Part shown: piece by piece, positions 1-64,000 of the stretch
How positions within the stretch are numbered: position 1 is the stretch's first letter
Layout of the letters: each line of letters opens with the position of its first letter
From: Mustelus asterias
Lineage: Eukaryota
NCBI RefSeq assembly: GCF_964213995.1
Contig: NC_135808.1
Span: 85,994,001-86,058,000, forward strand
Reading direction: 5' to 3'
DNA length: 64,000 nucleotides
Translations under genes and position numbers: made by a program
Notes under the pieces: model-generated
The model's input: only the letters and a program-made list of their open reading frames with translations
Databases searched by the model: none
What the model was told of the DNA's origin: nothing

Positions 1-992
1 CGGAGTGCCACAGGGATCAGTGCTTGGTCCTCTGCTATTTGTAATTTTTATAAATGACTTGGAGGAGGGGGCTGAAGGGTGGATCAGTAAATTTGCTGAT
101 GACACCAAGATTGGTGGAGTAGTGGATGAGGTGGAGGGCTGTTGTAGGCTGCAAAGAGATATAGATAGGATGCAGAGCTGGGGTGAAAAATGGCAAATGG
201 AGTTTAACCCTGACAAATGCGAGGTGATTCATTTTGGTAGGACAAATTTAAATGTGGATTACAGGGTCAAAGGTAGGGTTCTGAAGACTGTGGAGGAACA
301 GAGAGATCTTGGGGTTCATATCCATAGATCTCTGAAGGTTGCCACTCAAGTGGATAGAGCCGTGAAGAAGGCCTATAGTGTGTTGGCGTTCATTAACAGG
401 GGGTTTGAGTTTAAGAGCCGTGGGGTTATGCTGCAACTGTACAGGACCTTGGTGAGACCATATTTGGAATATTGTGTGCAGTTCTGGTTACCTCACTACA
501 AGAAGGATGTGGAGACACTGGAAAGAGTGCAAAGGAGATTTACCAGGATGCTGCCTGGTTTGGAGGGTAGGTCTTATGAGGAAAGGTTGAGGGAACTTGG
601 GCTTTTCTCTATGGAGCGGAGGAGGTTGAGAGGAGACTTGATAGAGGTTTATAAGATGATGAGGGGGATAGATAGAGTGAACGTTCAAAGACTATTTCCT
701 CGGGTGAATGGAGCGGTAACTAGGGGGCATAACTATAGGGTTCATGGTGGGAGATATAGGAAGGATGTCCGAGGTAGGTTTTTTACTCAGAGAGTGGTTG
801 GGGTGTGGAATGGACTACCTGCAGGGATAGTGGAGTCAGAAACTTTAGGAACATTTAAGAAGCTATTGGATAGGCACATGGAGTACTTCGGGATGATAGG
901 GAGGAAATAGCTTGATCTGGGTTTCAGACAAAGCTCGGCACAACATCGTGGGCCGAAGGGCCTGTTCTGTGCTGTACTGTTCTATGTTCTAT
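1..992 (+). mobile_element. CR1-clade LINE, 3' part (ORF2 RT C-terminus, 3'UTR, GTTCTAT tail); continues off the left edge
   Basis: ORF 5..910 has RT motifs PQGSVLGP, KFADD and LEYCVQFW; the tail is gttctatgttctatg; nearly colinear with 43119-44116. Confidence 0.97.
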
Positions 993-1056
993 GCAGTGAG
1001 GAATGCTCTGATTGAGGTAGCCATTATCCAACACGATAGTTTTGATGCACCCTACA

Positions 1057-2338
1057 CCCTCACCACGATCACCCTCAACACCGGTGCTCCACAAGGCTGT
1101 GTCCTTGACCCTTTACTATATTCCTTATACACCTTTGACTGTATGGCCAATTCCCCTCCAACTCGATTTTCAAGTTTGCTGATGACACCACCGTTGTGGG
1201 TCAGATCTCAAACAATGACGAGACATAGTACAGGAAAGAAAGAGAGAATCTGGTGAGCTGGTGCGACAAAAATAATCTCACCCTCAATGTCAACAAAACA
1301 AAGGAGATAGACATTGACTTCAGGAAGCGTAGGGGATGGCATGCTCCTGTCTACATCAATGGGGATGAAGTAGAAATGGTCGAGAGCTTCAAGTTTTTAG
1401 GTGTCCAGATCACCTGTCCTAGCCCCTCCATGCGGACACTATAGTTAAGAAAACCCACCAACGCTTCTATTTTCTTAGGAGACTAAGGAAATTTGGCATA
1501 TCTGCTACAACTCTCACCAACTTCTACAGATGAGGTGTATAAGATTTTGATGGGTATAGATAGAGTGAATGCAAGCAGGCTTTTTCCGCTGAGGCTAGGG
1601 GAGAAAAAAACCAGAGGGCATGGGTTAAGGGTGAAAGGAGAAAAGTTTAGAGGGAATATTAGGGGGGGCTTCTTCACGCAGAGAGTGGTGGGAGTGTGGA
1701 ATGAGCTGCCGGATAAAGTGGTAAATGGGATCACTTTTAACATTTAAGAAAAACTTGGACGGGTTCATGGATGAGAGGGGTGTGGAGGGATATGGTCCAA
1801 GTGCAGGTCAGTGGGACTAGGCATAAAATGGTTCGGCACAGACAAGAAGGGCCAAAAGGCCTGTTTCTGAGCTGTAATTTTCTATGGTTCTATGCACCAT
1901 AGAAAGCATTCTTTCTGGATGTATCACAGCTTGGTCTGGCTCCTCTCTGTCCAAGACCACAATAAACTACAATATGTTGTGATTGGAGCCCAGTCCATCA
2001 CTCAAACCAGCCTCCCATCCATTGACATTGTCTACACTTCCCGCTGCCTCAGAAGAGCAGCCAGCATAATCAAGGACCCCAGGTCCGTCGGGGAAAAAAA
2101 TACAAAAGTCTGCGATCACGTAGCAACCGACTCAAAAACAGCTTCTTCCCTGCTGCCATCAGACTTTTGAATGGACTTACCTTGCATTAAGTTGATCTTT
2201 CTCTACATCCTAGCTATGGCAGTAACACTACATTCTGCACTCTCTCCTTGCCTTCTCTATATATGGTATGCTTTGTCTGTATAGTGCGCAATAAACAATT
2301 ATTTGCACTGTATGTGACAATAATAAATCATATCAAAC
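1057..2338 (+). mobile_element. Rex1/Babar-like non-LTR retrotransposon, decayed 3' fragment, split by a CR1 insertion
   Basis: Frameshifted peptides TLNTGAPQGCVLDPLLYSLYT, KFADDTTVVG and WCDKNNLTLNVNKTKE..DFRK; ends aataaatcatatcaaa; same family as 15243-15762. Confidence 0.85.
1533..1891 (+). mobile_element. 5'-truncated CR1 3' end nested in the Rex1-like element
   Basis: EVYKILMGIDRV...FFTQRVVGVWNELP with a ttctatggttctatg tail; the host reads ttctacagatg|caccatagaaagc when the insert is removed (ATG duplicated). Confidence 0.9.
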
Positions 2339-2535
2339 TTCAAAGTCATGCTTGCATGGTGAGCAAACGTCTCAGGCCGTTAGTGACAGCTGGCCCTAGA
2401 GGGGAATCCATGCTAAAATTGCACAAGTTGAACCTCAGAAATTCAATGAATACAGATTCAGATCATGGCGGCAGGTCTACATTGCCATGATATAGGAATG
2501 TAGTGCAAATGTCTATGGCTTCCTTGAATTGCATA

Positions 2536-3430
2536 TTAATAAATTGGACTTACAATGTCGAACAAACACGTAGACACAGCATTATTGTCGATATGCAAGT
2601 CATGTACAGTCTTCGTGAAAGTGAAAGAATCCATCACCATATATGTGAAATACTCGCTCAGAACTGGTTGTAACAACTCACTGAACCATTTGGCCAATTC
2701 ATGTTGTGCTGTACTACTCATAGATAAGATTGGGCAAGATAATGGGATATCAATTTTGTGTGTCTTTGGCAGCCGATACATATGTTGACATAGTGAACCA
2801 TGAGGATGAACCCTATCATATACACCCCAAAGCAGCATGTTACTCCTATACTAGTCTAATAAATATTTTCGTAATTTGCCTTTCAGCAAGGCTGTCTGGT
2901 CATGCTTGGCAGCAGGTTCAACGGATATGAATTTGGATCCGTGATTAAGAATGGTGTGCATTTTGGCAATATAGTCATGGTTGTGAAGGATGACTATTCC
3001 AATCCCTTTATCCGTTTTGCAAATATCTGTGTCTGGATTGGCCTTGACATCTCGTAATGCGACCAAACTTTTAGGCTGCATGTGAAAGTTGGAAAAGTCA
3101 TTGGGTATCCCACAATATGCATATGCTAAAACATCTAGGCACACATTCAAAGGCTCAGCATTTTTGTTGCACACTGTTGCTGATAGTTAAGAGTAGAAGT
3201 AGTCAAACTGCTCAAATACCTCATCCCGTAAGAACAACAAAATTGAAGCCATGCATGAGGACAAACTCCTTGCTTTAGGGGAGTACATGATCAGACAGAT
3301 TCATTACATGTTTGGTGGCATCATTAATTGCACTGCTAAAATGTTTCTGTTTGAGTGCATTTACAGTGCAGGCCTCTTTCAAAGTGGGTATTGCTTATGG
3401 TGCAGTCATCTATTGAGGCAACAATGGATC
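2536..3430 (-). mobile_element. Penelope-like element, decayed RT region
   Basis: Minus-strand peptides KTDKGIGIVIL..DY, YRLPKTHK.DIPL..ILSM and DSFTF...FDIVS resemble PLE RT motifs (KADKG, LPKIHK..PLRPI, SFDV.SLF). Confidence 0.8.
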
Positions 3431-3609
3431 AGATCGAACAGTAAAATAAATTTGCGCATGTAAACGAGTCATTGGGTATGGTGTAGATTAGTAATCCAAT
3501 AACCAATTTGTTCAAACTCACTCTGCACAACCACTCACTCATGGACTGTGTCTCACCATATACTTGGAAATGAACACTGGCACAATCTTGGGGTTTAATA
3601 CATTCAAAT

Positions 3610-4105
3610 TCAGTAGATGACATTAAACAACATGTCCCTTCAGCTGTTCATAAAAAGCAGAGTGCTGACCATGCTCAACTAACCCTTGCTTCCAAAACTC
3701 AGAACATAATATCTAACATTAGATGTGATTGGGTGATACTTACTAAACAATCTCAAGCATGCTAAGAATTACACTAACAAGTTTAAGATTATCAGTCAGG
3801 TTCATAATGTAGCTCACTTACACTTGCTAGAAGCTACATATCATATTTGGGGCCTGTTCTCTGAAGGCAAAAAGAATATGTACAGACATTGCATATTTTT
3901 TGAATAAACAACAGCATGGGGGACAACACCTCTCTGGTGCATTTGTTATGGCAATGTCACGACCATTCCGAGCTGACTTGCCAACCAATCTGCACCCCTT
4001 TTCTCATGCAGCATAAATTGTTCTCTTTAAAATTTGACATTCCTGCTTCTGTCCTGATGAGTGCAAGATGAAAAGCTTTGACAGCATGTCTCTTTTCAGC
4101 ATTAC
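3610..4105 (+). mobile_element. Penelope-like element 3' end (GIY-YIG C-terminal remnant and terminal repeat with hammerhead motif), inverted relative to the RT part
   Basis: Decayed IKQHVPSAV...FKIISQ..NVAHLHLLEATY...QKEYV; CTGATGA..GAAA motif at 4054-4073. Confidence 0.7.
4049..4084 (+). ncRNA. Minimal type I hammerhead ribozyme motif (PLE-associated)
   Basis: ctgtc-CTGATGA-gtgcaagat-GAAA-agct-TT-gacag: stem I ctgtc/gacag, intact core, palindromic stem III. Confidence 0.6.
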
Positions 4106-5154
4106 TTAAAAGTTTCACATAAGAAACAGGAGCAGAATTCGGTCATTTGGCCCCCTTGAGCTTTGTTCGCCATTCAATAAGGTCTTGGCTGAACTGATTT
4201 AGGCCTTAACTCCGCTCTCATAATTTAAGTATTAACCAAGAGCAAATTGTACATTAAATATAAACACAGGTACATTTCTATAGCTTTACACCTCACCTTG
4301 GGCACGCATGTAGTATCAAAGAGCAGTCCAAAAAGCTTCTCACAGGTCTCCAGCTGAGCTCATTCACTCTCTACCAGGCCAAGTCAAATTGGCCAGTGAG
4401 CGTCAACAACCACTCCACTCCCACCGTGACCTCTGGATGTAATTACCATCAGCAATGCACACCTTGACAAATTCCTTTTTCCCTCAGTTCACAACAGTTC
4501 TGACAACTCAGAATTCCAGAGATTCCTGCATCCAGTCCCTTTAAATAGTTTAGAAAGCTCAAATAAAACTGTATTTCTGACCCATAGGGAGTTCTACTCC
4601 CCATCATTGCCTACAGAACAGAGAAGACCCGTTCCTGGGAGAGTTCCACAAGCTTTTCCTCTGTTGCATGAGCTTCTGTACAAGGTGCTAAAGCCGCAAC
4701 ACCTCAGTGGGTTTCTATCGCTTCTCAAGTCTCATCCATGGGCATATCTCGAAAATTAGTTGTTTATCAGGAATTCACTACTCCCTTCAGAATTATCTGT
4801 TTTACTTTTGAGTTGAAGGGACATTTTAAAACAATCATCTGACAAATTTCAACATTCGTGACATTTTAATCATCCTTTGCTGATTTCTAAAACTTGCCCA
4901 GTCTTCTGGCCTACTACTAAATCTTTGCAGCGTTGTATGCCTTTTCTTTCAATCTGATACTATCCTTAACTTCCTTAGTTAATCATAGATAGTGCCTCTT
5001 TTCTTGAAGGAATATATGTTTGTTAAGAATGATGAAATATCTCCTTAAATATCTGCCACTGCTTCACTACCATCCTAACTTGTGACCTATTTTCCCAGTC
5101 CACTTTAGCCAAGTCTGTCCTCATTCCTTTGTAATTACCTTTATTTAAGTTCAG

Positions 5155-5960
5155 CGGTGACTGTTGGAACAATTGTTTTTCCTGATATATATTAACAACC
5201 TGGATCTTGGTGTTTAGAGCACAGTTTCAAAATTTGCAGATCATACAAAACTTGGAAGCATTATAAACAGTGAGGAGGATAGTGTAAAATATCTAAAAGA
5301 CATGGGCAAACTGGTGGAATTGGCGGACAGGTGGCTGATGAAGTTCAATGCCGAGAAATATTAAGTAATTAATTTTGTTAGGAAGAACATAGAGAGACAA
5401 TATAAAATAAAGGATACAACTTTAAAGCCCATGTAGGAGCAGAGAAACCTGGGTATGTATGTGAATAAGTCAATGAACATGGCAGGACTGTTTGAGAGGG
5501 CATTTTGAAAAACATATATCCTGGGCTTTATGAACAGGGGCATAGAGTACGAAGGCAAGTTTAACTTAAAACACAGTTTGGCTTCAGCTGGAGTCTTTTG
5601 TCCAGTTCTCAGCATCGCACTTTAGGAAAGAAGTGGCGGCATTGGCGAAAGTGCAGAAAAGATTCACGAGAATGGTTCCAAGGATGAAGAACTTCAATTA
5701 TGAAGATAGATTGGAGAAGTTAGGACTGTTTTTCTTGGAAGGCTGAGATGGGATTTGATTGAGGTATTTAATACCATGAGGGATCTGGACAGAGTAGATA
5801 GGGAGAAAATATCCTCACTCATTGAGCATTGAGAACAAGAGGACACAGATTTAAGGCAATTTCCAAAAGAAGCAAAAGGGATGTGAGGAAAAACATGTTC
5901 ATGCATTGAATGGTCTGGAATGCACTGCCTAAGCATTCCAGACCATTCAATGGTGGAGGC
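5155..5960 (+). mobile_element. Old CR1 LINE RT fragment
   Basis: Decayed SKFAD.TKLG, W.MKFNAEK and LEKVQKRFTRM motifs with many stops. Confidence 0.8.
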
Positions 5961-6699
5961 AGGTTCAAAGAACAAAGTAAAGTACAGTACAGGAACAGGC
6001 CCTTCAACTCTCCAAGCCCGTGCCGACTGAAGCATTCAACAGGGAATTCTACTTCACAATCAGCCGTGGTGGGATTCGAACCCTGGCTCTGGATTACTAG
6101 TCCAGTGACAATATCACACTTTCTATCTCACTTTCCATCTTGGTTCACCACCCCCCTCCCCCCTCAACCAGGGCCATCTGTTACATGTCTCATATTGTCC
6201 TTTGACACTCTGCTTACATTCTACCATTTACACATTCTGATCTCTTAATGTGCCACTATCAGCACCCATCCATGATCACCACCATTTAATTTCCTTTGTC
6301 TTTTTGTCTGACATCTTTGCCAATTACTGCCCCCCTCTCCCTTTGCAGTATAAATCTCGTGCTTTTTTTGTCTTCAGCTTTGAAGGGTCATCCAGACTTG
6401 AATTATTGGCTCTATTCTCTCTCCACAGATGCTGTCAGACCTGCTGAGATTTTCCAGTATTTTCTGTGTTTGCTGGGGGGAATTATACTTATCTGAAAAG
6501 GAAGAATGTGCAGGGTTACAGGGAGAAGGTAGCTGGGATATGGTACAAAATAAATTGCTCACTTGTCGAGCTCATGCAGACAAGATGAGCTAAATGGTTT
6601 CCTTCTTGGGCAGTAACAATTCTGTGACCTTCATACCTATAATATATTGCTTCAATCCAAGAATGATTTGTGATTTTACACTGTATTGTTGACTAGTTT

Positions 6700-7365
6700 A
6701 CTGGATTAGTTTCTTGTAGGAGGAAAATCCACTCCAGGGTTTCCATGTGTTTTTGGCAAGGTTCAGAAAGTTTTTTTGGCGTTTCTTGAGAAACAAAGTT
6801 ACTCGTTCAGCCAAACTTCGTATAACTACAAACCCATCAGAGAAATACTTTATTTGGCACTCGGTGATAAGAGGGGACTCCCTTGTGTGAGCTTTTATGA
6901 GGAGTGCATTATTCCAAACATTAAATTGTGGAAAGTCCGTCACAGGACAAGTGCCCAACAAAAATCAAGCTGATTTGGTGACTCGAAATGCGTTTTTCGT
7001 ACCTTTGTTACACCTCTTAAGACGATTTGTTTTCTCTGATCAGTTATATATCGAAGCGAAACTGACACACTTCCCTCCAGGCTTAATTGCAACACAACGA
7101 AAATTGCTGGTTATAGTTTCATTCCGAAAGTTAAACAGCATTCTGACTAATTTTATGTTGTAAATGTGACGTCTTATTTGGGAAATCATTGCTCTGAGCA
7201 AAACAAGCAATCTGCAACTCTCGTAGTGTCACTCCTCAGCTGCCCCTGCATCTTCAGATGATTTTGTTTGATGAATTACTGACATTTTGAGTTTGATGAC
7301 AACGAACCGGCAGTAGCCGCATCATATCGCCTTGTGAAACCAAAGGGAGAGAAAGCCAGAGGCGC
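6700..7365 (+). promoter_or_regulatory. Putative intronic promoter/5'UTR of the PDE4B short isoform
   Basis: Repeat-free and locally CpG-richer, directly upstream of the short-isoform ATG; CRE-like TGACGTCT 7167-7174; kB-like GGGGACTCCC 6873-6882 and GGAAAGTCCG 6930-6939. Confidence 0.55.
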
Positions 7366-7584
7366 ATGATGAAGGAACATTGTGGTCTGACTTTGGGCTG
7401 CTCGAGTAATACTGATATGGACACTGTGCAGGAGTTGAGCCCTGATTACATGCCTATGTGCTTGTTTACAGAAGAATCCTACCAAAAGTTAGCCATGGAG
7501 ACTCTGGAAGAGTTAGATTGGTGTTTGGATCAACTTGAAACAATACAGACCTACCGGTCAGTCAGCGAGATGGCTTCAAACAAA
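7366..7584 (+). CDS. PDE4B: PDE4B short isoform (PDE4B2-type) first coding exon; 7472-7584 is also the shared UCR2 exon of long isoforms
   Basis: MMKEHCG...[47 protein letters not shown] matches the human PDE4B2 N-terminus as I recall it (MKEHGG...[47 protein letters not shown]); donor AAA|gtaaga at 7584/7585; internal acceptor ttgtttacag| at 7471/7472. Confidence 0.96.
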
Positions 7585-8044
7585 GTAAGAAATTATTCAT
7601 TTTTATATGTTTTGTGCATGATAAACTTAAAAATGCAAAATCGCTGAACTTTGCTAAAATTTCTTCGGCATATAATATTTTTGGTTTATATTTTCCCTGT
7701 TATACTATAGGTGATGATTATTTTTGGTAAGTGCCTGATAAAGGTTTAATTTTAAAACTCTTTACGTGAAACTATAACCAAATTTTTAAAAGTGCTATAT
7801 ACATATTTGCTGGACATTTTGTGGCAGTGACCTACTAGTGTTCCGAAATAATGTTTACCAGATTTACATTTCATTATTAAAACTTCAATTATTTAAAGCT
7901 CTTAATCAAATAATACTTCAGGAATATAGAAGAGAACATGCTTATATATCACAATAACTTTGATCCATTAACTGCTCACAATTAAGTATATATTTTGAAT
8001 AGTATCGGATTGAATTACATTACAAGGAAAACGGCACTTGATTT

Positions 8045-8480
8045 TAAAAAAAATCTTCCATGGGGTGCAAGACTTTCTGGCAAAGTCAGCATTTGTGGCC
8101 CACCATTAATTGCCCTTGAGAAGGTGGTGGTGAACTGCTTTCTCGAACTGCTGTAGTTCATCTGGTGTGGGCACACCTGTAGTGCTGTTAGGATAGGAGT
8201 TGCCGGATTTTGATCCAGTGGCAGTGAAGGAATGGTGATTTATTTCCAAGTCAGGATGATGTGTGACTTGGAATTTGCAGGTGGTGGTGCCCTGTAAGTC
8301 TGCCACCTTTGTTCTTCTGGATGGATTTGGAAGATTCTGTCATAGGGCCTTGGCAAGTTGTTGCGGTGCATCTTGCATGGGGTCCACACTGCTGCTGCAG
8401 TGAGTCGATTGTGGAGGGATTGAATGCTGAAGATGGTGTATGGACTGCTTTATCATGGATGGTGTTGTTGAGCTTCTTGT
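8045..8480 (-). mobile_element. 3' fragment of a second CR1/L2-type LINE family
   Basis: gcccttgagaaggtggtggtga..ctg 3' region shared with 12130-12300, 34220-34590 and 63120-63300. Confidence 0.7.
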
Positions 8481-9899
8481 TTTATATGCTTTGACAACAG
8501 TTTCAAGTCTTTGTGTATTTAACAGCTGGGCAACAACAGTTATTATTGTGTTTTGCAAAAAATATCTTTGGAGAATTTGCACAAAGTTGTATTCTGATCT
8601 TAAATCTTTCACTCAAGTTAGAACAGTGCAAAAATATGCCCCATCCACAACGTCTGAAAACCATGCCTATTTAACCAATATGATATTTTAAAATTTCAGT
8701 GTAAATTATCTTGTGGCTGTCTGAGCAAAATTATTGAATTAGAGGATTTCTTATGCAATGAAAGTAGGAACAAGATTGAAACTACCCAAACTAATTCCAT
8801 GTGGGACTATTATAGTCAGGAAATGAAGGACCCTTTCATTTAAATCATTGCAAAGGGCTCTTTTGCTTTTATATTAAGGTAGTTTCTGCATCCATTTTCA
8901 GACTTAACACCCCCCCCCGCACCAATGGCCATATATACATCAACATTAGGGCAAAGGTTTCCAGCATTTTACTTGCTAATGAATGAAGCTGCTCTACACT
9001 GTGATAGTTTTTTATTCATTGTACAAGCATTTTCCAGTTGCTTAATGCATTGAAAACACCTGAGTATGTGGAAACAAGCACGTGTGCAGTTTATTTAGTG
9101 TTGCAACTGTTCCACTAACTTTCGACCCAAAATGTAAAGAGAACAGATTACTGAGCACAAGAAATTAAAACAGAATAGCTTCTAATTGAACTTTTCCTGA
9201 TCATGTAACATATATGCACCATAACAGACAAATGAATTACTTCTATATGTCATTTAGCATTGCTGGCATATCAATTCATTATCAAGCAACAAATCAGAGA
9301 TAACAGTTAAGGTTGCAAAGATAGTTTAAAGCAAAAGATTATGCTAATATGGATTAATTTGCCAACAAACTGCAGCAGTTATATACATATCACAATACCC
9401 ATGGCTATTTACGTCTAGTATATATATTCAAAGCTTTAGAAGTTGTAGTGTAGAATATTAGAATGTAAAAAATCAAAACAAGAGTAGGCTATATGGCTTC
9501 CCTAAACGTAATCTGTCATTCAATAAGATCATGGCTGAACCTTTACATTAACTACTGTTTTCGCGTCCTATTCCTAGTTCTTTGGGGTAGAGAGATCCAA
9601 AGATTCACAATGCTTTGAATGAAGACATTTCTCCTCATTTCAAATGGCTGACCACCCCCTGCAATCTTAAGACCAGACTTTCCAATGGGGAAAAACTCTC
9701 AGCATTTCTTTAATGAGATCACCTCATTGCTTGCTATGCCTGCATGTTAATTTACTGTGATTCATAAACAAGGATACGCAAATCCCTCTGAGTCCCAATA
9801 TTTAATAATGCTTTGAACTTCTAAAAAACATTTTCTTTTTCAATTTTTCTTACCAAACTGGATAATTTCACCATTCACCGTTGTACTCCTTTTATACTC

Positions 9900-10640
9900 C
9901 ATTATAATGGTAAGAGGATATTAGCGACCAAGGTGACATTAGATAATAATAGTTAAAAGTAAAGGCATTATATCTGAATGCACTAAACATTTATATTCAG
10001 ATAGATGGGTTAATGGTACAAATGAAAATAAGTGGATTTGATTTTGAAGCCATTACTGAAAATGTGATTGCAGCTTTCCCTCGGTTGCAAAATAAATATT
10101 CGGGGGTACTTGACTTTTTTAGAAAAGATAGGCAAAATTGAAAAAGATAATTAAAAAATGAGATAAAGACAGTAGAGAGAAAAAAAATCATAGTCCAAAA
10201 AGTTAGAATATAGAATCAATATGGGTGGAGCTAAGAAATAACAAAGGTTTAAAACACTCGTGAAAACAGTTTGAAAGTCTCCAGCAGTAACTAAAGTGGT
10301 AGATAGAGTATAAATCAGGAAATTAGAGGACCGTGTAACAAAGGAAATTCAGTAATCTTCATGTAAACTGGGCAAATTGGCAGAAAAGGCTTGGCGGACG
10401 TGTTCATGGAATGCAATCAAGACAGTTTTTGACAACAGTATGTTGTGAAACCTAATCGGGAACAAGCTATTTTAGATCCAGTATAATGAGACACAGTTAA
10501 TTATTTCAGTAGTAATCTTATTGTAAATCTTCCTACGGCAAAAAGTGATTATGATGTGGTAGAATTTCACATTAAGTTTGAGTGTGTGTGTTTAAGACTG
10601 AAACTGAAGTCTAAAATATAAACAAAGCCAATTATGGAGG
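9900..10640 (+). mobile_element. Old CR1 endonuclease-region fragment
   Basis: Decayed ALYLNA.NI, AITE, FRKDRQ, ESIWVELRN and AILD motifs. Confidence 0.7.
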
Positions 10641-10689
10641 TATTTTACATCTAATTTTACAATTTATCTTGGCGAACATGCCTCTCATA

Positions 10690-12125
10690 CCTCTGTGATT
10701 GACTGTTTAAATTTAAAGCCCTAGGTTTGGATCCTTTACTGTAAGATTATTAATTAACTCTATCTCAATTCACAATATTAAATCTAAAATAGCAGAGTCC
10801 CTAGTTGGTTCTGCAACATACTTAAAACTGTCTCAATGATTCCACTCCAACTGGTGTTACTTCCTAGTTTAAGTTATATTGGTTCTACATCATGATTTTG
10901 TGGACCATGATCCTTTGTCACTTCCCTCTTTATTTCAATCTTTACTATCAGGATTATCTCACCTCCTTTTCCATTTTGGCTAGCTTTCCTAATTGTCAAA
11001 TATCCTGGAATATTTACTTCCCAACTTTGGTCACTCTGCAACCACATCTTAGTAATGGTTGCTAGTTCAAGCACATTTATCTCTACTTGTGCCATCAATT
11101 CATCTATCTCATTACAGATGTTTTATGTATTCATAAATAGCTCCTTAAATGTTTTACTGTGCTCCCTGATGTGGCTTTAATCGCTAATGTTGTATTACCA
11201 TTGTTAATCTCTGTATATGTTGCTGATACAATTTACATGATTTAATCCAGATGACTGCTCTGCTGCACAACTTGACTATCTTCTTAAAAGATTCTTCTTT
11301 ACGTGAAGCATCATTCCTTCTTAGCAGTCTGTAGTCCTATCTACTACCCTGGTTATTCAATTCACAAGGACACTAGTTTAAGCCTGCTTAAGTGGAGTCC
11401 ACCCCAACGGAACAAGTCCTTCTTGCCCAGCTCTGATGCAAGCACTGCATGAATTGAAACCCCTGTCCCACTCACCTCTTTTCTGTCATGCATTTAAATT
11501 TTTAATCTGTCCCTATTCCAAATTGTACACAGCTCAGTATTATTCCAGAAATTATAACTTTTTTACTTTGTATCTGAGCTCCTCAAACCCATGCAACAGA
11601 ACCTTATTCCTAGTTCTACCTTTGTCATTGGTTTCTACATGAACTGCAACAACAACTTCCTCTCCATCTTTTTCTAGCCTCAAGGAGACATTGACAGACA
11701 ATTCAACTTTCAGTGCTGCTAGTCATGGCTACAGGGAGCAGTGTCTATCTCCTGAATATACTGCTCACTACGACTACCACATTCTCTTTTGCTCTCTCCA
11801 TTTGAATGGCTTTCAAATGGAGAGAGCAATCTCATCCACCCAAAACCTTGTTCTCATCCACACTGGTAGCAAGTACCTCATATGTGTTGGACAATGGCAA
11901 AGGCTGAGTCTCCAATACAGCTATAGCTGAGGCCTTCTCACGTAACTGAATCGCAGCCACATCCTCCCATCGCTGACCATGAAAGTTTAAACCAAATCTA
12001 ACCTCATGAATGTGACTGCCTCCTGGGTCAAAACGTCAAGGCAACTCTGTTCCTCCCTGATGCATTGCAATTTCTGCACCTTGGACTGCAGCTCAACAAT
12101 TCTGAACTAGAGTTCCTTGAACTAT
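10690..12125 (-). mobile_element. Old CR1 5' fragment (ORF1 esterase remnant, ORF1/ORF2 junction, endonuclease)
   Basis: ORF 10874..11098 (ITKMWLQ..WEVNIPGY..RK..GKGG); minus strand 11373-11430 reads GKKDLFRWGGLHL followed by cttaaactag. Confidence 0.7.
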
Positions 12126-13002
12126 AGATCCTTTTAATTATTTCACGGTATGTGGCTATCACTGTCTAGGTCAGTATATATTGCCCATCCTAAATTGCCC
12201 TTGAGAAGGTGGTGGTGAGCTGCCTTCTTGAACCACTGTAATGTGGTGTAGCTACACTCACGGTGCTGTTAGGGAGGGAGTTCCAGGACTTTGACACAGC
12301 GGATTATTACAGATGTGACTGCCTGGTTTCACGCTGCTCTCCACAAACTCTCAGATGATCCAAATATGACATTGGCATTTTCATCTAAATTTGTATATTT
12401 AATGAACTAAAGTTTTACAGAATGGTAAATTCATTTGGTATCTAATACGGTGCATCAAAGTGAGCAGGAAATTTTGAGGGCTTTAGAATTCTGTGAAAAG
12501 ATAGACCATAATATGTAAAGGTGTAGCAGTCTGGAGCCTTTTTTAACCTGGATTGGAGGTTTTATATACCTGATCTTTGGCAAGAAGAAAATGTTTCCTT
12601 GACATTTTAAGTTGAGTGTGCTCCACAAGCTTTTCTTGGCTTGAATATTATCCGTTCAGAAAATATAAAAGTGATTAAATTGCACGGGGGCCTGAAAGGG
12701 GATTTAGTAGTGTATGTCATAATAATAAATTATTTTCCAAATTTTATTTGCTTGCCCATGAGCACAAAATGTAGTTGAAATGACATTCATTATATCAGTT
12801 CACTACATCATCTATATAAAAATAACGCATGGCTTCTGTTTATCCCCATATAATAACAAAGTTTTCCAATAATTTTTAAGTGTAAGATAATACATTTAAA
12901 GTTTTATCTGAGATGAGAGTAGTACAGTTGGGTGGAAAATCCAAATAATATTTCAGTGTGGTTAAAATAAAGGATAAAGGTAACCATGACTCTGTTTTCA
13001 AA

Positions 13003-13079
13003 GTAAGAGTTTTAACAACACCAGGTTAAAGTCCAACAGGTTTATTTGGTAGCAAATGCCATTAGCTTTCGGAGCGCTG
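13003..13079 (-). mobile_element. 77-bp terminal fragment of a Penelope-like repeat with a 13-bp TSD
   Basis: Flanked by a perfect direct repeat ctctgttttcaaa (12990-13002, 13080-13092); the minus strand reads cagcgctccGAAAgcTAatggc...aataaacctgttggactttaacctggtgttg. Confidence 0.7.
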
Positions 13080-14289
13080 CTCTGTTTTCAAAAACAGGAT
13101 GCTTGGATTCTTGATAACTATGAAAGGAAGAGCAGTCAGTGAAACAATGTGGGGTGGAAAAATGCAGTCCAAATGTGAGCACGTCGTCTGCAATTGCACA
13201 AACACTGACTGTTCCTCTGACCAGACCATTACTGAGTTCCTGACTGTGTCACTGAAGCCAAAAGACGTCATTGCAAACTGATAGTTGACACCGTGCATCT
13301 GTTTAAAGGGTGACTCGCATTTCCTGCCTCATTCCTGGCTACTTAGCAGAATTACAAAGACGCTAAGATATCCGGAATGTAGGCGTGTACAACTACCAAT
13401 CTCATACTTCAAAATATTTAATATTAATCAACTAAGTACAGCTATTGTTACCAAGTATAAAACAAGATTGTTAATCAGTTACAAGTTCAAATATCGAACT
13501 GCTGGCACCCAGCGTCAGTGTGAGCTGATGGTGTTAATACATTTTTGGGTGGGAAGTGAGAACTGTCAGAAAGGCTGTCCCTCATTTTCACCACAATGAT
13601 GCAAGTCCAAGTGGTGAGCAATGAGGTAATTTGATGCAACATATGTATTTTCTTGTGTTTTTGTTTATCAAACATTTTGTGTTCGACCGTCCTACTTTAT
13701 ATTTTTCCCTTCTTTATGGCATTTATTTAGTCAGTTGCATCACACTATATTTCAACACTTACATTGTTGCACATGCGGGCCATCAGAAGGCACATTGGAA
13801 AGTTATGTTGGAATTAAAGGGGCAGGTGTCATGACTAGGTGTTCCAATGGCTAGAACCACCTACAACTGACAAACACTCATTAATATCATTAGCAGGAGG
13901 GAATGCTCCAATATAATTCAGTGCAGGTATCAGCAAGATGGGCTTTAATACTCCAGTTACAATTCTAGAGTGAACTTATACTTTTTCAGTACATTGTGAA
14001 ATATTTCACAAAGATTTATTTTTGTCTTGAAGTTTATGTACACCTAGAATTTGTGTATTGGAGAATGGAACACTTTTCACTGTAGGCATTCAGTTTTAGC
14101 GCCAAGAACTTTAACAGAGACATAGGTACCAGTTTGGCAATTTCCCACTTTTCACAATAGCCATCCTATTGCCTTTGTGGGTAAAATTGTCATTAGTGCC
14201 AATAAATGTCGGATTTAGGCTATTTTGTGCTATGTCCTCATGCTCATTTGGACTTGAAGGTGCAAAAACACCCACTGTAAAGAGAGAAA

Positions 14290-14995
14290 GGAAACATATA
14301 CTCGTGAAACACTTGGTGGGCTAAAAGTTGATAAAGAGGAGTTATTAGAAAGACTGTCTGCACTGAAAAGTAGATACGACACCAAGTCTAGATGGGATGC
14401 ATTCTAAGCTGCTGAGAAAAGTGAGGGTAAAAATTGCAAATGTACTGATAATGATTTTGTAGTCCTCAAAGATATAGTGGTGATGCCAGAGGACTGATCA
14501 TTTCAAACGTGTGCACCCTTGTTCAAAAAAGGGTGTGTAAACCCAGCTACTATAAGTCAGTAGATTCAGCTTTGGAAGTGGGGAAGCTTTTGGAAATGAT
14601 AATCCTGGACAAAATTGATTGTTGCGTAGACAAATGTGCATTAATTAAAGAAAGTCAGCTTGAATTTGTTAAAGGTAAAACATGTTTCACTGACTTAATT
14701 GAGCTTTTTGATGGGTAACAGAAAAGGCTGGTGAGGGCGATGCAGTTGTTATTGTGTTTACAGACTTCCAAAAAGTGAATGATAAACTGCCATAATTAGG
14801 CTTGTCAACAAAGATGAAACCTATGGCATAAAAGGGACTTTGGGTAGCATGGATACAGAACTGGCTAAAGGATAGGAAACAGAATAGCGGTAATTGATTT
14901 TTGAATAGCAGGAAGTTCAACTGTGAGGTTCTCCAGGGATGGGACTAGGATCATTGCTTTTCATGATCAATAACAATGACTTTGACTTGGATGAG
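14290..14995 (+). mobile_element. Old CR1 RT fragment
   Basis: VGKLLE.II.DKI...IKESQ..FVKGKTCFT.LIELF motif in ORF 14509..14718. Confidence 0.8.
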
Positions 14996-15242
14996 TCGTT
15001 TGCAGCAGAACACGTCTGCTGAAGGGAAGGCTTGAGATGAGGGAGGGGAAGTTGCCTGGAAAGCAAAAGATCTGGACCATTGGCAGCTTGTATTTCTTGC
15101 CAGACAGCAGATGAGGATGAAATGGGATTTGAGAAGGTGCATAAGGCAAGAACAAACCGTCACCATGAGTGTTCCCAGTGACGCCAGATGAACTGACCTC
15201 AGTCACTGCCAGCCCATCAATGCAGAGCACTGTCTCCTCCAA

Positions 15243-15762
15243 GATTTGATTTGATTTATTATTGTCACTTGTATCAGGATACAGGGAAAAGTATTACTAC
15301 GTGTGTGCTATATAGACAAAGCATACTGTTAATAGAGTGTAGAGAAAGATCAGCTTAATATAATGTAGGTCCATTCAAAAGTCTGATGGCAGCAGGGAAG
15401 AAGCTGTTCTTGAGTCGTTTGGTACGTGACCTCAGACTTTTGTATCTTTTTCCTGACAGAAGAAGGCAGAAGAGAGAATGTCCGGGGTGCGTGGGGTCCT
15501 TAATAATGCTGGCTGCCTTTCCGAGGCAGCGGGAAGTGTAGACAGAGTCAATGGATAGAAGACTGGTTTGCGTGATGGACTGGGCTTCGTTCACAACATT
15601 TTGTAGTTGCGGTCTTAGACAAAACAGGAGCCATACCAAGCTCTGATACCAGAAAGGATACTTTCTGTGGTGCTTCTGTAAAAGTTGGTGAGAGTCGTAG
15701 TGGACATGCCAAATTTCCTTAGCCCCTTGAGAAAGTAGAGATGTTGGTGGGCTTTCTTAACT
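15243..15762 (-). mobile_element. Rex1/Babar-like 3' fragment
   Basis: ORF 15355..15639 (AASIIKDPTHPGHSLF.LL.SGKRYKSL..RT.RLKNSFFP.AIRLLN); tail (aaatc)n. Confidence 0.85.
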
Positions 15763-15857
15763 TTCTTTAGAAGCTAAGGAGATGCAAGAGTGCTTGTCCT
15801 CCACCGATTATTGACTGTTCCCTCCTGTCATGTGGAACCTTATAGAAAAAAGAAGTG

Positions 15858-16124
15858 TTTCATAGAATCCCTACAGTGCAGAAGGAGGCCATTCGGCCCA
15901 TCAAGTCTGCACCAACCACAATCCCACCCAGGCCCTATCCCATAACCCCATGTATTTACTCCGTTAATCCCCTTGACACTCAGGGGCAATTTAGCATGGC
16001 CAATCCACCTAACCAGCACGTCTTTCGGACTGTGGGAGGAAACTGGAGCATCCAGAGGAAACCCACACAGACACGGGGGGAACGTGCAGACTCCGCACAG
16101 TCATCCAAGCCGGGAATTGAATCT
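15858..16124 (-). mobile_element. HE1-like V-SINE, 5'-truncated, CR1-type tail
   Basis: V-domain gtctgtgtgggtttcctc; tail gatgggccgaatggcctccttctgcactgtagggattctatga. Confidence 0.85.
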
Positions 16125-16321
16125 TATCCTGCAAGATGAAAGGAAAAGTGTCAGTCAGTGTGTTGAAATGCATTTAGCTTCTGTAACTGCCATAGCTAAA
16201 TAACTGGAAGTAATTAAAAGCTGCAAAATGTGGAAGTGAATCTTGCAGTGCTGGTAAGTTGTGATGGAACATCTGAATGAAGAGCAGGGGTCTTGGTTGC
16301 TGAGTAACGGAGCTGTGGTAA

Positions 16322-18077
16322 AACAACAAAGAACAATACAGCACAGGAACAGGCCCTTCGGGCCTCCAAGCCTGCGCCGCTCATGTGCCCAACTAGACCA
16401 TTCGTTTGTATTCCTCTATTCCCAGTCTGTTCATGTGGCTATCTAGATAAGTCTTAAACGATCCCAGCGTGTCCGCCTCAATCACCTTGCTTTCCAGTGC
16501 AGTGCATTCCAGGCCCCCACCACCCTCTGTGTAAAATACGTCCCCCTGACATCTGTGTTGAACCTTGCCCCCCTCACCTTGAACCTGTGTCCCCTTGTTT
16601 TCGTCGCCTCCGACCTGGGAAAAAGCTTCCCACTGTTCACCCTATCTATGCCCTTCATAATTTTATACACCTCTATTAGGTCGCCCCTCGTCCTCCGTCT
16701 TTCCAGGGAGAACATCCCCAGTTTACCCAATCTCTCCTCATAGCTAAGACCCTCCATACCAGGCAACATCCTGGTAAACCTTTTCTGTACTCTCTCCAAA
16801 GCCTCCACGTCCTTCTGGCAGTGTGGCGACCAGAACTGTACGCAGTATTCCAAATGTGGCCTAACCAACATTCTATACAGCCGCAACATCATATGCCAAC
16901 TTTTATATTCTATGCCCCGTCCAATAAAGGCAAGCATGCCATATGCCTTCTTCACCACCTTTTCCACCTGTGCTGCCACCTTTAAGGATCTGTGGACTTG
17001 TACACCCAGATCCCTCTGTGTGTCTATACTCCTGATGATTCTGCCATTTATTGTATAGCTCCCCCTTACATTAGATCTACCGAAATGCATCACTTCGCAT
17101 TTATTTGGATTAAGTTCCATCTGCCATTTCTCCGCCCAATGTTCCAGCCTATCTATATCCTGCTGTATTCTCTGACAATGTTCATCACTATCCGCAACTC
17201 CAGCAATCTTCATGTCGTCCGCAAACTTACTGATCACACCAGCTACATCTTCCTCCAAATCATTTATATATATCACAAACAGCAGAGGTCCCAGTACAGA
17301 GCCCTGCGGAACTCCACTAGTCACAGACCTCCAACCGGAAAAAGACCCCTCCACTGCTAGCCCCCCTCTGTCTTCCATGGCTAAGCCAGTTCTCCACCCA
17401 TCTAGCTAGCTCACCTTTTATCCCGTGAGATTTAACCTTTTGCACCAGCCTGCCATGAAGGACCTTGTCAAACACTTTACTAAAATCCATATAGACGACA
17501 TCTACGGCCCTTCCCTCGTCAATTGTTTTTGTCACCTCCTCAAAAAACTCAACCAAATTTGTGAGGTATGACCTCCCTCGTACAAAACCATGCTGTCTAT
17601 CGCTAATGAGATTATTCAGTTCTAAATGCGCATATATCCTATCTCTAAGAATCTTCTCCAACAATTTCCCTACCATGGACGTCAAGCTCAGCAGCCTATA
17701 ATTACCCGGGTTATCCTTGCTACCCTTCTTAAATAACGGGACCACATTTGCTATCCTCCAAACCTCTGGGACCTCACCTGTGTCCAGTGAAGAGACAAAG
17801 ATTTCTGTTAGAGGCCCAGCAATTTCATCTCTTGCCTCCCTGAGGAGTCGAGGATAGATGCCATCCGGCCCTGGGGATTTGTCTGTCTTAATGTTTCCTA
17901 AAAAACCTAACACTTCCTCCCTTGTAATTGAGATTTTTTCTAACGGGTCAACACATCTCTCTGAGATGCTACCAATCAACATGTCCCTCTCCTTTGTGAA
18001 TACTGATGCAAAGTATTCGTTTAGGATCTCACCTACTTCCTTTGGTTCTAAGCATAATTCCCCTCCTTTGTCCCTGG
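16322..18077 (-). mobile_element. CR1 LINE, 5'-truncated, frameshifted RT
   Basis: ORFs 17317..17982 and 16482..17378 together give the RT (KSPGPDGI, DFSKVFDKV, PQGSVLGP, FADD); 3'UTR ends in a tgttctt-type tail. Confidence 0.95.
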
Positions 18078-19299
18078 TGTGTGGAATAGCATGAGAGTTT
18101 GCAGTGCAGTGGGTAGAAGATGTCTTTGGAAGATAAATTATCTGGCTTTGAACATTTGCATAAGGTAATTGAACTTTTCACAATACGACAATATGTCTTT
18201 AGGGCCAGACTCCTTTAGCTCACTTCCTTGGCCGTTGACCCCATTCCCTTTGGAGGGTGTGTCTTCAGAGCCTCCTGGGCCCTTACAGAATCATCACCTC
18301 TCACCTCATTTCAATTGTCTGGACTGAGGCCTCCAGCATTGCATCAAAGAAGCTTGAACCCTCTTTCCAGCCTCTTCTCCCATTGATAGTTTTCCTCCTT
18401 CCTTCAAAAACATTCAGAAGCAGTTCCCTGAGCTGCTGCAACCTGAATGCACTCCATCTTTCAGAGGGACAATCTGCCTTGCTGTAACTCGTGTCAAGCA
18501 CGCATGTGCCTGGGCCACCTCTGAGCATTTAGCTAGTCAGCAAAGCATATCCCCCCATTGGGGTACAGAGCACAATTGTGATGAACAAGCAGCATAAAGA
18601 TTTTTTGAAGCTTGTATCATCTTGACTAGGTGTGGCATAATCACGCATCGCTATCCCCTTATCAGCTAAAGGACTTTATTGAATTTTTAGCCCAAGATAT
18701 CATCCGAATTAATCCTCATAATGCTGAATGATGGTGCAGAAATCTATATAGAATGCCTGCATCTAGACTCTCATAATTAGTGTAAAATTGTAACAACTGA
18801 GAGATAATATCATTATCAGCTTAATTCCCATACTTTTTAATTTTGAAGAATTATCAGTTATTCTTCAATAGTTTTCCTTTAAGAAATCAATACAATTAAA
18901 TGGTGCTTATCCAAAAATGGGGAGCCACCTCACTGTGATTATGGGAAACCTCTGGTTATCCGGATCTTTATTGCGTTGAAGTTTTAGTTCATTATGCTAC
19001 GATTAGAATAACAGTATATGAAAGAGCTATCACCCATTATTTTATACTCTGACCTTTTTTTTTTCAAAGCTCTGTATCCAAGCCATGTAAAGTAAAATTT
19101 CCTATCGTACAGCATAGCCCTGCCACTGTAAATATTAACGCCGTTGTACTGTTTATTTCGCAGTTCAGATATCTTGTCCCTCCCTTTGTAGAATTCCTCT
19201 CTAACGCTAAAAACCTTCTCAAAACCCATCCTTTGCATTAAGTTTTAATTAATTAAGCGGCCTTGAAACTATGTAAATACAGGTTACTCTTTGAAGAGG

Positions 19300-19865
19300 A
19301 ATTTAATTGATGTATACTCAAAGCCAAGACAAAAGTGCGACATGTCCTAATCAGAGAATTTCTATACATCGATGCTGCACTAGTTGCCCAGACAGAAGGT
19401 CCGATCCAAAGGCTCATGTATCGTCTGTCCCTTGCTTATGTTCTCCTTCACCACCAGTGTCAAGAAAACTGTAGTTATGGGGTAGGGTGATTTATTTCCA
19501 CCATTGAGCAGACTCACAACACACCATTTGAAACAGTCAGCAAATTATGCTACCTTCAATCTGCAGTGGCAGAAAACATGCCTCTTGGCAAAGAGGCCAA
19601 CACATGCATTGGAAAGTCGGCCGCCAACTTTGGCTGATTAACAAAACTGCCATGGAAAAACACTAAACTGCCCGAGGGAACCAAGATGCTTATCTACAAA
19701 CGCTGTGTCCAAAGTGGATTGCTGTATGGTGGAGAAGCCTAGACAACTTGCACAAAGAGCAAAGGCTCAACAATTTAAATTGTCAGTGTTTATTATACAT
19801 CCTCAACATCATATAGAAAGATAAAGGCCCCAATGAAGCAGCCCTTACTAATGCAAGCATGCCAG
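19300..19865 (+). mobile_element. RTE-clade LINE fragment
   Basis: Decayed IREFLY.DAALVA, KFCYL.S, IGK.AA.FG.L and LLYG.EAW motifs. Confidence 0.7.
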
Positions 19866-21159
19866 ACAGAGGTAAAGACATTTTTCTTTTCAAAGGCTCA
19901 AAGTTAAGACTATTTTAAGAGCTACTGTCAGATTTCAGGGGACTACTTTCTGGTTTTCAGGGCTACTGTTTCATTCTCACTGAATCTTTTATCAGGTGGT
20001 GCAGTTGAGTTTGGTAGCAAGCTGATATATATGTTAAATCCTCTAACTCTGAATCTCTAAATAAAATGTCTTTTGTTAATTTATTATAAATAAATCTACC
20101 ATACTCTTTTTCAAAAATGGAAATTCTAACTACTTGGCACAAGGAAACTTATTGGAATGAGACTTATGTCTGCAGCCCCTTTTAAAATTAACTTGCAACC
20201 AATTAGCACACACCAAATCATTCTTTCGCTTTGTTATGCTAATTTCAAGTTTCTTTCCCTTCAATATTTCTGTTTTAATTGAGTGCTGACAAACATGTCA
20301 TGATACTGACTTGCAGAGGCCTGCCTTGCAAGGGCCTGCCTCCCTTAGCACAGAAACACCCAAATTACATTAAAGACACATAACACTTTATAAAGCTGCA
20401 GTTATGGGTTAGGGTGCTTTGTTTCCATATGTGATCAGACTCAATGTCACACTATGGTAAGCAGGGAGCAAATTCTGCTATCTGAGGTCTACAGTGACAA
20501 AGAGATCAACGCATGCATTGGAAAGTCAGCCACCAACTTTGGCCGATTAACAGAATGGCCATAGACAAAAAAAAAGCACACTGACCTACAGGGCCAACAT
20601 GCCTATCTACAAGCCCTGTGTCATCAGCAGATTGCTGTATGGCAGAGAAGCCTGGACAACTTGCGCCTACCAAAGTCAAAGGCTCAAGTACATCATTAAC
20701 CCCCTAGTGTTGTACTTTTTACAATGGACAATGGAAAGTCTGATACAAATATGGAAACAGACACAGATATGCTGACTGTCCAAAATCATAGAATGTTACA
20801 GCCCAGAAGAAGGCCATTCAGTCCATAATGTCTGTGTTTGTACTTGGTGAGAGTGCTATCAAATTACTCCCCACTCACACTTACTTTTTCCCCCTTGTCC
20901 TGCAATTTTATTCTCTTTGAACATTTTAACCAAATCTTCACACCTTTCTATCTAATTCTTCATACCTTTCTATGAACTGTTATTAATGATTTGCTGAATT
21001 AAGGTAAGCTTTACAACAATTCATTTAAGTACTAAAATAGGGAAAAAAATGCTCCGCGCAGATTCTGTCTCTCCTATATATGGAGGTGACTCTTCTGTCA
21101 CTTGTCACTCCCATCATTGATTTTTCATAGGCTTTTTGGAGATTTTAAGGGCAAATTTT

Positions 21160-21460
21160 GAACCCTAATGCCAAGCATGCTAGTGCTAACCAAACAATGA
21201 AGGCTTTGCTTGCTTGCACTTGTTCACGGGATGGAAATGCTGCATCTCCAAGGATATACTATAAGGAAGGTAGTCTGTTACTGGAGCCCAAAGCTCCAAT
21301 TTGTGGATGCTGCCAAAAGAACCATGAAAGCCTTCAACATCAATCACAACAAGTGGGAAACTCTAGCTGATCATCAATGCAAATGGCAACAACAGCTGTG
21401 GGCAAGAATTCACCATTATGATGACATGTGGTATCAGAAGCTCCAATGCAGATACCAGCC
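21160..21460 (+). mobile_element. RTE-clade LINE C-terminal fragment (a second partial copy lies at ~20470-20690)
   Basis: PKLQFVDAAKRTMKAFNI....WETLA.....W; 20490-20690 repeats the sequence of ~19560-19770. Confidence 0.65.
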
Positions 21461-21596
21461 CCAGAAAACAAGGGGTCAGCAAAAATATCCCACATCATTA
21501 ACAAGGGACAACTTGGTAAAGCTTGTGGCAGACAAGCAGATGGCCTCATCTGACCTCAGAAAAGTTTTGAGGCTGCATTCCCATCATCTTTCACAG

Positions 21597-21919
21597 ATCA
21601 TAGACTCTACAGTGCAGAAGGAGGCCATTTGGCCCATCGAGCCTGCACCGACAACAATCTCACCCAGGCCCTATCCCCGCAACCCCATATAATTACCTTC
21701 CTAATCCCCCCGACATTAAGGGGCAATTTAGTATGGCCAATCAACCTAACCCGCACATGTTTGGAGTGTGGGAGGAAACCAGAGCACCCGGAGGAAACCC
21801 ACGCAGACACGGGCAGAACATGCAGACTCCGCACAGACAGTCACCCGAGGCTGGAATTGAACCCAGGTCCCTAGCACTGTGAGGCAGCAGTGCTAACCAC
21901 TGTGCCACCGTGCCATCCC
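21597..21919 (-). mobile_element. Full-length HE1-like V-SINE
   Basis: tRNA-like head ggcacggtggcacagtggttagcactgctgcctcacag with B-box ggttcaattcc, V-domain and CR1-type tail. Confidence 0.92.
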
Positions 21920-22607
21920 GAAGTAAAATTTATTTATTAGTCACAAATAGGCTTACATTAACGCTGCATTGAAGTTGCTGAGAAAATCCCCTAGTCGTCA
22001 CACTCTGACGCCTGTTTGGGTGCACTGTGGGACAATTTAGCATGGCCAATCCACCTAACCTTCCACCATGGAAGGATGCCAGTCAACCTACTGATGTATA
22101 TCAACTCTCTTGTTGCATACCATTCTTACCACTTCTATCATTGCTATTGATACTGTCAACACTTTTTGGAACAATGAATGATGTGTTTCTTTGACCTGCA
22201 TTGCCAACGAAGAATTATTCAACATTTTGTCATTAACATCATCACATTCTGATACATTTCTTAAGTCATCCCCAAAATAGCCTACAATTAAATCTTTTAC
22301 TTTTGTGAATTCATTGCACTCATTGTTCTCTGGACCACCGTTTTCTCCATGAAAGTCACAATACCCTATAGTAGCTGACCCCTTTAAGGAGTGTGCTCCA
22401 GGAGAGTCATGTGACCCAATCACCCAATGGGGAGCGAGCATGGGGATCTTGGTGCTGAGCCAGGATCTGCAGCCAGAACAGACCCTAGAGCTAGAAGTGT
22501 TAACATTGTGGAAGTACTCCGTATATATTTATCTGCTTACAAATAAAGCGTTGAAGTTTGTTAGATTAACTGGTAGTTGCTAATCCTTGCAATTAATATG
22601 TTGTAAC

Positions 22608-22910
22608 CTTCCCAGGGTGGAAGTGTCAATTACAAGGGGGCACAGGTTCAAGATGAGAGGGGGAAAGTTTAAGGGAGATGTGCGGGGGAAGTTTTTCACG
22701 CAGAGAGTGATGGTGCCTGCAATGCGAACCGGAGGAGGTGGTGGAAGCAGGCACATTAGCAACATTTAAGAGACATCTGGATGGGTACATGGGAGGGAAT
22801 AGAACTGAGTAAGGACAGAAGGTTTTTTTTAGTTTAGTTAGGGCATCACGATCGGCATAGGCTTGGAGGGCCAAAGGTCTATTCCTATGCTGTACTTTTC
22901 TTGGTTCTTT
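22608..22910 (+). mobile_element. CR1 3' end inserted in the Gypsy LTR region
   Basis: PRVEVSITRGHRFKMRGGKFKGDVRGKFFTQRV plus the CR1 3'UTR tail. Confidence 0.88.
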
Positions 22911-23391
22911 GTCCTCTGTGACAGGGTAAATCAGAACGACTGTTAGCAGCGAGGAATGTCGAGAGAATGTTGTTGCAAAACTTCAGAGTACATCACATCA
23001 TTCCAAGCCTGAAAAAGACAGCAGAAATGCCTCTCATTGGAAAACTAGAAGCCTTCAATGCAACCACTGAGAACTGGATACGGTATGTAGAATGGTTGGA
23101 GTAAATTTTGAGGGCTAATGGAATAGAGAGGGAGGATAAGAAGAAAGTCATTTTAGCTACCACATGTGGTTTAACTTGATTCGAAGTTTAATGTTCCCGG
23201 ATGCTCAAGAGGAACTTGGGAAGATTAAGAGACTGCAAGCAAGGATTCAGGTAGATCTGGAAGCCATGCCAAGGTTTTTTAGAGCAAGAGCTTGCCGTAT
23301 GCATTTGTAGATAACAACGGAGCTCAAGTGGCTGGAAGACTTGGGTATCATCAAGCCCGTACAATTTGCAGAGTTGGCAGCATCTATTGGG

Positions 23392-23674
23392 GGGGGGGCA
23401 CAGTTTTTAGCACTGTTGCCTCACAGCACCAGGGACCTGGGTTCGATTTCCGGCTTAGGGCACTGTCTGTGTGAAGTCTGCTCGTTCTCCCCATGTCTGT
23501 GTGAGTTTCCTCCGGGTGTTCTAATTTCCTCCCACAGTCCGAAAGACATGCCGGTTAGGTGCATTAGCCAAGCTAAATTCTCCCTCAGTGTACCCAAACA
23601 GGCGCTGGAATGTGGCGACTAGGGGATTTAATGTAAGCCTATCTGTGACACAAATAAATAAATAAAATTAAACT
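23392..23674 (+). mobile_element. V-SINE with the alternative (aataaa) tail inserted in Gypsy pol
   Basis: Same head and V-domain as HE1, then ggcgctggaatgtggcgactagggga...aataaataaataaa; pol reading (WAA.IVP.) resumes across the insert. Confidence 0.88.
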
Positions 23675-26600
23675 TTGTGCCAATAGTTTAACCAGAGAAG
23701 ACCATCTGTACCTGTGGGGACTGTAAACTGACGGTAAACCAGGCTGTGAGATTGGATAGATATCCCATTCCAAAATAGAATATCTATATTCATAGTTGGC
23801 TGCGGGTCTGGCATTTACCAAATTGGACATGAGCCACGCACCAAGAAGTTATATTACTATGAATACACAGAAAAGTCTGTATCAATATACATGTCTACCA
23901 TTTGGGGTTTCATCAGCTTGCGCCATTTTTCAGTGAACTATGGAGAGTTTGCTGCAGGAGTGGCCTAAAGTTGTCATTTATTTGGATGACGTCCTAATGA
24001 CAGGATCCACCAAGGAGAAACATTTGAAAAATTCGGATGAAGTTTTAAAAAGCTTCCAGAAAGCGGGAATGTGATTGAAAAGAGAGAAGTTCACTTTCCA
24101 AGCAGATGAGGTGGCTTATCTTGGTTATCGGGTCAATGCTTAAGGGTTACCCACAATGAAGGGCAAAGCGAAAGTGATTAGAGAGGCACCAACACCTCAG
24201 AACACCTCAGAATTCAGATCCTTCCTAAAGATGGTTAATTATTATGGGTGGCTCCTCCAAAATCTTTCAACTTTGCTCTCTCCGTTACACGTGTTGTTGA
24301 AGAAACACCAAAGATGATACTGGAAAACTTCACAAAAAGAGGCTTTTAACTAAGTTAAACAAGCACTACAATTTTCAAGTTTATTAGTGCATTTTGACCA
24401 CTAAGAAGATAGTACTTCCATGTGATGCATCACCATATGGAGTTGGGGCTTTATCATCCCATGCAATGGAAGATGGGATGATAAAGCCCCAACTCTGAGA
24501 GACCCATAGGATGTGTATCAAGAACACTATCTGATGCGGAAAGACAGAACTCCCAGAAAGAAAAAGAAAGCCTAGCTGTTATCTTCGGCATCAAGAAGTT
24601 TCACCAATACATTTATAGGAAACATTTTACTATCATAACAGATCATAAGTTGTTTCTAGGACTATTCAGGGAGGACAATCGATTCCACCAATTGCATAGT
24701 GATGGGCACTCTTCTTGTCGGCTTATGAATATACCTCCCAACATTGACCAGGGGCTCACGTATCCAATGCAAATGTCTTAAGTCGTCTTACTGCACAAGA
24801 GATTGTAATGGCTTTAAACTTTCTGGACTCTTTACCTGCAACAGCATGACAAATTTAGTACTGGACTAATAAATATGCACTGTTATCAAAAATTAACCAT
24901 ATGATACTGCATGGATGGTGGATTGAGAGTGTTTCAGAGGAAATGAAGCCTTATCAGATCAGGAAGCATGAGCTCAATTGTGTGGATGGCATCATCCTTT
25001 GGGGAACAAGAGTGGAAGAGGATTATTGCCTGAGGAATTTCATAGTGCCCATCTGGGTGTGCCGAAGATGAAAGTGCGATCAAGAAGCTATATCTAATGG
25101 TCTCGCATTAATGCTGCAGTCAAAAGGGGTGTCAAACAATGCGATCAGTGCCAGTTCCAGCAAAAGCTACCAGCTACAGCCCCCTGCATCAGGTCGGCCA
25201 TGGGTAAAAGTTCACATGGATTACATTGGCTCATTTAAGGGCACAATGCTCCTTTTGTTAGTGGATGCCCATTTGAAATGGGTGGAAGTATTTGGAATGA
25301 GGTCCGCGACTTCACACGCCACACTTGAGAAGCTGCACCAATGTTTCGCCATCCATGACATCCCAGAAATACGTGTGAACGCTGTTCCATTGTCTGAGAC
25401 AAGTTCTGAGTTCCAGAAGTTCATGGCCTTCAATGGAATAAAACATATCCATACAGCACCATATTACCCTTCATCAAATGAGCTGGCTGAATGCAGAGTG
25501 CGAACATTCAAGGCCAGTGTGAAAAAGCAAACACCTGCTTGATTAGAAACTGAAATGGTATGTTTTCTGCTAGCTTATAGAACCATCCTGCATACTACTA
25601 TTGGAATAGCTTTAGCCGAGCTGTTAATGGGCCAACGCTTAAGGACCAGGTTGAACCTGGTAGTTCTGAATTTGGTGGAGAACATGGAGGCAAGACAGAG
25701 ATGGCAGCAAAGGAACCATGATTTGCCAAAAGTAGAAAGAGCATTTGAAATAGATGATCCAGTCTTTGTGAAGAATTTTGGAAGTGGACCAAATTGGGAC
25801 TCAGGAGTTGTGGTGGCCAGGATGGGGGCACTGTCTTATGAGGTGAAACTGTAGGACAAATTAATGAAGAAACACATTGATTATTTGAGAAGGCAAGAGC
25901 CATCTGAAGAATCAAAGCTATTGCCTGATCCAATTATGCCAGCAAGAGGTGGTGTTGTTTGTCCAGAAGATGAAATGGCTGATCAGTCAGTAGTAGACCA
26001 AAGTGCTGCTCCCAGTGAAACCAAGGAAGAGGAGGCACAGATTCCAGAGGAGAGTCCTGATGAAGCAAGTTCAACCAAACCTACCTCAAACAGTTGAGCT
26101 ATGTCGCTCCCATTTGAAAGCATGTAAGTTATGGAAATTATGGTCCAAATCTTTGGTCTGTGGATCACATGTGGAAGTCCTGATGCAAAACCTTTGTGGG
26201 AATTGGCCAGGAAGTTTAAACTTCCAATGAGCAATTCTGCTGCTCCCGTGGACCCTGTACAGAAGTTTCTGGCTTTGACCTAGAGTCGGAGATCAGGGAC
26301 AGATCCGTGGTACTTACCTGGATAGTTGCCTCAGAAACATTAGACAGTTTAACATCGAGTGTAACACTTGGGTAACTACCCAACTGACCCGCCAATTACA
26401 CCCTCTGACTAACCTCAATCCCAACTCCTGACTACACCCAACTGTCCCCCCGAACCAGACCTGACCTTCCCCCTGACCTAATTGCCCACCAGAACATACC
26501 TGACTGACCCCAACAGCTCAATTACTATCCCCTCCAACCTGACTATCATCCAACCAGCTGACCACCCTTGGCACAACTATGCCCCACTACCCCCCAACAA

Positions 26601-26909
26601 TGTGACTACTTACCCTACCCACCACTCACCCATCCTATCCCTGTCAGCCATGTAACTGTCACATCCACCTCGCTCCTGGCCCCCCCTCACCACCTACTCA
26701 TCATCTAGTCATCCACTCACTCATTTACTTTCAATCATTACTGCTGGACCATTACTTAACAGAATACAGCATGTCTTGTTGCTGTGTGTTTCCAACATTT
26801 TCAGTTTTTATTTCAGATTTCAAGCATTTACAGTACTTTGTCTTTGGCTTGTTTTGTGACTGTTCTTCCCTGCATTCTGCATCCCAGTTAAATTTCCAGA
26901 TTTTCTTTT

Positions 26910-27253
26910 AGAAACATAGAAACATAGAAACCATACAGTGCAGAAGGAGGCCATTCGGCCCATCGAGTCTGCACCGACCACAATCCCACCCAGGCCCTAC
27001 CCCCACATATTTACCCGCTAATCCCACTAACCTACGCATCTCAGGACTCTAAGGGACAATTTTTAACCTGGCCAATCAACCTAACCCGCACATCTTTGGA
27101 CTGTGGGAGGAAACCGGAGCACCCGGAGGAAACCCACGCAGACACGAGGAGAATGTGCAAACTCTACACAGACAGTGACCCGAGCTGGGAATCGAACCCG
27201 GGACCCTGGAGCTGTGAAGCAGCAGTGCTAACCACTGTGCTACCGTGCCGCCC
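26910..27253 (-). mobile_element. Full-length, young HE1-like V-SINE
   Basis: Intact A/B boxes (tagcacagtgg, ggttcgattcc), V-domain, (tttctatg)n tail and CpGs largely retained. Confidence 0.93.
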
Positions 27254-27618
27254 TTTTGCTACATTAATGACATAATTAGTATGATCACCCAGATTAAGCT
27301 CATGGAGGAAATTTGTTATTGATGTTCTGCTTAACAGCCATTATTTTTTATTCATTTTTTCGTCAAAAGAACACACAATTTTTTTTCAGTTTGAAACAGG
27401 AATCTATGAGTTAGCCAGAATCGCTTTCAGTACAAAATGTTTTGTGAGCGAGAGGTGAGAGAGAGCCAGGTGGCATATGAGGGAATGCAAGTCATGCATT
27501 GAAAAAATAAATGTTCAATCAACAAGCAAAGAAACAACGTTATACTCTAGTTTGTTCTGCCTGGACCTTCAATTTGATAAATAACCTTAAAGGTCTTATT
27601 TTCACATATTCTCAGTTC

Positions 27619-27925
27619 TTTTTTTTAAATCCAATTCAATCAAATCAAGTCCAATTCAGAGTCTCAACAAGTTGAGACATTCCCGATCCAAGCTGACAAG
27701 ACAGGGCTCTCACCTCCTGTCTTGGGCTTGATCTACATGATCCAAGCTGATTGGAGTAGGCATTGCACCTCCTCCAAGGCTTGATCTCATTTGCATCTTA
27801 GCCAAAAGGCCGAGATGCCGCTTTAAAAAATTGCTTCAAATGAAGCTAAAATGCAACCTAATGACTTCAATCAAGTACAGAATGTCGATACTACACTTGA
27901 TCTTAGCCAAAAGGCCGAGGAGCAA
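27619..27925 (-). mobile_element. U2 snRNA-headed retroposed element (candidate U2-derived SINE / chimeric retrocopy)
   Basis: 27925-27887 matches U2 nt ~2-40 (ctcggccttttggctaagatcaagtgtagtatc); second U2 stem-loop I copy at 27793-27818; A8 tail; direct repeat (a)gttctt at 27614-27620 and 27925-27931. Confidence 0.8.
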
Positions 27926-28302
27926 GTTCTTGATGTGTGATTTTTTGTAGTGCCTTAATTTTCTGCTATTATCCATCTCCCCCTTCATTTTAAGCAGAAG
28001 TACAGGTGAACCAAATGAATTTTTATGCTGATAATGTGTTTTCTAATTTACACATGCAACATTAGTGGGTCACTCCAGGTACACAGGTTTGTTAGAGTGG
28101 AAAAAAACAAATATGTCTTAAATACCCCAAATATGTCTTAAATTCGGGCAGCATGGTCGGTGCAGGCTTGGAGGGCCGAAGGGCCTGTTCCTGTGCTGTA
28201 ATTTTCTTTGTACTCTTTGTACTGGCAAATTGCTAAAACCAGCTTGCTTAAATTGCACAAGATAATTTTGAGAGAGAAAAGTCATTCAACCTATATCAAG
28301 TC

Positions 28303-28582
28303 ATTTATTTATTAGTGTCACAATTCACATTAACACTGCAATGAAGTTATTGCGAAAATCCCCTTGTCGCCACACTGCAACACCAGTTCAGCTACACTGA
28401 GGGAGAATTTAGCATGGCCAATGCACTTAACCAGCATGTCTTTCGGACCGTGGGAAGAAACCCACACAGACCCAGGAAGAACATACGGACCCCACACAGA
28501 CAGTGACCCAAGCTGGGAATCAAACCCAGATCCCTGGCGCTGTGAGGCAGCAGTACTAACCACTGTGCCACCATGCCGCCCA
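28303..28582 (-). mobile_element. V-SINE with the alternative tail
   Basis: Head gggcggcatggtggcacagtggttag; tail gtgtggcgacaagggga...cttcattgcagtgttaatgt...ctaataaa. Confidence 0.88.
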
Positions 28583-28640
28583 TAAAGAAGGAACAGAATG
28601 TGTAGGAGACTAGTGTCGCGGTGAAGTAACAAGGTTGCAT

Positions 28641-28712
28641 TTCCCTGACCGAGAATCAAACCCAGGCTGCGGCGATAAAAGCACTGAATCCTAACCACTA
28701 GACCACTAGAGA
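28641..28712 (-). pseudogene. tRNA-Glu pseudogene
   Basis: 72 nt colinear with vertebrate tRNA-Glu (TCCCTGGTGGTCTAGTGGTTAGGATTCGGCGCTYTCACCGCCGCGGCCCGGGTTCGATTCCCGGTCAGGGAA) with ~10 transitions, including the anticodon and the T-loop C. Confidence 0.85.
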
Positions 28713-29330
28713 ACCAGATTCATCCATCTAAAGAAGTTTAACATGCCTCCTATAGTAATATTCAATTGTTTCTTAAATAATTCGAGGATTATTACCTCCG
28801 CTGCTGTATCTGAAAGTTTATTCAACATGATGATCCTTCTTTATGTGAAGGACAACTTCATAATAGCTCTCCTAAAAATAATAGCCTCTGGTTTGACCTG
28901 TTCTGATCTTGCAGTTTAATTTAAACTAAAATTCGAAGTTACTTTTTTCTTAACAATCATACAACTCTCATAAAACCGACACTTAATCATTCTCATAACT
29001 CAAATGTCAGACACTGGAATCTTTTCTGCACTGACTCCAATACTTCAATATTTCTTTCTTGGCAACAAGAGCATACAAGACGTGGTCTTACTGGAGCTAT
29101 ATAAGTTGTATTGTATAACAGGTAGTAGAGTCAAGTTATTTAAATTGCATAAACAAATACAATCTTTTTGCAGCCTACAACATCTTCAAACATCTTGCAA
29201 AATAACCTTAAATAAAATATCACATGCAAACAGGTCAAATAATGTGATAAAATGGTGTTGAAATAGTTAACAGTTGACGTGGAAAGAAATAATGAGACCT
29301 TAGTACATTTGTCAAATTAGGAAGTGAATT

Positions 29331-31100
29331 ATAAGACCATAAGACCAGAAGACATAGGAGCGGAAGTAAGGCCATTCGGCCCATCGAGTCCACTCCACCA
29401 TTCAATCATGGTTGATTTCAACTCCATTTACCCGCTCTCTCCCCATAGCCCTTAATTCCTCGAGAAATCAAGAATTTATCAATTTCTGTCTTGAAGACGC
29501 TCAACGTCTCGGCCTCCACAGCCCTCTGTGGCAATGAATTCCACAGACCTACCACTCTCTGGCTGAAGAAATTTCTCCTCATCTCTGTTCTAAAGTGACT
29601 CCCTTTTATTCTAAGGCTGTGCCCCCGCGTCCTAGTCTCCCCTGCTAATGGAAACAACTTCCCTACGTCCATCCTATCTAAGCCGTTCATTATCTTGTAA
29701 GTCTCTATCAGATCTCCCCTCAACCTCCTAAACTCCAATGAATATAATCCCACGATCCTCAGACGTTCATCGTATGTCAGGCCTACCATTCCTGGGATCA
29801 TCCGTGTGAATCTCCGCTGGACCCGCTCCAGTGCCAGTATGTCCTTCCTGAGGTGTGGGGCCCAAAATTGCTCACAGTACTCCAAATGGGGCCTAACCAG
29901 TGCTTTATAAAGCCTCAGAAGTACATCCCTGCTTTTGTATTCCAAGCCTCTTGAGATAAATGACAACATTACATTTGCTTTCTTAATTACGGACTCAACT
30001 TGCAAGTTTACCTTTAGAGAATCCTGGACTAGGACTCCCAAGTCCCTTTGCACTTTAGCATTATGAATTTTGTCACCGTTTAGAAAATAGTCCATGCCTC
30101 TATTCTTTTTTCCAAAGTGCACGACCTCGCACTTGCCCACGTTGAATTTCATCAGCCACTTCTTGGACCACTCTCCTAAACTGTCTAAATCTTTCTGCAG
30201 CCTCCCCACCTCCTCAGTACTACCTGCCCCTCCACCTATCTTTGTATCATCGGCAAACTTGGCCAGAATGCCCCCAGTCCCGTCATCTAGATCGTTAATA
30301 TATAAAGAGAACAGCTGTGGCCCCAACACTGAACCCTGCGGGACACCACTTGTCACCGGTTGCCATTCTGAGAAAGAACCTTTTATCCCAACTCTCTGCC
30401 TTCTGTCTGACAGCCAATCGTCAATCCAGGTTAGTACCTTGCCTCGAATACCATGGGCCCTTATTTTACTCAGCAGTCTCCCGTGAGGCACCTTGTCAAA
30501 GGCCTTTTGGAAGTCAAGATAGATAACATCCATTGGCTCTCCTTGGTCTAACCTATTTGTTATCTCTTCAAAGAACTCTAACAGGTTTGTCAGGCACGAC
30601 CTCCCCTTACTAAATCCATGCTGACTTGTCCTAATCCGACCCTGCACTTCCAAGAATTTAGAAATCTCATCCTTAACGATGGATTCTAGAATTTTGCCAA
30701 CAACTGAGGTTAGGCTAATTGGCCTATAATTTTCCATCTTTTTTCTTGTTCCCTTCTTGAACAGTGGGGTTACAACAGCGATTTTCCAATCCTCTGGGAC
30801 TTTCCCTGACTCCAGTGACTTTTGAAAGATCATAACTAACGCCTCCACTATTTCTTCAGCTATCTCCTTTAGAACTCTAGGATGTAGCCCATCTGGGCCC
30901 GGACATTTATCAATTTTCAGACCTTTTAGTTTCTCTAGCACTTTCTCCTTTGTGATGGCAACCATATGCAACTCTGCCCCCTGACTTTCCTGAATTGTTG
31001 GGATATTACTCATGTCTTCTACTGTGAAGACTGACGCAAAGTACTTATTAAGTTCCTCAGCTATTTCCTTGTCTCCCATCACTAGATTACCAGCGTCATT
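29331..31100 (-). mobile_element. CR1 LINE, 5'-truncated, with an uninterrupted RT ORF (562 aa)
   Basis: ORF 29418..31106 has all RT motifs (NYRPISL, DFQKAFDKV, PQGSVLGP, FADD); (ggtcttat)n tail; attata at both ends. Confidence 0.96.
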
Positions 31101-32887
31101 ATACATCCAAAACAGTGAAATTTAAGTCAGAGAAGATAATAGTTGAGCATTATGATACATATCTCCTCCTATGGCTCAGCTAGCTCTCGTTGAGATCAAA
31201 TAATTCAACACGGATATGGTTTGCCAGTCCAAGCATATTGATGGTCTGTTTGGTTCTACCCAAATTGGTCAATAGCTTTACCAGTGAATCTTCCGGAGAG
31301 TCATTGACATTCATTCTTCAAAGTAAATTTGTGCTTCTTATTTCACAAGTTGTGGAAAGTCCTGAGTATTCCACAGAGACAATTTAGATCAAATCCAGCA
31401 GTGTAATCATCTTTTTCTGTTGCTTTTCCATTCCCTATTCATTAGGAAATAAGCAGATCAGAATCTCAGGAAATAGTATTATTCAAAACGGACTGAATTT
31501 CTAAAAATGTAGTTAAGTATGCCTTCCCCTTCTGGAATAACACATTGTGAAAGAACATTGAAAACTCAGGGATTTTTGGCAATACTGACTTTTATACTCG
31601 AGTATTTATGATTATAGTCATACAAAATAATGCAATTAAAATGTCACTGTAAGTTTACAATTTTCTATATGAAAATAGACTTTATTTTTCTTAAAATTTA
31701 GTGCAAATTATTTTCAAATATCCCTTGATCATAATTTCTGGCTTGCTTTTGTTCTTTTATTGTTGGCTAAAAGGCGCTGCACTTTTACCTTTCTTCTCCT
31801 TTAAAGATTAGCCTTGAACATAACTTCACAAAGTGAGCAATGTGCTTTCCAAAGTGCCAAATCTCAGCTATCCAACCACTTCATAAACTTCAGACAGTGC
31901 GTCCTTTTCTATTGTTTAAGAATATGGTGACCACAACATGCAGTTAAGGAAGCATGGTTAATCATAACAGAAATGGTTGTGATGCAAGTAGGGTGTACTG
32001 ATTGATTTAAAATAAACAATGAGACCAAAATTCCAAGGCCGCACTGGTATTGCGGGAGTGGACATTGGATACAGGAGTCCTAATGGGGAGTAACAGGATC
32101 AGGCTCATTGAGAATGCCACCCATTGGCAAATTGCACAGTAGCCTGTTTGAGACAGGGCTATTTGCTGCTCTGTACATGGCCTTTGATTTCCAGGAGGGT
32201 GGAGCTGATGGGGTAAGTTCCACTACCAGAAGTTTGCTTGCTCCTGGCTTCTAATGTTCAGTGAGTGACCTGCCCTATAACACTTCACCAAAGCAGCAAT
32301 TTTTCATTAAATTTTGTACTGAGCATTATAAAACTATTGACCCAGTGCAAAGATTGCCCAAACTGGTGAGCTGCCTCCTTGAACTGCTGTATTACACAGT
32401 GCTGGTTGAGAAGCAGTTCAGGATTTTGACCTTACGAAGGTGAAAGATTGGCAATATAATTCCAAGTCAAGATGTGTATGGCTTGGAAGATAACTTGGGG
32501 TAGTGGTTTATCACTTAATTAGAGTGCGGTCTAAGATCAGAAATCAAGCATGTGTTTTCCCGAGTGATAATTTAATATCTGCGAAGAGTTGGTGAACAAA
32601 AATATTTGATGCTTATTATGCTACAAAGTAGAAATTTTTAACCTTTTTGTATATTGTCACTTTTTCCACCTGCAACTATTATGCTATGGCTATATTATTT
32701 GAATGGCCCTTTTTAAGGAGTACTTCTGTTCCCTGATGACTCACTAAGTAAGGGCAGCATCAGAGTGCCCAATATTGCTGGAGGTGAGCAATACAGTCCA
32801 GGCAGATCACAGATTTGATCACACATTTGTGCAGGATTGATCTCACCCAAACTACCAGTAAATCCTTGCACGACAGGACTTGCATAG

Positions 32888-33422
32888 AACATAGAACATA
32901 GAACATTACAGCGCAGAACAGGCCCTTCGGCCCACGATGTTGCACCGACCAGTTAAGGAAAAAAAAAACTGTGACCCTCCAACCTAAACCAATTTCTTTT
33001 CGTCCATGAACCTATCTACGGATCTCTTAAACGCCCCCAAACTAGGCGCATTTACAACTGATGCTGGCAGGGCATTCCAATCCCTCACCACCCTCTGGGT
33101 AAAGAACCTACCCCTGACATCGGTTCTATAACTACCCCCCCTCAATTTAAAGCCATGCCCCCTCGTGCTGGATTTCTCCATCAGAGGAAAAAGGCTATCA
33201 CTATCCACCCTATCTAAACCTCTAATCATCTTATATGTTTCAATAAGATCCCCTCTTAGCCGCCGCCTTTCCAGCGAAAACAATCCCAAATCCCTCAGCC
33301 TCTCCTCATAGGATCTCCCCTCCATACCAGGCAACATCCTGGTAAACCTCCTCTGCACCCTCTCCAAAGCCTCCACATCCTTCCTGTAATGTGGGGACCA
33401 GAACTGCACACAGTACTCCAAG
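32888..33422 (-). mobile_element. CR1 3' fragment with a 7-bp TSD
   Basis: HLEYCVQFWSPH...FFTQRVV..WN.LP; (gttctat)n tail; tgcatag at 32881-32887 and 33423-33429. Confidence 0.93.
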
Positions 33423-33644
33423 TGCATAGGGGGAAGAAAAAACATCAGTTGCTGTTTCTGCTCTCGGGAACCATATGTATGTGAGGTTGTCAGGTGAAGA
33501 GAGGATTAGACTTGACTGTGATATATTTTACAGTACAAAAAATTGCTAGGTTGCACTTGTTCCATATATTATTAAGCTCAGTTAGTGCATAAAAGTATCC
33601 CAGCATTTCTTAGTACTTTAATTAGGAGACAGAAAATTTATAGG

Positions 33645-34205
33645 ATTGTAGGATGTTTACAGCAGAGGAGTGAGCCATTCAGCCCTTCATGTCTCCATCG
33701 GCTGTGTGCAAGAGCAATTCGGTTACGGCCACTCCCCTGCCTTTTCCGTGTAGCCCTTCAATTATTGCCTCCTCAGATATTGGCACAATTCTCTTTTAAA
33801 AGCTACGATTGAATCTTCCCCCAGCATATTTTAAGGCATTGCATTCCAGATCCTAACCACTCACTGCGTTTAAAAAAAAAGATTTTACTTATGACGCTGT
33901 CACTTCTTTTGCCAATCACTTTAAATTTGTGTACTTCAATCCTTCCATTAATGTAAACCGTTTCTCCCTATCTATTCTGTCCAGACTGCTGTACACCTCT
34001 ATCAAATACCCTCTAAAACCTTCATATCGAAGGAGAACAGCTCAGGAACAGCAAACCTGGACACAATACTCCAGTTGAAGCCAAAGCAGTGTTTTATACA
34101 GGTTTATCGTAACTTCTTTGCTTTTGTACTCCGCGTCCTATGTCTAAAGCATAAGATGCTGTATGCTATATTAACTGCTCCCTGAACCTGCTCTGCAGCC
34201 TTAAA
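33645..34205 (-). mobile_element. Old CR1 3' fragment
   Basis: Decayed gtgagtggttaggatctggaatgc (VVRIWNA) and LYKTLL..QLEYCVQ motifs. Confidence 0.75.
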
Positions 34206-34214
34206 TGAGTTTTT

Positions 34215-35948
34215 AAAAATAAATTTAAGGGATGTGGGTATCACTGGCTAGACCAGCATTAATTGCCCATCCCTAGTTGCTCTTCAGAAGATGGTGGTGA
34301 GCTGCCTTCTTGAACCCCTGCAGTCCCTGAAGTGTACGTGCAACCACAGTGCTGTTAGGGAGGGAATTCCAGGATTTTGACCGAGCAGCAGTGAAGGAAT
34401 GGCAATATATTTCCAAGTCGGGATGGTGAATGACTTGGAGGGAAGCGTCCAGGTGGTGGTGTTCCTATGTATCTGTTGCTGTTGTCCTTCTAGATGGTAG
34501 TGGTAATGGGTTTGGAAGGTGCTGCCTAAGAAATCTTGGTGAGTGTATCTTGTAGATGGTACACATGGCTGCCACTGTTTTTCAGTGGTAGAAGCATTCC
34601 GTGGAATCCCTACAGTGCAGAAATAGGTCATTTGGCAGATTGAGTCTGGACCAACTCGCCAACTGACCGTCTTATCCAGCCCCAATCCCCCCTCCCCACC
34701 CTGCCCTATCCCTGTAACTCCACACATTTACCATGCTAATCCATCTAACCTACACATCTTGGGATACTATGGGGCAATTTAACACAGCCAGTCCACCTAA
34801 CCTGCACATCTAGGGACTGTGGGAAGAAACTAGAATAAACCCACACAGACACTGGGAGAACGTGCAAACTCCACACAGCCAGTCACCCAAGTCCAGAAAT
34901 GAACCTGGGTCCCTGGCAATGTGTGGCAGCAGTTCTAACCACTGTGCCATCATAACTGCCCTTGTGCCACCATCACCGTGTTTGTGGAAGGAATTGCAAT
35001 CAAGAGGATTGCTTTTGTCCTGGATGGTGTCAAGCTTTTTTTGGAGTGTTTTGGACATGCACTCATCCAGGCAAGTGGAGAGTTTTCCATTACACTCCTG
35101 ACATATGCCTTGTAGATGGTGGACAGCTTTGGCGAAGTCAGGAGGTGAGTTATTCACTGCAGAATTCCTAGCCTTTGACCTGCTCTGGTATCCACAGTAT
35201 TTATATGGCTAGTTCAAAACAGTTTCTGGTCAATGGTACCTCCCAGAATGTTGATAGTGGGTAATGTCATTAAATGTCAAGGGCTAATGCTTAAATCCTC
35301 TCTTGTTGGAGATGATCATTGCTTGGCACTTGTGTGGTACAAATGTTACTTGCTACTTGCCAACCCAAGTCTGGATATTGTCCAGGTTTTGCATCTGGAC
35401 ATGAACTGCTTTATTATCTGAGGAGTCGTGAATGGTGCAGAACATTGTGCAGTTATTTGCAAACATCCCCACTTCTGACTTTATGATGGAAGAAAGGTTA
35501 TTGATGAAGCAGCTGATGATGATTGGCTGTAGGACACTACCCTGAGGAACTTCTGCAGTGATGTCTTAGAGCTGAGATGGCTGACCTTCAATCACCACAA
35601 CCATCTGCCTATGTGCTAGTTATGACTCCAACCAGTGGAGAGTTTTCCTCCTGATCCCCATTGACTCCAGTTTTGCTAGGGCTTTTTGATGCCATACTTT
35701 GTCAAGTGCTGCCTTGATGTCAGGGGCAGTCACTCTCACCTCACATCTGGCATTCAGCTCTTTTGTCCATATTTGAACCAAGACTGTATTGAGGTCAGGA
35801 GCTGAGTAACCCTGGCAGAACCTAAACTGAGTATCGGTGAGCAGGTTATTGCTGAGCAAGTGCCACTTGATAGCACTGATGATGACTCCTTTCATTACCT
35901 AGCTGATGATTGAGCATAGATTGATGGGATGGTAATTGGCCGGGTTGG
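34215..35948 (-). mobile_element. CR1/L2-type LINE fragment (second family) interrupted by an HE1-like SINE at ~34596-34950
   Basis: ORF 35620..35895 (HLLSNNLLTD.QF.F.QG.SAPDL...DIKAA.DKVWH..L.KL); cactgt duplicated around the inserted segment. Confidence 0.82.
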
Positions 35949-37873
35949 GCAATGAATTGTTTGGCTTTCTAATTGGTGTAGGATGGCAGTACATCATAAG
36001 GATAGATGTGTTGGCCAACTAATTTTGGAGTATGGGGCAAGTCACGTGATGAAGCCTCCAGGAATGCATTTAATCACAGTTGGCAACCCCTGCTAAAAAT
36101 GGATAAATTATAAAATTAGAAAAAGTTTGAACATCAGTATTTGGTGCAGTGATTTCCATGGATAAACAAAACATTGATTGCTAAAAGAGTGTGAGCCCAG
36201 GCACCTGGTGAGATGAAGAAGTCTCTGAAACATCAATCATGTTACCATAGGTGATTTCCACACCTTAACAAACATTCTTCTGGAAAGAACATAACACATT
36301 TAAGGCAGTAACAACATTTGAGTGGACAAGTCCATTCTTTTTCAATTTGTTTATTCACTTTATTCATTGAACAGGGACATATATCATTGGAAAAGGGATT
36401 TGTGCATTAAAATTTAATTCTCTAAACATTTGATTCTGTTAAGAGTCATTTTGTGGACATTACTGTACACAATAATCAGACATCTTGCCTCCAGATTGAT
36501 ATTTGGGATCTGTTCTCAATAGACAATTCCTGGTCTCCCACCATTATACCTCAGTCAAGGGAGAAGTTACCTTTTCTGCCCACCCCCAATACCAAAGACT
36601 TCAATTGTGTTTAAGCGGCCAGCCATTTCTCCCCCATTCTCTACTCCCTCCCAATGTTCCTTTGTCTTCTGTCTTTATGTTTAGTTGTATTTGTTTTCTA
36701 ACACATTTATCCTAACTGTCCTTTTTTCTGTTTGAAAAAATAAAGTTTGAAAGCTTTTATTTTCCTTTAATCTCTCAAATGTAGAAAACCTAGGTCTTAA
36801 TGCCTCAAAGTATGTTTTAAAGGCTATTCTTTTCTTGTAGAACGAAAACTCTGGACTTTGATAATTGACCTAATCATTTGTGTGCTCTAGGTCATATTTG
36901 ACATTTTTACACATCAAAGCCTGGAAGAGGGCTGCTAGACAACAACTTACATTTGTAGGTTTCTGTTGACATAGAAAATGTCCTAAGGTTTTTAGCAAGT
37001 ACACATTCAGTACATGCGGTGCTCAATTATTTATGGGAAGGTAAACTTTTTGCCATTTGTAAGATCCCTACAGCTCCCCCAGTTCATCTGAAAGACTCTC
37101 TTTGAAACTTGCTTCTGATTTGTATTTTGAGCAGGTTTGAGATGACACACTTTAGACTTCTGTATTTATTCGAATTTTTAGCTTCTGAATAGATTTGTGT
37201 AATTGTATATTAGGGAATTAAAATTAAGATCTGTTTACATATATATATACCTAAAATGTGCAAATTGTAAGTTTGGTGGGAGAAGCAATGACAAGAAAAA
37301 AAGGAGGGAAAAACAAAAAAGTTCTTTGGAATGCCAAACTTTCACCAAACCCTGACCATATTCATCTAATGATCTGGTAGCATGCGCTTAATATGTACTG
37401 GGATTTGAAATTTCTACCCAAAGTCAATGGACCTGGTTGGTCTGAAAAATGTTCTCTCCCACCAACAAAAGTTCCTGTTGCGAATGAGACTGGACAATCC
37501 TGGCCAATAAATCATCTTCATCAAAATCCCTCATGGATATTTCAATGTAATTTTTCATAAGCTAGTAACCTGTTTTCAAGCCCAAAGACTTGATGCCTCT
37601 GCTGCTGATAGGGCCTATTATCCAATACCTCCTCCTGTACACCTCCGGAGGTACTGGATAATACCCAGGCATGGCACTTGTGTTTGTTTCTTTTCCCTGT
37701 CCAGGAAAATAGCACAAGCTTTACTTGGCACCTCTCCATTCAGCACAGTTCAGATCAAAAAGCAGGCAAAGTAGAACTCATTTGACAGTATATCAACTAT
37801 GTCAGCCCTGACCTTTGATCCAGAAGATTGTAGGTTTAAACCCAACTCCAGATACTTGACCACATAATTGGGC

Positions 37874-39515
37874 TGTTGCTTTGATTGTCAGGGTTCACAA
37901 TCCCTTTCAAGACCTCCATCCTGCTCTAGTTAATATTGATTCCAAGGTGAACCCAGGGGCGTAGCCAGGTTCTAAAGTTAGGGGGAGCGAGCACATAAAA
38001 AAGGCGCCCGTGTGATTCTGCACCAAACTGCGGGAGGTTTTTAATTCATAAATCAACATTTATTTATCTGCTGCTTTAATTGCCTGAGGGAATGAAATGT
38101 AAATATCGATGTGCTGCCAGTGTTTTGGGGACATTCCAGCTGGCTTTAGGGGAGGTGGCTGGGGGTTTCTGCCCGATGAAGAGGGTCTGAGCTGCATGAG
38201 GAGCGCTCCACCAATGACCCTCAATCCATGTCCTGGGAGCCCAGTGGGACGGGCATTCAGGAGAGAGACGGAGAGGGATGTCAACTGCGGAGTTAGCGAA
38301 AGGAATAGAAAAGGTTTTGGCCTCAGGCTGTTGTAGTGATTCATGCAGGGCAGAGACTACAATAGTTTGTACATCAGGTGTTGTGAAAGATGAACAAAAA
38401 CACACTGAGCTCATCCCGGGAATTTCCAGAGCAGGTGGAGTCCCGATCTCTTCAAACTTGGAAAAAGTATTTATGGCAAACTCCACTTTATCCAATACAT
38501 TTCACCGATTTTTAATAAATCCCTGAAATCGGCCCTTTCAATAATTTGAAACGAAAAAACAATCCATTCCTTTGGCCCAAAGACCATTTCCACCCCAAAA
38601 GCTGTCGTCCACATAGTTAGATTTCAATGAGATGTATATTCTATTCATCACCTAATAACCTTTCTCCATGAACTGGTGGTAATTCTGTGAGAATGTCAAG
38701 TGGAGGAGACTGTTTTAGATAGGATCTCTGATAAGTTATTAAATATAATTTTGAACCTGTCTCTTTTAACTCCGTTCCCACACTGTAGGTCGCTGTTGGG
38801 AAGGGAAGTACTTTCATTGTAATGTAACCTCCCGTTCAGATCCCCTGGATCTAATTTCACTCACGCTGATAGCATTCATCAGCAAAATGCTGATAAAACA
38901 AAATATGCAACTTAAGCCTGATCATAACTGGGCTGTTGAGAGTGTTGAGGAGGAAAGTGAAGGATTACCTGGAGCCTAGCAGCACACATCGCAGATCTGA
39001 GGGGCCCGAGAGGAACACCCTGTTGAAAAGGGGTGTTCTTTTGAAGAATGTGCTCAGGGGGAGCGGTCGCTCCCCCTGCACCCCCTCTAGCTACGCCACT
39101 GGGTGAACCATTCCTACAGAGTGGACACTTTGCTTTTTTTGTATCTTAATCGGACAGTTTATAGGCTTTTGGAATGCCATCTATCAGGTTGACCTGATAG
39201 AAAACCACATAGTCACACTTGCCTCTTTTTCACCCCTGTTGCTTCACCCAGTCAGTTACTTGCAGCATAATGATACAATGCTGCATATGTGTCCTCTCCA
39301 TTCTGTTCCAATCCTTGTGTGTACCATAAACTTCAGCAGAGGCCTTCATCTTCTGGCCCTGCCCACAGTGGGATTTGTTACAGGCGGGATGGTAAATATG
39401 ATAGACAAGGCGAAGGTCCGTTGACCTCGGGTGGGGATTTCTGGGCCCAGGATGGGCAGGACAAGTGTGTACTTGTTAAATCCCACACACTGTTTTTATA
39501 ATGAGCACAACAACA
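37874..39515. mobile_element. Probable solo LTR (~486 bp once the hAT insert is removed)
   Basis: Ends TGTTG...CAACA and interrupts the SINE at a single point; the 4-bp TSD is degenerate (gggc/aagc). Confidence 0.5.
37954..39101. mobile_element. Non-autonomous hAT-superfamily DNA transposon, 1148 bp
   Basis: TIRs CAGGGGCGTAGC / GCTACGCCACTG (11 of 12 complementary); perfect 8-bp TSD ggtgaacc at 37946-37953 and 39102-39109. Confidence 0.9.
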
Positions 39516-40208
39516 AAGCTGCCAACTCAGTGCAGTACTGAGGGAATGCTGCACTATCAGAAATGCCATCTTTCAGTTGAGACATTAAACCAAAGCTCGG
39601 GCTGCCCTCTCAGGTTTTCACATAATAGTGCTCGCTGAGAAGCTCTCCTGAAATTACAGCCAAATTTTCAAGTGCAGCAGGAAACAAAGCTTTTTTTATT
39701 GCATTTATTTTTAACGTTTTTTTAAAAACACTCGTGCTAAGACCTGTACCGTATTTCTATAGTCTGGGAAGGGTTTTTATTTTAACTTTAAAAGTCAGTT
39801 ACCTGGGAGGTTCCCCCTCATTGTTCCACTGGAGCAAGCAGAGAGGGAGTGATTGGAGGCAGGAGTGCTGGTGAGAGATTGATTGAATTATTTATTTATT
39901 TAATTAGTCAGTTCGTGTGCGTTTTTTTTTGGCCTTTACTTTTGTAGTAGTATTTTTCTTAAGTTTAAAGTGAAAACTGGAAGTGAGTTGCTAAGGAGTC
40001 TGGGAAGGGTTTTTTAAGCGCGCAAAGTATAAAAGGTAGGCTGCAGTATACAGCGGGCAGCGTCGGGAGCGGGCAGGGGAGTGTGTGGGAAGCAGAGTGT
40101 GAGCTATAAGGGCTTTGGCTCACAGGGCTTCGGGGGACAGGGCGAGCAGGGGTGAGTTTAATTCATTTTTGCTGTTTCTACCTGGTACTGGCAAGGTATC
40201 TAGAGGGG

Positions 40209-41135
40209 ATGGGTGTGCAGGCAGTGCTATGTTCCTCTTGCACTATGTTTGAGGTGAGGGACGACGACAGTGTCCCTGCTGATTACATCTGTGGGAAGTG
40301 CACCCATCTGCAGCTCCTCCAAAACCGTGTTAGGGAACTGGAGCTGGAGTTGGATGAACTTAGGATCATTAGGGACGCAGAGGTGGCCATAGACAGAAGC
40401 TTTAGGGATACAGTTACTCCGAGGAATGAAAACAGATGGGTGACGGTGAGAGGGGCTGGGAGGAAGCTGTCCGTGCAGGGATCCCCTGTGGTCGTTCCCC
40501 TTAGCAACAAGTATTCCGCTTTGGATACGGTTGAGGGGGATGACATACCAGTGGTGAGCCGCAGTGAGAGGATCTCCAGCACTGTGTCCGTCTCTGTGGC
40601 TCGGGAGGGTAAGGGGCAGAGCGGGAGGGCAATAGTTATTGGGGACTCGTTAGTTAGAGGGATAGATAGGAGGTTCTGTGGCAGCAAAAGAGACTCACGG
40701 ATGGTATGTTGCCTACCGGATGCCAAGGTCCGTGACGTCTCGGACTGTGTTTTCCGGATTCTGAAGGGGGAGGGGAAACAGTCACAAGTCGTGGTACACA
40801 TTGGTACCAACGACATAGGTAAGAGAAGGGACGGGGATTTAAAACAGGAATTTCGGGAGCTGGGCTGGAAGCTGAAAGCCAAGACAAAACATGTGGTCAT
40901 CTCTGGTACGTTGCCGGTGCCACGTGATAGCAAGTTGAGGAACAGGGAGAGAGTGCAATTAAACATGTGGTTGCAGGGATGGTGTAGGAGGGAGGGTTTC
41001 AGATACGTGGATAATTGGAACACATTCTGGGGAAGGTGGGACCTGTACAAACAGGACGGGGTGCACCTGAACCAGAGGGGCACCAATATCCTGGGAGGGA
41101 AATTTGATACGGCTCTTCAGGGGGGTTTAAACTAA
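40209..41135 (+). CDS. CR1 ORF1p: zinc finger, coiled coil/leucine zipper, SGNH esterase domain (308 aa from the first ATG)
   Basis: CSSC..CGKC; LQNRVRELELELDEL; SGNH blocks IGDS, HIGTND and DGVHL. Confidence 0.93.
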   Translation: MGVQAVLCSSCTMFEVRDDDSVPADYICGKCTHLQLLQNRVRELELELDELRIIRDAEVAIDRSFRDTVTPRNENRWVTVRGAGRKLSVQGSPVVVPLSNKYSALDTVEGDDIPVVSRSERISSTVSVSVAREGKGQSGRAIVIGDSLVRGIDRRFCGSKRDSRMVCCLPDAKVRDVSDCVFRILKGEGKQSQVVVHIGTNDIGKRRDGDLKQEFRELGWKLKAKTKHVVISGTLPVPRDSKLRNRERVQLNMWLQGWCRREGFRYVDNWNTFWGRWDLYKQDGVHLNQRGTNILGGKFDTALQGGLN

Positions 41136-44032
41136 TTTGTCTGGGGAGTGGGAAAAGGAGTTGTAGTCCAGAAGTCAGTGTTGAGGGTGGTGAGGTATTG
41201 GGGAAGATATCAAGGCCAAGGGTGGGTACCGGTAGACAGGAAGGTGGGTTGAAGTGTGTCTACTTCAATGCAAGGAGCATCCGGAACAAGGTAGATGAAC
41301 TTGGGGCGTGGATTGGTACTTGGGACTATGATGTTGTGGCCATTACGGAGACGTGGGTAGAACAAGGACAGGAATGGTTGTTGGACGTTCCGGGGTATAG
41401 ATGTTTCAGTAAGTGTAGGGAAACTGGTAAAAGAGGTGGAGGAGTAGCATTGTTAATCAAGGATAGTTTAACGGCTGCGGAAAGGCACTTCGAGGGGGAT
41501 CTGCACACTGAGGTAATATGGGCTGAGGTTAGAAATAGGAAAGGAGCAGTCACATTGTTAGGAGTTTACTATAGGCCCCCAAATAGTAATAGAGATGTGG
41601 AGGAAGAAATTGCTAAGCAGATTATGGATATGTGTGGGGGTCACAGGGTAGTTGTCATGAGGGACTTTAACTTTCCAAATATTGATTGGAACCTTTGTAG
41701 GTCAAATAGTTCGGATGGGGCAGTTTTTGTGCAGTGTGTGCAGGAGGGTTTCCTGACACAATATGTGGATAGGTCGACAAGAGGTGAGGCCACATTGGAT
41801 TTGGTACTGGGAAATGAACCGGGCCAAGTGTTAGATTCGGTGGTGGGAGAGCACTTTGGAGATAGTGACAACAATTCAGTGTCTTTTGTTATTGCAATGG
41901 TGAGGGATAGGGCCGTACGGCAGGGCAAGGTTTACAATTGGGGGAGAGGTAATTATGATGCGATTAGGCAAGAATTAGGGGGCATAAGTTGGGAACAGAA
42001 ACTGTCAGAGAAAGGCACTAATGAAAAGTGGAACTTTTCCAAGGAACAAATACTGGGTGTCCTTGATAGGTATGTCCCTGTCAGGCAGGGAGGAAATGGC
42101 CGAGTGAGGGAACCATGGTTCACGAAAGAGGTGGAATGTCTTGTGAAAAAGAAGAGGGAAGCTTATGTAGGGATGAGGAAAGAAGGTTCAGATGGCTCGA
42201 TTGAGGGTTACAAGTTAGCAAGGAACGAGCTGAAAAAGGGGCTTAGGAGAGCTAGGAGGGGACATGAGAAGTCCTTGGTGGGTCGGATCAAGGAAAACCC
42301 CAAGGCTTTTTACTCTTATGTGAGGAATAAAAGAATGACCAGGGTGAGGTTAGGGCCGGTCAAGGACAGTAGTGGGAACTTGTGTATGGAGTCAGTAGAG
42401 ATAGGAGAGGTGATGAATGAATACTTTTCTTCAGTGTTCACCAAGGAGAGGGGCCATGTTTTTAAGGAAGAGAAGGTGTTACAGGCTAATAGGCTGGAGG
42501 AAATAGATGTTCGGAGGGAGGATGTCCTGGCAGTTTTAAATAAACTGAAGGTCGATAAGTCCCCTGGGCCTGATGAAATATATCCTAGGATTCTTTGGGA
42601 GGCAAGGGATGAGATTGCAGAGCCTTTGGCTTTGATCTTTGGGTCCTCACTGTCCACGGGGATGGTGCCAGAGGACTGGAGACTGGCGAATGTTGTTCCT
42701 CTGTTTAAGAAAGGGAATAGAAATGACCCTGGTAATTATAGGCCGGTTAGTCTTACTTCGGTGGTTGGTAAATTGATGGAAAAGGTCCTTAGGGATGGGA
42801 TTTACGACCATTTAGAAAGATGCGGAATAATCCGGGATAGTCAGCACGGTTTCGTGAAGGGCAAGTCGTGCCTCACAAATTTGATTGAATTTTTTGAGGA
42901 GGTAACTAAGTGTGTTGATGAAGGTAGGGCAGTTGATGTCATATACATGGATTTTAGTAAGGCGTTTGATAAGTTCCCCCATGGTCGGCTTATGATGAAA
43001 GTGAGGAGGTGTGGGATAGAGGGAAAGTTGGCCGATTGGATAGATAACTGGCTGTCTGATCGAAGACAGAGGGTGGTGGTGGATGGAAAATTTTCGGATT
43101 GGAGGCAGGTTGCTAGTGGAGTGCCACAGGGATCAGTGCTTGGTCCTCTGCTCTTTGTGATTTTTATTAATGACTTAGAGGAGGGGGCTGAAGGGTGGAT
43201 CAGTAAATTTGCTGATGACACCAAGATTGGTGGAGTAGTGGATGAGTTGGAGGGCTGTTGTAAGCTGCAAAGAGACATAGATAGGATGCAAAGCTGGGCT
43301 GAAAAATGGCAAATGGAGTTTAACCCTGATAAATGTGAGGTGATTCATTTTGGTAGGACTAATTTAAATGTGGATTACAGGGTCAAAGGTAGGGTTCTGA
43401 AGACTGTGGAGGAACAGAGAGATCTTGGGGTCCATATCCACAGATCTCTAAAGGTTGCCACTCAAGTGGATAGAGCTGTGAAGAAGGTCTATAGTGTGTT
43501 AGCTTTTATTAACAGGGGGTTGGAGTTTAAGAGCCGTGGGGTTATGCTGCAACTGTACAGGACCTTGGTGAGACCACATTTGGAATATTGTGTGCAGTTC
43601 TGGTCACCTCACTTTAAGAAGGATGTGGAAGCGCTGGAAAGGGTGCAGAGGAGATTTACCAGGATGCTGCTTGGTTTGGAGGGTAGGTCTTATGAGGAAA
43701 GGTTGAGGGAGCTAGGGCTGTTCTCTCTGGAGCGGAGGAGGCTGAGGGGAGACTTAATAGAGGTTTATAAAATGATGAAGGGGATAGATAGAGTGAACGT
43801 TCAAAGACTATTTCCTCGGGTGGATGGAGCTATTACAAGGGGGCATAACTATAGGGTTCATGGTGGGAGATATAGGAAGGATATCAGATGTAGGTTCTTT
43901 ACGCAGAGAGTGGTTGGGGTGTGGAATGGACTGCCTGCAGTGATAGTGGAGTCAGACACTTTAGGAACATTTAAGCGGTTATTGGATAGGCACATGGAGC
44001 ACACCAGGATGATAGGGAGTGGGATAGCTTGA
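41108..44032 (+). CDS. CR1 ORF2p: APE endonuclease and reverse transcriptase (frame open from 41108; no ATG until 41624)
   Basis: YFNARSI, ITETW, YRPP, (R)DFN, LDL, SD(N); RT motifs NYRPVSL, DFSKAFD, PQGSVLGP and FADD. Confidence 0.95.
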   Translation, partial: YGSSGGFKLICLGSGKRSCSPEVSVEGGEVLGKISRPRVGTGRQEGGLKCVYFNARSIRNKVDELGAWIGTWDYDVVAITETWVEQGQEWLLDVPGYRCFSKCRETGKRGGGVALLIKDSLTAAERHFEGDLHTEVIWAEVRNRKGAVTLLGVYYRPPNSNRDVEEEIAKQIMDMCGGHRVVVMRDFNFPNIDWNLCRSNSSDGAVFVQCVQEGFLTQYVDRSTRGEATLDLVLGNEPGQVLDSVVGEHFGDSDNNSVSFVIAMVRDRAVRQGKVYNWGRGNYDAIRQELGGISWEQKLSEKGTNEKWNFSKEQILGVLDRYVPVRQGGNGRVREPWFTKEVECLVKKKREAYVGMRKEGSDGSIEGYKLARNELKKGLRRARRGHEKSLVGRIKENPKAFYSYVRNKRMTRVRLGPVKDSSGNLCMESVEIGEVMNEYFSSVFTKERGHVFKEEKVLQANRLEEIDVRREDVLAVLNKLKVDKSPGPDEIYPRILWEARDEIAEPLALIFGSSLSTGMVPEDWRLANVVPLFKKGNRNDPGNYRPVSLTSVVGKLMEKVLRDGIYDHLERCGIIRDSQHGFVKGKSCLTNLIEFFEEVTKCVDEGRAVDVIYMDFSKAFDKFPHGRLMMKVRRCGIEGKLADWIDNWLSDRRQRVVVDGKFSDWRQVASGVPQGSVLGPLLFVIFINDLEEGAEGWISKFADDTKIGGVVDELEGCCKLQRDIDRMQSWAEKWQMEFNPDKCEVIHFGRTNLNVDYRVKGRVLKTVEEQRDLGVHIHRSLKVATQVDRAVKKVYSVLAFINRGLEFKSRGVMLQLYRTLVRPHLEYCVQFWSPHFKKDVEALERVQRRFTRMLLGLEGRSYEERLRELGLFSLERRRLRGDLIEVYKMMKGIDRVNVQRLFPRVDGAITRGHNYRVHGGRYRKDIRCRFFTQRVVGVWNGLPAVIVESDTLGTFKRLLDRHMEHTRMIGSGIA

Positions 44033-47000
44033 TCTTGGTTTCAGATAAAGCTCGGCACAACATCGTGGGCCGAAGGGCCTGTTCTGTGCTGTACTGTTCT
44101 ATGTTCTATGTTCTATCCATTTAAATAGATTTTTAAGGCACAAGTCACATTAAAAATTGAAAAGCTTCCCCGATTACAATTTCTTAAATGATTGTTGAAC
44201 AAGTTAAAACCTGAATCTTCATACAACTTAAAGTATATTTGGCACTTTCACTGATTGTTCATGCTGACTTTACATCTACTTTATGTTCAAACATATTCAG
44301 ATGCACAGGGATTTTGCATGTAATTAGACATTGGCAGAATGTATCTAGTGACAAGAAAGAGGGAATATTAGGGCATTGTGATGGAAGTTCTCTTGATAAT
44401 AAATTCATGGAGTTTGTATTGGGAAATATCAAGGAATTTCTATCCCCCGGAATACTTCTAATGTAAATAAGAGACCATGCTAAATTCAAGCATGTGGAGT
44501 TAACCAGCAATTGTCCATTATTTGGTAACTAACGTGTTGTATGTATGTGAAGGAAAGTAACCTTCTGTCAGCAGTTTGTTGATTCTGCAGGAGGTCTCAG
44601 CAAAGATGAGGTAAATGTGCCAGTAGTCCAGATGTTACAGGTCATTCCCCATTATGGTGAAGGAAAAATACTACTGCAATTACTCTCCAGTAAACTGTAG
44701 GGGCTAGAGATTAATCCATAAAAGAGAAATCATATATGGCAGATTTAGTAAGAGGCTGCATGACCCAGCGTGGTACTGGGCCATATTGTAATGTCCTGGG
44801 TTCACCTGTACTGAATTAGCTGATCACAGCCAGGGAATATCCAGTAATTCACGCTGGAAGGTACAGCCATTGGGTGAGGGCAAGATTGTGCATTTCTTTG
44901 ATTTCCCACTACAGTTAAATACGTTGCTGACATTTATTGTCTAGATTAAACATGAAAAATGAATGCCTACCTATATTGCCAAAGAGGCTTTTATTTAAAA
45001 TTATAAAATGCATAAGGTTAATGTATTGGAATAGAGTGGGGACACAAGTTTAATTTCACCTGCTTTCTCACCACATGTATTCTAGTGTGATTATAGTAGA
45101 TGGGTAAACAGGTGAAAGGGAATAAACATTAACATTTCAGCCTAGAGTGAACCCTAGCAAAGTGACAGAAGTGGAATGGAGTGGGACTGGTGTCAAATGA
45201 TGTGAGAGCCTAAACATGACGTTCCCCACAACATAATACTTGAATATTCAGAACATGTAATCTTGTGACTGTAACTGCAGCAACTGTCCACTCCGAGAAG
45301 GAACCCTTAAACTGGCGAATTCATGTTTTCTGCACATCAAGAAAATAGTCTGTCAGGCGGTTTAGTTATCCAGACTACACAAAATTTAAACCTGCTCATT
45401 TAACCTTTAATGCATGCAAGCTGGGCAATAGGTTTAGGTTGCAGGCGAGCCCTGAGATTGAGCACATTTGCCTCACTCAAGGTGGGCTTGTTGTCATAAC
45501 CTCTTGATATGCTCGTCTGTGTCTTCATTCACCACAGTTTCCTGGACCATGGGAAATGGTGAATTTGTTGATACCTCCTTCACTGCACTTGAATCTCATT
45601 CCTGCTCCTTTAATATGTTGTGCAGGTTAGGATCTGTGATGCTGCCAAATTAAGTGAGGCTAATTCCACAACATGAGGAATCTTCATGTAATGCAAAACT
45701 CCTTCCAGTAGAAACAGATTTACAGGGAATAAAATTGAACATGAATTTTATATTAAAAAAACAATGAAGTATTAAATATCATTGGCTTGAAATCAAGGTG
45801 CATCAAATCACTCACAGTATTGATTAAAAACAACATTCATATATCGCTTTGAATTTACTCATTTAGCATACTGCAACATAATAGGATGTACTGCACACAG
45901 TGTGAAGAATACATTATGTAAGATATACTAATATGATTTGAATAGGAGATCCCCTGCAAAACATATTCTGACATTTTTTAAATAAACCTTGATTTTAACA
46001 TGAACATAAGGCAACATTCTTTAACAATAGTAAGGTCAACTTTTGAACAGTCTGAAGTAACTGTGTCTTTGTAACACCCTTATATTAGCCTAAGCCAATA
46101 TATGAGAAATACGTTACACAAGCAAGTACTCGTTTAAGATGAATAGCTGGATCGATCAAATTGAGGGGCTTAGTGCAGCGAAAACAATCAAATTTGAAAT
46201 ATACAGACAGAAAGGTGTCAGGTTTAATCTCAAGTCTGTATTCGGTTAATTGGGGGAGTCACAGGATTAGGGAAGAGAAAAAATATACCTGGGTACCCTC
46301 ATCATTGATCATTATCAAACGATCCCTTGCTGTGAAGCCACATGTGGAGGATGCCAGGTGAGGTATCTATCTCAGCTGTGATGCAGCAGACAATTAAGTA
46401 ATCTTCTGGCTTCACAGTTTTAAGCTCACAAATAAAGAACAGTCACTTGGACAAAATCTAAGAGTCAAACCCATGGAGCGCTATTCCATCATTAAAAGAG
46501 GAAGAAAAATTAAAGGGATCACTAATGTAATTTTTGCTTCATATTTTAATTGGAAGTCAGATAAATCAATAAAGACATAAGGAAGGCATTTTTGAAGAAG
46601 GCAAAGGGGTACAGGCTGTTTTATATGATCATGACAGTTATTCTTTTGCTAATGCTGAGGCAAAGACGAGTTATATTTGCACATAAAATGGTTTAGAAAC
46701 CAGGCAGCTCCATTGTTCACTGGTAATAAAACATGGAGAGGGAATTCTTGTAGTAACTAGCTGGAGGAATGTCATGTGATGTGGTTGCTATGGAGCTGTA
46801 CTGTTCATTTCATGGTGCTGCTTGAAGTTCAGTCTCAAGATTCTCTGGGGCTCCTTGCTGCAGTTGTCCCCCCATGTTCTAATCTCTTTATCAGCAGTGC
46901 AGAAAAAGCTAGGTGATGTCACTGCAGCTGAGCTGAAAGCCAATCAGATAAAGGGTGAATAGCATTTCTATGCAGGCACTGTGCTTCATCTCAGAATTAA

Positions 47001-48172
47001 AGGGGAAATGCTGAGGAAAATGCAGAGGTGAAAAGTAATTACAGACACCATAACATTAGTCAAGCTTTGAACATTATTCACTGTGCCTCTGTTAATATTG
47101 GGCCTTTCCCCATCTTCTAAGGAATGCAATCTTTCTTTGAACACATTGATGAAAAAAGATTGTAATCTGTTTCTAATTGGGAAGTCTGTCTCACGCAGCA
47201 GTACAGCTAGAATAAGGTGCAGAATGCAGTAACATACCTAATCCATTTTAGTTATAAAATTATTCATATTAGACAATTGTATTTAAATTGTAAAATATGT
47301 ATACACACAATCAAGGAATAAAGCATTTCTGTCTCTGAGAAAAGTCAGTTGTTTAAATTTATTATGTTAACTCTTCAGAGAGAAAAGTGATCAGCATAAA
47401 TGATCCTTAATTTGTTTTGTTTTTCAACATCTACAAGGCAAAAAAAATTAAACTTCACAGAATGGCTCTGAAGATTATTGTAAATCATCTTCCAAACCAC
47501 TTTTGTTTCTCACTCACTTTGTGCAATAGAGAGGGCAGATAATGCATTAGCTCATAATTCTAGATGTTCCTGATAATATGATTTTACTAAATGTGTTGAA
47601 AGTTTCTGGCAATGGTGTAGGCGGGTGCTAAAAGCAGATTATATTCTCTGATGAAACGGGGACACCATCTGTAGTTAATTTACATAAATATGCACAGGGC
47701 ATCCTCCATTTTCTGTCACTTCCCACATCAGTTGAAATGATGTCGACAATGTAAGCTTGCAGACAAAAGATTTTTTTTTGCCCCTATAGATGAGACTAAT
47801 CTGAAGTAGCACCCCACCCCCATCCCCAGCCATCCAAGAAGCCAGAGCTATTCATAATTCATAAGTGCTGTGAACTGCACACACTTGTATGGTTTCTGGC
47901 TCCATGTGACCCCTGATTTCATTATCTCAATTCTATCAGTGCAAACGCGCAGATACTATCCAAGGATATATTGCATAGACTGGATTTTCGCATACAGTGA
48001 AAGGACACTGTGATTTTTATATTGGAGATAAATTTACTTCAAATGTTAAAGCTGCTAATGAAACATCTACACCTTTTGATTTTTACTACTGAAATTGTGC
48101 GTGTGGAATTGTCCAGCTAGATTGCTTCTTTTGTACACGGCTGTTGTTGCTCCTGTTGTCAAGTGGGCCAAA

Positions 48173-48220
48173 ATGCCTGAAGCAAACTATTTGTTGTCTG
48201 TTTCTTGGGGTTATATTAAG
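48173..48220 (+). CDS. PDE4B: PDE4B super-short isoform (PDE4B5-type) first coding exon
   Basis: Exactly MPEANYLLSVSWGYIK, the 16-aa N-terminus known from mammalian PDE4B5/PDE4D6; Kozak-like ccaaaATG; donor AAG|gtgagt in phase 0. Confidence 0.95.
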
Positions 48221-49399
48221 GTGAGTAGATTTATCTCAAAATTACAGGTGCATGTGAATCCTTGTTTTTGTTGTGAGATATGTGGTTGTAAGTTCAAATG
48301 CAGAAACCTTTGTATCAACAACATGTTTTCATAAATTGACAATTGACTTAAATATATGTGTGCATATATCTTGCTTTTTAAAATTTAAATGGGTGTCTGT
48401 AAAGTTGGGATGTCGCAAATAAAATGTTATCTCTTAAGAGAAAAGGAGGCATCAAGAGATGAGCAAAGATGGACTGATCAGGGAACCCCAGCAAACATCA
48501 TAATTTTAATTTAAAACTTCTTAGTAAGACAATGCACTATTAGAACTAACGGTGTGACATAGAGGAGGGGAGACTTTTTTTTCTATTACTATTAAACTTC
48601 CTGTGCCATAAATAATGTATCTTTATAATATCAGTTGTGAGACGAGTATTACCAATTCACAACTCCCTTTCAGATGCATATTTTAAATTGCCAGAACTTT
48701 CAGATTTTGTTTTTTCATAGACCAGTTTTGAATCTAATCAGATTCAGAAAAAAAAGGAGAAAAAAGATATCCTGCAAAGTTCATTATGCATACTTCAAAT
48801 CAAAATCAATCCATCTTTTGAAGTAGAGGGCGGTGGATTCTAAAATTAAACAGCTGTATGATCTGAATGAATTTATTAAAATTTTAAATCCATACTTCTT
48901 CAACCAAAATTTTATATAAATCTTAAAATATAAAATGTAAACACTTTGTCCTGTCATTCCTTGCCTTTGTTAAAATTAATTCAGTAGACCAATATGGTTA
49001 CATAATTAGAATCTCACTGCTTTATTGTGTAGTAAATGTTTCTTTATGAAAGTCAAATGCAACTCATTCTCCACTATAAACTATTTTATATTCATATTGA
49101 ATATTTAACTGTTAATGAAACTGTCTGATAATTATTAAATGACAAAAATTTTTAAAAAATGAAACTTGATGTGTTTTGGAATATCAGCTTTTTTCTTGTT
49201 AAGTCTCTAGGTTTACACTGAGCGTAGTTAAACTCTGTGAATGTTTTGAAATGTGACAATAAACAGGAGATTTCACAATTCCTTCCATACGTACTTTCCA
49301 TGTTCAATCGATTTAGCAATGAGAAAATGTGATTCAAAAGCAACATGGAATGGTTTACAAGAAAGTGGGTACTGATTCCTGTGTTTGTCTTGTCAACAG

Positions 49400-49493
49400 T
49401 TCAAAAGAATGCTGAATCGTGAGCTCACCCATCTCTCGGAGATGAGCCGCTCTGGTAACCAAGTCTCCGAGTTCATTTCCAACACCTTTTTAG
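49400..49493 (+). CDS. PDE4B: PDE4B common exon (UCR2 C-terminal half), 94 nt
   Basis: tgtcaacag|[32 protein letters not shown]|gtgagt; phase 0 to phase 1; too short for the ORF track. Confidence 0.97.
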
Positions 49494-50387
49494 GTGAGTC
49501 TATCTAGTAAGCCACCTTTCCATTACACCACCTGAAGAGAACACAATATAAAAATAGTAGCAATACCAATATTCATAAAGATTAAGAGTTTTTTTTAAAT
49601 AATTAATATATAGAAGTTTTTTTTATTGCTACAACATATAGCTCTGGATAGCACCATCATTTCCGTGGTTTCAAGATTTCTCAATTCCTGTAAATGGTTG
49701 ATGCCTTATGTGTAATAGCCTTTTCTAAGAAGATCCTTGAGACCCAGCAAATTTTGGAATTATACTGAAAGCTGAATCATTGCTAGTTTATTTTTTTAAT
49801 AAGTTTTATTGCTGGGTCCATCGCCACAGTTACACCCTAAAAAGCCCTATTCACAAAAGAAAAAAGCGAGCATGAAGTTCTGGCATAGTGGACACCCAAG
49901 AACAAAGAGCAGCAGCAGATTATGTTCCATTATCTCGAAATATACAACCTGATGTTCAGTAATCAGAAACCAGGTAACCCCCCCACGTGGAGGAATTATC
50001 AAAAACAGGGTTCCCTCTAAAACTACAAACAGACATCACACACTGATTGTTATTTTCTTTATCTAAAATACTGTTTTGACAATTTTCTTTCTGAACTTTC
50101 CTCTTTTAGTCTTCGTGATCAACAAATATGGCATCCTGTAGAGCATTCCACGTCTCTTGTGTTGAAATCAAGACTGATTACACTATCTATTACACTAACG
50201 CTCAAAACTTAGTACTGCTCATCTTCCTTTCCCCTTGTTATGTTGGTAATTTTCAACATCATTGCCTTGTTACACAGGACCCCATCCCTTTACAGACCCT
50301 GCTGATTTTCATTCCAGTGGTAATACAAGAGGCAGACAATCCACTCTGCCAAGTTTCCACCCAGACCACTACGTTGAAATTCATCAA

Positions 50388-50567
50388 AGTCCAAAGATGT
50401 GCGGGTTAGGTTGATTGGCCAGGTTAAAAATTGTCCCTGAGATGTGTAGTTAGAGGGATTAGCGGGTAGATATGTGGGGGTGGGGCCTGGGTGGGATTGT
50501 GGTCGGTGCAGACTCGATGGGCCGAATGGCCTCCTTCTGCACTGTAGGGTTTCTATGATTCTATGAT
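50388..50567 (+). mobile_element. HE1-like SINE, 3' half
   Basis: Matches the 3' half of the 26910-27253 element; tail ttctatgattctatga. Confidence 0.88.
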
Positions 50568-50654
50568 CACCACAACCTTTTACAGTTCAAGCCTGGAATA
50601 ATCTAATCATTGCTTCTTGATTATCTAGTCTTTTCTGAGCTGATCTTTTTGGCT

Positions 50655-50950
50655 GAGAAGTTAAACCAAGGTACTGCCTGCTGCTCAGCTAAATGTAAAA
50701 CATCCCAAGGCACTATTTGAAGAAAAGCAGGGAGTTCTGACATTTTCCTGGCTAACATTCCACTTTCAACAAACACCACCAGGAACAAAAACAGATTATC
50801 TTGTCATGTATTCATATGCTGCTTGTGGAATCCTCTCATGTGGAATTGGATGAAACCTTTGGTACACATTAACAGCGAGGGTACTTCAAAAGCATTACCC
50901 ATAAAAGCATTTTGGCATACTTTAAAGACATGATTAGTTGTTGCACAAAT
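50655..50950 (+). mobile_element. Old Deu-domain SINE remnant
   Basis: gttaaaccaagg...tgtaaaacatccca.ggcactatttgaagaa.agcagggagttct...ctggctaacatt. Confidence 0.55.
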
Positions 50951-53749
50951 AGAAGTTTTTTTTTACTCTAACCCTGGCTCTATCATGTAGAATGAGCATT
51001 GGCTATTGTCAACAAACAGAAAGTGAGTGGCCCAGAACAACATTGACTGCGACCTGGAAACAGTTCTCTAGGAAATAAGCAAACCAGAGATACCAAGGAA
51101 TGGAGAAAAATAAGTGTGTGCGCAGACCCAAAATTATAAGAAAAACTGATATATTTAACAACTTATCACATTCTGTGCTGTTTTCTGCCATTAAAATATT
51201 GAGCATCGCAAACTATCATTTTTGGAATTATGGTGAGAATTTTAATCTCTGGATAGGAATTGTTTAAGGAAGTGAGAGCAGCAACTAGTGGACCAGCCTA
51301 ATGAACATACCACTGCTGACTGGAAGGGGAAGGTCTACATTTTCCTTGTGATTCTCAGAAGAGCACTCTTGTCATCCTGGCCCTACAAGAGGAAGTTTTA
51401 AACTTACCTATTTAGGTCTGAAAAATCAAGCATTTTCAAATTGAAACAGAGCAGATATTTTAGCCATTCCATTTTAACTGCCCACCTATGTGGTTGCCTG
51501 CTTGGCTTTCACCAGCAAAGAGGAGGAAAAATTTCAGCCTTTGCAGAATGTAAACGGATTACATTATATTGGCATATAATTCCCTCAAGGCTATCCGCAG
51601 CTCATCACCATGATTTCATAAGGGGAGCCTCCTGTAAAGATACAGCAAGAGAACAGAAGTTGAGAAGAAATCTTGGTCCTTTAAGAAAGCAAACGTTAGT
51701 GCTGGAAAGGTTATGAAATGCATTTAACAGTTTCTGAGTTGGGTTACATACCAGGGTGGTACTGATAAACATTGGATTTCATATTACTCTCTTATTTTTC
51801 TATGATTTTGTCCTGAATGTATCCACTCTTGTTTTTCTGTGTCCTGCCAAAGTCATTCTGCAGGACAGTACCAAAGTTTAATAGAGTGCAGAAGGAACTT
51901 GTATATATGTAACAACTAATCACATCATGACCTGGGCAACAGCTTTTGGATGTCCTCAAGTTTACCAAGGGTAGAATGTGGGAGCTTAGTCACTACCAGC
52001 TAGATGTTTTTAATCCTGTGCAAACAAATTCACGTTCAGTTCTGAAGTACACAAAGGCATTTTCAGCTCCAGACCTTGCAATAGAGAACAGAATAGAGTA
52101 TTTCCACATCCTTTTTCAACTTAAAGTAATTCTACTCTTTATAATATGTAATATATAATTAAAATTAACCAACATGGTAATATTCTGCCAAAGGTTCGTA
52201 TGAAAAAGGCATAGGTCAAATATTCACCATAGAGGTGGGAATCTCAAGTTGGGAAGTATCCTGACCCAGCAGACCCATCTCCATGGAAACCACGATATTT
52301 GCTCTGGGGAACGGGGGAGTTTTTGAGACAGGCATACTGCCTCTGGAGGCAGGTCCTGGACCACCATAGGCAACTGCCGAGGCAGACTGATTAGCAAGTT
52401 CTCTGAGACTTCAGCCCAGTTGCACAAAAGACTGTAAATCTTTTAGCCCTCATCATTCATTCCCCACCCACCCTGCTACCTCCATACTGCTGCACATCAC
52501 CCATGCCACCTCCTTACCCTACTCATAACCCACCATGCCACTTCCAAAGTATCTCACCCGGTGTCCACAATGGGCAGACTTCAGGGACCATGTAGAGATG
52601 GAAAAAAAGATCTAACAATCTAAGCAAGAGCTCTCACTCATGCACACTTGATACTGAAAAATATAATTCATAAAACCCATACAAAAATGTAAATCTCCCC
52701 AAGTGATCAATCTGTTGTAAAAATATTCAAACCTCTATTCACAAAACATACCAAAGTCATCTAATTCTATAATAGCCTCTTAAAACTACCAATCAAATAT
52801 GAACTCAACTCCCCTGCTGAGATAAGTAGTTTTGGAGTATTTGAAACACAGACAACATTCATAATGGGATCATCTGCAATCAAGTCCAATAAAGCCCTTG
52901 GTAAACCTTAACAATTAAGTTGATTGGAACTATAGGAACAGGTGGCTATGTTTTTCCAAACTACGCCAGATGGGCTGTCAATCAATGCAGTCGATGTCTG
53001 TTTTTATGCTTTAATAAATAGCTGCCGCCTTCATTTTTTCATTTTTAAAATGTTGGGGATTTAAGTAACTTCAGAATATGACTCATAAACATATCTTATC
53101 CACATTTCACAAGCATTTACACCTCCTTCATAAATTTGTGACTCCCAAGTTGTGGGTTAAGGTGCTTGGAACATCAAAAATGGGGACTGTCTGAATTCTG
53201 CACTAATTTAAAATGCGCTGCTGAGTGGTGTTTCCCACCTGAGTGATTCATATTTTGTTCCCTTCCCCCACTGGCAGGAATGCAATCTGCCAGAGATGAA
53301 GGTGGCAATTCCACATCTGGGTCCCACCAACCATTTTTGATGGCCTCTGGATTGGCTCAATGCTGGGAAAATCCAGCCCCAAGGGCCCAATTTTACCATT
53401 TTGATTCTAAGTGCTGGGCGGACTTGAAACTGGGAGTGTTTCAGATCCGATGTTTAGACCCGCTCTGAGGTGCCCCATACACACTGCCTACAAAAATATC
53501 AGCGAGTCCGAATTGCGCTGCACAAGCCTGTGGGTGGGGCTTAACGCGCCCGAAAGCCTGCAGCTCTGATCGCTGCCTCCAACTGCGCACGTGCAGAAAC
53601 AAACGATAGAATGCTGCTCCCCTGCCATATCCCCCCTGGGCTGGATAATGCCTCCCCTGGCCCCCAGAGACATTGCCCTCCCCACCCACAACATTACTGA
53701 CTTCCTTATCCCCCTGCCACCCAGACCAATCGCAGGCCCCTTCTCCCGC

Positions 53750-53890
53750 GCCCCCCACCGATCTCAGGCAGAGTGGCAGCGGACCCCCCTTACACCCCCA
53801 TTGATCTCAGGCAGAATGGCAGCAGACCCCCCTTCCCTCCCCCACCGATCTCAGGCAGAGTGGCAGTGGACTCCCCCCCACCCCCCCCAT
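53750..53890 (+). repeat. Three ~40-bp C-rich tandem units inside a GC-rich interspersed repeat (~53383-53900)
   Basis: cccca(c/t)(c/t)gatctcaggcaga(g/a)tggcag..gac(c/t)cccc occurs three times. Confidence 0.8.
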
Positions 53891-56800
53891 CGGGCCCCAT
53901 ATCTTTGCAATATTTTATGTTGGTAAAAGGTTAATTTCCCTTGCCTTACTTATCCTGAAATGGTGGCATCTGCTGTAATATTTTTCCTGGGTACCTTTTT
54001 CGTATTTTCTCTATTGCCCATTCTTCATGTGCAAGCCTGGATGGTAAGTGACCAATTTAACAATCAGATCAGATCAGATCAGACCTGGTCCTATCTTCAT
54101 CTGACACCCACAAATATTCATTAAAGTAAAGGGAAGAAGAAAGACAAGAGATCAAGAGCAGAAACATTGGCTGAATATTTCTCTTCTTGGTGCAGCAGCA
54201 ATGAGGCCGATTATACGTTACCGCCCTAAAGAAGGAATATAAATTTTATTCATATATCACCTTACCACATCTCTCAGAAATCACCCCAAACATTCCACAT
54301 CCTACATTTTATACTGAATGACGTTCACTGATGTTGTGTAGCCAAACGTCCTAATTAAGATAAATTCATTGCAGGGTAGGGTTCAAATTTGGGCCTCTTC
54401 TGATCAGTGTGATTCAGTGCCACACTAAACCATTGAGAGTAAGTCACATAATATTTTTATTTTTTACTAAGAATACAAAATTGTAGTAAAAATCTAATAT
54501 AAGCACGCTTATAAAATGTTGGGGTGAATTTTGTGGAGTGGGCAGAAATGCCACCGACAGGCAGGAAGTAACCCTGCTTTGGCGGCTGGCAAGAGCTGGG
54601 TGGCATTTGTCGGCAGTGACTAATTAGGCTGCTGTTCAATTCAGGACACAGCCTGTCCCCAAGTGCTACTGGTGCAATCGGAGAGCGAGCAACTCAACAG
54701 CCTCAACAATGCCACAGCAAGTGTCCAACACTGAGACTGAAGCTCACTAATGCCCCTTAGGGAAGGAAATCTGCCGTCTTTACCTGGTTTGGCCTACATG
54801 TGACTCCAGAGCCACAACAATGTGGTTGATTCTCAACTGAGGGATGGGCAATAAATGCTGGCCAGCCAGCGACACCCATATCCAATGAATAGAAAAAAGG
54901 AAGAGGGTGCCTCAATGATGTGATGCACTTGAAGAGGAATACTGTTCCGGGAAGCCAGGGCCAAGCATTGAGGCCCTGGCAGTCCGGGGTGGGAAGGGAG
55001 GGGTACAGGGAAAATATTTGTGGTGGAGACTTCTGTGAAGAGACATCCCATCCCTAGATCCCACTGGGATGCTGCCAGGTTACGCTTGGCGGTTTCCCCA
55101 CTTTGCAGCAGGTGCGATGTGGGCAAAATGCCTGCGGATTCAGATGCTCCGGCAGTCAGCAAATCCACCAACTTTCAAGCCACTGGTAATATAGGTGGGA
55201 AGACATCAGGTACACCTCCCACCCCAGCACCCTATCATTTTGCCAGCCTGTCTGCCTCCTAGCCCATTGTTAAAGGATTGGATAATTTTGCTAATTATTT
55301 AATTCTCACCCACATTTTCCATCTGTGTAAGACATTGGACATGGAGTAAATCAAACCTGTTCATGAAGCAATAGCTTAACATGGTGCATTGTACTTCATA
55401 TGGCACATCTTTGCAGCACACACAGGTGTTCAAAGGTACCTTGTTTAACATAAAAAGTGAAGACACAAGACTTGCTGGAAATCAGTCTTTTCCCCTTTTA
55501 GCTATCCAAGCACATACTACACTAAGTTATAGAATAGTTGATTAGCATCAATAGTATTGACAACCCCTCACTAATGGATTTTTGCATGTATTGTTTTGCT
55601 GCTGCACTTCATTTACCTTTGTGAAGCGATTTACTTGACAGGCTAGCGGGAAAATAGTTCAATTTCCTTAAAATCTCTGTGAAAGTGCGAACACCTAATT
55701 TGAGTTTAAGTCTTCCTTTAGCCATCCCAAATCTGTTAATCCCTGTCAAAGTGCTCCTAGAGGCTTCCTTTTTGATGCATTTATTGACCAGCATAACATC
55801 AATTAATTGGTTCTTATTGCCTCCGGAGTTGCTATTTCTAAGTACTACCAAGTGACACTTGTAAAATATACGTGCTCATATGTGGGACAAAAGATCGGAT
55901 CATAATTTTTTCTCCAAAAATATACTTTATTCATAAAATTTATAGAAGTACATTTCATGATAGTTCAATGTTGGCATTACCCAAGTGCAAAACGGAGCAG
56001 TTTCTATTGGTAAAGTATGTGATAATCTGAGGTGCTCACTACACATAATTCCAGCTTATATTTACAATATTCATTTCATGTCAAACTCCTCACAGCCTGA
56101 AGGGTTTATCATGGTGTCCAACCCCTCAGTATAATATGGCGGAAATGAAAATATGATCATAATGTCCCCATTGTTACTCAATGTCCAGGCATGTATGGGA
56201 AAATAGACACTTGGCCAGAGGGAGCTTCCTTGCACCAACCTTCCTTGCACCAACAAGGAATCAATGCTTTGGCACAGAACAGAAATTTAGCAGAAAAAGG
56301 ACGAGGGAAAAAAAAGAGATCTTTAACCATATATTCATAAAGGTTTTACTATAAGTTTGGAAATACATATTTTTGAATAGAACTAGTTTGCCTGATATAT
56401 TAAAGGTGCTAAAGAATTATTGGATAAATACCAAGAAAGTCTTATGAAATGGTTTGATCCTGAACTCCATAAGTTAGAAATTTGCAGTAGTCAAAATGAG
56501 TAATATTGCTTGATAAAAAGAATAGTGTTAATGGATGTAATGATTGCTGCAGGAACACCATGGGGCAGCTCTTTAGGAAACCTAGGTAGCACATACAAAA
56601 ATGTGTGTCATGGTTTGAATTGGATCATTGTGTAACAGAAAATAAAATGCTTCTTCTGACTTGGCTTCATCCAGAGTAGTGAATACCACAATGCCAACCC
56701 CATTCATCTCTTTTTCAACATTTTCCTTTTTGTCCCATGAGGGAGATGTCTGTTTCAGCAGTATAATTCCAGAAGTAGCAACAGTACTAGGGTACCAAAC

Positions 56801-57039
56801 CCGTTAATGATTTCTCAAATGTGTGCTGAGATATTGAGCTTCAACAGGCAAATGAACATGAAGGCCATCACAACCCAGCATTAATCTATTCTGTATGACA
56901 TCTGTACACCTTTCATCAGGTGATGAGCAGAAATTACGGTTGAGTTTTTTTTCCTTCACCAGCATCATTGAAGCCATTATACCACTGCCCCAATATCTGT
57001 CCTTACTAAAATATAATATCAGAAATATGCAATAAGTCT

Positions 57040-57485
57040 ACCCGCATCTGTTGTGAGAGAAATGGAATTAATTTTTCAGGGTCAATTACATTTTATCGCA
57101 ACTCTGATGAAAGGTCATTGACTTGAAATGTTAATTTAGTTTTATTCTCCACAGATGCTGTCAGACCAGTCCGTTATTGTGGGCTTATCTTAGGATTTGT
57201 TGGCTTCTTACTCGAGAAGAGATCTTACTGGAGGCGATAGTCTTTTGTTCAATAACATTTATTTACATGCTAACAATTTAAGAAGGTTAAATAAGACCAA
57301 TACATAGATGGAGCCACTCTCTGAGATACTTCACACTCTTCTCTGCTCAGTGAGTCACTTTGGATGAGCTCCTTTCACACATGCTCAGTAGCTTTCATTA
57401 GAGTTGACTCTTTAGTCTGCAACCAGTTGAGTATTTCCAACATTTCCTCTTTTGTTTCAGGTTTCCAGTAACCACAGTATTAATG
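57040..57485. mobile_element. Palindromic PLE-type terminal element with a decayed hammerhead motif, interrupted by a ~250-bp insert
   Basis: gcatctg..g.gaga / tctccacagatgc inverted arms around actCTGATGAaaggtcattgacttGAAAtgtta (57101-57133); accagt duplicated at 57165-57170 and 57422-57427. Confidence 0.5.
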
Positions 57486-58059
57486 TTTAACTTACCCTCA
57501 CCTCTCCATCTGTGTGCTGAGATCAGCTAGCTTAGCAGAGGCCACGGGCTGTTATGTTCTGTATGCCCTTTCAGTTCTGCTTGTGGAGTATATAAATTAC
57601 ATTGCTCCTGTTTATGGTGCTCTGCATTGTCACAGTTTCAAGATTGAGGTGTATTTTTTTAAATTACCAATATTTTCACAGTGGACTTTTGTACTATTTA
57701 TTTCATGCCTACTGAGGCCAAATCTGTCTTATGCTAGGAAGCCATGATGTGTACATGTATTAGATTCACATTCCTGCAAAGGGGAAGAACTCTAAATCCA
57801 TGACTTAATACCCTACCAGCAAATCTAATGTATGATAGCTCATCTTGTATATATTTTACATTAAATCCATCCCTCAAAGGAGTGACAGATGGCTTACCAG
57901 AAACAGATATTCTACCCATAGATCTATTTCCTTGTTTCCATGGAAAACAGGATGCAGTGATTCTTGTTTCATCTGAGAAACTCCAAATCTTCCTTTTGTA
58001 GAAACTTACTGTTCTTGATTTTTTTGAAAACCTATTCACTGATCGTCAAGCTAAGTACC

Positions 58060-58910
58060 CCTTACAGGAGGATATAGATGGGCTGATCAGTGACAATGGA
58101 ATTCAATCCGGATTAGTGTGAGGTGATGCACTTAGGTAGGACAAACAAGGCAAGGGAATACATGATGAATGGCAGGGTCCTAGGAAGCACTGAGAATCAG
58201 AGGGACATTGGTGTGTATGTACACTAATCCCTAAAGGTAGCAGGACATGTGGATAAAGTGGTTAAGAAGGCATATGGTATATTTGCCTTTATTAGCCAAA
58301 GCATAGATTTTAAGAGCAGGGAGGTTATTCTGGAACTATATAAAATGTTGGCTAGGCCACAGCTAGAGTTTTGTGTGCAGTTCTGGAAGTCATATTATAT
58401 GAGGGCTATGATAGCATTGGAAAGGGAGCAGAGGAGATTTATCAGAATGTTGCCTGGGCTAATGACTTTTAGTTATGAAGAGAGGTTGGATAGTCTGGGG
58501 GTGTTTTCCCTGAAGCAGAGGAGACTGAGGGGGACATGATTGAGATGTATAAAATTATGAGGGGCATAGATAGACAGGAAGAAACTTCTCCCTTTCGTGG
58601 AGGGATCAATGACTTGGGGGCATAGATTTAAGGTAATTGGCAGGAGATTTAGAGGAGATGTGAGGAAAAAAGGAAAAACTTTTCCACCCAAAGGGTAGTG
58701 GGAACCTGGTACTCACTGCCTGAAAGGGTGGTGGAGGCAGAGACCCTCAGAACACTTAAGAAGTATTAAGGTATGCACTTGCGATGCCAAGGCATACAAA
58801 GCTATGAGTCAAGTGCTGAAAAATGGGATTAAAATAGTCAGATAGCTTGTTTTTGACCAACACAGACTCGATAGGCCAAAGGGCCCTTTTCTGTGATGTA
58901 TACCTCTATC
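58060..58910 (+). mobile_element. CR1 3' fragment, decayed
   Basis: ORF 58249..58539 (DKVVKKAYG.FAFI...LEFCVQFW...RRFIRMLPG) plus a 3'UTR. Confidence 0.9.
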
Positions 58911-61285
58911 ACAATGACACTCAGCTATAGCTTGGCAGATTACCAGTTAATACATATTGTAAATCTGAATTTCTTTCTCTGCCCCAATTTGTTCCCCACT
59001 GGAATATGCCCTGGGGCTTCCCTCCTATTTTCATTGTTCAATGTCTGCTTACTGAGTTGTATCTGATTGGTATAGGTCAAGCTTGGCGCTGCCATAATTT
59101 AGTCAATTCAACTGTAGATTTATAAGTGTTCTCATTTGAAGATGATGAAGTACTACTGAGGCAATGCCATTAACCTTTCTTGCTGCTGCTTGCCAAGATC
59201 AGCACCCAATTTGATATGACAGCCCTGAGTAGGGAACTCCTCTGTGTAATCCACTGATAGTGTGTACTGGAGAGAAAAAAACATCCACTAATGTCAGTTT
59301 GACATGATGTTTCTGAATAGTGTCTTTGTGATGTGCTGCTTAGATGCAACCTAGTTCAGCTTAATTACTTTCTGTTGGAAGGGACTATTAAGTTAAGCGG
59401 GATTGTAGATAGAACCTATGAATTCCGATGCATAAATCATTCTGGTTGATTAAACACCACGTAGTCCAAGAATATAATAATCTGTCATTTTAAGTAATAG
59501 ATGAAAAACAGCAGCTGGGTGTCACCAATACAATATGTGTCTGAAACTGGTGGGCTCTGGTGCTGAATGTAAGATTTATCCAGACTCGGTAGATGTATTC
59601 AGTATTAAAAAGAGGTTATTGAATTTAATATGTAACTGTAATAAATTAAATGGTTCTCCTCAAGAACACAGTAAAGAAAAACATCAGAAGAGGAGATCTC
59701 GATTTAATTAATAAGCCTGATACATTGCCTAGTCCACATGATGCCATTCAGAATGTTAATGGGCATTTGTAGCTATAGCATAATATCCCTTTACTGCCTT
59801 GCCTTAGGAAATAGTCTTTTTTTATTTTTTTCACATCAGATACATCACAAAATTTTCAGCTGTAAGTAAATTGTGTTCCATTTTGGGATAGAAATGCCTG
59901 AAACGATGTTGACAGTGAGGTTACAATGTCATATTATTAGTATTTACTTTATAGAAGTCAGTTATTGCACAGTAGAGAAGATAAGATGTTCTAATCGGAA
60001 CCAACCTGACAACAAAACTGTTGATTTTCTTAAAATTTGTTGAATACTGATAAGTCATTTAAGAGAAGTTATAATAAAGAACTGTGATATCCATTTTGTG
60101 GAATTACCTTTCTTTTTCCTTTTTATGCTCTGAAAATGCTAGGCAGGCGAGAATGTAGCCCTTGTAGGTGCTGATATTCCTCCAACACTTTGATTGATTG
60201 GCTATAGGTAACATCATTGTCCTGCTGCATCCTGCCATCTCTAATGTTCACATATTTTTGAACAGGAGAGGTACTAGATAATGTGCAGGGGTGGGAATCT
60301 TTGCTGATTTTTGCTTTGTAGCCCATGTTAACATCCTAATGCTGTCCTGCCTGAAATCACAAGGCGAAAACAGTGGACTGAACTGTAATGCACCAAAACT
60401 TGAATAGCTTGCTGAGAGTGAGGAGTGACTTCAAGCAAAACAACAATGAGCAGTTGGTACCCATGAACACTAACACAAGTGTGGACCACTACCTTAAGCA
60501 GGGAATATTTGAAAAGCTTTTTCAAAATGTCATTGGGATTGTCTCACCCAAAATATTGATTTTTAGAAGGAAAGAAATGGGCTTGCATTTATATAGCACC
60601 ATCATGATCTCAGGAAAGGCCAGTGGTTTACATCAACTAAATGTTTTTGAAGCTTTAATATAATAAACAAAACTGTCAATGAGGCACAGCAAAGTCCCAC
60701 AAACAGCAATGTTATAATGTTGATTTTAGGTGGGATGAATAATATGCTTCATGACGACTTCCTGTCTGAGGTCCTGCCCGCCCCACTGTAAAATTGCCTC
60801 TGGGTTGGGGCAGGCGGGTTCCTGGAGAGAATTCTATCCATGCAATTTTATGCACCTCCCCACCTCAAAACCCATCAGTGGGACAGTTAAATTCTGGCCT
60901 AGGTGTGGTATAAAATGGGCAGCCAATCTGTCACCATCCCTTATGCCACCCTGGCAAAATTACATTCAGAATATCTAAATTTTCTTATTATATCCATGCT
61001 TATCCTGGATCATAGAGTCATAGAGGTGTATCGCACAGAAAAAGGCCCTTCAGTCCAACATGTCTATGCCAGTTAATGACAAACCACCCAACTATTTTAT
61101 TCCCATTTTTCAGCATTTGGCACCACTTCATATTTTTGTTTCCAGTGCAGCTTGAAAATTTGTCTCAACTTATATTCTTCACCTCTTGCAACATTTGGCT
61201 TCTGAAAGAAATGTTGCAGGCATCTTTTATATTTTGAATCCCTAATTTAAGCCAAAGTGTCTAATTCTCTATTCTCTCTTGATAG

Positions 61286-61464
61286 ACAAGCAGAATGATG
61301 TGGAGATGCCCTCCCCCACACAGAAGGACAGAGACAAGAAGAAAAAGCAACAACTCATGACACAGATCAGTGGAGTAAAAAAATTGATGCACAGTTCCAG
61401 CCTCTCTCACTCCAGCATCCCCCGATTTGCTGTCAAAACTGACTTGGAAGAGTATCTTTCCAAG
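61286..61464 (+). CDS. PDE4B: PDE4B common exon (LR2 linker to start of catalytic domain), 179 nt
   Basis: ctctcttgatag|(G)[61 protein letters not shown]|gtacaa; phase matches the previous exon; [36 protein letters not shown] is PDE4B-like. Confidence 0.96.
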
Positions 61465-61561
61465 GTACAAAGCAAACCACTGTAATTATACAATATTGGA
61501 CCAAGCCATTTAGTCCTTGGAGACTGTTCTGCCCACCATTCAATGAGATACTGGCTGATCT

Positions 61562-61845
61562 GGGCGGCACGGTGGCAAAGTGGCTAGCACTGCTGCCTCA
61601 CAGCGCCAGGGACCCTGGTTCGATTCCCAGCTTGGGTCACTGTCTGTTTGGAGTTTGCACGTTCTCCCCATGTCTGCGTGGGTTTCCTCCGGGTGCTCCA
61701 GTTTCCTCCCACAGTCCGAAAGACGTGCTGGTTAGGTGCATTGACCCAAACAGGCGCCGGAGTGTGGTAACTGGGGGAATTTCACAGTAACTTCATTGCA
61801 GTGTTAATGTAAGCCTTACTTGTGACTAATAAATAAACTTTAAAA
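61562..61845 (+). mobile_element. Full-length V-SINE with the alternative tail
   Basis: gggcggcacggtggc head, B-box ggttcgattcc, V-domain; tail cttcattgcagtgttaatgtaagcc..cttgtgactaataaataaac. Confidence 0.92.
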
Positions 61846-61849
61846 CTTT

Positions 61850-62645
61850 GATCTGTCACCCAAGTCCATATCTTATAGTTGTTAACTGAAATCTATCAAT
61901 CTTAGTTTTAAAATTAGCAATTGACTTTGCATTAAGTGCCATTCACAAGAGAGTTCCAAACTTCAATGCCCTTTCCTCACAACACACCTGAAAGCTGATT
62001 CTAATATTTAGGCTATGCCCAATACTCCCAGCCCTAGATTCCCCAACCAGCAGAAATAGTTATCTCTATCTATCCAACCAGTTGCTTATAATTTATTGAA
62101 AACTTTGATTAAATCACCCCCTAAATTTTTAATTCCAAATTAATCTTGCCTTGCAATTTAACCCTTGAAGTACAGATATCATGCTAGTAAATCTACACTG
62201 TACTTTCTTCAAGAACAATTTATCTTTCCTAAGGTGTGGTGCCCAGAACTGAACACAGTATTCCAGATGTGGTCTGACCAGGGCTTTTGTATAACTGAAA
62301 CATAACTTTGAACCCCCTCTATTTTAATAATTTAGATCTGATGGCCAGCATTCCATTAGCCCTTCTGATCATTTTTGTACTTGTCCATCACATTTTAATG
62401 ATCTATGTGCATGGACTCTTCTGTTGAGCCTCCAGTCTTTGTAGCTTTCCACCATTTAGCAAATTCTTCAAAGTAGATGACCTCAGCCTTGTCTATGCTG
62501 AAATTCATTTGCCATAGTTTAGCTCATTTTCTTAATCTATCGGCATCTCTTTATAATTCTGTGTCTCCATCTATGCTGTTGTTAAAATGCTATCTGTATT
62601 AGCATTATCAGCAAACTTGGGTTTCTGGCTCTGTCTCCAAGTCAT
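61850..62645 (-). mobile_element. Old CR1 3' fragment
   Basis: Minus strand KFADNA, LVRPHLEYCVQFWAPHLRKD and the 3'UTR; the SINE at 61562 interrupts its tail region (61490-61560). Confidence 0.82.
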
Positions 62646-64000
62646 TTTCTGCTCTAATGTTTAAAAACAAGTTTCTTTTACTCTAATGTTTCTCCATTCC
62701 TTGGACTCATGCATGGGTGGTTAGTGTTCCCTTAGTACCCTACCCAAGTTAGCAATCTTCACATGGAAGCACAGTAGGTATCAGCAAACTATTTGTTATG
62801 GTAGTGCTTTTCAGCTGTCCTGACCAAACAGCAGCTGTCACTGGGTAGCAATCAGGAGTGGCAATCCTGGCTGAAATTTTCTCCTTTTATCCCAAGGTTC
62901 AGAAACTAACAGTAACGTTCTAGCAACGCATTATTTCAGATTAAATGAATTAGCAAGAACTGAATCAAACCTGGAGATTTACTGCTCTGTTTGGCTCTAT
63001 TTCACAATGGTTAATGATTTTACTAACAATTGACAAAGAGAAAATGGGCTCTGTTACAAAGTCTCACAATGAAAGTATCAGGACAGTTGTTGCTCATGCA
63101 GATGATGTGACAATATATTAATTTTATATTTTGTGGGATGTGGGCACCTCTGGCCAGGCCAGCATTTGTTGCTCATCCCTAATTGCCTATGCGAAGGTGA
63201 TGGTGTGCTGCCCCCTTGAACCATGATAGTCCCTGTGTTGTAGGAACACCGAACACCCACAGTGCAAGTAGGGAGGGGGTGCCAAGATTTTGTCCCAGCG
63301 ACAAGCTACCCTTGTTTGTCTAGGTCAGAAGTCACATGGGTTTGCAAACAAATAGATAACAAATGTACTTCAATAAAGAGAAAGCACGCCCCACTGTCAG
63401 TCTTGTGGCCTCAATCAGTCTGAATGTTTCTTTATGTTGATCCAGCAAAAATGTTCACTTCTAATGCACTTTAGAAATCTCTTTTAACTTTTACCCTTCA
63501 TCCTCTGAAGCTCAAGCAGAGCACAAGGATGGGTGTGGAAGGCCAACAGATATAGATGACCCAACGTAAAATAAGAACCCTACAAAATCCACTTTTTGGC
63601 ACCGAATTTGTTTTTTAAAAATCTCTGACAAAATCAGAATGAGAATGGGCTTGGCTGTGATTTTGAGATTGCTATGATATTGATATTTAAAGGGAAGTCA
63701 GTAAATCAGAGACATTTTCTTGCAAGGGTGTAAAATGGGGCTGGGTGGTGACCGTGTGCCCTGAACAATTTAATAGCAAAATACAGTTAAAGCCATAAGT
63801 ACAAGTAAGGTCTCATATTTCAGTTCCTGGTCCATTTAGCTAACCCTAGTTAAATTAACAGAGAGTACTCTGCCCATGGCCAAAGGAAGGAAAAATTAGG
63901 ATTCCCACTCATGATCCTTATCCAACATATCTTGCTACAAAGTATAGACATTGGCTGGAATTCTCCCGTCTCACCCGCCGCAGGAATTGTAGCAGTCGAG

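Follow-up and report, generated by a model that had tools for sequence, protein, structure and literature searches.

Among described elements, the closest to the one reported here are SINEU-1, -2 and -3, which the accessible portion of Kojima 2015 (PMC4494074) places in crocodilians alone, with none elsewhere, and ties to Tx1-Mar and a Mariner target. The same portion leaves open how snRNA-headed SINEs, whose heads hold no internal promoter, are transcribed, and states that upstream elements drive Pol II transcription of U2 itself. U2 genes are also the target of LINEs. Keno, in excerpts of PMC4640811 and PMC4494074, carries an APE endonuclease and inserts at U2 38/39, and Utopia, which has a restriction-like endonuclease, uses the same U2 target position and is reported to have weakened specificity in crocodilians (PMC4640811, in part). 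A further parallel is offered by R2 and the R2/R1 SIDEs of Drosophila (Eickbush and Eickbush 2012, PMC3414825, in its accessible part), in which non-autonomous elements lie at their partner's site in a multicopy RNA gene and are transcribed with that host gene, much as we propose for the present element.

By its descriptive features, and not by descent of its body sequence, the element is SINEU-like and lies outside crocodilians. It shares with SINEU-1, -2 and -3, as the parts of PMC4494074 at hand describe them, a length below 500 bp, a head derived from U1/U2 (here U2), a second internal U2 piece, a fixed structure in multiple copies, a poly-A tail, TSDs, tandem insertion, internal oligo-T and a Tx1-clade partner; mobilisation by that clade is indicated by the common U2 +38/39 site and its relaxed consensus, evidence that is indirect here as it is there. 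It differs from them in that its partner is Keno-type, that copies sit at +1 in U2 genes behind U2 upstream DNA, and that an antisense arm may mask its head. We therefore favor, at a probability of roughly 0.8, the reading that this is a SINEU-type non-autonomous retroposon, mobilised by a Keno-type Tx1 LINE, for which copies in U2 genes serve as Pol II source genes. In the literature covered, with subscription journals, Repbase and Dfam outside its scope, we found no report of a SINE with a U2 head from cartilaginous fish; the accessible text of PMC5499810 makes no mention of snRNA, Tx1 or SINEU, and that of PMC5786205 adds nothing.

The window, a 64,000-nucleotide stretch of Mustelus asterias DNA, carries an element of about 305 bp on its minus strand (Table 1). 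An earlier note made from these letters alone had described a U2 head of about nt 2-40, a second copy of stem-loop I, a perfect inverted repeat and an A8 tail, and each was found in place. The head begins at U2 +2/+3 (27925/27924) and matches the genome's own U2 at 36/37 positions over U2 4-40, and the element scores 48.2 bits against Rfam U2, for which the gathering score is 46. Its high degree of structure also stands, with a fold z of -4.71 for the 318-nt strand and 0/100 shuffles equally stable, and the resemblance between the two hairpin units is real in the window's subfamily (0/1000 shuffles reach the score). The 7-bp duplication does lie where it was claimed, but is weak on its own and short for the family; with a family median of 15 bp and a caller threshold of 9 bp, which it does not reach, its identification as a TSD is plausible. 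About 70 nt behind the head had been called unrelated sequence, a description that fails for some 40 nt, which form an imperfect antisense arm to the head. Elsewhere in the window, near 27000-27260 and 28300-28580, the element has tRNA-derived SINE-like repeats on either side, a tRNA-like match of 28.2 bits, slightly below the gathering score, lies at 28641-28712 (-), and a LINE unrelated to the element occupies 40110-44032 (+), its GDSL-esterase ORF1 and APE+RT ORF2 forming an architecture that we take to be CR1/L2-like.

Table 1. Features of the element in the window (window coordinates).
Feature	Position	Strand	Remark
5' copy of 7-bp target-site duplication (TSD)	27925..27931	-	last base perhaps common to U2 +2
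U2 snRNA head, U2 +3 to +40	27887..27924	-	includes branch-point-pairing bases; 36/37 identity to the genome's U2 over U2 4-40
Subfamily-variable loop and antisense arm	27854..27886	-	27880-27854 pairs with head 27917-27891
Short hairpin and T/A run	27819..27853	-	Sm-consensus-like but no match; no free left-monomer family
U2 stem-loop I, second copy	27793..27818	-	own closing stem
Hairpin unit 1	27736..27789	-	outer stem, 3-nt bulge, inner stem, variable loop
Hairpin unit 2	27681..27735	-	related to unit 1; both-sided change of one pair between subfamilies
Perfect 8-bp inverted repeat	27661..27678	-	near-invariant among subfamilies
3' end	27627..27660	-	AAAGTA, a motif common to the Keno 3' end and other subfamilies, is absent from the window's subfamily
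A8 tail	27619..27626	-	last two A's double as TSD bases
3' copy of TSD	27614..27620	-	

This element is a copy of a young family with thousands of members, A-tails and TSDs of about 15 bp. A search of the genome (3.68 Gb) with the element returned 2,766 candidates, 40 of which were scored, and the 39 besides the window copy are near-full-length at 95-98% identity. The window's head-body junction has 480 exact matches in the genome and an internal 18-mer of the element has 5,356, with none for the reversed control of either, so the body is not single-copy; a single-copy body had been named beforehand as counting against the proposal. Since 84 of the 107 near-full copies sampled contain that 18-mer, the copy number is put at about 6,800, as a lower estimate. 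The 107 copies, a sample biased to young copies, fall into subfamilies A (57, including the window's), B (16), C (12), D (5) and E (4), with 13 others, and mean identity to the consensus is 96-99% in subfamilies A-E. TSDs of at least 9 bp were called in 59/107, a few of the calls being head-derived artefacts, whereas random pairing gave 35 in 500 draws; an exact-match caller found TSDs in 52/122 copies. The start lies at U2 +1 in 30/107 copies and at +2 in 11/107 (41/107 together). Copies are also clustered, with a second copy no more than 1.5 kb away at 9/29 loci taken in genome order, and some interrupt the U2 head of another copy or are stacked head to tail at one site (L141, L109, L087, L099, L113). 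One further subfamily (L198-L200, L202-L205), more diverged and distinct in its first loop, is probably older than A-E. Among 24 listed public runs, 20 contain at least half of the words sampled from the element (12 studies, nine organism codes, one possibly the source sample) and four contain next to none; no RNA run with element words is among the 24.

The true U2 genes of this genome lie in arrays on C24, with units of 1,833 bp and 8,035 bp. Within the 8,035-bp unit lies a LINE whose ORF1 has a zinc knuckle and which encodes APE, RT and zf-RVT domains, its ORF2 interrupted in that copy; its 5' end is U2-derived, and its 3' side is followed by U2 38-191. The APE domain, by which it differs from Utopia, and the insertion point at U2 38/39 both agree with the published description of Keno and suggest that the LINE is Keno-type; in a protein search it matched only unnamed vertebrate LINE proteins, among them a Heterodontus record with a local match of 70%. 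A Keno/Tx1 partner had been predicted for the element, and one of Keno type is present at the expected U2 position. Its 3' end has 912 candidates in the genome, of which 23/40 scored are dispersed at 96-98% identity, and 6/13 of the dispersed copies fetched have TSDs of 11-21 bp. This degree of identity among dispersed copies points to a Keno that has relaxed specificity and is roughly as old as the short element. At C24:44.81-44.94 Mb (L067) stand about 16 repeats of the 8,035-bp unit, in which an intact U2 gene is accompanied by the interrupted Keno lying in a split U2; the 3' ends of Keno there score 100% identical, an array amplification of a dead LINE. A second Keno-like family, about 84% related and followed by U2 from about position 40, occurs at C24:41.74-41.76 Mb (L069, L070) and at L061 and L066. 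In the main U2 array (L062 3124-3330 and 4973-5179; L063, L064) are units with short tandem duplications at U2 ~18-37, which are about 92% identical to U2 downstream and are probably defective variants.

The element and Keno insert at the same point. The 3' end of the element followed by U2 from position 38 has 11 matches genome-wide, 15-154 nt in length, with none for the control, and at C24:43.06 Mb (L065) one U2 gene holds an element, a truncated Keno and another element in a row, with duplicated U2 38-55 between. Target preference away from U2 was assessed in a set of dispersed sites from which loci chosen for lying in U2 were removed and in which a few tandem or head-derived sites remained. 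Here RY/A (the slash marking the nick) occurs at 21/31 sites, compared with 147/504 background positions (p = 2.5e-5), and mean matches to the six U2 bases before the nick are 2.58 versus 1.52 for background (p = 5e-5). TT/A, the L1-type insertion motif, occurs at 4/31 of these sites, with no enrichment. The dispersed sites thus resemble a relaxed form of the U2 Keno site, unlike the L1 site, although the bias is weaker in subfamily A alone (8/13 with RY/A, p = 0.026). The survey of possible partners behind this comparison considered Keno, with other Tx1/L1 families outside it. As in Keno (PMC4494074 and PMC4640811, in part), U2 resumes at 38/39, the 5' end is U2-derived and TSDs are of similar length, and most element subfamilies have a short 3' motif in common with it. 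The expectation of a partner sharing the 3' end holds to the extent of a tail only 6-12 nt long, with AAAGTA near the 3' end of 54/122 copies, and fails for subfamily A, from which the motif is absent.

Several origins for the 3' body were tried and rejected. For derivation from U2 41-191, alignments to U2 44-102 and 117-183 are suggestive to the eye, but 28-406 of 1000 shuffles reach their scores over 12 tests; Rfam gives no U2 match in 27614-27792, and no significant match to the U2 3' domains was found in the element beyond the two 5' pieces. For an internally deleted Keno, at least 50/500 shuffles reach the score in all 15 UTR-versus-body tests, and 712/3000 random 25-mers reach that of an anchored 25-nt Keno-tail test. 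The element is non-coding, unlike Keno, and has no significant homology to the Keno UTR beyond the head and the short tail, so that the body is not simply the 3'UTR of the local Keno; a body of that kind was the other outcome that the earlier note had named as counting against its proposal. For a dimer of free monomers, 11 matches were obtained to a left half that ends in a lengthened A run; 10 of them run on into the right half, and the remaining match stops without a TSD. A search of Rfam with the element gave no match to a ribozyme family. In this it differs from the SIDEs, which the accessible part of PMC3414825 describes as internal deletions of LINEs with a 5' ribozyme; the element's body is not Keno-derived, and its dispersed copies number in the thousands.

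Eight copies lie at U2 +1 behind U2 upstream DNA, five of them behind a near-complete promoter region. The end of the main U2 promoter (promoter A) has 54 matches, and behind one of them the element stands at +1. In a 122-copy tree this copy is without close relatives, so a promoter link does not by itself make a copy a master; as a candidate master it was rejected for having no daughters. A second U2 gene type on C21 scores 175 bits against Rfam U2 in a 448-bp unit. The end of promoter B, defined solely by position upstream of 4 intact U2-like genes, has 16 matches, followed at +1 by the element in 7, Keno in 5 and intact U2 in 4. Of the seven element copies, four retain at least 235 nt of the 257-nt spacer and three retain 32-93 nt. 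Promoter-linked loci include C21:28.06 Mb, C14:62.23 Mb, C1:80.33 Mb and C8:80.29 Mb. Composite units of spacer and element on C1, C6, C7 and C14 have TSDs, read by eye from the flanks, of 10, 16, 13 and 18 bp, and no TSD was seen in the flanks of a fifth unit on C8. Because these composite units are bounded by TSDs, RNA of element-bearing U2 arrays was retrotransposed, spacer DNA included. The locus of the second gene type at C21:28.05-28.08 Mb (L180-L194), where U2 is about 10% diverged in its 3' half, is compact, heavily invaded by Keno and inverted in places, with 4 intact promoter-linked genes seen. Source-type copies combining U2 upstream DNA, element and U2 remainder had been predicted and do exist, and the 11 matches at U2 38+ together with the eight copies at +1 bear out the view of a non-autonomous element that sits in U2 genes and has dispersed copies. 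In the 122-copy tree the eight promoter-linked copies are scattered over non-A clades, and the 61-member clade of subfamily A includes none of them; the one nearest the window copy belongs to the sister group of that clade and differs at 25 columns. The source of subfamily A may be unassembled, lost, or behind another promoter.

These observations suggest a cycle in which Keno would nick U2 genes at +38/39 and, with less precision, similar sites elsewhere. On insertion into a U2 gene, the element's own head (U2 1-40) would replace the 5' end of the gene and, since the U2 Pol II promoter lies upstream, the copy would inherit that promoter; standing at +1, it could then act as a Pol II-transcribed source gene. 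Keno proteins, acting in trans, would reverse-transcribe the source RNA into dispersed sites with TSDs of about 15 bp, and the dispersed copies, including that of the window, would be promoterless dead ends.

An unlikely alternative retains the Keno partner but draws the RNA mainly from read-through of an upstream U2 unit, Keno or host genes, the +1 ends arising by template jumping or 5' truncation. Read-through RNA does exist, given that TSD-bounded units start upstream of the promoter, and two copies (L174, L176) have an extra U2 5' piece ahead of a promoter remnant; repeated head addition by template switch is described in the accessible part of Kojima 2015 (PMC4494074), and for subfamily A the tree yields no source gene. 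Yet among 77 copies with a locatable +1, the common upstream sequence is U2 spacer, U2 pieces or the tails of neighboring elements and nothing else, and the head-body junction is constant within each subfamily, unlike what independent template jumps would give.

We consider it very improbable that the element is instead an ordinary SINE whose internal Pol III promoter arose in U2-derived sequence, so that any copy could be a source. Scans with the A-box and B-box consensuses and the Sm motif gave an A-box match in the second stem-loop I copy of all five consensuses, about 120 nt inside the element, and two B-box matches in the consensus of subfamily A, whose spread without a visible promoter-linked copy such a promoter could account for. 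There is no B box in B-E, however, and in each of the five consensuses T occurs in runs of 4-5 at three or four places, the earliest of them inside the first 20 nt, and such runs would end Pol III transcripts; T runs in every consensus and a B box solely in A argue against Pol III. None of the five thus has the canonical arrangement of internal A and B boxes with no early oligo-T.

Folding bears on a reading that we hold to be less probable still, in which host selection maintains the structure of a functional host small RNA, an snRNA variant derived from U2, and the dispersed copies are its processed pseudogenes. Eight representatives, which include three single copies, were used because the consensus from alignment folding of the full 122-copy set was poor, with 35 pairs. 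Their folds are strong and strand-asymmetric (z -5.4 to -9.8, the sense strand being more stable than the antisense), as a host RNA might be, and subfamily differences fall mostly in unpaired columns (46/103 versus 42/202 paired, p = 2.8e-5), a bias that is supportive only, because the structure was derived from the same rows. Among 28 variable pairs, 15 are kept, 4 of these with changes in both partners, and the other 13 are broken in one row or more. Against a host gene stand the many subfamilies with different loops, an Sm consensus that finds no match in the element, and the promoter-linked copies, which are recent Keno-site insertions with an A-tail and U2 remainder and not a stable gene.

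Under the preferred reading of a Keno-mobilised retroposon, the structure may serve the element itself. The antisense arm, about 40 nt in length and following the U2 head on its 3' side, forms 23 pairs with the head, 6 of them G-U, and 0/500 shuffled arms are equally stable. Two U2 gene controls lack such pairing (154/500 and 194/500 shuffles as stable), two of three Keno 5' ends fold back over their U2 head (0/500 and 2/500), and the third (L185) gives no head-masking signal (339/500). From these predicted folds, we infer that the arm may mask the U2 head and thereby protect either the U2-headed transcript or the host spliceosome. More tentatively, and somewhat less probably than not, the family could be a self-renewing parasite of snRNA promoters: element and Keno would make U2 genes their own source genes, read-through RNA from the 448-bp array would carry a promoter to new chromosomes, seeding sources and subfamilies, and antisense arms would have evolved separately so that the transcript escapes snRNP processing or spares the spliceosome.

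Our findings have practical consequences for annotation and comparison, in that decayed copies score above the Rfam gathering threshold for U2, so that U2 annotations will be inflated, and young copies could be insertion markers in related species. Given candidate source loci within U2 genes, and a LINE with the same target in the same genome, promoter use, 3'-end formation and trans-mobilisation are each testable. The family thereby bears on the transcription question left open for SINEU, to which the probable answer here is the borrowing of the U2 promoter.

Follow-up and report, generated by a model that had tools for sequence, protein, structure and literature searches.

A conserved slippery heptamer at the ORF1-ORF2 junction points to programmed -1 ribosomal frameshifting in a CR1 LINE of Mustelus asterias

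The translation of ORF2 in LINE elements is described as an open question in a review (PMC3894237), and the worked cases rely on reinitiation. For the Dictyostelium elements TRE5-A and TRE3-A, the figure legend of another review states that ORF2 translation requires a -1 frameshift, and the same legend names no slippery site, stimulator or experiment (PMC5911963). The heptamer U_UUA_AAC is the frameshift site of IBV and, with G_GGA_AAC, is listed among the most shifty heptamers on mammalian ribosomes (PMC5009743). That review also describes the PRRSV nsp2 frameshift, in which nsp1beta and PCBP act on CCCANCUCC and a short motif 11 nt 3′ replaces RNA structure, and notes that no natural G-quadruplex frameshift stimulator was known in 2016 (PMC5009743). 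Sharks and rays are rich in canonical CR1 elements (PMC13343379; PMC4120745); in their genomes the CR1 group makes up 22-34% of the sequence (PMC13343379), and in the chicken CR1 accounts for about 12% of the genome (PMC11835228). By term count the word frameshift is absent from PMC13343379 and PMC4120745, and a literature search with incomplete coverage of possible prior art retrieved no earlier report of a CR1 frameshift.

The element described here resides on the forward strand of a 64,000-nt stretch of M. asterias DNA, hereafter the window. It is a near full-length CR1-type LINE (39761..44116) with an approximate 5′ end, to which sister-copy matches reach at 39761, 39771 and 39790, and a 3′ end defined by a TGTTCTA repeat. 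ORF1 (40209..41135, + strand; 308 aa) possesses a Cys-rich N-terminus which aligns ahead of the esterase, a heptad-like segment, and an SGNH/GDSL esterase (PF13472, E 5e-12 in a Pfam search), and terminates in ...GGLN*; the presumed start ATG was chosen from the N-termini of homologs. The ORF2 frame (41108..44032, + strand) is open for 974 aa and specifies an APE endonuclease (EN; PF03372, about 41261-41869) followed by a reverse transcriptase (RT; PF00078, about 42713-43432), both on the + strand and identified by Pfam search. ORF2 is 41-44% identical to its counterparts at bird-type loci. No protease domain was evident among the Pfam matches of the element. The 3′ terminus is a (TGTTCTA)x3 microsatellite of 3.1 units (44095..44116, + strand) without poly(A). 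Short tandem repeats instead of poly(A) at the 3′ end are a feature of CR1 LINEs. With an ORF1 esterase, APE and RT domains and a terminal repeat, the element fits a CR1 LINE of the esterase ORF1 type.

A preliminary description of this locus had placed a -1 frameshift signal at the ORF1-ORF2 boundary, and its account of the boundary was accurate. The slippery heptamer T_TTA_AAC (41126..41132, + strand), an X_XXY_YYZ sequence, is in ORF1 phase and directly precedes the ORF1 stop codon TAA (41133..41135, + strand), which is TAA, TAG or TGA in other lineages. ORF2 is in the -1 frame, which opens at 41108 and overlaps ORF1 by 28 nt. The TTTAAAC-TAA arrangement was kept in all 30 of the closest copies (98-100% identity). 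As 36 heptamer-plus-stop strings occur in the window when both strands are counted, one heptamer alone does not exceed chance; the weight of the evidence is conservation at the ORF1 end and not the mere presence of one heptamer. An old, decayed CR1 copy at ~11373-11383 had been offered as a second example, but TTAAACTAG is not a homologous site: the cTTAAACTAG of that copy begins 18 nt past the start of GLHL compared to 68 nt in the window copy, and there is no heptamer at the homologous ORF1 end.

On sequence grounds, it is likely that ORF2 is produced by programmed -1 ribosomal frameshifting at U_UUA_AAC to yield a predicted ORF1-ORF2 fusion, the length of which was recomputed as 308+966 = 1274 aa in agreement with the initial estimate. 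The majority of ribosomes would terminate at the stop codon adjoining the heptamer, yielding free ORF1p. A smaller fraction would shift by one base in the 5′ direction, with UUA/AAC re-pairing on UUU/AAA, and would then read ...GGLN-LIC... via a variable linker into ORF2. We infer the slip itself, the fusion protein and a low ORF2:ORF1 ratio. The fusion may remain uncut because no protease domain was among the Pfam matches. The peptide proposed previously for mass spectrometry carries a Leu that is private to the window copy; most copies have Gln at that residue. A search for annotated fusion proteins of greater length found none, which is weak evidence.

The junction comparison that had been advocated revealed that TTTAAAC, its phase and the -1 relation are kept far beyond the window family. 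Of 170 own-genome loci, which belong to seven multi-copy clusters (52-79% identity between representatives), 156 have TTTAAAC where ORF1 ends and 161 have either TTTAAAC or TTTAAAT/A. These counts are not independent events because the loci were fetched with queries that included the junction or the LN terminus and because the lineages are related. Among 13 distant junctions from metagenomes, with ORF1s only ~30% identical to the window ORF1, nine also have TTTAAAC plus a stop, and a stop codon lies directly 3′ of the heptamer site in 20/20 lineage representatives. The heptamer is missing in two distant esterase LINEs (L082 and L090). ORF1 ends other than LN, GN or KN were observed in 40 of 102 representatives. 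In the distant element L063, G_GGA_AAC_TAG replaces TTTAAAC in phase at the same place, with an uninterrupted -1 frame of 930 codons that spans EN and RT; the DNA evidence for this switch to GGGAAAC is a single locus. Further DNA for ORF1s ending in GN, KN or FF was absent from four viral scans, a prokaryote-genome scan returned three loci none of which had an ORF2 junction, and a query of G000 with a GN-type protein recovered TTTAAAC families only. Overall the comparison suggests that a slippery sequence at the ORF1 end has been preserved from sharks to bird-type CR1 elements.

A conserved G-rich motif of the G5-N2-G3 type (41143..41152, + strand) is a candidate 3′ stimulator. The conserved tract begins 11 nt past the heptamer instead of the 7 nt noted originally for a G-rich tract. 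G is found in 18-20 of 20 representatives at five positions and in 15-19 at three more, and at least six of the eight motif G residues are present in 141/155 copies. The tctgg/ccaga stem suggested in the preliminary description requires T at 41142 which is private to the window copy (1/30); the other 29 copies, as well as contigs of all four runs compared, have A. No conserved local structure was found downstream: folding z-scores 3′ of the heptamer were at least -2.0 in 20/20 representatives, and RNAalifold produced 0 consensus pairs over 11 junctions. A canonical pseudoknot-type site of the coronavirus 1a/1b kind is not supported, as z-scores and RNAalifold, neither of which is a dedicated pseudoknot predictor, detected no stable stem or pseudoknot 5-9 nt downstream. 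A search of 34 elements for a long-range partner of the G motif gave no consistent best site. A C-rich, proline-coding site ~630 nt upstream ranked in the top 1-16% of windows, but own pairs did not clearly outperform swapped ones (permutation p 0.09, 12 lineages). A hairpin of 5 bp that closes the G motif has suggestive swaps in sharks (TTTGG/CCAAA and TTCAG/CTGAA) but yielded p 0.06 over 20 representatives. The 5′ arm of this hairpin would fall inside the ribosome channel. G4Hunter values for the motif were at or above the 90th percentile of the element in 18/20 representatives, and a quadruplex appeared in the minimum-energy fold in only 5/20. Less firmly than the slip, the motif is proposed as the stimulator, which would act probably via a bound protein or a G-quadruplex and not a local pseudoknot.

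The -1 frame between the heptamer and the endonuclease is an AUG-less linker of 40 codons (41132..41251, + strand). The first ORF2-frame Met (41624) is 166 codons past the heptamer, inside the endonuclease and 3′ of the N-terminal motifs YFNARS, ITETW and YYRPP, much as first described. The closest copies mostly behave likewise: the first Met is codon 166 in 21 of the 30 and codons 73-156 in five, a stop precedes any Met in four, and none of the 30 has either a Met in the linker, here taken as 42 codons, or a SART1-type AUG overlapping or adjoining the ORF1 stop. The heptamer-to-EN length ranges from 102 to 357 nt among lineages, yet is divisible by 3 in 105/141 copies, which is the modal state in 14/15 clusters. 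Over 8012 linker codons, 104 stops were counted in the EN frame, and the two remaining frames contained 550 and 718. An open linker would be expected equally if ORF2 were translated by termination-reinitiation near the ORF1 stop, from AUG where present and from a non-AUG codon near the stop elsewhere, with the heptamer and G motif as termination or reinitiation signals. This explanation is unlikely, but is the most durable of the alternatives. Reviews attribute reinitiation to SART1 and an initiation independent of AUG to L1. An ORF2-frame AUG lies within five codons of the heptamer in 6/18 representatives, five of them bird- or turtle-type, so reinitiation is possible in those lineages; AUG is 2 nt past UAG in L066, L067, L068 and L074 and overlaps the stop in L097. 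However, the linker lacks AUG in 7/18 representatives, no near-cognate codon is shared, and L071 and L075 carry TCG and TGG at the ATG position of their relatives. Moreover, reinitiation leaves unexplained the X_XXY_YYZ pattern, its phase, the GGGAAAC swap and the -1 relation (+1 was never modal).

It is more improbable still that ORF2 derives from a separate or processed RNA generated by splicing, by an internal promoter with TTTAAA as TATA-like box plus a G-box, or by polymerase slippage. Judged by promoter-element and branch-point consensus, TTTAAA and the G-rich boxes look promoter-like and CTAAT in shark copies is branch-point-like, and one contig of run X4, the RNA status of which is a guess, skips 41124-41234. 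Nevertheless, GT..AG ends were seen in 0/9 joints listed, and a 1757-nt contig of run X2, whose RNA status also is a guess, spans the junction colinearly with a 3-nt gap only. Furthermore, a subgenomic RNA of the window family still would lack an AUG ahead of the endonuclease, and the phase of the heptamer and the GGGAAAC swap would be unaccounted for.

The terminal Leu codon is TTA in 17/17 lineages, whereas 3-5 different codons occur at five further conserved Leu columns, where TTA accounts for 5/80. The terminal Asn is AAC in 17/18 compared to 8/17 at another conserved Asn. The base preceding TTA is T in 19/20 representatives, and upstream third positions are variable. The slippery site is constrained at the nucleotide level, beyond protein constraint. 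The least credible alternative, that ORF1p must end in Leu-Asn and ORF2p begins with a Gly-x-Gly patch while ORF2 is expressed otherwise, accords with LN as the commonest ORF1 end and with the QGxG or KGEG encoded by the G motif in the -1 frame, but is largely refuted by the fixed TTA codon and by third-position G in 19, 18 and 15 of 20 motifs, and is further opposed by GN, KN or FF in place of LN in some relatives and by three copies which read LNY* with the heptamer intact. The programmed -1 frameshift proposed originally is consistent with all of the comparative tests, namely heptamer, phase, -1 frame, nucleotide constraint and a second heptamer class.

A wider proposal is offered tentatively: a single ancient -1 frameshift of the gag-pol kind may be common to esterase-type CR1 LINEs, ranging from invertebrate-like lineages through sharks, turtles and snakes to birds, with stimulation by a G motif at +11 that has no structure and is read by a host G-run binder, by ORF1p or as a G-quadruplex. 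If frameshifting is correct, the CR1 group uses the retroviral solution, its active polymerase is a fusion of ORF1 and ORF2, and annotations that let ORF2 begin at an internal AUG are too short. The G motif reading, if true, would mean that a cellular retroelement naturally employs a frameshift stimulated by a G motif and that the CR1 particle contains a fusion of esterase, EN and RT; the motif would be a second novelty because natural G-quadruplex stimulators were not known in 2016 (PMC5009743).

The window element has the esterase ORF1, APE and RT of vertebrate canonical CR1, as outlined in PMC13343379 and PMC4120745. In retroviral gag-pol and coronavirus 1a/1b, as in CR1, X_XXY_YYZ ends the upstream structural ORF and the polymerase ORF is in the -1 frame. 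CR1 differs in being a non-LTR element, in that neither a pseudoknot nor a stem-loop was found 5-9 nt downstream, and in that no protease appeared among the Pfam matches. The PRRSV signal and the CR1 G motif have identical 11-nt spacing, a likeness of geometry only: the former is C-rich and protein-activated, whereas the latter is G-rich and has no known binding protein. SART1 and mammalian L1 resemble CR1 in having a bicistronic LINE RNA, ORF2 that depends on ORF1 translation, and low ORF2 output. In SART1 and L1 a UAAUG stop-start or a 63-nt spacer combines with reinitiation to give a separate ORF2p, whereas the CR1 ORFs overlap at a slippery site. TRE5-A and TRE3-A are APE-type non-LTR elements said to require a -1 frameshift for ORF2, as proposed here for CR1, but belong to another LINE group with another ORF1 type; conservation of the CR1 site extends across vertebrate lineages.

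The window contains a near full-length CR1 LINE at about 39761-44116, and the genome searched for relatives comprised 3.68 Gb. ORF1, which starts at ATG 40209, encodes a 308-aa protein that carries an SGNH esterase and whose nearest named relatives come from sharks and rays. The reading frame ends GGT TTA AAC TAA, so that T_TTA_AAC (41126-41132) forms an X_XXY_YYZ slippery heptamer in the right phase directly before the stop codon, as the preliminary description had proposed. Other claims of that description were also upheld: ORF2 (41108-44032), with APE endonuclease (EN) and reverse transcriptase (RT) domains, occupies the -1 frame relative to ORF1 and has no usable ATG, the first Met lying 166 codons on within EN, and the computed length of the predicted ORF1-ORF2 fusion is 1274 aa. 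One heptamer plus stop by itself is unremarkable, as 36 such strings are present on both strands of the window. Both ORFs are open, but two EN motifs (41657-41880) look degenerate and the copy therefore may be inactive. The 5′ UTR includes gtctgggaagggtttt twice (39762-39780 and 39998-40016, ~236 nt apart), the first falling where the most 5′-extended sister copy begins. Elsewhere in the window are further CR1 RT pieces truncated at the 5′ end, together with a degraded LTR-type fragment that resembles an integrase (16482-18177, 29418-31121, and 32984-33505, minus strand; 25072-25854, plus strand).

Searches of the genome with ORF1 returned 40,000-67,000 first-look candidates, which are not copy numbers, and suggest that very many near full-length CR1 copies are present. 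Six queries, one of DNA and five of protein, were used to sample loci (30 per search, 20 from one search, of 40-150 scored matches each), and the site was placed from the ORF1 C-terminus using a query devoid of the last two residues. Among these 170 loci, duplicates included, TTTAAAC was located at the ORF1 end in 156 and TTTAAAT or TTTAAAA in five, which bears out the expected conservation of heptamer and phase; the remaining nine, which lacked a heptamer, comprised six single-base variants and three rearranged ends. The codon preceding the heptamer varied (GGT, GAT, GCT, GTT, AGT) with its final T retained in all copies but one, and three copies ended LNY* with an intact heptamer. An older copy in the window had been thought to provide a second site at TTAAACTAG; this support fails, as the string is 18 nt after the GLHL motif and the real site is 68 nt after it. 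The 161 non-duplicate junctions from this genome and metagenomes formed 24 clusters at 85% identity, of which seven were multi-copy own-genome clusters, each with TTTAAAC as the common state.

Thirteen of 50 loci in the metagenome scan extended at least 60 nt beyond the ORF1 end. TTTAAAC followed by TAG, TAA or TGA was found in nine, in which the end of ORF1 is similar to proteins of swallow and turtle. Locus L063 has G_GGA_AAC_TAG with 930 codons of the -1 frame open through EN and RT, L105 carries TTTAAAC amid decayed sequence, and the heptamer is absent from L082 and L090. In L082 (2960-4005) the esterase, a Pro/Ser-rich linker and an EN-like region share a single open frame with no stop, which is either a natural in-frame fusion or a mutated copy. 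Distant SGNH-type ORF1s in L092 (1181-1744) and L090 (1497-1775) terminate at an in-frame TGA that precedes CTA, and in L092 an EN-like frame (YYNINSLRNK...AETK) carries on in the same frame. UGA-CUA is known as a context for stop readthrough, so the same role may be filled by readthrough in other esterase LINEs.

Among 150 representatives of protein clusters, 102 extend to the C-terminal helix and terminate within 30 residues. An LN, GN or KN terminus was present in 62 of the 102, where the background for slippery-compatible dipeptides taken together is 5%, with a search profile that itself ended in LN. Among the sources of named members are a snake, a swallow and two turtles. Protein P0006, a CR1 ORF1 that is 71% identical and filed under Pseudomonas aeruginosa as an SGNH hydrolase, is probably host-DNA contamination. 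In a rapid tree from which the last six residues were omitted, a 23-row clade (SH-aLRT 94) combines members ending in KN, GN, LN and FF[RH], which are the dipeptides encoded by four slippery heptamers, and clades of eight and nine rows have none of these termini; one dipeptide switch is backed by DNA and the others are known from protein ends. The signal at the CR1 ORF1 end is judged real, deeply conserved and of a recoding type.

Codon usage was compared across 18 lineage representatives picked by hand. The terminal Leu was TTA in 17/17 and the terminal Asn was AAC in 17/18, counts that are not independent draws because the lineages are related. Of 300 Leu codons in the same ORF1s, 39 are TTA; codons are mixed in all of the other 17 conserved columns apart from one His column, and synonymous sites near the heptamer have turned over among related lineages. 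The codon pattern indicates that the constraint at the ORF1 end acts on RNA.

The linker between heptamer and EN was analysed in 141 of 161 junctions, after 16 without an EN anchor and four others (L082, L105, L177 and one with an insertion) were set aside. The distance was a multiple of three in 105/141 junctions and this was the modal state in 14/15 clusters, across linkers of 102-357 nt. Stops numbered 104 in the EN frame compared to 550 and 718 in the other two (8012 codons), as expected if the linker were translated in the -1 frame. Programmed -1 frameshifting is probably the explanation for the junction. The main rival, reinitiation of translation on ORF2, is unlikely: its best evidence is a Met no more than five codons from the heptamer in 6/18 representatives, mostly as bird-type UAG-NN-AUG, but that AUG is missing in two close bird-type relatives. 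A linker Met is further on in five representatives and absent from seven. The stretch was absent from every run recorded as RNA. Splicing is weakly disfavored by contigs of four runs guessed to be RNA, in which none of nine listed joints had GT..AG ends, the listed indels were limited to 1 nt in the 5′ UTR plus 3 nt in the linker, and the junction is spanned by a 1757-nt contig.

The stem proposed in the preliminary description requires a T at 41142 that is absent from 29/30 copies. Downstream of the heptamer, no representative folded stably at the local level (all z ≥ -2.0) and RNAalifold predicted no pairs across 11 junctions. A hairpin of CCAGGC...GCCTGG type directly follows the G motif, about 25-55 nt past the heptamer, in four bird-type loci (L067, L071, L074, L075) and was not seen in shark lineages. 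The motif itself is a run of at least four G that starts 9-13 nt past the heptamer in 18/20 representatives, at 11 nt in 13 of them, followed 2 nt later by GGG; such a run occurs at 1-9% of random places in the same elements. At least six of the eight motif G were kept in 141/155 copies, third codon positions among them, and the remaining linker is not conserved. A search for long-range partners of the motif gave no consistent best site in 34 elements, base swaps in a flanking hairpin had p = 0.06 over 20 representatives, and a quadruplex entered the minimum-energy fold in 5/20. The motif is tentatively a candidate protein-bound or quadruplex stimulator.

No report of CR1 frameshifting was found in the full-text literature searched, which includes few subscription journals; the original CR1 sequence papers or Repbase notes may mention the overlap. 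CR1 does not appear in the first 300,000 characters of a frameshift review (PMC5009743), which mentions frameshifting in HeT-A gag, and a -1 frameshift is stated for TRE5-A and TRE3-A in another article (PMC5911963). The proposed mechanism is a known one, in a LINE group for which no report of it was found, and the candidate stimulator is unusual. Its geometry resembles that of PRRSV, in which the protein-bound motif is 11 nt 3′ of the shift site (PMC5009743), the spacing at which the CR1 G motif mostly starts.
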